A stretch of DNA of 64,000 bases. Source: Isurus oxyrinchus. Taxonomy: Eukaryota. Below the pieces are notes generated by a model. It was not told where the DNA came from and did not search any database. It worked only from the letters and a program-made list of their open reading frames with translations. Positions 1 to 64,000 of this stretch are shown here, in pieces. The DNA lies in the NCBI GenBank assembly GCA_026770705.1, contig JANJGN010000210.1, positions 496,001 to 560,000 of the forward strand. Direction: 5' to 3'. How positions within the stretch are numbered: position 1 is the stretch's first letter; each line of letters begins with the position of its first letter. The position numbers and the translations under genes are program-made.

Positions 1-149
1 AGCAGGGCAAAAAATAACCACTCAGCAGGTCAGTGGGCATCAATAGAAAGAGAAACAGGTCAAACGTTCAGGCCAATGACAGGTGCAAAATCTCCCTTGG
101 TACCAATCTATAGAGCAGGACTGTTCTCCCCACTATCCTAGTCCAGTAT

Positions 150-345
150 TCATTCTTCAACTAAAATCACATATTATCTCATCATTTTTCGCAGGTCTAT
201 TCATGGGAGCTTGCTGTGCACAAATCACCGGATGGATTTCCAATATTACAGCAGTGACTAAACTTCAACAAATGTACATCAACGAATTTCAAGGGCTTTA
301 GGATGTCCTGGGGTCATAAGCAGCATTCTATAAATGTAAATTCTT
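150..345 (+). mobile_element. DeuSINE (SacSINE1-like) 3' fragment
   Basis: gggagcttgctgtgcacaaa and the downstream tail match the fuller copy at 54.3-54.6 kb. Confidence 0.5.
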
Positions 346-1149
346 CCTAAATGTTAACATTTTAAAATGCTAGTTGTGATATGTTGAAAACTCTGAGATT
401 AATATGATTATAGGTCGCTCCTCTGGCTGCTGTTTTAAATTGTCCATTTTAATCGGTTAAATCTTCCAACAAATTGACAATGAGTGTAATCCCAGCCTGT
501 TCAAATATTCATCATTGATTGTGACAGTAGAACTTACAGAATTGAATTATTAATTTAAATGCATTTTTAATTATTTGAAATAAATAACATCTGTTCTAAT
601 GGATGTTGAAAATGTTTCTATTAATTTTATACCAACTGTCAATATTCTTAAAATAAACCCTTGTTTTGAGTTGAAACCAATCAATAAGTGTCTATGTTTA
701 TCTGGTTTTGCTGCCATGAACACTTCATTGAAGTCAGTTTATGTAAATGAACACAGAAATAGAAGTCCCAGATTAGATTCTGGAGACACAAAAACACAGC
801 AATAGAGTCAAACATGCAAATACATCAACCGATTTCAGTAGCAATTGTTTTTGGGCATTTTTAAAATCAGTTATATGAGAATTATGTCACGATGATATCT
901 ATGTTTAGAATTAAGTAAGATTCCCACTTATCATGAAATATAATGTCATGGCAAATGTGTTTGGAGGGATGTCCTGTATCCTCTCTCTCTCTCTCTCTCT
1001 CTCTTTCTCCTCTCTGGTACTTTGTCTTGTCTCTCCAACATTGGTCACTGTCTTTACTCCACAACATGAAGTCAATGTCTAGCCAATATATTCTCTCAGA
1101 CCGATTCATACACTTCAAACTAAATTGATCTAATGAAATGGATTATAAT

Positions 1150-2170
1150 CCGTAGAGGGAACTTTATTCTAAATCTGTTTTGAGCATTCACTGACTTGAG
1201 AGTGCTTGGTGGGAAACTGCAGACAAAACTTTACTCTGTATCTAACCTGTGTTGCAGCCAGTAGCATAGATATGATGTGGCCGTGCCAAAGAATCTTTCC
1301 CTGTATCTAACCCGTGCTGTTCCTGCCTTTGGAGTGTCTGATGGAGTGTAGAGGGAGCTTTATTTTGCACCTAACCTGCACTGTGACTGCCCTGGGAGTG
1401 TTTGATACAACTGTGTCGAGGGAGATTTATTCTGCATCTAAACTGTGCTATACCTGGCCTGAGATTAATTTATAGGGCCGTTTAGAGAGATCTTTACTCT
1501 GCATCTAAACCACGCTATATTTGACATGGCTGTAGACACTGTAGAGGGGGATTTGCCCCTATCTAAGCCCTGGAAATATCTGATGTGACGGTGCAGAGGC
1601 AGCTTTCCTCTTTACCTGCCCCCAGTGCCGAGCTTCCTGGGAAATGTCTGATGAAGAGTGCAGAGGAAACTTTACACTGCATAGAACCCTTACCCTACAT
1701 GCCTCAACTGTGTTTGAGCGGACAAGGTAGAGCAAGTTTTACCCTGTTTCTGAACTGTGCTGCACCTGTCCTGGAAATGTTTGAAGGTGACAGTGTCGAG
1801 GGAGATTCACTCTGAATCTAACCCATGCTATACCTGCATTGGGAGATTTTCATGTGGCAATGTAGAGGGAACTTTACATTATTAATGTAGCCCCATGCTA
1901 CACCTGCACTGGCACTGTTTGGTGGAGCCATGGGCCTTGTCTATGCATTACACTAGACCATGTCCAACCGTATCTAACCCGTGCTGTACCTGCCCTGAGA
2001 GTGTTCAATGTGACAATGTAGAGGTAGCTTTAAATTCTGTGACTAGCCCCATGGTGACAGTGTCGAGGGAGTTTCCCTCTCTCTAACCTGTGCTGCATCT
2101 TCCCTGGGAGTGTTCAATTTGACATTGTAGAGGTAGCTTTAAATTCTGTGACTCGCCCCCGTAGACCCTG
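1150..2170. repeat. ~65-bp tandem satellite
   Basis: Diverged repeated unit gtagagggagctttactctgtatctaacccgtgctgtacctgccctgggagtgtttgat. Confidence 0.85.
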
Positions 2171-2189
2171 ACTTGATATTGCGTTTGAC

Positions 2190-2990
2190 CGTGACCCTGT
2201 CTCTCTTTATATTACAGTCAACCCTGCCTCTGTTTGTATTACACTAGGCTCTGTCCCTGTTTATGTTGCACCCAACATGTCTCTGTTTATATTGCACCAG
2301 ACGGTGTCTCTGTTTACATTGCACTAGGCCCTGCCCCTGTTTATATGACACTCAACATGTCTCTTTATATTATATTCGACCTGCCTCTGTTTATATTGCA
2401 TGAGACGCTGTCTCTGTTTATATTGCACTAGGCCCTGCCCCAGTTTATATTACACTAGACTCTGTTTCTGTTTATGTTACACTGATCCCTGTTTTGGTTT
2501 ACATTACATTAGACCATGTCTCTGTTTATATTATATTAGGCTCTGCCCCTGTTTGTATTACACTTGATATATCACTGTTTATATTACACCCGGCATGTCT
2601 CTGTTAATATTATACTCGACATGTCTTTGTTTATTCTGCACTAGACGCTGTCTCTGTTTATATTGCATTAGATCCGGTCTCTGTTTATTTTCACGAGGCC
2701 CTGCCCCTGTTTATATTAAAGTGGGCCCTGTATGTTTATAATACACTAGACCCTGTCTCTATTTATATTACACTGGACCCCATTTCTGTTTATATTACTC
2801 TAGATCCTGTCTTTGCTTCTATTAAATAAGGCCTTGTCTCTGTTTATATTATAATTGACCTGTCTCTGTATATATTAATCTAGAACTGTCTCTGTATTTC
2901 AGTAGCCACAGTCTCAGTTCTGTGCTAGATCATATCTGTATTTAAATTACATTAGACCCTGCCTCTGTTATTACTGCACTGCACACGTGC
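2190..2990 (+). repeat. ~29-bp tandem minisatellite
   Basis: Repeated unit ccctgtctctgtttatattacactaga; reverse-complement copies at 3170-3560, 6420-6620 and 7310-7460. Confidence 0.85.
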
Positions 2991-4124
2991 AATAATGGGG
3001 AAATTGGCTGGGGTGGAAATAGTGAAGATAAGGCAGCAAGATGGTGGGAACAATTAACATGGGGGCCTATTTAGATGTTATGACTTGTCCTCCCTGCATC
3101 CCAGATTTGTGTTCATGATCCACAGACCTCTCTTATCTAGCAGCTGTTTAAATTAAACCATTTAACTCCTATTTTCAGGGTCTAGTGCAATAAAGTAAGG
3201 GAATATACTAATGTAATATAAACTGAGGACAATTAGATAAATAACTGAGACAGGACCTAATGTTACAGAAACAGAAACATGGACTAGAACAGTAACAAAG
3301 AGACAGGCCCATTAAAATATGAACAGAGACATGGTGGAGAGCAGCAATAACTGAGACAGAGTCCAGTGTTACAGAAACAGAAACATGGACTAGAGCAGTA
3401 ACAATGAGACAGACCCAGTGTAGTATAAACAGAGGCATGGTGGAGAGCAGCAATACTGAGACAGGGTCTAGTATTACAGAAACAGAATCACAGACTAGAG
3501 CAGTAACAATGAGATAGGCTGAGTGTAATATGAACAGAGACACGGTGGAGTGCAGCAATATTGACACCATATTGAAGTCCCACAGAACCACAGTATCTGG
3601 GTGGAGATACCTCCTGGTGATTACCACCTATTGCCCTCCCTCAGCTGATGAATCTGTACTCCTTCATCTTTAGTACTGCGTGGAAGAAACACTGAGGGTA
3701 GCAAGGGCAACGAATATGCTGTGAATTTGCAAAATCAATTACCATTTGACAAGACCAAGAATGCTGGAGCTGGATGAGTCCTGAATGATGTATCTGAAAG
3801 GATGGACCTGCCACAGACGGTTAGAGAGCCAACACGAGGGAAAACCTTACCTGATCTCCGGCCCACCACACTATTGATATAAATGTGATTGAGCCCTGCA
3901 CTGTCCTTGCTGAAACCCAGGCCGGTATTCACACTGAGCACATTCTCCATTGTGTTGTGTGGCACTGCTGCTGTGCTAAACGGGACACATTCAGAACAGA
4001 TCTACCAGCTCAAAACTTAGCATCAACGAGATACTGTTGGTCATTTACAGCAGGATAGTTGCATTCAATCACACCCTGTAATCTCCTGGACCAGAATATC
4101 CCTCACTCAAACCTGAGTGTGCAT

Positions 4125-4800
4125 ATCCACAGGTTCCTAAAGGTAGCAGGGCATGTAGATGAGGTGGTTAAGAAGGCATATGGGTTACTTGCCTTTATTA
4201 TCTGAGGCATAAAACACAAGAGCAGGGAGGTTATGCTGGAACTTTATAAAACGTTGGTTAGGCCACAATTGGAGCACTACTGCAGTTCTGGTCACCACAG
4301 TTCTAGCAAGTATGTGACTGCACTGGAGAGAGTGCAGAGAAGATTTACAAAGATGCTGTCTGGGCTGGAGGATCTGAATTCTGAGGAAAGATTGGATAGG
4401 CTGGGCTGTTTTCCTTGTAGCAACGATGGTTGAGGGGCTGCTGAGGGGCATAGGTAGGGTGGATAGGAAGGCACCTTTTCCATTAGTAGAGAGGTCAAAA
4501 ACCAGAGAGCATAGATTTTAGATAAGAGGTTCGAAGGCTAAGTGGGGAGTTGAGGAGAATCTTTTTCACCCAGAGGGTGGTAGAAATTTGGAACTCACTG
4601 CCTGAAAGGGTGGTTGAGTCAGAAACTCTAGTAACATTTAAGAAGGATTTAAATGTTCACTTAAGCTGCCATAGCATCCAGGGCTAGGGCCAAGTGCGGG
4701 AAAATGGGATTAGTGTAGTCAGATCTTTGTTTACTGGGGCAGAAACGATGGGCCGAATGGCCTCCATCTGTGCTGTAAACGTCTCTGAGTCTATGAGTCT
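4125..4800 (+). mobile_element. CR1 LINE 3' fragment
   Basis: ORF 4233-4433 MLELYKTLVRPQLEH...LERVQRRFTKML is CR1 RT C-terminus; typical gggccgaatggcct tail. Confidence 0.9.
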
Positions 4801-4869
4801 AACATTCAGCCTGGGAATAATGAGGAATGTACGCCAGCAGGTCAGAAGCAAGACCAGGCATACCTGAAA

Positions 4870-6030
4870 ATGATGAACCATAGCGTGAAGATAGAATACT
4901 GTACGTAATGGACAACAGATTAGGTCTGTCCCCTCGCAGCTTAATCAGTCTACTCTCAATCATCAGTAAAGTGACTGAAGGAGTCGCCGACCTGCTCACC
5001 AAAGCTCAGACTGAATCCACCAGGATCAGCTAGCGTCAAAGCTCATTGTAAACTTAGTCTGAACATGGACAAGAGAGCGAACTTCCAGACATAATGTATG
5101 AGTGCTTCAGTACTTGATGTCAAAGTAGCTATTAACTGAGTCTGGTATCAGGAAGCCTTGGAAAGTGTCAGGTCAACGGGAATCAGGAGCAAGTCTCTCC
5201 ACTGGCTGGAGTTTCACCTAGCGAATATGAAGATGTTGCGTTGTTGGAGACCGAGCATCTCAGCACCAGGCCATCATTCCAGGAGTCTCACACAGAAGTG
5301 TCCTTGGTCCAACCATCTTCAGCAGCTTGATCAATGACCTTCCCTTCATCACTGGGTCAGGAGTGGTGATGTTCGCTCATAGTTGCAGTGTTCAGTTCCA
5401 TTTATGACCTATCAGATAATGAAACCGTCCTTAATTATTGCATCTCGAACTGGACAAGTTTGTGCTGATAAGTTGCAAGTGATATAAGTGGCACACAAGT
5501 GCCAGGCAATGACCAACTCCAACAATAAAGAAACCAAACATCTCTCCTTGACGTTCAAAAGGCATAACCGTCGCTGAAATCCACCATCAACGTTGTGCAG
5601 ATGCCATTGAACAGAAACTGAACTGGACCAGCCATATAAATACTGTGGCTACAAGATTAGGTCAGAGGCTGGGAATTCTGTGTGAATGACTCACCTCCCG
5701 ATTCCCTGAAGCCTTTCCACCATCTGCAAATCTGCAAGTCAGATGCCTGTTGGAATTTCTTTACTTTCCTTGATGAATGTAACTGCAGCAACACTCAAGA
5801 ACATCACACCAACCAGAGGAAATCAGGGAGCCTTGATAAGCTCCTCATCCAGGCGTTAAACATTCACTCCCTTCGCCACTGATACACAGTGGCTGCAGAG
5901 TGTATCATCCACAAGATGCACTGCAGCAACTCTCCAAGGCGTCTTCAACAACACCTTCCATACCTGTGACCTCTACCTCCCAGAATAACAAGGGCAATAA
6001 GCACACGGGAACACAATGCCCTGTATCCTC
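4870..6030 (+). mobile_element. Degenerate non-LTR retrotransposon RT region (second LINE family)
   Basis: Contains the segment encoding KLNWTSHINTVATR and is homologous to copies at 50030-50640 and 58100-58720. Confidence 0.75.
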
Positions 6031-6289
6031 CTACACATACCACTCCATAGGTAGGAAATTGGCATTTGGCACCGGAAAAGAAGGGATATCTGAAATCTAA
6101 TTCTGCTGACTGCACTGAAAATGAATATCAAGTGCTGCATAGCATATACGGCTGATCTGATACCGTCCTTTCAGGCTACTGCCAGATACTGATTTCTAGC
6201 CTAATGTCTTTATTTATCATATTATCTCTCCATCTCACAGAAACATGGAGTAATGCAGCCATAATTTAAACAGAGGCACAGATAAAATC

Positions 6290-6420
6290 AAAATGCTGCA
6301 ACTGCTGGAAATCTGAAATAAAGACAGAAAATGCTGGACAAACTCAGCAGGTTGGACAGCATCTGAGGAGAGAGAAACAGAGTTAAATGTTTCGAGTTCA
6401 TATGACTCTTCTTCAGAAAC
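6290..6420 (-). mobile_element. Penelope-type terminal-repeat module with minimal hammerhead-like core
   Basis: Minus strand of 6382-6420 reads ctgaaga-a-gagtcatatgaactc-gaaacatt. Confidence 0.6.
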
Positions 6421-6679
6421 ATAGCCTAGTGCCGTAGTTACAATGACCACTATAATGTAGACATAGTGAAGATTTAATATAACATAAACAGAGACAGGGC
6501 CTAGGGTAATATAAACAGAGAAAGAATCCAGTGCAATACAAACTGAGATGGCTTCCAGTGGAACATTAATGAGATAGGGTCTATTTTAAGACAAACGGAG
6601 GCCTGATCCAGCACAATAGAAATAAAATAGCCCCCAGGGAATTAATAATCAAACCAGGATCCTGTATAACATGGGAGGG

Positions 6680-7190
6680 ACAATCATGCAGTGGGAACGT
6701 CATTGGATCAGTAATCCAGAGATCCAGGCCTTTTCCCTGGGGATAGGGGTTTGAATCCCTTTATGGTAGCATGTGGAATCCAAATTCAATTAATAAATCT
6801 GGAATTGAAAGCTCATCTCAATAATGGTGACCATGAAACGATATTCGATTATATGAAACATCCACCTGGTTCACCGATGTCCTTTAGGGCAGGAAATCTG
6901 CCGTCCTTACCCAGTCTGGACTACATTTTTTTTGTTCGTTCATGAAAATGGGGGCTGCGCTGGCTAGGCCAGCATTTATTGCCCATCCTTAATTGCCTCC
7001 TTGAGAACAGTGCGGCTTGTTAGGCTGGGTTTTTACGACAATATTTTCATGGTCATCATTAGATTTTTCCATTCAAATTTCACCATCTGCCGTGGTGGGA
7101 TTCAAACCCAGACCCCCAGCGATTTACTAGCCCAGTGAGAATACCAGCACATCACCACCTCCCATACATATAACTCCAGACCCACAGCTT
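6680..7190. mobile_element. Nested tRNA-derived SINE fragments in both orientations
   Basis: Core ggttcaccgatgtcctttagggcaggaaatctgccgtccttacc shared with the 10560, 57660 and 62200 copies. Confidence 0.7.
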
Positions 7191-8049
7191 TGTGGAGCCC
7201 CATTCTCCAGTTACTTGTTTACTTGTCTACCACCATTTACGACTGGATGTGACAGGACTGCAGAGGTAAATCCGATCGGTTTGAATTGGGAACTTCCAGA
7301 CTGTGTGATATAAATATTGGTATTGACTGGTGCAGTATTATTTGAAACAGGGTACATTGAAATATAAAGAGAGACAATGTTTGGTCTAACATAAAAATGG
7401 ATGGAGTCCAATTGAAAAAGACAGAGACAGGGTCCAGTGCAGTATTATCTGAGACAATGCCTGTTTCATAGAATGTGTCCATCAAGATTCCATCTCCATC
7501 CGCTAGCCAAACGTTGCAATTGCAGCTACTGTGAAAATGTCGCTGTCAGGTTAGGTCTTTGACATTATTGTATCAAGAATCCACTTCCCCAGGTGTCACA
7601 CCACATCGCCTTCTGCAGGAGGTGCCAAAATTTAACAAAATTCAACTAATTGCAGATGAACATGGTTGATTAGCGCACATTAAAGTCAGCACCAGAGTAA
7701 AGCGGCCCAATTCCTGGTGATGGATCTTTGTTCATCTTGATTAAAGGGAGGGATGTTGACCAGGGAGCTTTATAGAGACGGCGGGTGCTTTAATATCCAC
7801 CTCAACAAACATAGTGTTGGGAAGAGTTTATAGGTTCATGATACCACCTGATAGACAGTTAGGGTCATTTTCTTCAATGGTTAAGTCTTATGGAGCCTCC
7901 CAGGAAGTCAAGGTGGCATCTTAAATTGGTCTGTGTGTGTGAGGGAGATTGGGAGGAAGAGAAAGAGTGAGAAGCACATCACATTGTTTGCAACTGAAAT
8001 TCACGGTAATCCTGGACAACCTTCCATCTATGAAAGGTCATAGACACAC

Positions 8050-9400
8050 AATGGAAACAAACCCATTTCAGATGTGCTGATTGCTAAGGAGGCCAACTGT
8101 TGTGAGGCAGGCTCTGCCATAAGTGCTGCACATGAAGCTACAAAGTGTCGTTGTGGCTTGTTTTACTTTCTCGGTGTTGGCCTGGAGTGCCAAGCCGCTT
8201 TAGCCGCTGGTCATCGTGGTGATTCACGTCAACCCACAAGAGGTGTCGCCATTTTCCTCAGTTGTCAGTTAGTTTCACTCCGTTGTGATAATCGATATTT
8301 AGGGCCTTCACTTCAAGCAGCCTTGAAGCAGAGTTTTGGGCGTCCCACTGGTTGCCTGCCTCCAGCTCCCTCACCAAACAGAAAGTCCTTGTGTCTGTGA
8401 CCATTTTCCATCTGCGAACGTTCCCAAGCCACAAAAATCACTTCTGTTTGATGAGTTCTTCAGTCTTGGGAGCTCTGCCTTTGAGAGTATCACTGCATTC
8501 GTGACTTTATCCAGCCAGTACATACCCATAATGCGCAGCAGGAATTGAAGATGGAAATTGTGGAGCTTCTTTATGAGATAGCTGTAAGTCGCCCATGTTG
8601 CACAGCCATTCAACAAGGTGCTGAGAACATAGGCCTTATAAACCATCAGCTTGGTCCTAAGGGTCAGATTTAATGCTATTACATGGGCGTTTCATGAGTC
8701 AGGCAAAGGTGGCAGCTGCGGGTATCAAGTTCTTCATCAAGGAACAGGCTGTCTGTCACTGTGGAATCCAGGGAGCGGAATTTACTTCCATCCGGGTGTT
8801 ATTTAGTGTGATCAATGATGGAAGTGCAACACCTTTTCCCATGACCACGGTTTTCTCCATGTTTATAGTCAGGGAGAACAAGTTATAGGCATGGGAGAGT
8901 CAGTTCATCAGTCTTTGTGGATGAGTTTCCGTTTTGTTGACAGAGTTATCAGCATGGAGGAATTCTCTGATCAGAATTCAATGTGTTTATGTCTTCGCTT
9001 TCTGTCTTATAGATTGTGGAGCTTGCCGTCTGATCGAGTGTAAGTTGACTCCTTCCATATTTACAAGGAAGACAAAGATCAGCTGCATGGAGAAGGTGCC
9101 CAACAGAGTGGGGGTTGGGCACAAGCCTGCTTCACTCCATTCTTCACTCCGAATCTGTCGGAAGTGGAATCAGCAATCTGTACAGTGCAGTGCATGTTGT
9201 CATGGAAGGAGTGGATGAGACTGGGGAGTTTTGGTGAACAGGCAATTTTCCCTAAAATCTTCTACAGTGGTGCTCTGCTGACGGTGTCGAGCGTATGGAG
9301 CAAATCTTGTCCAGTGTATATCTTCTGAAACAAACATCACACTCTGCTTCAGCCTGCAATCAAATGAAGTATTTAAAGCATGACCCGAGCAACGGCCTTC
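8050..9400 (-). mobile_element. RTE-clade LINE fragment
   Basis: ORF 8371-8646 VYKAYVLSTLLNGCATW...LHNFHLQFLLRIMGMYWLDKVTNAVILSKA is typical RTE ORF2 C-terminus. Confidence 0.8.
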
Positions 9401-9554
9401 TCAGTGACTCTGTGAGTGAGATATCTCTGTAATTGTTGCAGGCTAACTTGTCAGCTTTGTTTTCAGATAGTGTGGTGATTTTTGCATCATTAACCTCCTG
9501 TGGAAGGGATCTTATCTTTCAGCAGAGAAGAAGAAGGTCATAAAGGCGGAGAAA

Positions 9555-9810
9555 GATAAATAATTATCAACACCAACCATTATCAATTCACTAAGGTAAA
9601 TAATTATATTCAATAATTATCATCAATTCACAAAGATAAATAAGTATATTCACTCAGTGGCATCAATTCGCAAAGATAAATAGTGATATTCACCAACTAT
9701 CAACAATTCACAAAGATAATAAATTATATTTACCAATTCCCATCAATTCACAAGACAAATAATTATATTCAGAAATTATCACCCATTCACAAAGATTAAC
9801 AATTGCATGA
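9555..9810. repeat. ~39-bp AT-rich tandem repeat
   Basis: Repeated aaagataaataattatattcaccaa...catcaattcac. Confidence 0.8.
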
Positions 9811-10559
9811 ACCAATCATTTTCAGCATTTTATTCCATACAAAATGTAATTGCGATTCATTTCATTTCATTTACATTGATTGAGATCACATTGACCATTC
9901 TGTCAGTAAGGAATCACATCTGTCCCAAAATTCAGTGGGAAATGGAATTAAATCAGACGGAGGATAATGACCAGCTACCCAGCAGCCTCTGCGCTTTATT
10001 GACAGGTAATCACCTCATCATCACACAGAAACTCCTGATATATAACTGGAGTGTGTGAGGATTTGTAAAGTGATGGTATAAATAAAACTACCTGGACCTG
10101 ACTGTAAGTTAATGTGGCTCTCCAGTGAGTAATATATGTTACCTTCACTAATTTGGGTGAGGATATGTTGAATGTTTTGCTGCACATGCAAGGACCACAT
10201 ATTTCAAATATTACAATCCTCCATCGAAATCGAATTATGTACCCTCTGAAGATGATGATTCACCATCAGCAGGGAAGAATCATCGGTACCGCAGGGACAT
10301 TTTCAGTCTTCTCTTGTGACGTTCAGCTCGTTAGCCTGGGGATGGAATACATCCAGAAAATCTGGAGGGACTGAAGGTATTAGACTTACACAACTGAAAT
10401 ACTGAACCTGCTTCAAGATATAAAGTCGTCATGCACCAAGATGGGAAGGTAGCACAGAGTTTTTCAGGTGCACCGATTGATACATCGCTCAACCCATTCA
10501 TTGATTCCTTAATCAAAATATTCAGACATCCAACTACCATTCATCCCTCCATTATTTGG

Positions 10560-10920
10560 CAGACGGTTGTGTTGTATTAATGTCACTGGATAAGTTACAA
10601 AGACACGAATTCAAATCCCACCATGGCAGCTAGTGGAATTTAAATTCAATAATACATCTGGGATTGAAAGCTGGTCCAGTGAAGGAAGCCATGAAACTAC
10701 CATTGATTGCAGAAAAAAAACTCAGCTGATTCACTAATGTCCTTCAGGAAAGGAAATCTGCCACTGTACCTAGTCTGGCCTACATGTGGCTCCAGATCCG
10801 CAGCAACATGATGGACTCTCACTGCCCTCTGAAATGGGCGAGCAAGGCACTCAGTTCAAAGGCAATTAGGGACAGGCAACAAATACTGGCCTTGCCAGTG
10901 ACTCCCACATCCCGTGAAAG
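10560..10920 (+). mobile_element. tRNA-derived SINE (MetaSINE-like)
   Basis: ttcaaatccc B-box-like head, conserved core, and 3' tail ggcaattagggacaggcaacaaatactggcc shared with the second LINE family. Confidence 0.75.
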
Positions 10921-12728
10921 AGCAAAGGGGCAAAAAGATCACACAAATGTATATGTTTGACTGTGACAAAATGTATCCTCTCTCTGAGTCCTCTCTGATA
11001 ATCTGTCTGTAATTCTTTCCATCCATCCATCCATCAGAATATTATGAGGTGTTGGAGAGATCCTCCAATGAGCCATTGATGCCAACAGGGTGTCAGAGAA
11101 GCTGGATAACTTTTCTTCCCTGAGAGATGGAAACAGTTCACATAGGTTCACAACTTAAAAAATAAAACTGACTCCAGTGCTGTTGCTGGGTAGATTTGTT
11201 ATAAATAGGCCTTGTTGACAATGTTAAAGGTTTGAAGTTGGCTTGCAGCCAAGCGGTCAGTACTGAGGAAACAGATCTTTCATTTACTGCACAAACCCGC
11301 AGATGCTTCCTGTAAACAACATCGGACATTCGGGCCTCCCTGACTGCAGCTGGCTGGGTTGCTTCCAAATACTGTGTGGGGCAGATTAGCCTGGATATGA
11401 ATGAACAAAATGGTTTTAGCCATTCAAACAATAAATGTTTCTGTCGCACACGAAAGGCACAGTTTAAATGGTATTTCATCTAAGGAAATATTTGAATGAA
11501 TGCCATGTTCACTGTGAGATTAAACTCGATCAGAAAATATTAAATTCACCACATATTACTTAATTTATATTAATTCTAAGTAAAGGGCATTCTAGTTATT
11601 AAAGCCGGTTCATTAAGAACTTCATGGAGTGTGAGAGAGGGATGTTGATGGTCCCAATCCCCCAGTCTAATGAGCTGAGTAGAATGGCAAAAAAAATTGA
11701 AAGGAATTAAATTAAAAGAAAATCATAGAATTGTCTTGAACCTGCAGGAATTCCTTGAATATTCTCCCAGTTGTGCACCTCATTCAGCCTGTGGGGTCCC
11801 TTATACCTCATTAGCACCGTAAATTGTATAGTTTATTTTGTGCTGATTTCGATTATTTAACAGTCCCCCTCATAGCTGCCAATGAGTGGAGAAATGACCA
11901 GTTCATGACCCGCTTCAGTGGAAGATAAAACATTTATTCTTGTGATATTGTTTAATATGCCGCAAAGTCCTGATATCCTGTGTTCCCAATACCAGTGAAT
12001 GGTAGACAGCGGGAGGCCAATAAAACTAGCTGCAATGATTTGGATGCTGAAGGATAACTTTTCTGATCTCCGTGTCTGTTCTCATTCATTAACTTCTTTG
12101 TCAAAAGTTGATGTAAAATTTACATTTGCCTGTAAACTTACTGTTGAATTATCAGGCAGGCGGGCTTCTTTTAACGCTAATTTTCACAGGGCTGTCTTTG
12201 GGTCAGGGACAGATCGAGAAATGCAAAGAGAGGCATTGTATAATGTGAGGAGACTCTTCTTATCTTCGGACACAAATTGTACAGCGATAGCCACCCTGGC
12301 TGTAAATAAAATCACTTTGTTCATCCACTGCATTTAGTTACATAAATCAATAATAATTCCTAAGACTGATGACGCTTAATTATTGTAGTGAGATATAGAC
12401 CCTTTATTCCCTGATAATGTAATATTTTGTTTAGGTTCAACCCCTTAGGAAGTAGTGTAGAAATAAACGGACTTAATTTACAATGGAATTAGATTTTTAT
12501 TAATAGATACTCAACTGCAATTTCACCATTAGAACCAATGGATACATTACAATGAATCCATTAAGCCAAGTATCCCAATACAGATAAAATTTCCATTTTT
12601 AGCAATAACCTATTGTAAATATCTGAGTCCATTCTGTTGGGGATGTGGAAGGTGGGGCGTGGATCCAGTCGCCGCCTCCACCAGGGAATCAACAGGCGGC
12701 GCCTGGGAACCCGCCCCCTTCTGCCGGG

Positions 12729-12736
12729 TATTTAAA
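12729..12736 (+). promoter_or_regulatory. TATA box of the VH promoter
   Basis: TATTTAAA ~90-100 nt before the leader ATG, preceded by a GC-rich stretch. Confidence 0.65.
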
Positions 12737-12827
12737 TGCCGCTCACTGGGGCCGGAATCCAACAGTCCGGGAGCTGGTTTGTTCACTAAGTTCTGGACAG
12801 AACCATTTTCCCCAAATGACCAGAAGG

Positions 12828-12873
12828 ATGAGGTCGGCGATTTCTCTCAGTTTGTTGCTGACTTTCTTATCCC
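12828..12873 (+). CDS. IGHV: IgM heavy-chain leader exon
   Basis: MRSAISLSLLLTFLS(R), phase-1 donor gtgagt at 12874; in-frame upstream ATG at 12816. Confidence 0.95.
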
Positions 12874-13001
12874 GTGAGTAGTTTTGATTGTCCAAGTCTC
12901 TCACTGTTATTGTCTCAGTGTTAGTCTCTCACTGGAATGTTACAGAGTCAGAAATCATTTCACCAGGATTAATCCTCGGGGTTTTTGATATATTTTTACA
13001 G

Positions 13002-13306
13002 GTGTCCTGTCGGAGGTTGTGTTGACTCAGCCAGAGGCAGAGACCGGGCGTCCCGGAGGCTCCCTGAGACTGACCTGTAAAACCAGCGGCTTCGATCTTG
13101 GCAGCTACTGCATGTACTGGGTCCGACAGGTTCCCGGACAGGGGCTGGAGTGGCTGCTTTACTACTATAGTTCATTGGACAACATCTATGCCCCAGCAAT
13201 TAAGAATCGATTCACTGCGTCCAAAGACACTTCAAGGAACATCTTCTCCTTGGACATGACGAGCCTGAAGACTGAAGACACCGCCATCTATTACTGTGCA
13301 AAAGAC
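13002..13306 (+). CDS. IGHV: IgM VH exon, unrearranged, open frame
   Basis: Acceptor tttacag; (R)[30 protein letters not shown]...[12 protein letters not shown]...[10 protein letters not shown] with canonical V-set C/W/C; elasmobranch IgM VH type. Confidence 0.97.
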
Positions 13307-13345
13307 CACAGCGAGAGGGACCAGGGCTGGACCCGAACAAGAACA
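13307..13345 (+). other. VH 23-RSS
   Basis: CACAGCG + 23 bp + ACAAGAACA. Confidence 0.93.
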
Positions 13346-13706
13346 GATCGAGAGAAACTTCCATCGTAACCTAACGGTCAGTACTTGTTTTAAATGTAAT
13401 ATTAACTGTAATGATCAGAACCCGACAACAAGTTGCTTCTGACAAAAGTAAAACAGCAAATTTAACAGTAAAACCTAACAAACCAATTGATATAATGGCT
13501 GAGCTTTTGGCTGTGCTTACATTTACTGTTAACAGTTTCCACAATTACAGAACTGGATATAATGTTCATTTTAATATGTCTGATACTTGGAGGGGATCAC
13601 TGTTCATTGCGTTTTGTAAATTGCTGCATAAGTACTAAACTAGATCAGAAGTAAACGTCCATTTGAAGTAAGTATTCAGAGGTAGCACTGAACAGAGAGT
13701 GGGTGC

Positions 13707-13734
13707 AGTTTTTGTGCGGGTGTATTTCACTGTG
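13707..13734 (-). other. D1 5' 12-RSS
   Basis: AGTTTTTGT + 12 bp + CACTGTG. Confidence 0.95.
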
Positions 13735-13751
13735 ATACTACAGCAGTGGGT
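13735..13751 (+). other. IGHD: DH1 segment (17 bp)
   Basis: ATACTACAGCAGTGGGT between two RSSs; frames ILQQW / YYSSG / TTAVG, all open. Confidence 0.95.
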
Positions 13752-13789
13752 CACAGTGCTGTGCACAGCGACATCCTCACACAAAAACC
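13752..13789 (+). other. D1 3' 22-RSS
   Basis: CACAGTG + 22 bp + ACAAAAACC. Confidence 0.95.
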
Positions 13790-14099
13790 TCAGAAGGAGT
13801 TTGTTCAAATTGGTGATCACGATCACAACAGGAAAAGTCAAAGAAAATGGGAGCTAAATAAAATAATGGGTATAAGTAATACTGGTTTGTAAAAATATAT
13901 ATAAGTCTTCCGCTTTGTTTGTGTTTACTGACACGCTAAATCTTCAGAGAGGCTTTTAAAGAACTTCAATCACATTTACAAATATAATGACCAGCACAAG
14001 CTGAAATATCTCACTGGTTTACTCTTAGGCGAGTCAGGATCAGGTTTTTGAGAGCGCAGTGAGATTAAATCTCTGTATTTACAGTTAACAGTCTGCCGC

Positions 14100-14127
14100 A
14101 GTATTTGACATGGTGTGTCTCACTGTG
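14100..14127 (-). other. 12-RSS 5' of the fused D2-J segment
   Basis: AGTATTTGA + 12 bp + CACTGTG; nonamer matches consensus at 6/9. Confidence 0.8.
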
Positions 14128-14175
14128 ATATGCTGGACTACTGGGGGAAAGGGATCATGGTGACGGTGACTGCCG
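14128..14175 (+). CDS. IGHJ: JH segment, apparently germline-fused to D2
   Basis: AT ATG CTG GAC TAC TGG GGG AAA GGG ATC ATG GTG ACG GTG ACT GCC G|gtaag = MLDYWGKGIMVTVTA, WGxG motif, phase-1 donor. Confidence 0.92.
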
Positions 14176-15949
14176 GTAAGAACCACACATTTATTTAGTA
14201 ACTGTTTTATTTGAGTCTTTGCTTTTTTTGTCTATTTTAATAATTCATTCAGCCAATGAGACCTGGGTTTGGTGGATTCTGTATGCAGAATTTTTACAAT
14301 GTTTCATGTGATTCTGCTGAAATTGAGTTATATAATTCCGCTGTGTCTTGATAAAAAGGTGCTGCTGAGGGATTGAGACCCTGGTTGTTGTGATTTGGTG
14401 TTTATCTGCTGAGGATACTCTGTGGCCAGGCTACTTGAAATATCTAACGTTTGTAAAAACAGTTTGACGTTTCTGCAATGTTTAATCTCGGTGACATCTA
14501 ATCGCTGCGGGTTTTACCATCTGTTGCACAAAGGTGTTTTGCCATCTTTTGCACAAATAGGTTTGAAATCAAACCCAATATTAACAACATATGCTTAAGT
14601 TTCAGTATTAATTTATTGAACATGTTCCGCCTACCCACAATGCTGTTGACATTATTCCATATTTCTGTTTAGTTTAATTATTCCTTCATTTGGTGACGAG
14701 CGGGTTGTCTGGATTCCATATTGAGAGTTTCTTGCAATGATTACATTGGATTCTGTTGGAAGTGTTTGTAGAATTGAGCTGCTTCTCCATGAAACGGGTT
14801 TCAGCCCCCCAGTGATGTGATTTGGTGTTTTTCTGCTGAGGAGATTGTGTATCTAGGTGACTTTGAATAAGTAGAATTTATGAAATCATTTGGCGGTTCT
14901 GCATTGTTTCTGCTTTGTTTAAACTCGGTGATATTGAGCGGTTACACGTTTTGCGATTGAATCGAAGTAGCCTCCGCGTTTGTATCTGCTTGAAGCGCGA
15001 TTGTAGGCAGAAAACAAACAGGCTTCAGAAATGGGCAAAAAAACATTTAAAGATGTGTTAGAACATTTTGTCTTTATTTTAAGTGGTAATTGCAGAATAA
15101 ACTAAACCATGGATTATGACGCTCATTCTGAACATAATTCGTTACTGCAATCAGAAACTATACAATTCCCAAGTTTTCAAATTGTAGAGTAAAATTAATG
15201 CAATTCAAACAATTATAATGCAGTAATATTTCTCCATATTGACGGAACATTTTTCATATTAATCTAATTGATCATTAATCGCCTTTCACAATTCTGCTGT
15301 CTCTGCGCACAATTAACACGATTGGGAAAGTTTTTAGGATGGAAACATTTTGTGATTATGCATGAAAAAATCTCAGTAAGAATATACTGACTCTACAGAA
15401 TTGTTCAGTTTCAAAAGAGATTTTGAATTACTTTTTTTATGTCCATGATAACATTTGCATTGACTTAAAGAGGAGTTTGATATTGCAGTTTGGCAATATG
15501 GCTATTCGGTTATTACATTCTTTCTGTGAAGCCGTAACCACATTATTCCTTCAATGTCATTGGGAGTTGGCTAGCGAGAGAATTGTCACTTATCTAATTT
15601 TAAACAGTTTAGTGGGGGGGGGGGGGGGGGGGGGGTTTAATTCGCTGGCAGTAAAATAATTGTTCTTACATTTTTTGAACTGCAGGAAGGTGCAGACCGC
15701 ATATAAATAGAGACTGAGAAGTAAAAGCTTGAAACTCGAACAGATTAATTTAATGGCAAATATTAGTATTTGTTTTGAACTTAATAACAACATTCTGTCT
15801 CCCATAGCTGTGCTGTACACAGGATAGAATTATAGGAGAAGAACAGATTATATCTGAGATTCATGCATAATTCTTATTAAATATTAAATTGAAGAACAAT
15901 ATTTGCGCCCTCCATTCAGTCAAATCATGGCTGATCTACCTCGACACAC

Positions 15950-16810
15950 TCAGTGTCTTTACCACACACCCTCACTCGCTCACTCTCACTGTCACACACA
16001 CTTTCTCTCACATACATGCACACACACTCTCTCACGCAATCTCTCTGACAGACATACACTCTCTCTTTCTCTCTCTGTCACACACACACACTCACTTTCT
16101 CTCTCACACACACAAACTCCCTTTAACACGCACACACTGTCTCTCACACATTGTCTCTCTTTTTCACACACACTCTCACACAGACACATTCTCTCATACA
16201 CATACTCTCTCAACTGCGCACACACATACACACTCTCACCCTCACACATGCATGCACTCTTTCTTTCTCACACATGCACTCTCACACATGCCATTCTCTC
16301 TCTCACACACACACGCACACCCACTCTCTCTCACACATACATGCACCCTTTCTCCCACACATATACACTCTCTCAATTCTCCCCCTCTCTCACACACAGA
16401 CACATAACACTGTCTCACACACACACATCTTCATTCTCTCTCTCACGCACACAGAAACACAAACATATTCCCTTTCTCACACAGAGACACTTCTTCTCAC
16501 ACACGGACTCTCTCTCATTCTCTCTTTCTCTCTCTCTGACCCACACACTGGCCCTCTCCTTCACACACTCTCTCCCACACACACACACACACAATCGCTC
16601 TCTCTCTCTTCCATATGCTCTCTCTCTCACACACACATTTCTTTATCTCACTCTCATACTTATACTCCCTATGACACTCTCCCTCTCTCACATACACTCA
16701 CAAGCACCCACACACACACTCTCTCCCACCCACACTCTTAGTCTTTTTGTCTCTCTGTCTCTCTCTCTCTCTTTCTCACGCAGACACACACACCCATTCT
16801 CAAACACAGA
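15950..16810. repeat. CA/CT low-complexity tract in the J-C intron
   Basis: Degenerate (CA)n/(CT)n. Confidence 0.9.
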
Positions 16811-17216
16811 AATGGGCTAAAAATGTTAATTTCAGAAAGAAAACCCGCTAAGCTGCAGGCATGTTTATTGTTCCATTTCTGATGTCTTTTTGTGTAAAAT
16901 GAAATTACACAAGTGACATCACTATATATGTGGAGAATTTCCAAGTGTTGAGCCAAACACAAAGAAACAAGAAAAAGGGAAGGATGTGATGGAGACCACG
17001 GCCGCCTGGATCCCCAATACTGGTGCACACTTGGTGCAAGATGCCTGCACGGCCCATCCTGGTTTTGCTGTAACATTCCCCTCCAGCCCCCTCAGTCTGC
17101 CTATTCACGCAATGACACGGGTTTCTCAAAGAAAGGCATCAGCATTAAAGCAGCTGGCCAGCGATCTACACTGCTGCCTGACTTTACACAGCCAGTGTTA
17201 CTGAAAGCTGATCAAT

Positions 17217-17400
17217 ATGGAGAATTGGGACAAGTTCGACTGAGAGGAAGAGGAGGGGATGGAGGTGGAGGTGGAGGTGGAGACGAATGGAGGAGCCCCC
17301 AGCTCGGCTGTGGACAACAGGCAACGGAAAGCTGAGCCGGCGCAGAAAATCATCTGGAAAAACATCACCATGATGAGCCTGCAGCACCTGGGCACCCTCA
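17217..17400 (+). pseudogene. SCD: Stearoyl-CoA desaturase (SCD5-like) first-coding-exon fragment
   Basis: MENWDKFD*EEEEGMEVEVEVETNGGAPSSAVDNRQRKAEPAQKIIWKNITMMSLQHLGTL resembles the SCD motif QNIVWRNVVLMSLLHLGA; in-frame TGA at 17241; runs into a CACT repeat. Confidence 0.55.
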
Positions 17401-17409
17401 CTACCCACA

Positions 17410-17990
17410 ATCAATCACCTTCACTCACCATCACTCACTCACCCTCACTCACACTCACTCAATCACCCTCACTCAGCCACCCTCACTCACCCTCACTCAC
17501 ACTCACTCAATCATCCTCACTCACCCACCCTCACTCACTCACCATCACTCAATCTCACTCCCTCACCTATTCTCACTCAGCCTCACCAATTCACCCAGCT
17601 TCACCCACCCTCATCCACTCACCATTAATTACTTTAACCTTCACTCACTCACCCTCACTCACTCACCCTCACTCACTCACCCTCCCATCCTCACTCACGT
17701 ACCTTCAGTGACACTCAATAACTCATCCACCCGCACTCACACACCCACTCACCCTCACTCACATACTCACCCTCACATACCCACCAACCCTCACTCAGCC
17801 ACTCGACTACCCTCATTCAATCACCCACGCTCACTCACCCACATTCAGACACCCACCCACGCCCACTCAGCACCCACCCTCACTCACACCTTCACTCACC
17901 ACCCACCCTCACTCACTCAGCCACCCTACCTTGCTCTGTCACTCAGCCACCTTCACTTTGTTAAACATGCACACGCTCACTCACTCGATC
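17410..17990. repeat. (CACT/CACC)n low-complexity tract
   Basis: Repeated cactcaccctcactca. Confidence 0.9.
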
Positions 17991-18099
17991 ACTTTCCATA
18001 AATCGGTGTATAGGAGGGCGGGAACTGCGGGGAACAGAGACCTGGAAGCGAGGCCTGAGGCCTAGCAGTGCCAGAAAGTGAAACATGGCTGAAGGGAGC

Positions 18100-19570
18100 G
18101 ACGAGCTTCATTGGAAAGTGCAGGGAGGCGGGGGGGAAAGCTCGAAGAGCCTGGGGGAAAGGGCAGGGAGGCGGGGGAAATGGCAGAGAGCCGGGGGGGG
18201 TGGGGTGGTGTTGGGGGGAAAGGGTAAGGAGCCGGGGAAAAGGGCAGGGATCCAGTGGAAAGTGCTTTGGGATGGGGCAAAGGTCAGCAAGCAGGGGGAA
18301 AGCTCAGTGAGCCAGTGGAAGGCCAGAGAGGCAGAGGAGGAGGAAGGGCAGAGAGACGATGGAAAGAGCAGAGAGGTGGGGGGGGGGAAAGGGCAGAGAG
18401 GCGTGGGAAGGGCATAGAGGTGGGACGGGGAAAGGGCAGAGAGGCGGAAGGAGGAAAGGGCAGAGAGGCAGGAGGGGGAAAGGGCAGAGAGGTGGGAGGG
18501 GGAAAGGGCGGAGAGGCAGGAGGGCAAAGAGGTGGAGGGTTGACAGGGGGGAGAAGCGGGGAGTGGGATAGGCAGAGAGGTGAGGGGAAACGGCAGTGAG
18601 GTGGCAGAAGGAAAGGGCAGGAATGTGGGTGGGGGAAATAGCAGAGAGGCGGCGGGGGAAAGGGCAGAGAGGAGGGTGGGCAGAGAGGCAGGCGGAAAAG
18701 GGCGGATAGCAGGGGAGGAAGGGCAGAGAGGAGTGAGAGCAAAGATGCAGAGGGGGGAAGGACAGAGAGGTGACGGAAAGGGTAGATAGTCGACGGAAAA
18801 GGCAGCGAGCTTGGGTAAGGGCAGAGAGGCGAGGTTGTAAGGGCAGAGAGGCGGGGTGTAAGGGCAGAGAGGTGGGAGAGGGAAAGGGCACAGAGGTGGG
18901 AGTGGGAAAGGGCAGAGAGGCGGGTGGGAAAGGGCAGAGGGGTGGATGAGGGAAAGGATAGAGAGGCAGAGGAAGGAAGGGCAGAGAGGTGATTGAAACG
19001 GCAGCGAGCCAGGGGAACGGGAAAAGAGCAGTGGAAAAGGTCAGAGCTGGGTGAAAGCACAGAGCGCGGTGAAATGTGTGCAGAGACCTGGGGGAGAAAG
19101 GGCAGAGAAGTGATGGGGAAAGGGCAGAGAGGCGGCAGATGTAAAGGGCTGAGAGGTGGGAGTGGGAATGGGCCGAGAGGCAGGAGGGGGAAAGGGCACA
19201 GATGCAGGAGGGGAAAAGGGCAGAGAGATGTGTGGGAAAGGGCAGAGAGGAGGGGGAAAGGGGACAGAGACGGGAGAGGGAAAGGGGCAGAAAGACGGGG
19301 GTGAAGGGCAGAGCGGTGGGTGGGGAAGGGCAGAGCGGCACGGGGGACTGGGCAGAGAAGCAGGGGGTGGGACATGCAGAGAGCTGGGGGAAAAGTGAGC
19401 GAGCCAGTGGAAAAGGTCAGAGATCCGGGCGAAAGTGAATAGAACCGTGGAGTAAGTGCAGAGAGCTGGGGTACAAAGGGCAGAGTTGGGGGGGGGGAGG
19501 CGGGTGGGCAGGGCAGGGAGGTGGGGGTGGGGGAAGGACTGAGAGCCGGGCAAAAGCTGGGAGAGCTGGG
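18100..19570 (+). repeat. G/purine-rich degenerate tandem repeat
   Basis: Dozens of ggaaagggcagagagg units. Confidence 0.9.
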
Positions 19571-20029
19571 CGAAAGCAGTTGCGAGCGGGAGCCCCAGAC
19601 GCCCTGGGCCCCACACTCTCTAACTCTTTCTTTCTCTATCCCTCGTTGTCTCTCCTCCTCCTGAAATCTATTCCATCCCTGGAGAAAGGCACTCAGTGCC
19701 TGGGATGGATGGGAGACAATGTCTCTGTGCGCTTCCCCCGGGCTCCCTGCGCCTTTCTCCAGCGGGTGTTCGCTGCCCCTCCAATCACAACCTGTTTGTC
19801 TCCCACTTTTACTGCTGATAGGCCCGCTAGTCAGCCTATCAGCAGCTAATGGGTAGGAGACTGGGGGAAGGGGTGTAAGGGCAGAGAGGCGGGAGAGGGA
19901 GGAGCAGCTCCTTACAGATATCTTCAATTCCACTTACCCACCTGACCAGCATTTAGAACAAAGGCTCTGGGGGCCATATAGAGGGGCTTCGGGGGCCACA
20001 ATCCAGCCATGGGACATGGATTGGACAAG

Positions 20030-21620
20030 CCGGTAATAAAGGAAAATAAGGAAATGGGCTGAGAAGTTGGACAAATATTTTGGCCTTAACGAGGTGGTTA
20101 CTAAAATAGCAGAGACATTGTTTTTAATTTTCCAAATTTCCCCAGATTCTGGAAAGGTCTTATCAGATTGGAAAATAGGGAATGAGTCTTTTATATTAAA
20201 TAAAGGAGGGAAAGGGAAAGTAAGAACCTGCAGGCCAGTTAGCTTAACATCTGTCAGAGCGAAAATGCTGGAATCTATTAAGGAGTTTACCACGGGTCAC
20301 TTAGAAAATTCAAATGCAATTAGGCATTTGACCCACAAACCCATCTTGGTTTTGTGAAAGGGAAATCATGTTTGGCTGAGATATTTGAGGCCTACAGAGG
20401 ACGTAACAAGGAACATGAATAAAGGAGAACCTGTGGATGTGCTGGACTTGAGCTTCCAGAAGGCATTTGACAAAATGGCACATCAAAGGTTAATGCACAA
20501 AATAATGGTGTCGGCAGTTACATTTCAGCATGGGTAGAAGTTTGGTTAGCTAACAGGAAAAAGAGAATAGGGATAAATTGATTATTTTATGTTGGCAAGA
20601 TGTGACAAGTGAAGTGCCAATGGATCAATGCTGCTGCTTCACCTATTTACAATTTATATCAATGATTTGAATGAAAGGACTGAATGAATTTGCTAAATTT
20701 GCTGATGACACAAAGATAGATAGGAAAGTAAATGGTGAAGAGGGCATAAGGGCAGCAAAGGGATATCGATAGGTTAAGTGAGTGGGCAAAAAAATGTCAG
20801 TTGGAGTATAATCTGAGAAAATATAAACGTGTCCACTTTGGCAGGAAGAATACAAAAGCAGCATATTACTGAAAGGGAGAGAGATTGCAGAACCCTGAGG
20901 TACAGAGGAATGTGGATCCCTTGGTGCATGAATCACAAAAAGTTGGAATTCAGGAATAGCAAGTGATGAAGAAGGCATGTTGGCATTTAGTATAAGGGGA
21001 ATAGATTATAAATGGAAAGATATCTTACTACAGTTTAATGGGTTGGCGATGAGACCTCGCCTGAATTACTGTGTACAGATTTGGTCTCATTTAAGAAAGG
21101 ATATAAAAGCATTAGAAGCTGTTCAGAGAATGTTCATTCAAATGATACTGGGAGGTGTCGTCGGTTATCTTATGAGGAAAGTATGGATAGGCTGGGCCTG
21201 TATCCATTGGAGTTTAGAAGAATGAGAGCTGATTTTATTGAAACACATCAGATCTTGAGGGAAATTGACAGGGTGGAAGCTGAAAGGATGTTTCCCCTTG
21301 TGAGACAGACTAATGATAGGGAACACGGTTTAAAAATAAGAGGTCTCCCATTTCAGACGGAAATGAGGGGATTTTATTTTTCTCTCAAAGGGTCGTGAAA
21401 CTTTGGAACTCTCTTCCCCAGAGAGCGATGGAGGAGGAGTCATTAAAATTTCAAGGCAGAGGTAGAGAGATTCTTCATTGACAAGGGAGTCAAAGGTTAG
21501 CTGAGAGGAGGCAGGAATGTGGAGTTAACGCCACAATCAGATCAGCTATGACCGGAGTGAATGGTGGAGGAGGCCCCAGAGGCCAAATGGCCTACTCCTG
21601 CTACTGATCCGCATGTTCAC
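20030..21620 (+). mobile_element. CR1 LINE, degenerate RT to 3' end, inside the J-C intron
   Basis: CRPVSLTSV, KFADDTK and YCVQIWS fragments with frameshifts, CR1 tail. Confidence 0.9.
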
Positions 21621-22179
21621 ATGTACATACGATTGGAAACTGTCGTACTTACTGTAACTGGTATTCAGTTTAGAGTTCTATGGTCATTATATAGTTACCA
21701 TTACAAAGGTACTTTCGAAGGGTTATTGCTGTTCTTTGTTTTGGGGGGACGTGGAGAGGGGAGGGGGCATCAGTCAATTTGAACAGAGCCAAATTCCAAA
21801 CTGCAATGATATAAATGACGAGACAATTTCTCTATCACCAAGTGCTATTGATTGAGAAATAAACGGTGACTGAAATAATGGGTAAAATCCTCTGCTCTTC
21901 CATTTTAATCCAATGAAAGGTCGGTCATTCAGATGACATCAAAATGTTCTCTTTTAGTAATGGGATAGAGGCGGAAAAAGAGGTGTGGGTTTCTAAAGAG
22001 GGAATCGACAGGTGAGGACCATCAAATGATGGAAATAATAAATGATCAAATGTGGACGTGGGTTTCAATTGGAATATATTAGGATATGTTTATAGTTATA
22101 GTCAAATTTTGAGTTGTTTGGTTACTTAATGATCACAAATCACAGAGTCTAACTTGTTCAATCGGCCATTCTTTCCCAG

Positions 22180-22478
22180 TGACACCGTCTTCGCCCACTC
22201 TCTACAGCCTGGTCTCCTCCTGTCAGCAACACAACACCGACGGCTCCGTCACCTACGGCTGTTTGGCGATGGACTACTCCCCAGAAATCACCAGCCTGAC
22301 CTGGAAGAAAGATGGGCAGCAGATCACCACTGGATTTAAGACTTACCCGTCAGTGAGAAACCAGAAGGGAACCTACACTCTGAGCAGCCAGTTAACCATC
22401 ACCGAGTCAGAGGGGGAATGCAGCATAATCAAGTGTGAGGTTCAACACAGCGTCTCAGACAAGACGTTGAAATGCAAT
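22180..22478 (+). CDS. IGHM: IgM CH1 exon (3' end out of phase, probable 1-nt deletion)
   Basis: Acceptor ttcccag; (V)[43 protein letters not shown]...KCEV C1-set domain; donor gtaagt at 22479 falls on a codon boundary. Confidence 0.93.
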
Positions 22479-22677
22479 GTAAGTGTTGGGGAACCTGTGA
22501 GAAACAGAAAGGCTGTGATTGACCTGTAGAGGGCCTTGGTTATAACGCATTAATAGTACTCTGCATAGTTCTGATCCCTGGAAATTCCAGGTTAGTGTCC
22601 ATGGTTAAAATATAAGAACTCATTGTATCTGTTATCAATTTCTTCTGCAAGAAATGGCTAACCTGTGTTTTTTGAAG

Positions 22678-22986
22678 GTACTGACTTACCTCCAACTGTT
22701 CTCCTCACCGTGAGTTCCCGGGAAGAAATCACAACCAACAAATTTGCAACCGCCGTCTGTTCAATCATCGATCTCCGTTCAAAGTCAATCACCGTGAAGT
22801 GGCTGAAGAATGGACAACCCATGAATTCAGGAATTGTCACCTCTCCTGTCTTTGAAGTGAACGGGAACTTCTCGGCGACCAGTTGGCTGAAAGTCTCCGC
22901 TGGGGAATGGTTCAGCGACGCAGTGTATACCTGTCAGGTCACTCACCAAGTGCTCACCCAAAGTCGAAACGCCACCAAGTGTGAGG
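22678..22986 (+). CDS. IGHM: IgM CH2 exon
   Basis: [30 protein letters not shown]...WLKNG...YTCQVTH...KCE; phase 1/1, donor gtaag at 22987. Confidence 0.95.
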
Positions 22987-23610
22987 GTAAGAAATACAAA
23001 CCGAGGAAGCAACAGATCATTCTGCTCTGTGATGTTAATCAAATCAGGAATTTATTGGAGTTAGTAAAAAGCACGGAAAAATTTCTAATTTACTTTCATG
23101 TAGTTATTGTTTAATTCCGATGTAAGTGCTGTATTCGGATTGTTCACCATTCAGGATTTTATCACATCACGTCTCTACATTGACGTCACAGAGTGATTGA
23201 GGTGAACTTGATATCAGCTTTACCCTGAGTCAGCCGATCATATTTCGAAAGGCAGAAGATGTCTGGAACCCTTCACTGGTAACAGCTTCGGGATAGAGTG
23301 TTGGAAAGTGCATCCACCCTATTTATAAAATGGCTTTCAATCCTGCATTCCAGGGCCCAGGAATTATACATTTGTATTGGGACTGGGGCACAGCAGATTC
23401 GTGAGAATGTTACTGGGGCTGAAGGACTTAAATTATGAGAACGATTTACACAGACCAAGCTGCTTTTCCATTGTGTAAAAAAAATTAAAGATGATAGTTA
23501 GGTGTTGATATGTCCAAGGTGATTTATTCTCCTCCAGGGAGTGAAGGCTGAATACTGCTGTCCTGCTCCTGAAGGTGAAACTTTGGTTGATCTTCATTTC
23601 TGTCTCACAG

Positions 23611-23922
23611 ATGATCACCACTGCCCCAACGATCCCACAATTACTCTACTGCCACCTCCAATAGAACAGGTCTTACTAGAGGCGACCGTGTCCTTAACCT
23701 GCATCGTTTCTAATGCTCCTTTTGGAGTCCTCGTGTCCTGGACACAAGAGAAGAAGCCTTTGAAATCAGAGATCGCCGTCCAACCGGAAGAGGATCCCGA
23801 CAGCGTGGTCCGCAACATAAACATCTCGACACAAGCCTGGCTGAGTGGGGTTGAGTTCAACTGTGTGGTGAGCCATCAGGATCTGCCGACTCCTTTAAGA
23901 AATTCCATCCACAAGGAACAAG
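23611..23922 (+). CDS. IGHM: IgM CH3 exon
   Basis: [36 protein letters not shown]...[14 protein letters not shown]; phase 1/1, donor gtgag at 23923. Confidence 0.95.
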
Positions 23923-24636
23923 GTGAGCGGTGAAATTGAAGCAATAAGTTATTCAATGTGTCTATTTCCAGTGTAAGTGTAAGGAGCAATATTTACTATT
24001 CAGTGTATTCATGGTCTACTCTGATTAGCAATTTCGCCAACTAAACGCCCTGGGCCTGTAGACTTTCAGGGGGAAATTGATAAGTAGATGAATGAACAAT
24101 GAATTGAAGGCTGTGCCATTAAGTTTAGATGAAGCAAGATGGGAGGAGTCTGGTGCGAAGCTGAAACACCAACATAGACCAGTTGGGCAGAATGGCCTGA
24201 TTCTGTGCTGTAAACTTTGAGAAACTTTCTCATCCAACCCCATAAATTCTCAGGGAAAAGGATTGTGCCACCTCTGCTCCGAGCTGGAAAGCCGGACAGA
24301 TCCCAAACTACTTTATTTATTAATTCATGGGATGTGGGCGTCGCTGGCTGGGCCAGAGTTATTGCCCATCCCTAACTGCCCTTGACAAGGTGGTGGTGAG
24401 CTGCTTTCTTGAATCGCTGCAGTCAATGTGGTGTAGATACACTCACAGTGCTGTTAAGGCGGGAGTTCCAGGATTTTGTCTCAGCTATAGTGAAGGATCG
24501 GTGATATATTTCCAAGAAGTGGATAATGAAACCCCTTAATATTCATCACAAAACACGTTTCTCTCACATCTAACCAGCGTTTTCATTGTCTACGAAAGTA
24601 TCCAGTTTATTGACATTTATTGTACATTTTCTGCAG

Positions 24637-25028
24637 TTAAAGAACCGCGGGAACCGTCCGTGTCTGTCCTCCTGCCCTCGGCAGAACATGTCTCCGCTCA
24701 GAGGTTCGTCTCCCTCAGCTGCTTAGTGACAGGTTTCTCCCCGCGAGAGATTTTCATCAAGTGGACCGTCAATGACAAGCCGGTGGCTCCCGGAAACTAC
24801 AAGAACACCGAGGTGGTGGCGGAGAACGGCAATCGCTCCTTCTTCACGTACAGCCTGTTATCCATTGCAGCGGAGGAGTGGGCCAGCGGCGCTTCTTACT
24901 CCTGTGTGGTGGGACATGAAGCGATCCCCTTGAAGATCATCAACAGAACGGTTGATAAATCCAGCGGTAAACCGAGCTTTGTAAATATTTCCCTTGCACT
25001 GATGGACACCGTTAATTCATGTCAATGA
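24637..25028 (+). CDS. IGHM: IgM CH4 exon plus secretory tailpiece
   Basis: [26 protein letters not shown]...YSCVVGHE...[22 protein letters not shown], with N-glycan sequon NIS and penultimate Cys; internal donor G|gtaaac at 24967 for the membrane form. Confidence 0.96.
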
Positions 25029-25055
25029 GAATCTCTCGGTTACATTTCTAACTTC

Positions 25056-25071
25056 AATAAAAAATAATAAA
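25056..25071 (+). terminator. Tandem polyadenylation signals, secretory transcript
   Basis: AATAAA at 25056 and 25066. Confidence 0.85.
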
Positions 25072-25469
25072 GTCCTTTTCTCCAATCGTGATTTAAATAC
25101 ACAATCGTTTAATGAATGGTGTTTTTCACTTTTGCTGATGTTAGACCTGTTTAGTTAAAATCGGATATTTACAGGGCTCACACCCAAGTCTTGTACATCC
25201 AGTGCTCCGAGTTCAGTTACAACCTGGGTTCGAGACAGAGTAAAGCTCATTCATTACGGGATTCTGCAAAATAACTTCACCAAATCCCCTCCCACTGAGG
25301 TGAAATCTGACAAATCCCACTTCCGACAAACAAACACAGCACATTTAGATCTGGGTGTTCCTGCTTCTCTTATTGTCCATTCCTTTAAAATAGATGTCAC
25401 CTTTAAGCTGCTACACCACACCCACTGGAAACTGAAGTGGAGTCCCACAGAAACATGTCCCAACAATCC

Positions 25470-25880
25470 CCCATCAGGGAGAGGGGGAAGGGAAATTATT
25501 AACCAACTGTAGCCCCTCTTCCCCAACAGAGAGAGGGGGAAGGGGATATTGTTAACCCACTGACCTCCACTTCCACAACAGTGGGTGGGTGGGGGGGGGG
25601 GGCGAATTGTTTAGCCACTTTACCCTATTTTCCCAACAGAGAGAGGGGAAGGGAAATTGGTAACCCACAGTACCCCACTTTCCCAACAGAGAGAGGGGAA
25701 GGGAAATTGGTAACCCACTGTATCTCCACTTCCCCAATAGAGAAAACTGAAAGGAAAATTTTAAGCCAATTTTACCTCCACTTGCTAAACAGAAAGACGA
25801 GGAAGGTCATGGTTAACCCGGTGTGTCTCCACCTTATCAGCAGAGAGAACCGAAAGGGAAATTGCTTAGACAACCAGACA
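25470..25880. repeat. ~46-bp tandem repeat
   Basis: Repeated acagagagaggggaagggaaattggtaacccac...ttccca. Confidence 0.8.
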
Positions 25881-26339
25881 GAGCAAAACTATTAACTCCC
25901 TGGACCCTCACCGAGCAGAGAATCTGGAAGGGAACGGGTCTCTACTGTCACGACTCTGTTACCAACAATCCATGTCGGCTTCCAGCTTACTGGCCACAGA
26001 TTTTAAACTCCCATCATGTTTAGGATGTTGTAAAAACATCTAATTATGCAACATAATTTGAAGATCTTTTAACACCCTTGTTCCTGTTAAGCTTATGCTA
26101 AGATTCGTTTCCCATAATCCGAATCTAAACTGGTGATTGAATCCTGCCTGAGTTGTTCAAGGTTCTGTCCCTGAATTTTATGAGGCACATGGTTGATTGT
26201 TTGCATTCGTTCACCTGATATCACCTTGCATCTCACAAAAAGCACGTTAATACACAGAACATTGAAACTATTCACCAAAATTTTCACCATCAAGGTCAGA
26301 CTCGATCATTGGTACTGGTAAAATTCTGGAAAATAGTAA

Positions 26340-27450
26340 AAATACACACAGCTGACACAAATGGACAAACACAAACACGCGTACGCACACGCATAGGCAC
26401 AGACACGCAAACACAAACACACACAGGTACAGGCAGACACATTTACACCCACACATGCGCACCCACACAAACACAGGCAGACACAGGCAGACGCACATAG
26501 ACAAATACACACACACGTGCACACACACACACACACACACACACATGCGTGCACAATCACAACCACATGGGTGCAGACGCACAAACATACACGTACACAG
26601 AATCACACACATAAACAGACACCCGCACACAATCAAACATGTAGAAATACACACACAGAGACACTCACTCACACACATGAACACAATCACACACACACAA
26701 ACAGATAAAACCAGACAAGCAGACTCATACAAAGACACAAAGCACAAATGTAACTATTAGCATATGCAATATTACACGTTCACAATGAAATAAATACAGA
26801 CGTAAAGACACACACTATCGTACACATTAAAACAAATGCATGGACACACATTAATACATGCACACATATGAGCAGACGACACCCAGACACAAAAACACAG
26901 AGGAACAGACGAACACATTCACAGACACACATGTAGACACAAACATGAATATACTCATACACAGTAGAAAACAAAAAACACACGTTAGTACATATGAAAA
27001 CATATACACACATTGATACATAGTTCTAAATATCGATCAACACACAAATGCACATATTAAAAACTCTCTCTCGCTGTGTCACACAATCACACAGACGCTG
27101 TGACACAGACATAAATATGCTGACAGACACGTGGAACACAAAGAAATATTAACACTCATATTAGCAGGCACACATTAAACAGGTAAATACACATTAACAC
27201 AGATAGTAATAAGTAAATATAGACATTAAGACATAAACACACACACAATAACACTCATACATCCACATTGGCAGCAAAACAAAATATACATAAAGATGCA
27301 GACACAAAAATACACAAATCAGCACTCATTGGCACATGAACACACACATTAACACACATGTACACATATGGACACACAAACAAACAGTAATGCAAAGCGC
27401 GGGATACTCAAGCAGACATACACAAAAGCTAAAGCACAACACAAACGCCA
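26340..27450. repeat. CA-rich low-complexity tract
   Basis: Degenerate (CA)n. Confidence 0.85.
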
Positions 27451-27981
27451 GGCTATTGAAGAAAGAATAATTCAGATGTACTTTTTAAGGGCATATCCTC
27501 CAGCAATTGTCTCTATTACATCATAACCCGATAAACACACTGAAACAATGCTCTTACTGAGAAACTGATTTAAGTTGATGACGCACCAAACATTCCCATC
27601 ACAAATAAACAAACCGGATGGGAAATCACACCCGAGCTTTTAAAAAGCAACGTGCACAGTTTCCAAAACGTAGCTCAGTGAATCTCTCCCAATACCCATC
27701 ATAATATTCTCCAATAATAGATCGTATGAAATTGTTCGAAACTAAACTGATACTGGAGAAAAGTTGCCATATTTTCCGACACGGACTGTACAAAGATTGT
27801 AAAGGGAGAACGGCTGTGGAGATAGTTACAGAGATGGGCAACTGAGTGTCACGAACTTAACAGGAGATATATATTGAACATTGAATACATTAATAACAGG
27901 AAACAGTAAAGGAAATGTTTAAAAATGATATCCTAGATTAATAAACAATCTAATTATATCTCCTCGGCTATATCCTCATAG

Positions 27982-28109
27982 ATTCCACAGACCGCATATG
28001 GATTGAAGACTCTGAGGATGATAACGGCAACATCTGGACAACCACTTCCACATTCATCATCCTCTTCTTCCTGAGCATTTTCTACAGCGCTGCCGTCACT
28101 CTGGCGAAG
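27982..28109 (+). CDS. IGHM: IgM TM1 exon
   Basis: (D)STDRIWIEDSEDDNGNIWTTTSTFIILFFLSIFYSAAVTLAK|gtgag with the antigen-receptor TM motif; second in-frame acceptor 9 nt downstream. Confidence 0.95.
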
Positions 28110-28248
28110 GTGAGAAGATTCAATCCACTCACACTTCAAACTGACAGAAGCGGTTTGAAAAAATCTCTCAATGTTTCATTGATTAAAACTCTAACATAAA
28201 TGTTCTAGATCATAACAATCTGCTTCATTATTTCATCTTCTTTTACAG

Positions 28249-28257
28249 ATCAAGTGA
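28249..28257 (+). CDS. IGHM: IgM TM2 exon, coding part (IK-stop)
   Basis: ttttacag|ATC AAG TGA. Confidence 0.9.
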   Translation: MK

Positions 28258-28671
28258 CCGGTTGAATTTTGGACACCATAGATTTTCCTCAGCTCTTTAT
28301 TGAGAATTCTGTATTCCGAATTGAAACATGTCCTCTCGGTGACTGTAAAAATGAAATACCTTCAGTTCATGTTTCTGAATTTGTAACTAAGACAATCATG
28401 GACGGTATTTCCGTTTCTCTGTTTCAAATGTGCGAGATAATTATGATTGCATTGCAATAGCAGCTTATAATTTCCCAGTAGTTTGAATTCCCTGTGTAAA
28501 TAAGTAACGTTTATCATTCCTCATTCACAATTATTCCCTTCCCTTTTTATTGAGCTCCTGTTTTCTCTTTCTGGTCTCTGTTAAGTTGTACACACAGTTG
28601 GCAGCTTAGAGCGAATGTGCTCTGTTCTCAACGTGACTCTCAGTCATTATATTCACTTCAGTTGACTTTAA

Positions 28672-28713
28672 AATAAACTTTTCTGTAAAATGTTCTCTGA
28701 AATTGTTAATAAA
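28672..28713 (+). terminator. Candidate polyadenylation signals, membrane transcript
   Basis: AATAAA at 28672 and 28708. Confidence 0.6.
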
Positions 28714-28914
28714 TCATGAATGTGAAACGAACTGACTTTGCTGAACTCCTTTCTCTCAGGCCCATCGACAAGGCTCCATTTTCCCCATTACACTGTTTTC
28801 CCCCCGTTCCCAGGCAGGTGTTTTTAACCAGTCCTGTCTGGGATGTGAAACAAAAAACAGCAAATGTTGGAAAAACGCGGCAGATCTCACAGCATCTGTG
28901 GAGACAAAAAAACA

Positions 28915-28955
28915 GAATTAACGTTTCGAGTCCTTATGACTCTTCTTCAGAACCC
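28915..28955 (-). ncRNA. Minimal type I hammerhead ribozyme-like motif in a Penelope-type terminal module (28845-28955)
   Basis: gtt-CTGAAGA-a-GAGTC-ataag-GACTC-GAAA-CGTT-aat: both core boxes, 5-bp stem II, palindromic stem III. Confidence 0.65.
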
Positions 28956-29254
28956 AAGGTCCTTCAGTGAAAGAGTCAGTGCGCCACGCAGCGACTCATC
29001 GGTGTTAATACACCTTTTCCTCTGCCTTTTTACGCCAAACCTCAGATGCAGAATGATTGCACAGCGAGGAGAACCTCGGTGATTTCACTCATACTCAGGC
29101 CTCTCACAGTCACATCAGGTAATAGTAAACAGCAGGGGTCTGCTTCATCAGATGCCCATACACGACAGCATATGTAGGACTAAAGTTTCCTTTACACAGT
29201 CCCGTTAAACACTCCCAGGGTCCGTTTAGCAGGGATTAGATAGGGACTAAAAGT

Positions 29255-29700
29255 TATTTTTTTCTCTTTATCCTTTCATGAGATGTGGGTGTCGCTGGCA
29301 AGGCTGCCCCGAACAGCCCGGCTTCCGAGGCCAATTCAGAGGGCAGTTAAGTCACAATGCTGTGGACCTGGAATCACATGTCGGCCAGTAAAGATGGCAG
29401 ATTTCCTTCACTAAATGATATTAGTGCAGCAGATGGGGTTTTTACGACAATCCGTGATAGTTCCCATGGTCACCATTACCGAGGCCAGCTTTCAATCCCA
29501 GATTTTATGAACTGAATTCAAATTCCAGCAGCTGTCATGTTGGGATTTGAACCCGTACCGCCAGAGCATTCGCCTGGACTCTCTCTACCTTGTCCAATTA
29601 AACACTCACAAGGCAGAGACGTCATAGTACATCTTCTCAAGGCAATTAGGGATGTGCAATAAATGCTGGCCTAGACAGCCACGCCCACATCGCATAAATG
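29255..29700. mobile_element. tRNA-derived SINE (minus) plus LINE 3' tail (plus)
   Basis: Reverse complement of the 62200-type SINE, then ggcaattagggatgtgcaataaatgctggcc. Confidence 0.7.
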
Positions 29701-30161
29701 AATAACAAAAAGTACACATTTAAGACAGAAGGAACAGCTGACACAAACCCAAGAATGACTCCCAGAAGCTGGGGCCGATCTGACAAAGACACATTATCGA
29801 GCAGTAATCCTGCAAATTATTACCACAGTTTGGGGTTTATCAGGATCACCAGTGAGTACAAATCGTGGAAATTCTCAGAACGTGCGGCCTGCCTGACGCA
29901 ACAAACAACTGATCTCACTCAACATCACCACAGGGATCCTCTCTCCCTGCTCCATTCTCTCTGATATCATCCTCCTGAACTCACTGAACATCACTCCAGG
30001 GATCTTCTCTCCCTGCTCCATTTCCTCTGATACCAGCTCTGATGTGAAGCTTCAACTCTCACTCCACTGATTCGCCATTGCGGTTTCAGTCTTTTACCAA
30101 TAATATAAACTCTCTGTTTAAGCAGTGTGGACAGGAGCAAAGCAACCTCATTCCCACACAA

Positions 30162-30209
30162 GGCCGTGGCAGTGAATGTGCTGAATCTTGTCCACTCGGA
30201 CACCAGGGG
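30162..30209 (-). pseudogene. Degenerate tRNA-Glu 5' fragment
   Basis: ccctggtgtccgagtggacaagattcagcacattcactgccacggcc vs vertebrate tRNA-Glu TCCCTGGTGGTCTAGTGGCTAGGATTCGGCGCTTTCACCGCCGCGGCC. Confidence 0.5.
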
Positions 30210-30227
30210 CGTTATCACTGTGCTTTA

Positions 30228-30297
30228 ATTAACCAGAAATTGAACGCGAGCCGCGGCAGTAGATGTTCCGAACCCTAGCCATGAGACCAGCAGTGGG
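30228..30297 (-). pseudogene. Degenerate tRNA-Glu
   Basis: ctggtctcatggctagggttcggaacatctactgccgcggctcgcgttcaatttctggt aligns to tRNA-Glu; anticodon and acceptor stem decayed. Confidence 0.55.
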
Positions 30298-30759
30298 GGG
30301 GTTACCCCTGCAGTTTGATAAACAATACTTTGCCTTTTTTTTGCATTTTAAACCACTTTCTCCAGAGGCAAAATGACCTATTCAGCCAATTAAAACAACC
30401 ATCCCCATTGGCTAGAACATGAAATTGACAGATTGGTGAAATAGTACCAAAAGCTGTGAAATGCAAAATTCAATTTCCAAAACCCACCAATCAAATCACT
30501 GCGGTTCCTGCAAACATTTTAAGGCAGCACACAGCAGATATTCATGACGGAAAATAATTGACCAACATAAAATTCTTCCACTTTCATGTCATATTTTTTA
30601 ATTCCTAATCTCCAACTCAGACATTTCCCGTTCTATTTAATACCCACATGGATCTTTAACTCTGTTTCTCGTTCCGCTGATTATGGCCGGTTTGGGCTTG
30701 CTATGCATTTCATGTTTTGATAAAGCCAGGAATTGGTGTTCTAATAAAAACAGGGGGCG

Positions 30760-31620
30760 CTGAAGTTCACAGCAGGCCTGGCAGTATCTGTAGAGACAGA
30801 AACAGAGTTAACTTTTCCAGACAATATGACTTCTTCAGAACTGAAGGGAGGTAGAAATGTGATGGGTTTTATGCTGCTGCCGAGGGTGGGTGGAGCAGAT
30901 GGAGCAAAATAGGTCAGGGATAGGTTGGAGGTCATGAGGGATTCAATGACAAAGATGTCATGGAACACAAGTCAAGGGAAATGTTTATGATATCATTAAA
31001 GACTAAATCATGTGTTAATATCTAAACAAAGGTCAGCACTGACTGGAATCAAAATAGCAGAATGTGTTAATAGCAGAAAAAGGGTCAGCGCTGTCTGAAA
31101 TCAAAACATGAGAACAAGATGCAGACTGGAACTTGGGGGGTAGGGGGCTGCAGGGAAATTAAAATGGAGGACAGAGTTCATAATGTGAACTTGTTGACCT
31201 CAATGTTGAGTCCAGAAGGCTGTAGAGTGCCTTATGAGAAGATGAGGTGCTGTTCCTCCAGTTTGCGTTGGGCTTCACTGGAACATTGTAGAAGGCCCAG
31301 GACAGAAATGTGAACATGAGAGCAAAATGGTGAATTGAAATGACAAGTGACAGGCAGGCCTGAGTCATGCTTATCGACAAGTTTGGCAAAACGGGCAGTT
31401 GGTCTGTGTTTAGTCTCCCCAGTGTGGAGGAGACCACATTGTGAGCGGTGAATACAACAGCCTGTATTGTAAGAAGTGTAAATCAATCTCTGCTTCACCT
31501 GGAAGTAGTGTTTGGGGCCTTGGAAGGTGAGAAGGGAGGAGGTAAAGGGGCAGGTTTTGCACCTCCTGCGATTGTATGGGAAGGTGCCATGGGAAGGGGA
31601 TGAGATTTTGGGGGTGATAG
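30760..31620 (-). mobile_element. Penelope-like element 3' part (GIY-YIG endonuclease) with terminal repeat
   Basis: ORF 31232-31747: RRCKTCP...CSQCGLLHTGETK-like...LPVTCHFN...RKLEEQHLIF. Confidence 0.85.
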
Positions 31621-31673
31621 ACTTTTTCAAATTAGTAATTGATTTCTGGTTGTGATATTGTTGCACAACAGCG

Positions 31674-31734
31674 AGACCAGGGATCAAACCTGGGCAATGA
31701 GAGCACCGAATCCCAACCATTAGGTCACCAGGGT
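31674..31734 (-). pseudogene. Degenerate tRNA-Glu(CTC)
   Basis: accctggtgacctaatggttgggattcggtgctctcattgcccaggtttgatccctggtc, anticodon CTC kept, variable-arm deletion. Confidence 0.65.
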
Positions 31735-32199
31735 AGTTGTGTAACATCTTGTTTCGCGAATGCAGCTGTCAATCCAAACATTGATGGTTTCATACCATCT
31801 GGGGCCAGTAGATTCTCTCTATTCCTGCTTCTACTTAAATTACTGACATAGTTCTGCGTTGTTTCCTTTGGCTACCAGAAAACATTGTCCAAACTTTGCC
31901 AGTCCTGTTGTTATCCCAACTACCTTTCCAGACAAATAGTTTTACGAATATTTATTTCAAAGAAAATAAGATAAATTAGATCAAACATATGTATAAAATC
32001 CAACCCATTAGAAATATTGGATTCAAAGCAGCAAATAGAAATTGATTCTATAATTGCACAAAAAAAACTGGAACATACCATCGCACTGAATGAATCCATT
32101 GCCTGTTTACATGTTCCTCAGTGAAAATTTCAATCTTCCTTGACTTTGTGGCATATGGGCACTGAAAGCAGCCTGGATTCAAAGTATGTGTGACGATAT

Positions 32200-33030
32200 G
32201 AAGAAGGAGCAGGAGCAGGCCACTGGGCCATTCAAGCCTGCTTTCCATGCTTCAATAAGTTCATGCCTGATCTGATTGTAACCACCCACCGACACCCCGA
32301 TAACTTTTCATCCCCTTGTTGATCAATTATCTATCTAGTTCTGCCTTCAAAACATTCGAAGACTCTGATTCCACTGCCTTTTGAGGAAGATAGTTCCAAA
32401 GACTCACGACCCTCTGAGAGAAAAGAAATTCTCTCATCTCTGTCTTAAATGAACTATTCCTTATTTTTAACCAGTAACCTCTAGTTCTATATTATCCCAC
32501 AAGAGGAAACATCCTCTCCACATTCACCCTGTCAAGGCCCCTCAGGATCTGAAAGATTTCAGTTAAGTTGCCTCTTAGCCTTTTAAACTCCAGCGGATAC
32601 AAGCCTAGCCTGTCCAGCCTTTCCTCATGAGACAACCTGATCATTCTTGGTATTAGTCCAGTAAAACTTCTCTGAACTACTTCTAACGCATTTACACCTT
32701 TCCTTAAATAAGGAGGCCAGTCATCTACACAATACTCCAGATATGGTCTTACCAGAATGCTGCACAACTGCAGCATAGTCTTCTTACCTCACATTTCCCT
32801 CACATTAAATTATAACATTCTATTAGCTTTCCTAATTACTTGATGTACCTAATAGTTCAGCTATTAAAAAATTTCTTTCAGACCTTCTGAAGCGCTTCGC
32901 ACATCCCGAAGCTATACTCCATGTTCCATCCTTGTTGCCCTGATCTGTCCTAAATCTCTTTGCAGTCTATATACTCCCCTGTATCTTCCCCACAGCTTAC
33001 AGTTCCATTGCTTTCATCAGCTAAACTTTA
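32200..33030 (-). mobile_element. CR1 LINE 3' fragment
   Basis: ORF 32492-32776 LVRPYLEYCV...ERLDRLGLYPLE. Confidence 0.9.
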
Positions 33031-33035
33031 ACTAC

Positions 33036-33106
33036 AGGCACCAGCAAGGACTGAACTCACATCACCTGGTTTCCGAGATCAATATGTTAACCACTGGGCT
33101 TTGCCA
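33036..33106 (-). pseudogene. Degenerate tRNA-Thr-like sequence
   Basis: agcccagtggttaacatattgatctcggaaaccaggtgatgtgagttcagtccttgctggtgcct resembles tRNA-Thr AGCTCAGTGGTTAGAGCACTGGTCTNGTAAACCAGGGGTCG. Confidence 0.5.
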
Positions 33107-33479
33107 ATGGGTCTAGCATGTACAAAGAGGTCAATCCCATCGTGCAACTTTTAAGCCGGCTGTTTTTCTCTGTACCATTTACCATGAAGATACATAACGA
33201 AAGTGAATAACGTTTGCGATGGTAAAAATGCGTTTACCCGCTCAGGGAACTGAACCACACTGACACAAGGCGAGGAACACACACAGACATTGACACCAAT
33301 AGTGACAGAGGCCGAAGGAGAGACAAACATTCAAAACTCAAGGATGTCGCCAAATTGGCTCCACTTCTGTTCCATTTGCAACTGCAAGTTTGGCGAATGC
33401 CTACGAATGAACAGAAATGAAAAACACACGGGATCATTTGAAAGATTCTTTAGTCAATTTCATAGATAATTAATTCTGT

Positions 33480-33832
33480 AACTTAAGCAAATTGATATAG
33501 GGAGTGACAAGGTATTGGAGGTACTGGCAGGCTTAAAAGTGAACGTATCTCCAGGTCCGGGTGCTTTGTGTCCCAGACTGCTGAGGGAGGCAAGGGAGGA
33601 GATCACAGGGGCTCTGGCCCAAATTTTTAATTCCTCCCTGGCCACGTGGGAGGTGCCAGAGGACTGGAGAGCAGCTAATGTAGTTCCGCTATTTAAGAAG
33701 GGTTGTAGAGATAAGCCAGGTAACTACAGGCCCGTGAGTCTGACGTCAGTACTGAGGAAACAATTGTAGAAAATTCTGAAGGAGAGTATCTATCCACTTG
33801 GAGAGGCAAGGTTTGATCAGGGATAGTCAGCA
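33480..33832 (+). mobile_element. CR1 LINE internal fragment (RT N-terminal part)
   Basis: SPGPG...PEDWRAANVVPLFKKG...PGNYRPVSLTS...IRDSQH. Confidence 0.9.
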
Positions 33833-34465
33833 CAGAAAAAGGCCCTTCGACCCATCGAGTCTGCGCCAGTCAAACAAGTACCTAACTATTCTAATCCCAT
33901 TTCCCAGCACTAGACCCAGAGCCTTGTATGCCATGGCATCACAAGTGCACGTCCAAATACTTCTTAAATGTTATCAGGGTTTCTGCCTCTACCACCCTTT
34001 CAGGCAGTGAGTTCCATGTTCCCACCACCCTCTGAGTGAAAAAATTCTTCCTCACATCCCCTGTAAACCTTCTGCCCCTTAACTTAAATCTATGCCCCCT
34101 GGTTATTGATTCCTCCAACAAGGCGAATACTTCCTTCCTGCCTACCCTATCTATGCTCCTCATAATTTTTTTACACCTCAATCTTGCCCCCCTCAATCTT
34201 CTCTGCTCCAGGGAAAATAACCCCAGTCTATCCAATCTCTCCACATAACTAAAATTCTCCAGCCCAGGCAACATCCTGGTAAATCTTCTCTACACTCTCT
34301 CTAGTGCAATCACATCCTTCCTATAATGCAGATTCCAGAACTGCATGCAATACTCTAGCTGTGGCCTAACCAGCGTTTTATACAGTTCCAGCATAACCTC
34401 CCTGCTCTTATATGCTATGCCTCGGCTAATAAAGGCAGGTTTTCCATATGCCTTCTTAACCACCT
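33833..34465 (-). mobile_element. CR1 LINE 3' fragment
   Basis: ORFs 33939-34274 and 34290-34502. Confidence 0.9.
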
Positions 34466-35344
34466 GTTCTTTGTCAAAATTGTGATTTGGGATCTTGTAC
34501 ATCCAAGGGCAGACGAAGCCTCAGTTTAACATCTCGTCAAAAAGGCATGTTACACTCGAAAGGTTGTGACTCCATCCGTATTGCACTGGAATCTCAGCCT
34601 AGGCTGTTGTGCTCCAGTCTGGCAATGGAGTTTGTGTTCACAATTTTCTAAATTAGAGGCAAGAGTGGTACCAGCTGACCCATGGAAGATGAAACAATTC
34701 AACTTAATGTATCTGGTGGAAGGATTAGAGAAAAGCTGTAGAGTAATTTATTTCACACAGGAGGTGGTGGGGGTCAGGACCTCACTGCCTGAGCTGATCA
34801 AAGAGGCAGAAACCACCATTGAAGTAAAGGAACTAACACATGGAAAAGCATTTGTGGTGCTGTAACCTACAAGGCTATGGAGCAAGAGCTAAAACATGGG
34901 ATAAGGCTGGATTGCTCCTATTGTACTGACATGAACATGATGGATCGAATGGTCTCCTTCTGGATCATAAATATTTCTGTTTCATTGTTTCAATGCTTCA
35001 ATTGATGATTTTTTCCCCCTTTGCCAGTTGTGTATTTGCTCAATTAAATACTTCCATAAGGCAATGGAGAAGAATGAATCAGTTTCCAACGTGGAGCAGA
35101 AGAGAAATGGATCAACAGTGAAACAACACATTTCCAATCAGAGCTGAAATCGGTGACAGAAACAGAATGGTTCTCCCACGTTTAGTTTCTTCACTAGTCC
35201 AAATACCATTCAATTCCATTCGCACTGCTTTTGCCTGGTATCCTCATCCCTGATGTTATTTATTCTCTTCTGCCTTCCACCCAATCACACTCTCTCCTGC
35301 TATTAACGTCTTTAATAATAACTTCTAACGTTTACCTTGACATC

Positions 35345-36600
35345 TGTCAAGGTCACCATGATTTTCGGAAAGTGGAATCATGTTTAACCAAGTTATTGGA
35401 GTTCTTTGAAGAAGTCACATGAGCTGTGGATAAAGGGGGAACCAGTGGATGTACTGTACTGAGATTTCCAGAAGGCATTTGATAAGGTGCCACATCAAAG
35501 GTTATTGTTGAAAATAAACGCTCATGGTGGAGGGGATAACATATTGACATGGATAGATGATTACATTAATCGGTCATTTTCTGGTTGGCAAGATGTAATG
35601 AGTGGTGTGCCTCAGGAATCAGAGCTGGGCCTCAATTTTTTACAATTTATATAAATGACTTGAATGAAGGGACCGAATTATGGTTGTAAAATTTGCTGAT
35701 GACGCAAAGAAAAGTAGGAAAGTGAGGTGTGAAGAGGACATAAGGAGGCTGAAAAGGATATAGACAGGTTACGTGAGTGAGCAAATATCTGGCAAATGGA
35801 GCATAATGTGGACAAATGTGGAATTGTCAAATTTTGGCAGGAGGAATAAAAAGGCAGCTTATTACCTAAAATGGTGAGAGAGCTCCGAGATGCAGATGGG
35901 TCGTGGTGTCTGAGTGCATGAATCACAAAAGGTACAGCAAGTAATTAGGAAAGCTAATAGAATGTTATCGTTCATTGTGAGGGGAACTGAACATAAACAT
36001 TGGGAGGCTATGCTTCAGTTTACAGGGCAGTGGTGAGACCATACATAGAGTACTGTGTACAGTACTGTTCCCCTTATTTAAGAAAGGATGTAAATGCGTT
36101 GGAATCAGTTCGGAAAAGGTTTACTAGGCTAATAGCTGGGATGGGCACATTGTCTTCTGAGGGAAGGGTGGACAGGCTAAGCTTATACCTGCTGGGGTTT
36201 AGAAGAGTAAGATGCGACTTTATTGAAACATATAATATCCTGAGGACCCTTGAGAAGCTGAATGCGAAAGGGATGTTTCCTCTTGTGGGAGAATTTTGAA
36301 TTAGGGGTCACTGTTTGAAAATAAGGGTCACTCACTTAAGATAGAGATGACAAGTTTGTTTTTCTTTCAGAGGGCCATGAGTCTTTGTATCATCTTTTCC
36401 CGAAAAAGCGATGGAAGTAGAGTCTTTGAACATGTTTTTTAAACAGAGGTAGATAGGTTCTTGATTAGCAAGGGGATGAAAGTTTATCGGGGGTAGGCAG
36501 GATTGAGGTTACAATCAGATTATCCATGATCTTATTGAATGGCTGAACAGGCTTGAGGGGCTGAGTAACCTACTCCTGTTCCTAATTTGTATGTTTCTCT
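35345..36600 (+). mobile_element. CR1 LINE, degenerate RT to 3' end
   Basis: SCLTKLLEFFEEVT, KFADD, VRPYIEYCVQY fragments. Confidence 0.9.
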
Positions 36601-36719
36601 GTTCGTATGTTCGCAATGTTCTTTCCCTCTCCTCCTTTCCCTGTCTGTGTACTTTCTTGAAATTTATTATAGCTTTCTTTTTCTATTTCATTTGATAGTT
36701 CACGGACCTGAAGCATTCA

Positions 36720-37380
36720 CAGTGGAAAGGGAAACAAGGTGAATGTTTCAGCTCGTTGACATTTTATCCAAACTGGAAGAATTTAGAGATTCAATAGTTT
36801 AGCAGCAAGTACAGAGTTAGGAGAAAGAGAGGGGGAGAGGAGGGAAGAACATCTGGAGAGATTAAATGACAAAGTGATTCAAGACAAAAGTGTGTGATAA
36901 TGAGACAAGTAAATAAACTAATGGGGCAAAAGAAGAAACAAAAAACACGTCCAGAGTGGGTTCATATGGTAACAGCAGAACTATTACCAGCACCTACTGT
37001 CCGAAAAAATTGGAGCGTGGTTATGATCTGAAATTGTTGAAGTGACCACTGAGTCCATAAGGTTGTAAAGTGTCTAATCAAAAATGCTGTTCCTCGAGCT
37101 TCCATTGAGCTTCATTGGAACAGTGCAGGAGGCCAAGGACAGAGAGGTCAGAGAATGAACACGCTTGAACACTCAATGGTAATATTTCACAAAACAATTG
37201 CCCAAGCTGGCTTGAGTCTCCTCAGTGCAGAGGAGACCACATTGTGCCCAGTGAAACCACAATAATGAATAGCAAAGAGTAGCATTCACTGTGTCACCTA
37301 GAAAGTGTGTTTGGGGCCCTGGAATGTGGGAAGGGAGGAGGTGAAAGGGTGAGTACTGCATCGGTTGTGCTTGCACTGTG
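36720..37380 (-). mobile_element. Penelope-like element fragment
   Basis: Homologous to 30760-31620 (tgctgttcctcgagcttccattgagcttcattggaacag; AQCGLLCTEET). Confidence 0.75.
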
Positions 37381-38474
37381 ATGTTCATAAGAACGCAACA
37401 AATAGGAGCAGAGGGAGACCATACAGCTATCTGAACCTGCTCCACCATTAAACGATCTTGCAGCTCAACTTCACTTTCTCACCCTATCCCCACATCCATT
37501 GAATTACTTAATATGCAAAAAGTAATGGATTTGTATTTGAATATACTTAAGACCAAGAGTGATAGATTCAATACATTTTCATCTGGAAAATGTAAAGAAG
37601 AAGTGTACATGAATTGCAACTGCTCCATATCATTGCTCAGCAATAATATTAACAACTTAACCTGGCCTCGTGTCACCACACTGAAATCCTGCCATTCTCA
37701 GACAGCTGTTCTTCATGTCATTATTGATGGATAAACAGCCCACTGTTTCACTGTAAGGTAACTTTGTAGGTGCTCCGTAGTGTTACAGACTAGCTCATTG
37801 GATCTGCTTATTCCATCCCATCTCATATTTAGCTAAGGCGGAAAATTAATAAAATAGTGAAACATGCAGTGATTTGTGGACAGTGGTGAGTTCGTTGCTC
37901 AGATAAGCTGAGGTCTCCATATTATAACATGCATTTAGAAGCGATGCAAGAAGTGAGCGATGGAGGCAATGCACGAAAGATTTATTGGACGAATGCTATA
38001 GCTTACAGGTAATACCTGTCAAGAAATATTGAACAGGCTGGAGATGTTAATTGTGGAAACGTGAGTGAGGAGTGACTTGATCAGGGAATTTAAATCGCAT
38101 AAGTGTTTTTACAGGTTAGACAGCTAGAAGATGTTCCCACTTGTGCAAGGACGAAAATAAATACAACTTAGTAATGAATCTAATGCGCAGTTCAAGAGAA
38201 ACTTCCTTAACCAGAGATAAAAACAGAAAATGCTGGAAATACTCAGCATATCTGGCAGTATCTGGGGAATGAGAAACAGACTCAACGTCTGTGTAATGAT
38301 GCAATGCAGTTCTAAGGAAAGGTCATAGACCTTAAATATAAACGATGTTTCCCTTTTTACAAACACAACACGTCTGCTTAGTGTTTCGATTCAACAATTT
38401 CGACTCTGGATGGCTGGATGTTTACCCAGCATTCTCAGTGGGGAAGAATGTGTCCTTTCCAGGCGAAAGGGAGC

Positions 38475-38785
38475 TTGCTGCGCAGGCGTACTATCCAGCT
38501 GGAAGTTGAGCATGCGCAATGCAGTCCCTGACTAGTCCATGCGCAGTGAGAGTTGTGCCTGGAGTTCGGCGAAGGGGACAAACAATCGAGTGCGGTTGAA
38601 TAATGGAGCCACTGGGTGGGCGGGGAGGATTCATAAACACCTGGTGGAGGCCTCAAACCCTCCACTACGAAGCTACCGATTCTGCATTTGCGCGGGACGG
38701 GACGACAGCTGTTCGCCTGCTCTGGATCACAGGCCGCCATCTTTACCAGGGGCGAGGTGCAGTATGGCGCATGCGCGGTCATCCC
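38475..38785 (+). promoter_or_regulatory. CpG-rich promoter cassette of the + strand ZNF unit
   Basis: Several GCGCATGCGC-like (NRF1) motifs, GGGCGG box, GCCGCCATCTT (YY1); homologous to 48815-49260. Confidence 0.7.
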
Positions 38786-40194
38786 TGTCAGCAGGAGGAG
38801 AGGATGTTGTGAATTCCTATCTTGAACTGACCGGGATGGATTTTGAAAGCTCCTTTTACAGGGGGTTAGAAGGGGACGATTTAGACACAGCAAACTCAAA
38901 CCAAGAGTAATGTTTGTCTCTTCTAAATTTCTATACTGGACTGACAATAAAAGTCTTTGCAAATTTATTTTACAGGGTTATTAGAAATGGAGGTTTAACA
39001 GACGGGAAACTCAAACCAAACGTCACATCCAGATGTGACAGTCACTCAATTCATCAGAACCTGAATATCATCAGCATCTGAATGTGGAGTGAAAGAGGTT
39101 TGTCTGTTCTGTCTGTAGAAAGGCACCAAGATGCAGAAACCTTGGTTAGCCCACACCTCGATAATACAAAAAAAAACTGCGAATGCTGGAAATCCAAAAC
39201 AAAAACAGAATTACCTGAAAAAACTCAGCAGGTCTGGCAGCATCGGCAGAGATAATATGTTCAGTTTTGTGCAACAAACCTAAGGAAGGATAGAATGGTC
39301 ATGAAGAGAGTGTAGCACAGATTTACCTGATTGATAACTGAACGCCATGGGTTTAATTACAAAATGAGATGGCAGGGAAGACCCACAGAGTCATTATGGC
39401 ACAGAGGCCATTTGGCCCATTGAGCCCATGCCAGCTCTCCAGAGCAATCCAGTGAGACCTATTCCTCTGCTTGACATCCCTGTATCCTTGCAAGTTTATT
39501 TCCGTCAAGTGCCTATTCTCCCTCACATCCCCCTGTATCCCTTACCCAAAAATTTAAACCTGTGCCTCCTAGTCCTTGTACAATCAACTGATGGGAATAG
39601 ATTTTCTTTGTCAATCTTATCTAAAGCTTATCTATCAATCTACCCTCCGCTCTTTGCTAGAACCATTCGGTTAAATCTCCTCTGCACCTTCTCAAGGACC
39701 TTTACATCTTTCCTGAAGTGTGGTGATCAGAACTGGACACAAATACTCGGGTTGTGGCCTAATCAGAGCCTAACAAAGATTCAGCATAACTTCCTTGCTT
39801 TTGTACTCAATAGCTCTATTTAAGAAGCCCAAGATTCCAAATACTTTGCCAACTGCTCTCTTAATCTATCCTGTCACCCTCAAAAAATCTCTGCACATAA
39901 AGGGCCAGATCCCTCTGACTCGGTACACTGTTTCGACCTGTGCCATGAGGCCGCTATTGTCTTTCTCTCTCTATCCTTCCTGTCAAATTCCATCACCTCG
40001 CTGTGAGGGTTGTAATCCCTGAAATTTAGAAGATTAACAGGTGATTTGATTCAAGTTTTCGGGATATTAATTGGAGCTGACAGGGCAGACAGAGGAACTA
40101 TTTTCACTGGTTGGGGAATCTAGGACGAGTGAGCGGAGTCCAAACATAGAATCAGGTTCCAGCACCTTTTCAGGTAGAGTTCCAGATCCTGATA

Positions 40195-40530
40195 CCTCTC
40201 TGTTGGTGCAGAAACTGCTCAACTCGATGTTGAGTTCTGAAGGTGGTAAAGTGCAGAATTGAAGAATGAGCTGCTGTTCCTCGAGCTCCCATTGAGCTTC
40301 ATTGGAACAGTTCAAGAGGCCGAGGACAGAGAGGGTCAGAGTGGGAGTGGGGCGGAGAATTAAAATGACAAGTGATGGGAAGTTCAGGGTCAACCCACAA
40401 ACTGAACAGAGGTTGTTCCACAAAGTGATCACCTAATCTGTTTTTCATCTTCCCTGTGTAGAGCAGACCAGATCGTCAGCAGTTACCACAGTAACTGAGC
40501 TGCAAGAAGTACAAGTAAATCACTGTTTGT
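40195..40530 (-). mobile_element. Penelope-like element fragment
   Basis: ORF 40067-40432 LSVLGLLNCSNEAQWELEEQQLI. Confidence 0.7.
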
Positions 40531-40649
40531 TTCATCTCAAAAACCTCAAACGTAACCTGAAGAAATATACTTCATTTGGTGATGAAAGGATACAAGGTAA
40601 AGCAAACTGACTGCCAGAATATTAAATTTCACCCAAGCCATAAAGATTG

Positions 40650-41562
40650 TTCGGGTGTAGGATTCGTAAGTTTGCGGATGACACAAAGATTGGCCAGGTG
40701 GTTAACAGTGAGGTTGAGTGTCTTGGGCGACAGGAAGATATAGACGGGATAGTCAAATGGGCAGCTAAGTGGCAGATGGAATTTAACCCTGAAAAGTGTG
40801 AGGTGATACACTTTGGAAGGAGTAATTTGATAAGAAAGTATTCAATGAATGGCATGACACCAGGAAGTTCTGAGGAACAAAGGGACCTCGGCGTGTGTGT
40901 CCATAGATCTCTGAAGGCGGAGGGGCATGTTAGTGACGTGGTGAAAAAGGCATATGGGACACTTGCCTTTATCAATCAAGGCATAGATTACAAAAGTAGG
41001 GAGGTCATGTTGGAGTTATATAGAACCTTGGTGAGGCCACAGGTGGAGTACTGTGTGCAGTTCTGGTCACCACATTATAGGAAGGATGTGATTGCACTGG
41101 AGGGGGAGCAGAGGAGATTCACCAGGATGTTGCCTGGGATGAAACATTTAAGTTATGAAGAGTGGTTGGATAGACTTGGATTGTTTTTATTGGAGCAGAG
41201 AAGATTGAGGGACGACCTGATCGAGGTATACAAGATTATGAGGGGCATGGACAGGGTGGATAGGGAGCAGCTGTTCCCCTTAGTTGAAGGGTCAATCATG
41301 AGGGGACACAAGTTCAAGGTGAGGGGCAGGAGGTTTGGGGGGGATGTGAGGAAAAGCTTTTTTACCCAGAGGGTGGTGACAGTCTGTAATGCGCTGCCTG
41401 GGAGGGTGGTGGAGGTGGGTTGCCTCACATCCTTTAAAAAGTACCTGGATGAGCACTTGGCACATCATAACATTCAAGGCTATTGGCCAAGTGCTGGTAA
41501 ATGGAATTAGGTAGGTAGGTCACGTGTTTCTCACTCATGCAGACTCGATGTGCTGAAAGGCC
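40650..41562 (+). mobile_element. Young 5'-truncated CR1 LINE
   Basis: Uninterrupted 287-aa ORF from KFADDTK to the C-terminus. Confidence 0.95.
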
Positions 41563-41569
41563 CCAAAGT

Positions 41570-42070
41570 CAACATGGTTCAGTCCTCAATGTGATTAACA
41601 GCAGCAATAACAGCAGAATCCAACCCCTGCTGTCACTTGTCAACTCCCTGGTTGGCCTGCAGGTTAGATTAATGAGTGAAGCTCTTTTCACACACGGAGC
41701 AGGTGAACAGACCCTCCCCAGTATGAACTCGCTGGTGTTTCAGCAGATCCCTTGTGCTTTTGAATCTCTTCTTGCAGTCAGAACATTTAAACAGTCTCTT
41801 GTAAGTGTGCACTCCCTGCTGTGACTGAAAGTGTGATATAAATCCTTTCCCACACTCAGTGCAGGAGAACAGCCTCTACCCTGTGTGACTGTGGCATTGA
41901 GTTTCCAGATCTGACAGATAATTGAATTGCTTTCAAGATCCCTGCATGGACACAGTTTCTTCCCAGTGTGATTGTACTTGTGTTTTAACAAAAGAGATGA
42001 TCAGTGAAGCCTTGACTATGCACAGAACACATATCTGGTTTCTCCCTGCTGTAAATGGTGCTCTTTGTGG
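41570..42070 (-). pseudogene. Decayed C2H2 zinc-finger fragment
   Basis: Minus-strand finger/linker remnants ([25 protein letters not shown]) with frameshifts. Confidence 0.75.
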
Positions 42071-42389
42071 GGCTGAAGCGAGTCACAGTCCCAGTGACCA
42101 GGAAAGAAAATAATTGACTCATTTATTTTATTCTCACTCTGCAGACAGGAGCTGGAGAACTGAACCCAGCGAGAGGATAGAGAGGGAGAAAACTGGGAGT
42201 GGAGGAAAGAAATGCTGGAGATGGTGACATGGGTTTGGATTTCAGCCCAGGGAGGAGGGAGAGTGTGTGGGGTGGGGACTTACAGCTTTGGGGGAACTAG
42301 AGAGGAAAAAATATTCCATAGAAACTAGAATTGTCTGCTCTGAATTTCTATCCTGGACTGACAGGAATGACTTTGTAAACTCCTTTTCC

Positions 42390-43500
42390 AGGGCATAAAA
42401 CAGGGAAAATTTACAGAAATGAAACTCAAATCAAACATCACGTCAAGACCTGACGGTCACTCGATTCATCAGCACCTGAATATCATCGGCCTTTGAATGC
42501 AGCAGAAGAAATTTTTGTCTGTAGGAAAAGATTTCAAACATCAGTGTGGCTGGAAAAGCACCGAGACACACACACCCAAGTGAGTGTCCCAGTGAACTGA
42601 CTGGAAAGAGCTTTAACCAGTTACAGAGCCTGAAAAAAAATCACACCATTCTCAGCGGAGAGAAAGTGTACCCCTTTTTCTGTGTGTGGACGAGACTTCA
42701 ACTGATCATTCAACCTGGAGAAGCACAAGGACACCCGCACCATGGAGAAAGCATGGAAATGTGGGGACTGTGGGAAAGGATTCAATTATCCATCCAAGCT
42801 GGAAACTCATTGACGCAGTCACACTGGGGAGAGACCGTTCCTCTGTTCTGATTGCGGGAAAGGATTCACTCAGTTATCTACCTTGTTAACACACCAGCGA
42901 GTTCACACTGGGGAGAGACCATTCACCTGCTCCGTGTGTGGGAAGGACTTTACTAAATCATCTATCCTGACTGAACACAAGCGAGTTCACACCGGGGAGA
43001 GGCCATTCAGTTGCTCTCACTGCAGGAAGAGATTTGGACGGTCATCCAATCTCACTGATCATCTCAGTGTTCACACTGGGGAGAGACCATTCACCTGCCC
43101 CGTGTGTGGGAAGGGATTCACTTGTTTAACCAACCTCACATCACACCAACTTCTTCATACTGATCAGAGACCTTTTCAATGTTCAGACTGTGATTCTGGC
43201 TTTAAAAGCACAAGGGATCTGCTGATACACCAACGCAGCCACACTGGGGAGAAGCCGTTCATCTGCTCCGAGTGTGGGAAGGGATTCACTCACGCATCCA
43301 ACCTGCTGGCACACCAGTGAGGCCACACCGGGGAGAGGCCATTCACCTGCTCCAAGGGTGGGAAGAGATTTCGTCACTCATCTGATGTTCAGAGTCATCA
43401 GCGAGTTCACATGGGGAGGATCTGTTCAGCTGCTCTGTTTGTGGGAAGGGATTCACTCACTCATCCACCCTGCTGAGATACCAGTGAGTTCACAAGTGAC
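42390..43500 (+). pseudogene. C2H2 zinc-finger pseudogene, no KRAB seen
   Basis: [32 protein letters not shown]... from 42742; tandem HTGERPF fingers; TGA at 42811 and 43318, later frameshift. Confidence 0.9.
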
Positions 43501-45077
43501 TCCAGGGGTTGGATTCTGTTGTTAATGACATCCAGGAATGAACCATGTTCATCCTGATATTTGGGCTTTGTTTCTGCTGATGTTAATAACCCCATATAAT
43601 GGTGTGAATTTAATGTTGTGACAAGTGCCAAATAAATCAGCATTATTTCAAACAAATAATGTGTTGTGCCCTTGATTTCTCTAACAGTGACCATAGTCCC
43701 ACAGCATCTCTCCCACCTTCGATGTGTGAAGAGACCATCACACCTATAAACCTGGTTTAAATTTAAATCTGAATCCACTCAGCAAATTAATTTAACAAAA
43801 GGTGAAGAGCAAACCGATCACATCAAATAATTGGCAAAAAGCCAGAGGGGAGATGAGAAAAGATGTTTTACTGAGCGAGTTGTGATTTGGAACACACTGC
43901 CTGAAAGGTGAACGCAGACTCTATAGGAGCTTTCAAAAGAGAATTGAATCTCTAGCTACAGGGCTCTGGGGAAAGGGCAGGGGAGTGGGACTAATTGGCA
44001 GCTCTTTCAAAGATGACCCGGCTCTTTATGCAGTTCTATATTGTCAAGTGACAGTCTGATGTCCAACTCCCCAAGAATAAGGAACAATCTTGGCTCTCTG
44101 AAAACCCCTTCAGCTCTTTGTAAGTGTCTTTCAAACGCTGACAGATTCTTTCTTTCTTTTGAAATTCCATTTCCATGTTAGGGGATGCAGACAGTGCTGG
44201 ACATAGAGGGAGCAGCAAACCTGGTTCAGAATGGACACGCTGGGTTCGTGTTTGGCCTGGCTTTCTGCTGAGCATGTGCTGGGGCCCCGTGGGCCTTCAC
44301 TGCTCAGGGACATTTCTGAGTACGTCATAGGCACCATTAGATATAGGAGGAGGCCATTCAGCCCCTCAAACCTGCTCCACCAGTTAGGTCAGGGTTGATT
44401 TCTATCCGAACTCCACTGACCTGCCTTTTAAGATGATGTTGTCCCCTTGTTCTCAATTCCCCCACCAGAGGAAATAGCTTCTCTACTTCGACCCGATTGG
44501 CTCATCAAGCAGATTTTGATCATTTCCCCTTAATCCAGAACAACTGTATTAGTTTATCTTTACATTCCAGGAGCAGCAGTACTCCTGGAATTGTTTATCA
44601 CAAGGAATTCACTACATCCGTGATCTGGCCCTGCTCAAACCATAACCACAAGGATATCTGTGCATTACTCTGATTGTGAGCACAAGGCTGTGTCACTATC
44701 ACACATAGATACCGTTTCCTTGGTTCACATCTCCATACAAAGACCAGCTCTTTACGCATATCCCCTTTCTACACAATTGCAGGAGACATGAGCAAGGATG
44801 TGAGGCTCATTAATATACACCCATATTTCATAACAGCAAAGGTTCCACTGGGACAAAGGTTCAGTCATTTTCCATCACAGGCACATACAGAGCAGTACAT
44901 GAGCACACTGAAAGTTTAAGAGACTTTCCTCAGCCTGCAGGCTCCTGTTAAATACAGAGCAGTACGGGAGCACATTGACAGTCTAACAGAGGCTCAACAG
45001 CCTGCAGGCTCCTCTCCAATACATTTACTGAGTGGATTTCAATTTAAACCAGGTTTTCAGATGTGATGCTCTAGTCA

Positions 45078-45600
45078 CACATTGGTCGCCACATTACCAG
45101 AAGGATATGGAGGCGTTGGAGAGGGTGCAGAGGACGTTTACCAGGATGCTGCCTGGTCTGGATGTTATTAGCTATGAGGAGGGATTGGAGAAACTCGGAT
45201 TGTTTTCACTAGAGCAACGGAGATTGAGGGATGACTTGATAGAAGTTTACAAAATTATGAGTGGCATGGACACAGTAGATAGTCAGAAGCTTTTTCCCAG
45301 GTGGAAGAGTCAATTACTAGGGGACATAGATTTAAGGTGAGAGGAGTAAACTTTAGAGGAGATGTGTGGGGCAAGTTTTTTACGCAGAGGGTAGTGAGTG
45401 TCTGGAATTCGCTGCCAGAAGAGGTGGTGGAAACAGGTACAATAGTGGTGTTTAACAGGCAGTTTGACAAATATATGAATAGGATGGGAATAGAGGGATA
45501 CGGACACCAGAAATGCAAAATGTTTTAGTTGACAGGCAATGTGATTGGCGCAGGCTTGGAGGGCCGCAGGGCCTGTTCCTGTGCTGTACTTTTCTTTGTT
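45078..45600 (+). mobile_element. CR1 LINE 3' fragment
   Basis: WSPHYQKDMEALERVQRTFTRMLPG. Confidence 0.9.
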
Positions 45601-45879
45601 CTTTGAGATGCTACGTACACACACTAAGTCCAGTAGCTGAACTAATTAACAGACTGAGTTTGGGTTTCCTGATCCAGTGCATGTTACTGATACCTTCCCT
45701 GGATCTCAAGGCTAAGACAGACACTCGGGAAGGTATGGGGAGCTGGGACTTGTCTATGAGAGTAACTGAAGGTCTGAGAACTGAAATAATCTAAAGTTAG
45801 AAAGGAGAAAAGGTTCAGTGCTGGACGTGATTCTTAGCAGCAACAACCGATTCTAACTTTGTCAGTAACATGTGAAGCC

Positions 45880-46299
45880 ACTAATGTTTCAGCAGGCTGT
45901 AAGACTGAGTAAATCGCTTCTCACACACAGAGCAGGTGAACGGTTTTTCTCCAGTGTGAACTCGCTGGTGTCTCAGCAGGCGGGATGAATCAATGAATCC
46001 TTTCCCACACTCAGAGCAGGTGAACAGCTTCTTCCCGCTGTGAGTACATTGATGCCTCAGCAGGCCGAACGAATGAGCGAATCCCTTCCCACACTCGGAA
46101 CAGAGGAACGGCTCTCCCTGGTGGGGGTGCGTTGGTGTTTCAGCAGGTCATTGCTTCTTTTAAAGCTCTTTCTGCATTCAGAACATTGAAAAGGTCTCTT
46201 ATCAGTGTGAACGCGTTGGTGTTCAGTGTGGTAGGACAACTGAGCAAATCTCTTGCTACACACACAGCAGGTGAACAGCCTGTCCTCAGTGTGAGTGCG
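45880..46299 (-). pseudogene. Lost C-terminal fingers of the minus-strand ZNF
   Basis: Fingers continue in frame after the TGA at 46302-46300 (ORF 46057-46263), then frameshift near 46115. Confidence 0.85.
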
Positions 46300-47421
46300 T
46301 CAGTGTCTCTGGAGGCTGGATGACTCAGTGAAACCCTTCCCACACACAGGGCATGTGAACCACCTCTCCCCAGTGTGAATAGTCCAGTGTCTCAGCAGGT
46401 GTTGTAAACAAGTAAATCTCTTCTTGCACACGGGGCAAAGGTACGGCCTCTCCCCAGTGTGAACATGCTCGTGTATCACAAGGTGGGACAAACGAGGGAA
46501 ACTCTTCCCACACATGGAACAGAGGAACGGCCTCTCCCCGGTGTGAACTCGCTGGTGCTTCAGCAGATAGCAGGATCGAGTGAATCCCTTCCCACACAGC
46601 GAGCAAGTGAATGGCTTCTTCTCAGTGTGCACCCACTGGTGCTTCAGCAGGTCAGCTGGCTGAACGAATCCCTTCCTACATGCGGAGGTGAACGGCCTCT
46701 CTCCAGTATGAATACTCTCGTGTGTCAAAAGGTGTGAAAATCGAGTGAATGTCTTCCCACACACAGAGCAGAGGAATGGCCTCTCCCTGGTGTGAACACG
46801 CTTGTGTGTCAGAAGGTGAATTGAATGAGTGAATGTCTTCCCACACACGGAGCAGGGGAACGGCCTCTCCCCAGTGTGAATGCACCGTTGTCTCAGCAAA
46901 TTAATGCTTCTTTTGAAGGTCTTCTCACATTCAGTACATTTAAAAGGTCTCTTTTCTGAGTGGACCAATTGGTGCTCAGTGTAGTGGAAGGACTGAGCGA
47001 ATCTCTTCCCACACTGGGAGCAGCTGAATGGCCTGTCCTTGGTGTGAACTTGCTGGTGCTCAGTGAGATGCACTGACTTGCTGAATGACTCCCCACATTG
47101 GGAGCAGCTGAACGGCCTCTCGTGTGTGTGAAGGAGCTGGTGATCCACGAGGCAGGAGGACAGCCTGAACCTCTTCCCACAGTGGGAGCAGCTGAACGGT
47201 CTCTCGTCAGTGTGAACTTGCTGGTGTTGGGCCAGTTCCTTGGAGATTTCAAAGCTTTTCTCAGAGTCAGAGTATTGAAGAGGATCCTCATAAATGTGAT
47301 CAAGCTGGTGTGCCAGCCGGTTGGATGAACACATGAATTTCTTCCCACACACTGAGCAGGTGAACGGTCTCTCGCTATTGTGAGTTCGCTGTCGTGTCAG
47401 CATGTTTACCAGCTCCATCAA
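46300..47421 (-). CDS. C2H2 multi-zinc-finger protein (~13 finger units, some degenerate), truncated by a premature stop; possibly a pseudogene
   Basis: 373-aa ORF of CxxC...HxxxH with HTGERPF linkers; acceptor tttacag near 47593. Confidence 0.8.
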   Translation of the reverse strand: MMELVNMLTRQRTHNSERPFTCSVCGKKFMCSSNRLAHQLDHIYEDPLQYSDSEKSFEISKELAQHQQVHTDERPFSCSHCGKRFRLSSCLVDHQLLHTHERPFSCSQCGESFSKSVHLTEHQQVHTKDRPFSCSQCGKRFAQSFHYTEHQLVHSEKRPFKCTECEKTFKRSINLLRQRCIHTGERPFPCSVCGKTFTHSIHLLTHKRVHTRERPFLCSVCGKTFTRFSHLLTHESIHTGERPFTSACRKGFVQPADLLKHQWVHTEKKPFTCSLCGKGFTRSCYLLKHQRVHTGERPFLCSMCGKSFPRLSHLVIHEHVHTGERPYLCPVCKKRFTCLQHLLRHWTIHTGERWFTCPVCGKGFTESSSLQRH

Positions 47422-48084
47422 TCCCTTCCTACAGGAGGAGCAGGTAAGCAGCCTCTCACCAGTTTCCAGCTGAGGCAGTCAATTAAATCCTTTCAGATGT
47501 ATGAATCTTCAGATTCCAATGAACCGATTGACCCTGTCAGACGTGAGGTTTGGTTTGCTTTATCTGACTGCAAATCCTCCTCCTCTATTATCCTGTAAAG
47601 TAAGTTACAAACAGGCCATTCAGTCTATCCAGTTTGTACTGGAGTTTCTAGTCCACACAAGTCTCCCCCATTCTGCCAATCCTATCTCAGGCTTTCAGCT
47701 CATCTTTCTAATCCCTTTTCTCCCATGTTCTCACCTAGTTTCCTTCTAAAAATATCTGTTATTTTTCTTGACCACATCCAGTAGTGCTGAGTTCCACATT
47801 TTCATAGCTGTCTGAGGAACCATATATCTCCTGTGTTCTTCTTGGATTTATTTGTGTCTATTGTGTATTCATGACCCCCAGTATTGGTTAGACCTGCAAG
47901 TGGAAACATTCTGTCCACGTCTACCTGCCCAACACAATCAGAATTTAAAGACCTAGTTGACAAACATATCTCTCGATTTGAGTTTGCTGTGTGTAAATCT
48001 TTCCCATTTAACCCCCGGAAAGGGAGTTTGCAAAATCCATCCCTGTCAGTCCAGGATGGGAATTCACCACATTCTCTCAGGTAA

Positions 48085-48800
48085 GCAAGTAGTTAGGAAA
48101 GCTAAAGAACGTTATTGTTTATTGTGAGGGAAATCGCATACAAAAGTAGGGAGGTTATGCTTCAGTTGTACGGGACACCCATGAGAGATCTTGTAGTGTA
48201 GAGTATTTGAAGAAGGATATATATGCATTAGAAGTAGTTCCGAGAAGGTTTACCAGATTAATATCAAGAATGGGCAGATTACCTTAAGAGGAAAGGTTGA
48301 ACAGGCGAGGCTTGTGTCCACTGAAGTTTAGGAGAGTAAGAGGGGACTTGATTGAAACTTTTAAGATCCCGAGGGGAGGGTCTGATGAAGGGTCATACGG
48401 ACTTGAAACATCAACTGTATCCCCCTCTACAGATGCTGTCAGAGCTGCTGAGTTTTTCCAGGTATTTTCATTTTTGTTCAAGATCTTGAGGGACCTTGAC
48501 AAGGTGGATGTGGAGAGGATGTTTCCTCTTGTGGGAGAATCTAGAATTAGGGGTCACTGATGAGGAGTTTTTTCACTCAGAGGGTTGAGAGTCTTTGGAG
48601 CTCTCTTCCTCAAAAGGCGGTGGAAGCAGTCTTTTACTTTTAAGGCAGAGCTACATAGATTCCTAACAAGCAAAGAGGGTGGAAGGTTATCGGGGGTAGG
48701 CAGGAATGTGGGGTTTAGGTTACAATCAGTTCAGCCATTATCTTATTGAATGGCGGAGCACGCTGGTGGGGACGAAAGGTCTGCTCCTCATTCACATGTT
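48085..48800 (+). mobile_element. CR1 LINE 3' fragment interrupted by a short Penelope-type module
   Basis: RVRGDLIETFKI...[insert]...KILRDLDKVDVERMFPLVG. Confidence 0.85.
48380..48420 (+). ncRNA. Minimal hammerhead ribozyme-like motif
   Basis: CTGATGA-a-GGGTC-atacg-GACTT-GAAA-CATC-aac. Confidence 0.55.
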
Positions 48801-48814
48801 CCTACAGCCAGAGA

Positions 48815-49260
48815 CGGCGCATGCGCCTTGCTACAAGTTGCCCCCTAGAAAGATGGTGACTGCGCATGCGTCCTGCTGCTCTTTGCGCCCCCCGATAAAG
48901 GTGGACCCGTTACCCCGGGTTTCAAAACCGGGGAAGGGCCCATAGATGCCGCTCGGTGTAGCCGCAGGCCGATAGCCTCTTGGTTGGCATTTCTCGCCTA
49001 CAATGGGTGTTTATGAAACCTTTCCGCCCACCCACGGCCCCTAATACCACCACAGTGTGGTCCAAAACTCACCGCCTGAAAATGCAACAAACAAGCGTCC
49101 GTCCAATGACGTCACTCGCACTGCGCATGCTCCAAATCACTGCCCGTCTGGTTGACGGCAGCTGCGGACCAATAGGAAGAGGGGGCGGGACTGTGTCGGA
49201 GACTAACCAATCGGAGTGAAAGAGGGGCGGGGCTAAGCCCAGATCTCCCTCATTGGCTGA
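48815..49260 (-). promoter_or_regulatory. CpG-rich promoter cassette of the minus-strand ZNF unit
   Basis: Three GCGCATGC motifs, TGACGTCA (CRE), several CCAAT boxes, two GGGGCGGG boxes. Confidence 0.75.
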
Positions 49261-50029
49261 AACTGCATCATTTTGGAAGCTGATTTGTCTCAAACTCCAG
49301 GAGAAAACTGCACCTTTCCGTTTGTGGCTTTAAACAGATGAAACCCTGTGGGTGTGAAGAACATTTCAACATTTTTTAGTGAACTGCGGTAACATGAGGA
49401 TAAAAGCACAATCAATTCAAGGGCTGACTTAAAGCAATAACTGGGCAGAGAGGGAATGTCACCTTCTGACCAAGGAGAGTCCCTGGTTTCAATAAATGAA
49501 CCGGCAAGACAGGTTAGGACAGGTTAGGGATAAGGGTGACTTTCAAAACAACACAGATTATAAAGAAACAACTGATCTCAAAGACAATCTCTGGCAGTGC
49601 TAACAGAAATTAACAATCAGACCGTAAGGGGTTAAAAGATATGTAAAAGCAAATTACTGAGGATGCTGGAAGTCTGAAATAAAAATATAAGTGCTGGAAA
49701 AACTCAGCAGTTCTGGCAGCATCTGTGAAAAAAGAAACAGAGTTAATGTTTTGAATCCAATATGACTCTTCTTCAGAACTGAATTAAATTATATATGTTT
49801 TCTATGTTGAATAATCAATTTAAAATCTGGAACTCGGATAGGGATGTGGATTGGTTTTCGGTGGGAAGATCTGGATTAGTACCTTACTCCAGGAAGCCTT
49901 AAAGTCAGAGTGGCAGTTTTTCAGAACTGAATCCTGTGAGAGCAGCAATCCCATTGCTATCTGTTAGTAAGACCAATGAAAGTGTTCAAAGTGGAGACAT
50001 TGGACATTTTTTTTATTCATTAATGGGAT

Positions 50030-50640
50030 TTTAGCATTAAGTATTTATTGCCCATCCCTAACTGCCCTTGAAGAAGTGGTGGTGAGCCAACATATTGAAC
50101 TGTTGCAGTCCATGTGGTGTAGGTACACCCACAGTGCTGTTAGGGAGGGAGTTCCAGGGTTTTGACCAAATGACAGTGAGGGAACGGTGGTATATTTCCA
50201 AATCAAGATGGTGAATGGCTTGGAGGGGAACTTCCAGGTGGTGGTATATCCATGCATCTGCTGCCCTTGTCCTAGGTAGTAGAAGTCACAGGCTTGGAAG
50301 GTGTTGTCAAAGGAGCCTTCGTGAGTTGCTGTGGTGCATCTTGTAGATGGTACACATTGCTGCCATTGTGCATTGGTGGTGGACGGAGTGAATGTTGAAG
50401 GTGGTGGGTGGGCTATCAATCAAGCAGGCTGGAAGGTGTGGAAAATCTTGAATGTTTTTGGAGTTGCACTCATCCAGGCAAGTGGAGAGTATTCCATTAC
50501 ATTCCTGACTTGTGCCTTGTAGAATATGGACAGGCTTTGGGGAGACAGGAGGTGGGCTATTCTGCACAGAGTTCCCAGCCTCTGACCTGCTCTTGTCACC
50601 ACTGTATTTATATGGCTAGTCCCATTCAGTTTCTGGAGGA
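50030..50640 (-). mobile_element. Second-family LINE 3' fragment
   Basis: KLNGTSHINTVVTRAGQRLG...YKAQVRNVMEYSPLAW. Confidence 0.85.
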
Positions 50641-50758
50641 TGATGCACACAAGGAAGCTGTGAACAATCTGAGGGTCATAGTGAGGGGAAAGAAAGGTAT
50701 CTGGAAAACAACAGACTCTTAATGTTGTTCCAGGAGAAGTGAGGTCTGGTTGTGCAGA

Positions 50759-50944
50759 TAAAAACAGAAAATGCTGGAAAAACTCAGCAAGTCTAGCAGC
50801 ATCTGTGGAGAGAGAGGCAGAGTTAACGTTTTGAATCCATATGACTTCTTCAAAGCATCATATGGACTCGAAACGTTTACTTTGTTTCTCTCTACACAGA
50901 TTCTGCCAGCCCTGCTGAGTTTTTTCCAGCATTTTCTGTTTTTA
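50759..50944. repeat. Inverted pair of Penelope-type terminal modules (~85-bp arms)
   Basis: aaaacagaaaatgctggaaaaactcagc...ccatatga / tcatatgg...gctgagtttttccagcattttctgtttt. Confidence 0.85.
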
Positions 50945-51184
50945 TTTCAGATTTTCAGCATCCGAGTATTTTGCTTTTATTTTACTGGTTGTGCAGATGT
51001 CAGGTTTTACACAGGACGTGGTCAGCCTGTGGTTTCACCCTGTATGAGGAATCCCTGAATGGTACCATTCAAATCGCTCGATGGGACATCATCTGCTTGG
51101 AGAGGATGGTTTGTGTTACAGCTAATGAGAAGCAGCACACACAGGCACACAAACTCATACACATGCACACCCACATACTCAGAC

Positions 51185-51360
51185 ACACTTCGCTGATGTG
51201 TTGGAAGTTTAAATGACTGAGTGAATCCTTTCCGACACATGGAGCAGGTGAACAGCCTCAGCCCAGTGTGAAGTGCCGCTGGAGATTGGATGAATCAGTG
51301 AATTCAATCTTATAATTGAACAGACAAATGGCCTTTACGTAGTGTGAATGTCCTGGTGAT
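51185..51360 (-). pseudogene. Short C2H2 zinc-finger remnant
   Basis: HTGLRLFTCSMCRKGFTQSFKLPTHQR on the minus strand. Confidence 0.7.
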
Positions 51361-51364
51361 TCAT

Positions 51365-52835
51365 CACAGAATCATACAGTGCAGAAGAGGCCCTTTGGCC
51401 TATCAAGTCTGCACCGACAAGTGAGAAACACCTGACCTACCTACCTAATCCCATTTATCAGCACTTGGCCCATTGCTTTGAATGTTATGACGTGCCAAGT
51501 GCTCATCCGGGTACTTTTTAAAGGATGTTAGGCAACCTGCCTCCACCACCCTCCCAGGCAACGCATTCCAGACCGTCACCACCCTCTGGGTAAAAATGTT
51601 TTTCTTCACATTCCCCCTAGACCTCCTGCCCCTCACCTTGAACTTATGTCCCCTCGTGACTGACCCTTGAACTAAGGGGAACAGCTGCTCCCTATCCACC
51701 CTGTCCGTGCCCGTCATAATCTTGTACATTCGATAAGGTGGCCCCTCAGTCTTCTCTGCTCCAACGAAAACAACCCAAGTCTATCCAACCTCTCTTCATA
51801 ACTTAAATGTTTCATCATAGGCAACATCCTGGTGAATCTCTTCTGCACCCCGTCCAGTGCGATCAGATCCTTCCTATAATGTGGCAACCAGAACTGCACA
51901 CAGCTGTGGCCTCACTAAGGTTCTATACAACTCCAACATGACCTCCCTACTTTTGTAATCTATGCCTCGATTGATGAAGGCAAGCGTCCCATATGCCTTT
52001 TTCACCATCCCACTAACATGCCCCTGTGCCTTCAAAGATCTATGGACACACATGCCAAGGTCCCTTTGTTCCTCAGAACTTCCTAGTGTGACGAAGTTCA
52101 TTGAATACTTCTTTGTGAAATTACTCCTTCCAAAGTGTATCACCTCGCACTTTTCAGGGTTAAATTCCATCTGCCACTTATCTGCCCATTTGACCATCCC
52201 GTCTATATCTTCCTGTAGTCCAAGACACTCAACCTCACTTTTAACCACCCAGCCAATCTTTGTGTCATCCACAAACTTACTAAACTTACCCCCTACATAG
52301 TCATCTATGTCATTTATATAAATCATGAATAATAGGGGACCCAGCACAGATCCCTGTGGTACGCCACTGGACCTTGACTTCCAGTCACTAAAGCATCCTT
52401 CTGTCATCACCCTTTGTCTTCTACAACTAAGCCAATTTTGAATCCACCTTATCAAATTACCCTGTATCCTATGTGTATTTGCCTTCTTTATAAGTCTCCC
52501 ATGTGGAACCTTGTCAAAGGTGTTGCTGAAATCCATATAAACTGCATCAACTACACTACCCTCATTGACACACCTGGACACCTCCTCAAAAAATTCAATC
52601 AAATTTGTTTGACATGACGTCCCTCTGACAAAGCCATGCTAACTATCCCTGATCAAACCTTGCTTCTCCACGTAGAGATAGGCACTCTCCTCCAGAGCTT
52701 TCTCCAATAGTTTCCCTACCACTGACGTGATATTCACTAGCCTGTAGTTCCCTGGCTTATCTCTACAACCCTTCTTATATAGCAGAACCACATTAGCTGT
52801 TCTCCAGTCCTCTGGCACCACCCCCGTGGCCATAC
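51365..52835 (-). mobile_element. Young CR1 LINE, RT domain to 3' end
   Basis: ORF 51874-52602 GVPQGSVLGPLLF...KFVDDTK; same subfamily as 40650-41562. Confidence 0.95.
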
Positions 52836-52849
52836 TTAAGTTTCTTAGT

Positions 52850-54020
52850 TAACTATGGATTGTGCATCCTTCTCATAGAGTCATTCTTTGTCAATGGAAT
52901 ACATTGTTGTTCAGAGTTATGAATTAAATATCTGCCACTCCCGATCTACAGCCTTATCTTTCAACATATTGTTCCGGTCCACTGCAGCCAACCTCTGAGT
53001 TCATCCCTTTATCGTTGCCTTTATTTAACTTTAAGACCCAGTTTCAGACCTAGAGGTTCCTCATCGTCAAATTGAATGTAACGTTCTTTCATGTTATGAT
53101 CACTCTTGACCAGATGATGTTTTAGTATGAAATCATTCCTAATTCTGCCTCATTACACATTTACTTGCCTGTTTCCTCATTAGTTCTAGAATATATTTTT
53201 GGATTAAACTGTCCTGATTATATTCAATGAACTCATCCTCCGCCAATTCGCTTTGTCCAATTTATAAGCAAATTTACACTTACTCATGATTATTGAAGTA
53301 CTTTTCTCACAAGTTCCCATGTTTTCTTCTGTTACTATCAATCCTACCACATCACTACTGTTCGATGACATATAAAATACTCCCAACAGTGGCTTCTTGG
53401 TCTCACTTGTATTATCTCCAAACAAGCTGATTCCACATCTTCATCTTCTGAGCCAAGATAATTTCTCATGACTGTGCTGATTTCAGCCTTTATTACTATA
53501 CCTAACCCGTGACTTTTTCATTTTGTTCTATCCTTCAGAAATGTCAAATACTCCTGAATATTCAGCCCCCTGCCTTAAGAACGTTGCATACACATCCCTG
53601 TATTGGCTGTGATATCATACACCTTTATTTCTAATTGTTCCATCAATTCATACATCTTGTTACAAATGCTGAAGCATTCAGATAAAGAGCTTTTAAATCT
53701 GTCTTTCTGTCAGTTTTCCCTACTCTGACCCTGCTTGCTGTTGCACTCTTATATTTGTACATTCTGTTCCTTCCTATCACACTCTGGTTATCATTACCCA
53801 TATTGCTAGCCTGCACTATTGCCTTGTCCTTTCCCGTCAACTTTCTAACTTTCCCTTCATCCCAAACCTGCCCCCTCCTCCACTATTTAGTTTAGAGCCC
53901 ACTCTACAGCCCTATCTATGTGATTCACCTGGGCACTGATCCCAGTGTGGTTCAAGTGAAGGCCACCCCAATGCTATGGTTCCCTCTTTCCCCATTGTTG
54001 GTGCTAGTGGCCCATGAATC
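52850..54020 (-). mobile_element. Older CR1 5' region (ORF1 end / APE endonuclease remnants)
   Basis: LKALYLNA and LLGVFY fragments. Confidence 0.6.
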
Positions 54021-54039
54021 AAAATCTATTTCTACCAAC

Positions 54040-54310
54040 TGAGGGAGGGTCTGTACTGAGGGAGCGCTGCACTGTTGGAGAGTAAGCACTGAGGGAGCAC
54101 TGCACTATCAGAGACGCAGAAGTGAGGGAGAGCTGCACTTTTGAAGAGTCAGTAATGAGGGAGTGCTGCACTGTCGGAAGGTCAGTACCAATGGGGAGCT
54201 GCACTGTTGGAGAGTCAGTAATGAGGGCGTGCGGCACTGTCAGAGTGTCAGTACTAAGGGAGTGCTGCACTGTCGGAGGGTGAGCACTGAGGGAGTGCTG
54301 CACTGTTGAA
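54040..54310 (+). repeat. ~34-bp tandem repeat amplified from a SINE segment
   Basis: Repeated gtactgagggagtgctgcactgtcggagggtca-type units. Confidence 0.85.
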
Positions 54311-54605
54311 GACAGGTGAGATGTTAAACCACCACTTCGTTTGCTTTCTCTGGTGGATATAAAAGATCCCATGGCCGCTATTTGGAAGCCAAGAGGAGAA
54401 AGTTCTCCCCGGTGTCCTGGGGCCAATATTTATCCCTCTTCCAATGATCTGGGTCATTATCACGTTGCTCTTTGTGGGAGCTTGCTGTGCACAAAATGGC
54501 GTTTCATTACAACAGGGACAACATTTCAACAAGTGATATAATTGGCTGTGATGTTCTTTGGGACGTCCTTAAGCTGTGAAAGGCGCTAGAGAAATGCAAT
54601 ACCTT
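54290..54605 (+). mobile_element. DeuSINE (SacSINE1-like)
   Basis: aaaagatcccatggc...ggtgtcctggggccaatatttatccctc...gtgggagcttgctgtgc...tgaaaggcgcta. Confidence 0.7.
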
Positions 54606-55218
54606 CTATGGCTCTAGGACTGAGAGCTGGGTATTTCTGCTCTCGTCCGGGATCACTGTGTCTAAAAGTTGTCCCCCTTGCTAATTACCTGCCTAAGATT
54701 AGCTAAGCTGTAACTAATTACTTCATCTGCTTGAAGGGGTAAATAGTGGCAGGGCTGTGGGCGGAAGAGCAGGGGGGACAGTTGGATTAATTGGATAGAT
54801 CTTTCAAAGAGACTGCACAGGCACGATGGGCCGAATGGCCTCCTCCTGTGCTATAAATCTCATAACTTTGGTGGCATCCCTTCGTTGCAGGAAACCAATG
54901 GATTAAACAGATAAATGGTAAGGTGAAACACGGTGAGACCCAGTGGTAGTCGACCGACACTTAGTGAATTTAATATTCTCTCTCCTTGTTAAATGTTTAA
55001 TTCTGGCTGGACTTAGATTTCTCATTAAACCCTTACCTGCTGCTAAGAGGCGAGTGATGGATCCCCCAGGCGGGATCCCGCAACTCTTAAACCCCTCCCC
55101 AGGACTGCAATGGTTAGTGGGGGGAATTAATTTCTGGTCTGTTGAGTTGTAATCCGATTGGGTGTCTGGCTTATTGTGAGAGAACATCAAACTGACAGGG
55201 ACAGGGATGATGTTGAGG

Positions 55219-55403
55219 NNNNNNNNNNNNNNNNNNNNNNNNNNNNNNNNNNNNNNNNNNNNNNNNNNNNNNNNNNNNNNNNNNNNNNNNNNNNNNNNNN
55301 NNNNNNNNNNNNNNNNNNNNNNNNNNNNNNNNNNNNNNNNNNNNNNNNNNNNNNNNNNNNNNNNNNNNNNNNNNNNNNNNNNNNNNNNNNNNNNNNNNNN
55401 NNN
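55219..55403. other. Assembly gap (185 N)
   Basis: Run of N. Confidence 1.
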
Positions 55404-55619
55404 AGAGTTCAGTACAGGCAGCACCAGTGCAGCCCTGAATGATCGAGAACATCTCTCTCTGCTGGAGTGAGACTGTCCGCTATGTGGATGCTGCAGGGAA
55501 GGAAGATTGGAAGGACACTTGCAATGAGGAACTCGGTCTCTGGACGGAGCGGAAGTGAATGTGCTACCCAATTTTCAACACCAAATTATCAAGGGGAGAA
55601 AACAGGAATGAAACACCAG

Positions 55620-56250
55620 CAGCAAAAGGTTGGTGATGCAGGTTGATAGAGACATTTAGAAGAGCAATAAACACTTGGTTTCATTTCTAGAGGGTGAGCA
55701 TAGAAAAACAGAGGTTTTGTTCTACCCTGTATCAAGAGATGGGAGCACTGTGCACGGTTCTGGCCTCCATATTATAAAAAAGGATATAGAGGCACCAGAG
55801 AAGATGCAAAACAAATAAGATTTACAAGGATGATTCCAGATCTGAGAGGTTATAACCATCAGGAAAGACTGAACAGGCTGAGGCTCTTTTCTCCAGAAAA
55901 GAGAAGGCTGAGAGGATGACCTGATCATGGTCCTTAACATGATGAAAGGGTTTCGAGCGGGTAGCCATAGAGAAGATGTGGAGGAGACCAGAACTGGACT
56001 GTGGGTGTAGGGACGGTTAGTGGTTATCAATATAAGATAGTCATTAATAAATCCAAAGGGGAATTCAGGACAATTTACCCAGAGAGTGGGAAGAATGTGG
56101 AACTCGCTCCCATAGGGAGTGGTCGAGGTGTATAGCATTTAAGGGAAAGAGTTAGGGGTGGGGGTGGTGGTAGTGGGACTAACCCGATCACTCGTCAGAA
56201 GTTCTGGCATGGACTCGATGGGCTGAATGGTCTCCTTCAGTGCTGCACAA
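55620..56250 (+). mobile_element. Degenerate CR1 3' fragment
   Basis: gagcactgtgcacggttctgg...tttacccagagagtgggaagaatgtggaactcgct. Confidence 0.8.
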
Positions 56251-56999
56251 TTGGGTGAACGGGAGCAAACTTTCAGCCAAGCTTTCTTTCTATATCCAAA
56301 CTGGTTGGGTTAAGACCTGTCAAAACCTAATTGTACCACCGTGTGATAACCCACTTCCTCTCGAAGGTGCTGCACTGCCTCCCTTGTGGGGGACGGGGGA
56401 CAGCTTCGGGGAAATCAGTACGGAGCTGGGAAATGGCTGCTGGTGCCCTCCTGCCACACTTGGTAAAGCCTGGCACCTTCACAGTCAATTATTTGAACTG
56501 TAAATGGTTGGGCATTGATATCGTGACACCTTCCCTACAACCATCAGGGTTGTCGCTCGAGTAAACAAGGAGAAACTGTTTCCAGTGGCAGGAGGGTCGG
56601 TGAACAGAGGGAGACAGATTGAAGTGAATCGGGAAAAAAACCAGAGGGGGAGTTGAGGGGATTTTTTTTTCTACACAGCGAGTTGTTGTGATCTGGGAAG
56701 TGCTGCCTGAAAGGGCGGTGGAAGCAGATTCAACAGGAACTTTCAAAACGGGAATTGAATAAACAGTAGAAGGGGAAATTGTGGCAGGGCTATGGGGGAA
56801 AGAGCGACGTGGGGAAAGTGGGACTAATTGGATAGATCTTTCAGAGAGTCGGCACAGGCACAATGGGCTGAATGGCCACTTCCTGTGTTGTAAGATTTTA
56901 TGAATCATTCATTTCAGCCCACACACTGGATTGTGCACCCTCCACCGTCACTAACTAGCACGTTTGCTTGTTTTTGTCAGTTTTATTCTGTTCTCTGTC

Positions 57000-57660
57000 A
57001 TACCCGCCTCCCTCTCCTGTTCTTCAATTTTCCCTCTCCTCCTCTCCCGCTCTCCCACTCCCCCCGCTCTCTCTCTCCTGCCCTCCCGCTCTCCCACTTC
57101 CCCTGGTCTCTCTCTGCTTCTCTTCCACTTTCCCACTCCCCCTGGTCTCCCTCTCCTTCCCACCCTCTCTCCCATTCTCAGCGGTCTCTTTTTCTCTCCT
57201 TCTCTCCCACCCTCCCACTCCCTGGTCTCCTTCCCTTTCTTTCTGCTCTCCCACTCCCCTGGTCTCTCTCTCTCCTTCCCTCCTGGTCTCCCTCTCCTTC
57301 CCTCCCACTGTCCCACTACACCAGTCTCCCTCTCCTTCTCTCCTGCTATCCCACACCCCCGCTGTCTCCTCCTCTCCTGCTCTCCCATTTTTCCCGGTCT
57401 CTCTCTCCTGCTCTCCCGTTCTCCCCGGTCTCTCCTTCCCTCTCACTCTCCCACTCCCCATGGTGTCTCTCTCCTCTCCCGCTCTCCCATTCTCTCTGGT
57501 CTCTCTCTCTCTCCTTCTCTCCCACTCTCCCACTCTCCCTGGTCTCTCTCTCGTTCTCTCCCACACTCCCATTCTACACGGTCTCTCCCTCCTTGTCTTC
57601 TGCTCTCCCGTTCTCTCCAGTCTCTTTCTCCTTCTCTCCCGCTCTCCCACTCCCCAGTTA
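57000..57660. repeat. Pyrimidine-rich degenerate repeat (resumes at 58730-59230)
   Basis: ctctcccactcccctggtctc units. Confidence 0.9.
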
Positions 57661-57980
57661 GGGGAGGCGATGATGCAGTGATATTGTCGCCTGACTAGTC
57701 ATCCAGAGACCCAGGGTAATGCTTTGGGGGCCTGGGTTCGAATGGTTGTGGGTTCAGATAGTGGAATTTGAATTTAGTAAAAATCTGGAATTAAAAGTCG
57801 TATGATAACCATGAAATCATTGCCGATTGTTGTAAAAACCGACCTGGTTCACTAATGCCCCTTTAGGGAGGGAAATCTGTCATCCTTACTTGGTCTGGCC
57901 TACATGTGACCCCAAACCCTCAGCAAAGTGGTTGACTCCTAACTGCCCTCTGAAATGCCGAGCTGCCACTCAAAACCGCT
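57660..57980 (+). mobile_element. tRNA-derived SINE (MetaSINE-like)
   Basis: gggttcgaat B box and conserved core. Confidence 0.75.
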
Positions 57981-58099
57981 ATAACGTCTCGACAAAGGAA
58001 CGAAACTGGATGGGCCATCTGGCATCGACATAGGCACCGGAAATTACAACAGCAATCTCAGCCCCATCGACCCTAAGTCCTCCTTAATAACACCTGGAG

Positions 58100-58720
58100 G
58101 AACCATATAAATACTGTGGCTACAAGAGCAGGTCAAAGGCTAGTAATCCTGCGACGAGTAACCCACCTCCTGACTCTCTAAAGCCTGTCCATCATCTACA
58201 AGGCACAAGTCAGGAGTATGATGGAATACTCCTCACTTGCCTGGATGAGTGCAGCTCCCTCAACACTCAAGAAGCTGGACAACGTCCAGGACAAAGCAGC
58301 CCACTTGATTGGCAACCCATCCACAAACATTCACGCCCTCCACCACCAACACACAGTCACTGAAGTGTGTACCATCTACAAGATGCACTGCAGGTATTCA
58401 CCAAGACTCCTTTGACAGTATCTTCCAAACCTACGACCACTACCATCTAGAAGGACATGGGCAGCAGATAGATGGGAACACCACCACCCAGAATTTACCC
58501 TCCAAGTCACTCACATCCTGACTTGGAAATATATCGGCCGTTCCTTCACTGTCGCTGGGTCAAAATCCTGGAACCCCCTCCCTAACAGCACTGTGGATGT
58601 ACCTGCACCACAGGGACTGCAGCGGTTCAAGAAGGCAGCTCACCACCACCTTCTCAAGGGCAATTAGGGCTGGGCAATAAATGCTGGCTCAGACAGCGAA
58701 GCCCAAATCCCATGAATGAT
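58100..58720 (+). mobile_element. Second-family LINE 3' fragment
   Basis: MEYSSLAWMSAAPSTLKKLDNVQDKAAHLIG. Confidence 0.85.
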
Positions 58721-59229
58721 TTTTTAAAAAAGTCTCTCTCTCCTTCTCTCCTGCTCTCTCATTCCCCAAGGTCTCCTTCTCCTTCTCTCCAGCTCCCTCA
58801 TTTCCCCTGGTCTCCCTCTCCTTCTCTCCCTGTCCCACCCATCCCGCCTCCTGCTCTCTCTCTCCCCCTTTCCCTTTCTTCCATCCCCATTCATCATCAC
58901 CCTTTCTCGCTCTCTCTCTCTCCCTCGCTCTCCTCTAACCTGTTCTTCCTCTCTACCTCAATCTCTCTCTTTCTCCCCTCTCTCCCCCACAACCCCCTTC
59001 CATCTGCCTCTCTCTGTCTCTCTCTTCCCCTCTCTGTCTCCTTCCCTCTCTTTCTCTCTTCACCCCAACCCCCACCCCCTCTCCCTTCGCTTTCTTCCAC
59101 CCCACCTTTGGAAAATTGAGGGTTTGAATCCCAACTCTGTCTCTTTCTCTCCCACTCTCCCATTTCTCCTGCTCCCTCTCCTTCTCTCCCGTTCCCCTGG
59201 TCTCCTACTCTTACTCTCCCTCTCCCTGT

Positions 59230-59540
59230 TTATACAGAGGAAAGTGTCAGGATGAAATCCAGTGTGTTATAGAGAGGAGAGGGTGTCAGGGTGGAATCCA
59301 GTGGGTGATGCAGAGGTGAGAGGGTCGGGTGGAATCCAATGGGTTTTACAGAGGAGAAAGGGTCAGGATGGGATTCAGTGATTTTTACAGAGGAGAGAGG
59401 GTCAGGGTGGAACCCAGTGGTTTTTACAGAGGAGAAAGGGTCAGGATGGGATCCAGTTGTTTTTACAGAGGGTAGAGGGTCAGGGTAGAATCCAGTGAGT
59501 TATACAGGGGAGAAAAGGTTGGATGGAATCCAGTGGTTTA
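59230..59540. repeat. ~33-bp tandem repeat
   Basis: Repeated tacagaggagagagggtcagggtggaatccagtg. Confidence 0.85.
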
Positions 59541-60469
59541 TTCTTTCCTTCCCTCATATTTTTTCCTCCCTCCCTCCCTCCCTTCCAACAATTTCCACAA
59601 TTTTTTCCTTCCATTCCTTCATCCTTCCTTCCTCATGCATTTCCTCCCTCCCCTTCTTTTAACCTCGGAAGAGAGAGGAGGGCACCCGAGGGTTAGCCTG
59701 AGAGACAGGATTGGCTGGCTGATACCCAGTGAGATTGGCCCATGTGGTTTACATTGGGATTGGAGGTCCACTTAGCAGGAAAAGAGGAGATGATTGGACA
59801 GTCTTCAAAGAGGTAAGTAGAGAGGATGAGGCGGATTTATGTAGGGAAAGAATCTAGAGAGAGAGAGAGGGGAGGAGGCAAAGCAGACTGGCAAGTTTTT
59901 GTCCCTGAGTATAATCCTACCTCTGCAGATCATTATCTATTGATTAATTTAATTCTGTGTGTAGACAGTCGACACACAATGAATGAGTTAAGAATAGTTT
60001 GGGGACTACAATTGTGTAGTTCATATCATGGCTGCTGATAGATTTCATATAATTATCTTCTCAAGATATTGTGAACACACATCCCTCATGTGAACTGATT
60101 AATGCTTATAAATGGTCTGTGCACAATGCTTGACACACAAGATGTTTTACTGAATTAATAAATGTCTTAATGTGGCAGTTTTAATGGAATCGGATTAAGT
60201 TACCATTGAACATCTGGAGATAACACCTTCACTGACCATAATCCTGTTGGACAAAGCCAATTAGATTGGATTAAGAGGCACTGTTTAAGGGTTGTTTATA
60301 TGAACACTTTAGAGAACTATTGTTCACATTTTAGACCTGCCCATGTCCCAAAGCCTTTTATAACAAATGACAGAAGTACCAAACGCAGCTGCCAAATTGA
60401 GCACAGCAAGATCCCGCCAACTTCAAGGTGGTTAATGACCAGATCATCTGATTTAACCCTCCCTGTGTT

Positions 60470-60760
60470 CCTCAATCCTGCCCTCTTGAGCATCCCCGAT
60501 TCCCATCGCTCCACCATTGGCGGCCGTGCCTTCAGCTGCCTAGGGCCCTAAGCTCTGGAATTCCCTCCCTAAACCTGTCCGACTCTCCCTCTCTCTCTCC
60601 TCCTTTAAGATACCCCTTAAAAACTGACCTCTTTGACTGAATTATTGGCTGCAATATCTCCTTATGTGACTTGGTGTCAAATGTAATAACGCTGCTATGA
60701 AACACCTTGGGACGCTTTGCCATGCTAAAGGCGCTCGATAAATATAAGTTGTTGTTGCCG
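60470..60760 (+). mobile_element. L2-like LINE 3' end
   Basis: RSTIGGRAFSCLGP, ctctggaattccct, tail ending aaatataagttgttgttg. Confidence 0.65.
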
Positions 60761-60911
60761 CTATTGCTTCCTTTTTACCCTTGGTGCCTGGATCGCCGGT
60801 ATTGTTGCACCATTTTCCCACTTGGTTGAAGTTAAATTTTTTGCCTTCTTTTCTCTGCATGCTACTGAGGAGGTTGGAGTTCAAAGGCCGCGGCCAATGG
60901 CTGCTCCAAAC

Positions 60912-61175
60912 ATGGCTGCCCTGAATGACTCGCAGATGAGGGAGCTAGGGCACTGGAGCGACTCGACCAGTGAGCAGTAGAGGCATTGCTACAACTACTA
61001 CGTGGCATTGCTCAGCCTCCTGATCTTCGTGGTGGTGTTTGGCAATGTGCTGGTGTGCGTGGCAGTGCCCAGCGAGATCGCACTGCAGACCACCACCAAC
61101 TACCTCATCATCAGCCTGGCTGTGACAGACCTACTGGTGGCCATGCTGGTGATGCCCTGGGTCATCTATCTAGAG
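60912..61175 (+). pseudogene. DRD2: Dopamine receptor D2-family first coding exon (TM1-TM2), pseudogenised
   Basis: MAALNDSQ...[67 protein letters not shown]; in-frame TAG at 60978; similarity ends at YLE, followed by gcaaaa instead of gt. Confidence 0.9.
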
Positions 61176-61434
61176 GCAAAACCATTAGTTCAGTCCCGCG
61201 TATCGATAGGCGGGAGGGCCCCGAAGGGCGTTGGGCCTCGCAGCTACTGACATCACGCCTCAATGATCCCACCCACCGCCAAAGAGGTCCTATGTCCTTT
61301 TCCCACTTCCCTTCCTGGAGACAGTCACTTGCGCATCAGTCACAGCCAGAACAAAGTCTCTCTTCTGGTCATCCATTTCGATACCAGGCGACTGGTGAAC
61401 AACACAAGACTGAACTTGACCATATAGAAACATA

Positions 61435-61563
61435 GGCCAGGATTTTATGGCCCCTCCTGCCTGGCGGGATATTACGATCCCGCCGAACTAAATGGAGATT
61501 TAAATGGCTCGCCACTTCCTCTGGGAGAGAGACACGCTGCGGTGGGGCCATAAAATCCTGGCT
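61435..61563. mobile_element. MITE, probably PIF/Harbinger-type
   Basis: Perfect 19-bp TIR gccaggattttatggcccc / ggggccataaaatcctggc, ATA on both flanks. Confidence 0.75.
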
Positions 61564-62100
61564 ATAGAAAATAGGAGCAGGAGTAGGTCATTCGGCCCTT
61601 GGAGTCTGTTCCACCATTCAATATGATCATTGCTGATCCTCTATCTCAATGCCACACTCCCGTGCTCTCCCCACATCCCTTGATGCCTTTGGAGACTAGA
61701 AATCCATCTATTTCCTTCTCAAATATACTCAGTGACTTCTCTGTGGTAGAGAATTCCACAGATTCACCACCCTCTGAGTGAAGAAGTTTCTCCTCATCTC
61801 CTCCCTCTATGGCCTACCCCATATCCTGAGACTATGATGCCTTGTTCTAGACCACCCCACCAGCCAGAGGAAACGTCATCCCTGCATCCAGTCTGTCCAG
61901 CCCTGTCAGAATTTTATACATTTCAATGAGATCCCCTCCCATTCTTCTAAACTCCAGTGAATACAGGCCTAGTCAGCCCAATCTCTCCTCATAAGATAAT
62001 CCTGCCACACCAGTAATCAGCCTGGTGAACCTTCACTGCACTCCCTCTATGGCAAGTATATCCTTTCTTAGGTAAGGAGACCAAAACTGCACACAATAGG
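61564..62100 (-). mobile_element. CR1 LINE 3' fragment
   Basis: Reverse-complement CR1 tail and RT C-terminus. Confidence 0.85.
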
Positions 62101-62199
62101 GACAGGAGCAGGCCGTTCAGTCCATCGAGCCTGTTTCACCATTCGATTGGGTCATCATGAAATGGTCCAGCACAGAAGGAGCCCATTTGGCCCATCAAA

Positions 62200-62590
62200 T
62201 GGGGAGACAGTGGCATAGTAGCAATGTCACTGGGCTAGTAATCTGAAGGCCCAGTCTAACGCTCTGGGGACACGGGTTCAAATCCCTACAAGGCAGCTGG
62301 TAGAACTTAAATTCAATTAATAAATCAGGAATTGAAAGCCACTCTCAGTCTTAGTGACCATGAAATTATCATCGATTGTCATAAAAACCCAACTAGTTCA
62401 CTAATGCCCTTTAGGGAAGGAAATCTGCCGTCCTTACCCAGTCTGGCCTACATGTCACTCCAGATCCACAGCGATATGGTTTACTTTTAATTGCCCTCTG
62501 AAATGGCCAAGCAAGCCACTCAGTTCAGGGGCAATTAGGGATGGGCAACAAATGCTGGCCTTGCCAGCGACGCCCACATCCCATGAAAAA
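62200..62590 (+). mobile_element. Near full-length tRNA-derived SINE (MetaSINE-like)
   Basis: A box tggcatagtagc, B box ggttcaaatcc, conserved core, LINE-derived tail. Confidence 0.8.
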
Positions 62591-62845
62591 GATAAAAAGA
62601 AAATTGAGTCTGCTGCAGCTTTTTGAAAGATCAATCCAATTAGTCCCCACTCTCCCCGCCACCACCCCCCCCCCCCCCGTCCCCCGCTGCTCTTTCCCCC
62701 GTCGCCCTGAAAATGTCTTCCCTTCCAGTATTTATCCAGTTCCCCCCTTTTGAAAGTCCCTGTTGAATCTACTTTCACCGCCCTTTCAGGCAGTGCCTTC
62801 CAGATCACAACTCGCTGTGTGATTAAAAGCCGCTCTTCCTCATCT

Positions 62846-62858
62846 CGCCCCCTGCTGG
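62846..62858 (-). promoter_or_regulatory. Candidate CTCF site
   Basis: CCAGCAGGGGGCG on the minus strand matches the CTCF core. Confidence 0.5.
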
Positions 62859-62868
62859 TGACGCTCAC

Positions 62869-63003
62869 TTGCACCGAAGGCTTATCTGCCTGAGCAAAAA
62901 CCATTCCCATGTTGTCGCGGCCAACCCTCGGCCGCTGAAAGATCGTCATGGATGGGGGATAGTATTGCAGCTGTCGGGCACACTTCTGAGTGCTGTGATC
63001 CAC
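62869..63003 (-). CDS. Candidate 135-nt exon of an unidentified gene
   Basis: cactcttag|GTG...CAA|gtgagc, open phase 0/0: VDHSTQKCARQLQYYPPSMTIFQRPRVGRDNMGMVFAQADKPSVQ. Confidence 0.4.
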
Positions 63004-63921
63004 CTAAGAGTGAATCTCGCAATCCCATCTCTCAATTGCTTTCATTACTACTTCAAATAAAGAAAAAGCAAACATGAGATCAGCCGGCATAATGAAGCTA
63101 TTCAGTGCACAAATGATAAAATATTCATTCATTATCATCCAACTGCTAAATGATTAATTTTGTATAATGTCTCCGCTAGATATCTAATCATACTACTTTC
63201 ACACAATTAAACATGGAGCAAAATTAGTTTTATAGGAAATGAGAATTACTGTAATATTCTTTGCTGCAGCGCTTGTCAAACTAATTTATACTTCGCACTA
63301 TCTAGATTGTCTACAAGCGTTTAATCTCTTGGAACATTCTTCATCTTGAAATTAACCGAATTAATATTTTCGCCTTTTATATTCTTTTCAATGGAGATGT
63401 AATATCTCTATGGACCTCAGTGACTTTTGGGGGAAGAAAGTAAATGAGAATTTATGGTCAGGGAGAATTCATTAAAAGGGAATGAATTACTTAAATTAAA
63501 ATCTATAGGCAGGCCAATGCAAATCAGTAAATCAACAATTAAACAGTTAAACCAGATGAACCTTTTACACTCTCGAACTTTGGACACCCTCAGGGTTTGC
63601 AATCACCAGCAAGGTCCTGGGAATTAGACTGGAGTCAGAGGATGGCAATAACATAGACTAAGTGTGCTCTTCAACAGATAGGGGAAGGACAGATGGTCCC
63701 AGTTTAGATAGGAAGGCAGGTCTCTGCCTGGGTGAAAGCAGGGTCAGATGATGCATGTACCAGAGACTTGTCTGTTTAATGTAAACCTATATGTTAACAA
63801 GATCGGAATCTGGAGCATGTTCTTGTATGTGACCAATAATATAAAAATGTTAACAGAGCACTGTCTCAAGCTGTATTGAGATGGTGACCTCCTTGCAATT
63901 GCTCGAATGAACGATCGTAAC

Positions 63922-64000
63922 CTGTATCTGAGCCTCCTGTGGTCCGTTCATCCAATGCACCACATCAGTCACAAATGCATAAAACGACCCAAGTGTTAAG
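63922..64000 (-). CDS. Candidate partial upstream exon of the same gene
   Basis: LTLGSFYAFVTDVVHWMNGPQEAQIQ|gttacg, phase 0, compatible with the 63003 acceptor; weak donor. Confidence 0.3.

What the first reader, a model, noticed from the sequence alone, without database searches (positions are those of the whole stretch)
22458..22713. Hidden frameshift: CH1 donor is phase 0, CH2 acceptor is phase 1
CH1 ends GAC AAG ACG TTG AAA TGC AAT|gtaagt. Adding one base near 22464 restores D-K-x-V-E-M-Q-C|T-D-L-P-P and the normal phase-1 junction. As assembled, CH1-CH2 splicing gives [12 protein letters not shown] (TGA 22711), an Fd-like VH-CH1 product and likely NMD target. All other exons, splice sites, RSS heptamers and polyA signals look intact, so this is a recent inactivation, an assembly indel, or something bypassed by splicing. 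The only phase-1 rescue donor I found nearby (22483, gtgttg) is weak.
Basis: seen in the sequence. Interest (0 to 1): 0.75.

Follow-up and report, generated by a model that had tools for sequence, protein, structure and literature searches.

The report
Broken shark IgM gene copy
One of a shark's many antibody (IgM) heavy-chain gene copies lacks a single base and so cannot encode a full chain as assembled; it is likely an ordinary, recently dead copy (or an assembly slip), and its one unusual trait is that two of its gene segments appear to be already fused.

Summary
CH1 (22180-22478) is 299 nt, so CH1-CH2 splicing reads [12 protein letters not shown] (TGA 22711). Homologous proteins and contigs from three public runs place the missing base exactly: the G of a Ser codon, after 22464, outside any homopolymer. 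No listed contig carries the window's form. Contigs drop rare copies of a multi-copy family and no raw reads or own genome were available, so a real deletion versus an assembly slip stays open. I favour a real, recent inactivation (about 0.62 vs 0.27): non-homopolymer site, no excess of indels in the window's repeats, and 6 of 7 window-specific exon changes are amino-acid changing. Splice bypass has no support. IgM pseudogenes and partly germline-joined clusters are both known in sharks. I found the V-D-DJ layout in print only as a somatic intermediate. Ordinary; low interest.

The parts
12828..12873 (+). Leader exon (in-frame upstream ATG at 12816), GT donor at 12874
13002..13306 (+). VH exon, open frame, conventional FR2 ([13 protein letters not shown]); departs at 1 of 45 conserved columns
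   Evidence: Pfam V-set 6.5e-18
13307..13345 (+). V 3' RSS, 23-nt spacer
13707..13789 (+). D1 (13735-13751) with 5' 12-spacer RSS (13707-13734) and 3' 22-spacer RSS (13752-13789)
14100..14127 (+). D-type 5' RSS, 12-nt spacer; 23 of 30 bases alike to the D1 5' RSS; no nonamer at 21-24 nt spacing
14128..14175 (+). Fused D2-J: D2 remnant (about 14128-14137) joined without N bases to J (MLDYWGKGIMVTVTA); GT donor at 14176
   Evidence: D2 identity inferred
22180..22478 (+). C-mu-1 exon, 299 nt, one base short
22464..22465 (+). Site of the 1-nt deletion (related copies have a G between these two bases)
   Evidence: tables 4 and 7
22678..22986 (+). C-mu-2 exon, own frame open; out-of-frame TGA at 22711-22713
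23611..23922 (+). C-mu-3 exon, open
24637..25028 (+). C-mu-4 plus secretory tailpiece (..[20 protein letters not shown]); AATAAA at 25056 and 25066
27982..28109 (+). TM1 exon
28249..28257 (+). TM2 exon (ends in TGA); AATAAA at 28672 and 28708

Best explanation
This shark IgM heavy-chain cluster has a C-mu-1 exon one base short, which is likely a real and recent loss-of-function deletion in one copy of a large multi-copy family, so that its transcripts would be destroyed by nonsense-mediated decay and the copy is likely a young pseudogene or null allele. Shown: the missing base, the frameshift and the stop about 270 nt before the CH2-CH3 junction. Inferred: V-D1-D2J could still be rearranged by RAG (23/12, then 22/12 RSS), be transcribed and splice normally. 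The premature stop, with two or more junctions downstream, would trigger NMD, and any VH-CH1 stub has a scrambled last strand. Other copies supply IgM, so the loss would cost little. Separately, D2 and J are fused, probably by RAG acting in a germ cell of an ancestor.
For: The deletion removes the G of an AGC codon, not a base of a homopolymer run. Four repeat pairs of at least 85% identity in the window show 172 substitutions but only 7 gaps (4 single-base) in 1,529 columns, so there is no sign of a noisy assembly. It is the only frameshift in 1,848 coding nt. Of the exon substitutions shown where at least 75% of related depth differs in every covering run, 6 of 7 change the amino acid, including F>L and P>S at columns conserved in 14/15 and 13/15 homologues; a G>V next to the deletion appears in the loose ends. 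P(6 of 7) is 0.26-0.34 under neutrality and 0.05-0.11 at omega 0.4. Contig depths of hundreds to thousands over the exons, beside contigs at 8-50, indicate many near-identical copies. Nurse shark has 9-12 functional IgM genes plus 3 pseudogenes (PMC5192425 section 6.1; PMC2435157 passages). 50-95% of PTC-bearing IgH mRNA is degraded in mouse B cells (PMC7072976 passages).
Against: No listed contig in any of the 4 runs shows the window's deleted form. At protein level the window departs at only 10 of 218 conserved columns, mid-range among homologues (0-21%; nurse-shark P0007 4.1%, Triakis P0002 6.0%), so there is no broad decay. The 6:1 count rests on 40 of 107 rows shown and is biased towards non-synonymous sites. 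It separates neutrality from omega 0.6 only about two-fold. The repeat-pair test cannot exclude one error per few kb, and the window has a 185-N gap.
Confidence: 0.62

Rival explanations
1. Assembly or consensus error: the cluster is a functional IgM gene and one base was dropped, as happens when near-identical paralogues are polished.
For: All else in the coding sequence is open and conserved. Every gapped contig listed at the site has the G (X6 494.7/494.7, X15 209.4/209.4, X4 17031/22241 of depth). One run (X15, guessed RNA) holds a contig spliced from a CH2 end like the window's into a CH3 start identical to the window's over 8 letters (table 7).
Against: The site is not a homopolymer; the window's repeats show few indels; private changes lean non-synonymous. 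No run holds half of the stretch's words (0 of 24, best 0.49), so none is shown to contain this very copy and their G says little about it.
Confidence: 0.27
2. The deletion is real but the cluster still makes protein by skipping CH1 (J spliced to CH2, in frame), giving a light-chain-free VH-CH2-CH3-CH4 chain, possibly enriched by nonsense-associated altered splicing.
For: The J donor and CH2 acceptor are both phase 1 and the skip product is open. CH1-less chains escape BiP and are secreted, and J-to-hinge transcripts occur in normal mice (PMC2150980 passages). NAS is described for IgH in plasma cells (PMC7072976 passages).
Against: CH1 acceptor and donor are normal. VH keeps the hydrophobic light-chain face (hallmark positions recalled). 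CH2 itself carries several non-conservative changes. No J-to-CH2 loose end is among the 21 of 39 loose ends shown, though those runs may not hold this copy.
Confidence: 0.05
3. The deletion is real and a stable VH-CH1 (Fd) stub pairs with light chain and is secreted as a natural Fab; or the weak phase-1 donor at 22435 restores frame at the cost of the end of CH1.
For: The shift falls at the very end of CH1, after both core cysteines; the donor at 22435 leaves the frame open.
Against: The stop lies far upstream of later junctions (NMD rule, PMC7072976). The AlphaFold model of the shifted CH1 has no last strand (residues 91-100 pLDDT 41), whereas an intact catshark CH1 folded the same way has one (E92-98, pLDDT 76); this is weak, since the shifted tail lacks alignment support. 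22435 matches only 4 of 9 consensus bases.
Confidence: 0.04

Closest known systems
Elasmobranch IgM heavy-chain cluster (VH-D1-D2-JH-C-mu; nurse shark Groups 1-5, horn shark, catshark, Triakis)
   Same: Leader, VH, D1, J, four C1-set exons, secretory tail and TM exons in one cluster; CH1 63-88% identical to 19 homologues; segments about 400 nt apart, J about 8 kb from CH1
   Different: CH1 is one base short; D2 is not free but fused to J
Nurse shark IgM pseudogenes (Groups 6-8, G2C; PMC2435157)
   Same: A dead or dying copy among many IgM clusters
   Different: Their lesions were not described in the passages read; here the lesion is a single C-region base with V and the remaining RSS intact
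Partly germline-joined shark IgH clusters (VD-J, VD-DJ, VDJ; PMC5192425) and germline-joined L chains (PMC2193156)
   Same: Segments fused with trimming and no N bases
   Different: Only D2-J is fused while V and D1 stay split (V-D-DJ); the papers read give this layout only as an infrequent somatic intermediate (PMC2435157)
IgM1gj; camelid heavy-chain-only IgG
   Same: Shortened or non-standard heavy chains from a conventional gene
   Different: IgM1gj lacks C-mu-2 and is fully VDJ-joined; camelid chains lack CH1 and use VHH genes. Neither applies here

Membership tests
Elasmobranch IgM heavy-chain cluster | One VH, D segments, one JH and C-mu exons in one cluster | tested here: met
Elasmobranch IgM heavy-chain cluster | Four C1-set domains, mu-type secretory tail and TM exons | tested here: met
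   CH4 plus tail 91% identical to Triakis IgM
Elasmobranch IgM heavy-chain cluster | Two free D segments, each between two RSS (canonical split form) | tested here: not met
   only D1 is free; the second 12-RSS leads straight into J
Functional IgM gene | Open frame from V through CH4 | tested here: not met
   (as assembled)
IgM pseudogene | Disabling lesion present in the organism's DNA, not only in the assembly | tested here: inconclusive
   contigs only, this copy not shown to be in the runs
IgM pseudogene | Relaxed selection | tested here: inconclusive
   6 of 7 non-synonymous, but 10 of 218 conserved columns is normal
Partly germline-joined IgH cluster | Coding joint with loss of both facing RSS and the interval, few or no N bases | tested here: met
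   D2 identity via (index counts only)
Partly germline-joined IgH cluster | Joint present in non-lymphoid DNA and inherited | not testable with these tools
   no own genome; the single read-laying run covered 22100-23050 only; metagenome scan empty
IgM1gj | C-mu-2 absent and VDJ fully joined | tested here: not met
   definition from PMC4279169
Heavy-chain-only antibody gene (camelid-like) | CH1 excluded by damaged splice site or deletion | tested here: not met
   acceptor and donor normal (camelid donor mutation is recalled knowledge)
Heavy-chain-only antibody gene (camelid-like) | CH1-less transcript or protein | not testable with these tools
   one search reported no joints at all, not even normal CH1-CH2, so it had no power

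The most novel reading that the evidence does not exclude
A germline V-D1-D2J cluster with a dead CH1 but intact V, D1 and RSS is still used. It either serves as a dedicated V-region donor that becomes productive only after inter-cluster switching onto another cluster's C-mu, or it yields a light-chain-free IgM chain by skipping CH1. It would then be a snapshot of how heavy-chain-only isotypes or V-only clusters arise in sharks, with a TCR-beta-like 23/12-22/12 RSS layout made by one germline RAG event.
Probability: 0.06. Interest if true: 0.6.

Novelty: new member of a known kind. Interest (0 to 1): 0.18.

Why it matters
If real, it is one more case of birth-and-death among shark IgM clusters, and a caution for annotators: the break is visible only from exon phase, since each exon looks open by itself. 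The fused D2-J matters slightly more. A germline V-D-DJ cluster would add a layout to the VD-J, VD-DJ and VDJ types listed in the review read, and record a single RAG event in germ cells. The cluster's diagnostic bases would also make switching between clusters easy to test, because any productive transcript with this V-J must have switched or skipped CH1.

Tried and rejected
Own genome: none held, so paralogues could not be counted or compared as DNA. Direct read test: 4 of 24 listed runs were laid, all contigs; X3 and X6 were only about half read, and X3 has no cover at 22464. Absence of the deleted form is no evidence, because contigs drop rare copies. The joints table was empty even for normal splicing. 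Metagenome pattern scans for the CH1 end (either form) and for the D2 RSS: 0 matches each. Missing G at the donor instead of at 22464: rejected by homologues and contigs. Compensating change at the CH2 5' end: rejected, variants are +6/+9 nt. Phase-0 acceptor at 22617: in frame, but the sequence has a stop at 22659. J with an ordinary 22/23-RSS: rejected, 6-7 of 9 nonamer mismatches. Broad protein decay: not seen (its V part used a wrong frame and was redone). Earlier findings of this scan: none. The switching paper PMC3360817 is not held, and only abstract and references of PMC2191167 could be read, with no supplements, so its D-segment table was not seen. No complex prediction was run.

Full report
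What the window is. The region 12.8-28.3 kb is one shark IgM heavy-chain cluster on the + strand: leader 12828-12873, VH 13002-13306, D1 13735-13751, J ending 14175, C-mu-1 to -4 with secretory tail, and two TM exons. Pfam gives V-set and four C1-set domains. CH1 is 63-88% identical to 19 elasmobranch heavy chains; CH4 plus tail is 91% identical to Triakis IgM. There is no second Ig gene in the window. No whole genome is held.

The observation. CH1 is 299 nt with a phase-1 start, so it ends in phase 0; CH2 is 309 nt, phase 1 at both ends. Spliced as assembled, the product ends [18 protein letters not shown] at 22711-22713, about 270 nt before the CH2-CH3 junction. Of 18 homologue junctions printed (19 hits; P0004 escaped the pattern but reads DKSIGMEC), 14 read K-S-x-x-M-x-C and all have the Met, which the window shows only in the shifted frame. 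The finding is real in the sequence.

Where the base is missing. I laid 4 of 24 listed runs on 22100-23050. A G is put in behind 22464 in X6 (1 contig, all depth), X15 (2 contigs, all depth) and X4 (2 contigs, 17031 of 22241 depth; a further X4 loose end at 22464 also begins with that G, but I could not assign the remainder contig by contig). X3 has no cover there. Loose ends show related copies reading Lys-Ser-Ile/Val-Glu-Met-Gln-Cys and splicing at the same donor into a phase-1 acceptor. So the lost base is the G of a Ser codon, not part of a homopolymer. The tables were cut: 40 of 107 substitution rows, 12 of 19 indel rows, 21 of 39 loose ends and 32 of 711 pieces were shown.

Real or assembly error. 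The direct test could not be made. All runs are contigs, which drop rare variants, and no run holds half of the stretch's words (best 0.49). Depths of hundreds to thousands over the exons point to many near-identical copies that would mask a single-copy variant (inference). Indirect evidence leans towards a real lesion. The site is not a homopolymer. Four repeat pairs of at least 85% identity show 172 substitutions and only 7 gaps in 1,529 columns. Six of seven window-specific exon substitutions among the shown rows are non-synonymous, with probability 0.26-0.34 under neutrality, 0.13-0.21 at omega 0.6 and 0.05-0.11 at omega 0.4. Against it: the protein departs at only 10 of 218 conserved C-region columns and 1 of 45 in V, which is normal; the substitution sample is cut and biased; and a single error in 1,848 coding nt is not excluded. 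I put real at about 0.7 in all (0.62 simply dead) and error at 0.27.

Bypass. The CH1 donor matches 7 of 9 consensus bases, like the J donor. Phase-1 GTs lie at 22435 (4/9, frame open, removes the end of CH1), 22483 (3/9) and 22591 (8/9, behind a stop); the one phase-0 acceptor, 22617, runs into a stop. J-to-CH2 skipping would be in frame, and CH1-less chains can be secreted (PMC2150980, passages), but nothing in the sequence favours skipping and VH has a conventional light-chain face. One search reported no joints at all, so it could not test this. AlphaFold gives the shifted CH1 no last strand, while an intact catshark CH1 folded alike has one; this is weak evidence against a stable Fd stub. 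NMD removes 50-95% of PTC-bearing IgH mRNA in mouse B cells (PMC7072976, passages); that it does so in sharks is inferred.

Canonical clusters have VH, two D and JH about 400 nt apart (PMC2435157, passages). Here V to J spans only two such intervals. The RSS before J has a 12-nt spacer, is 23 of 30 bases alike to the 5' RSS of D1, and has no nonamer at 21-24 nt. The ten bases behind it differ at one position from the start of a 13-letter string that occurs twice in the indexed text of the horn-shark IgH paper PMC2191167 (string guessed from recall as D2; index counts, abstract and references only, body and supplements not seen). They run directly into J with a 2-4 base overlap and no N bases. 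This is a D2-J coding joint. Germline joints show little TdT activity (PMC2193156, passages), and bulk DNA is unlikely to be dominated by an infrequent somatic intermediate, so I rate a germline join at about 0.85. It could not be tested in other DNA. The layout still satisfies the 12/23 rule (V23-12D1 22-12D2J), so rearrangement should remain possible (inference).

Comparison with what is known. Nurse shark has 9-12 functional IgM genes and three pseudogenes, and other species up to 200 clusters, many partly (VD-J, VD-DJ) or fully joined in the germline (PMC5192425, section 6.1 and passages). V regions can be expressed with another cluster's C region (PMC4279169, section 2 part 2 and passages). 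V-D-DJ appears in PMC2435157 as an infrequent somatic intermediate (section 10 and passages). Searches for V-D-DJ and VD-DJ with shark and germline returned only these papers, and searches for shark IgM pseudogenes in recent assemblies returned nothing relevant; most of the primary shark literature is not in this library. The gene is not IgM1gj and not a camelid-type gene by their defining features.

Verdict. A correctly spotted frameshift in one copy of a multi-copy IgM family: most likely a young pseudogene, possibly an assembly slip. The fused D2-J is a small real extra. New member of a known kind; interest 0.18.

Noticed in passing
window 14100-14175: D2 is fused to J behind a D-type 12-spacer RSS, with no N bases: a V-D1-D2J cluster, probably germline-joined.
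   Followed up: partly
window 14130-14175: J reads WGKGI where homologues read WGxGT; a related J in run X15 has ACC (Thr) at this codon (loose end at 22181).
   Followed up: partly
window 13013-13303: VH has an extra Cys just before the first framework-2 Trp (SYCMYW), not seen in the 13 homologues aligned.
   Followed up: no
window 22851-22853: CH2 has Phe where 13 of 15 homologues have a non-core Cys (PVFEVNG vs PxCEVNG); one catshark homologue also has Phe.
   Followed up: no
window 42814-43317 (+) and 46303-47478 (-): Two oppositely oriented C2H2 zinc-finger arrays (168 and 392 aa open frames) about 15 kb downstream of the IgM cluster.
   Followed up: no
window 15950-19550: The J-CH1 intron holds CA/CT-rich repeats followed by about 1.4 kb of strongly purine-skewed GGGCAGAGAGG-like repeats (GC skew +0.51); sharks are said to lack switch regions, so a G-rich skewed tract here may deserve a look in other clusters.
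   Followed up: no
window 40653-41562 and 51389-52293: Inverted pair of LINE-like copies, 89% identical over 914 columns; used only as an assembly-noise check.
   Followed up: partly
window 55219-55403: Assembly gap of 185 N.
   Followed up: no
proteins P0008, P0017: Genome-derived models from Mustelus asterias and Scyliorhinus torazame read TAVG (the D1 frame of this window) inside a ready-made CDR3; they may be germline-joined clusters or annotation joins.
   Followed up: no
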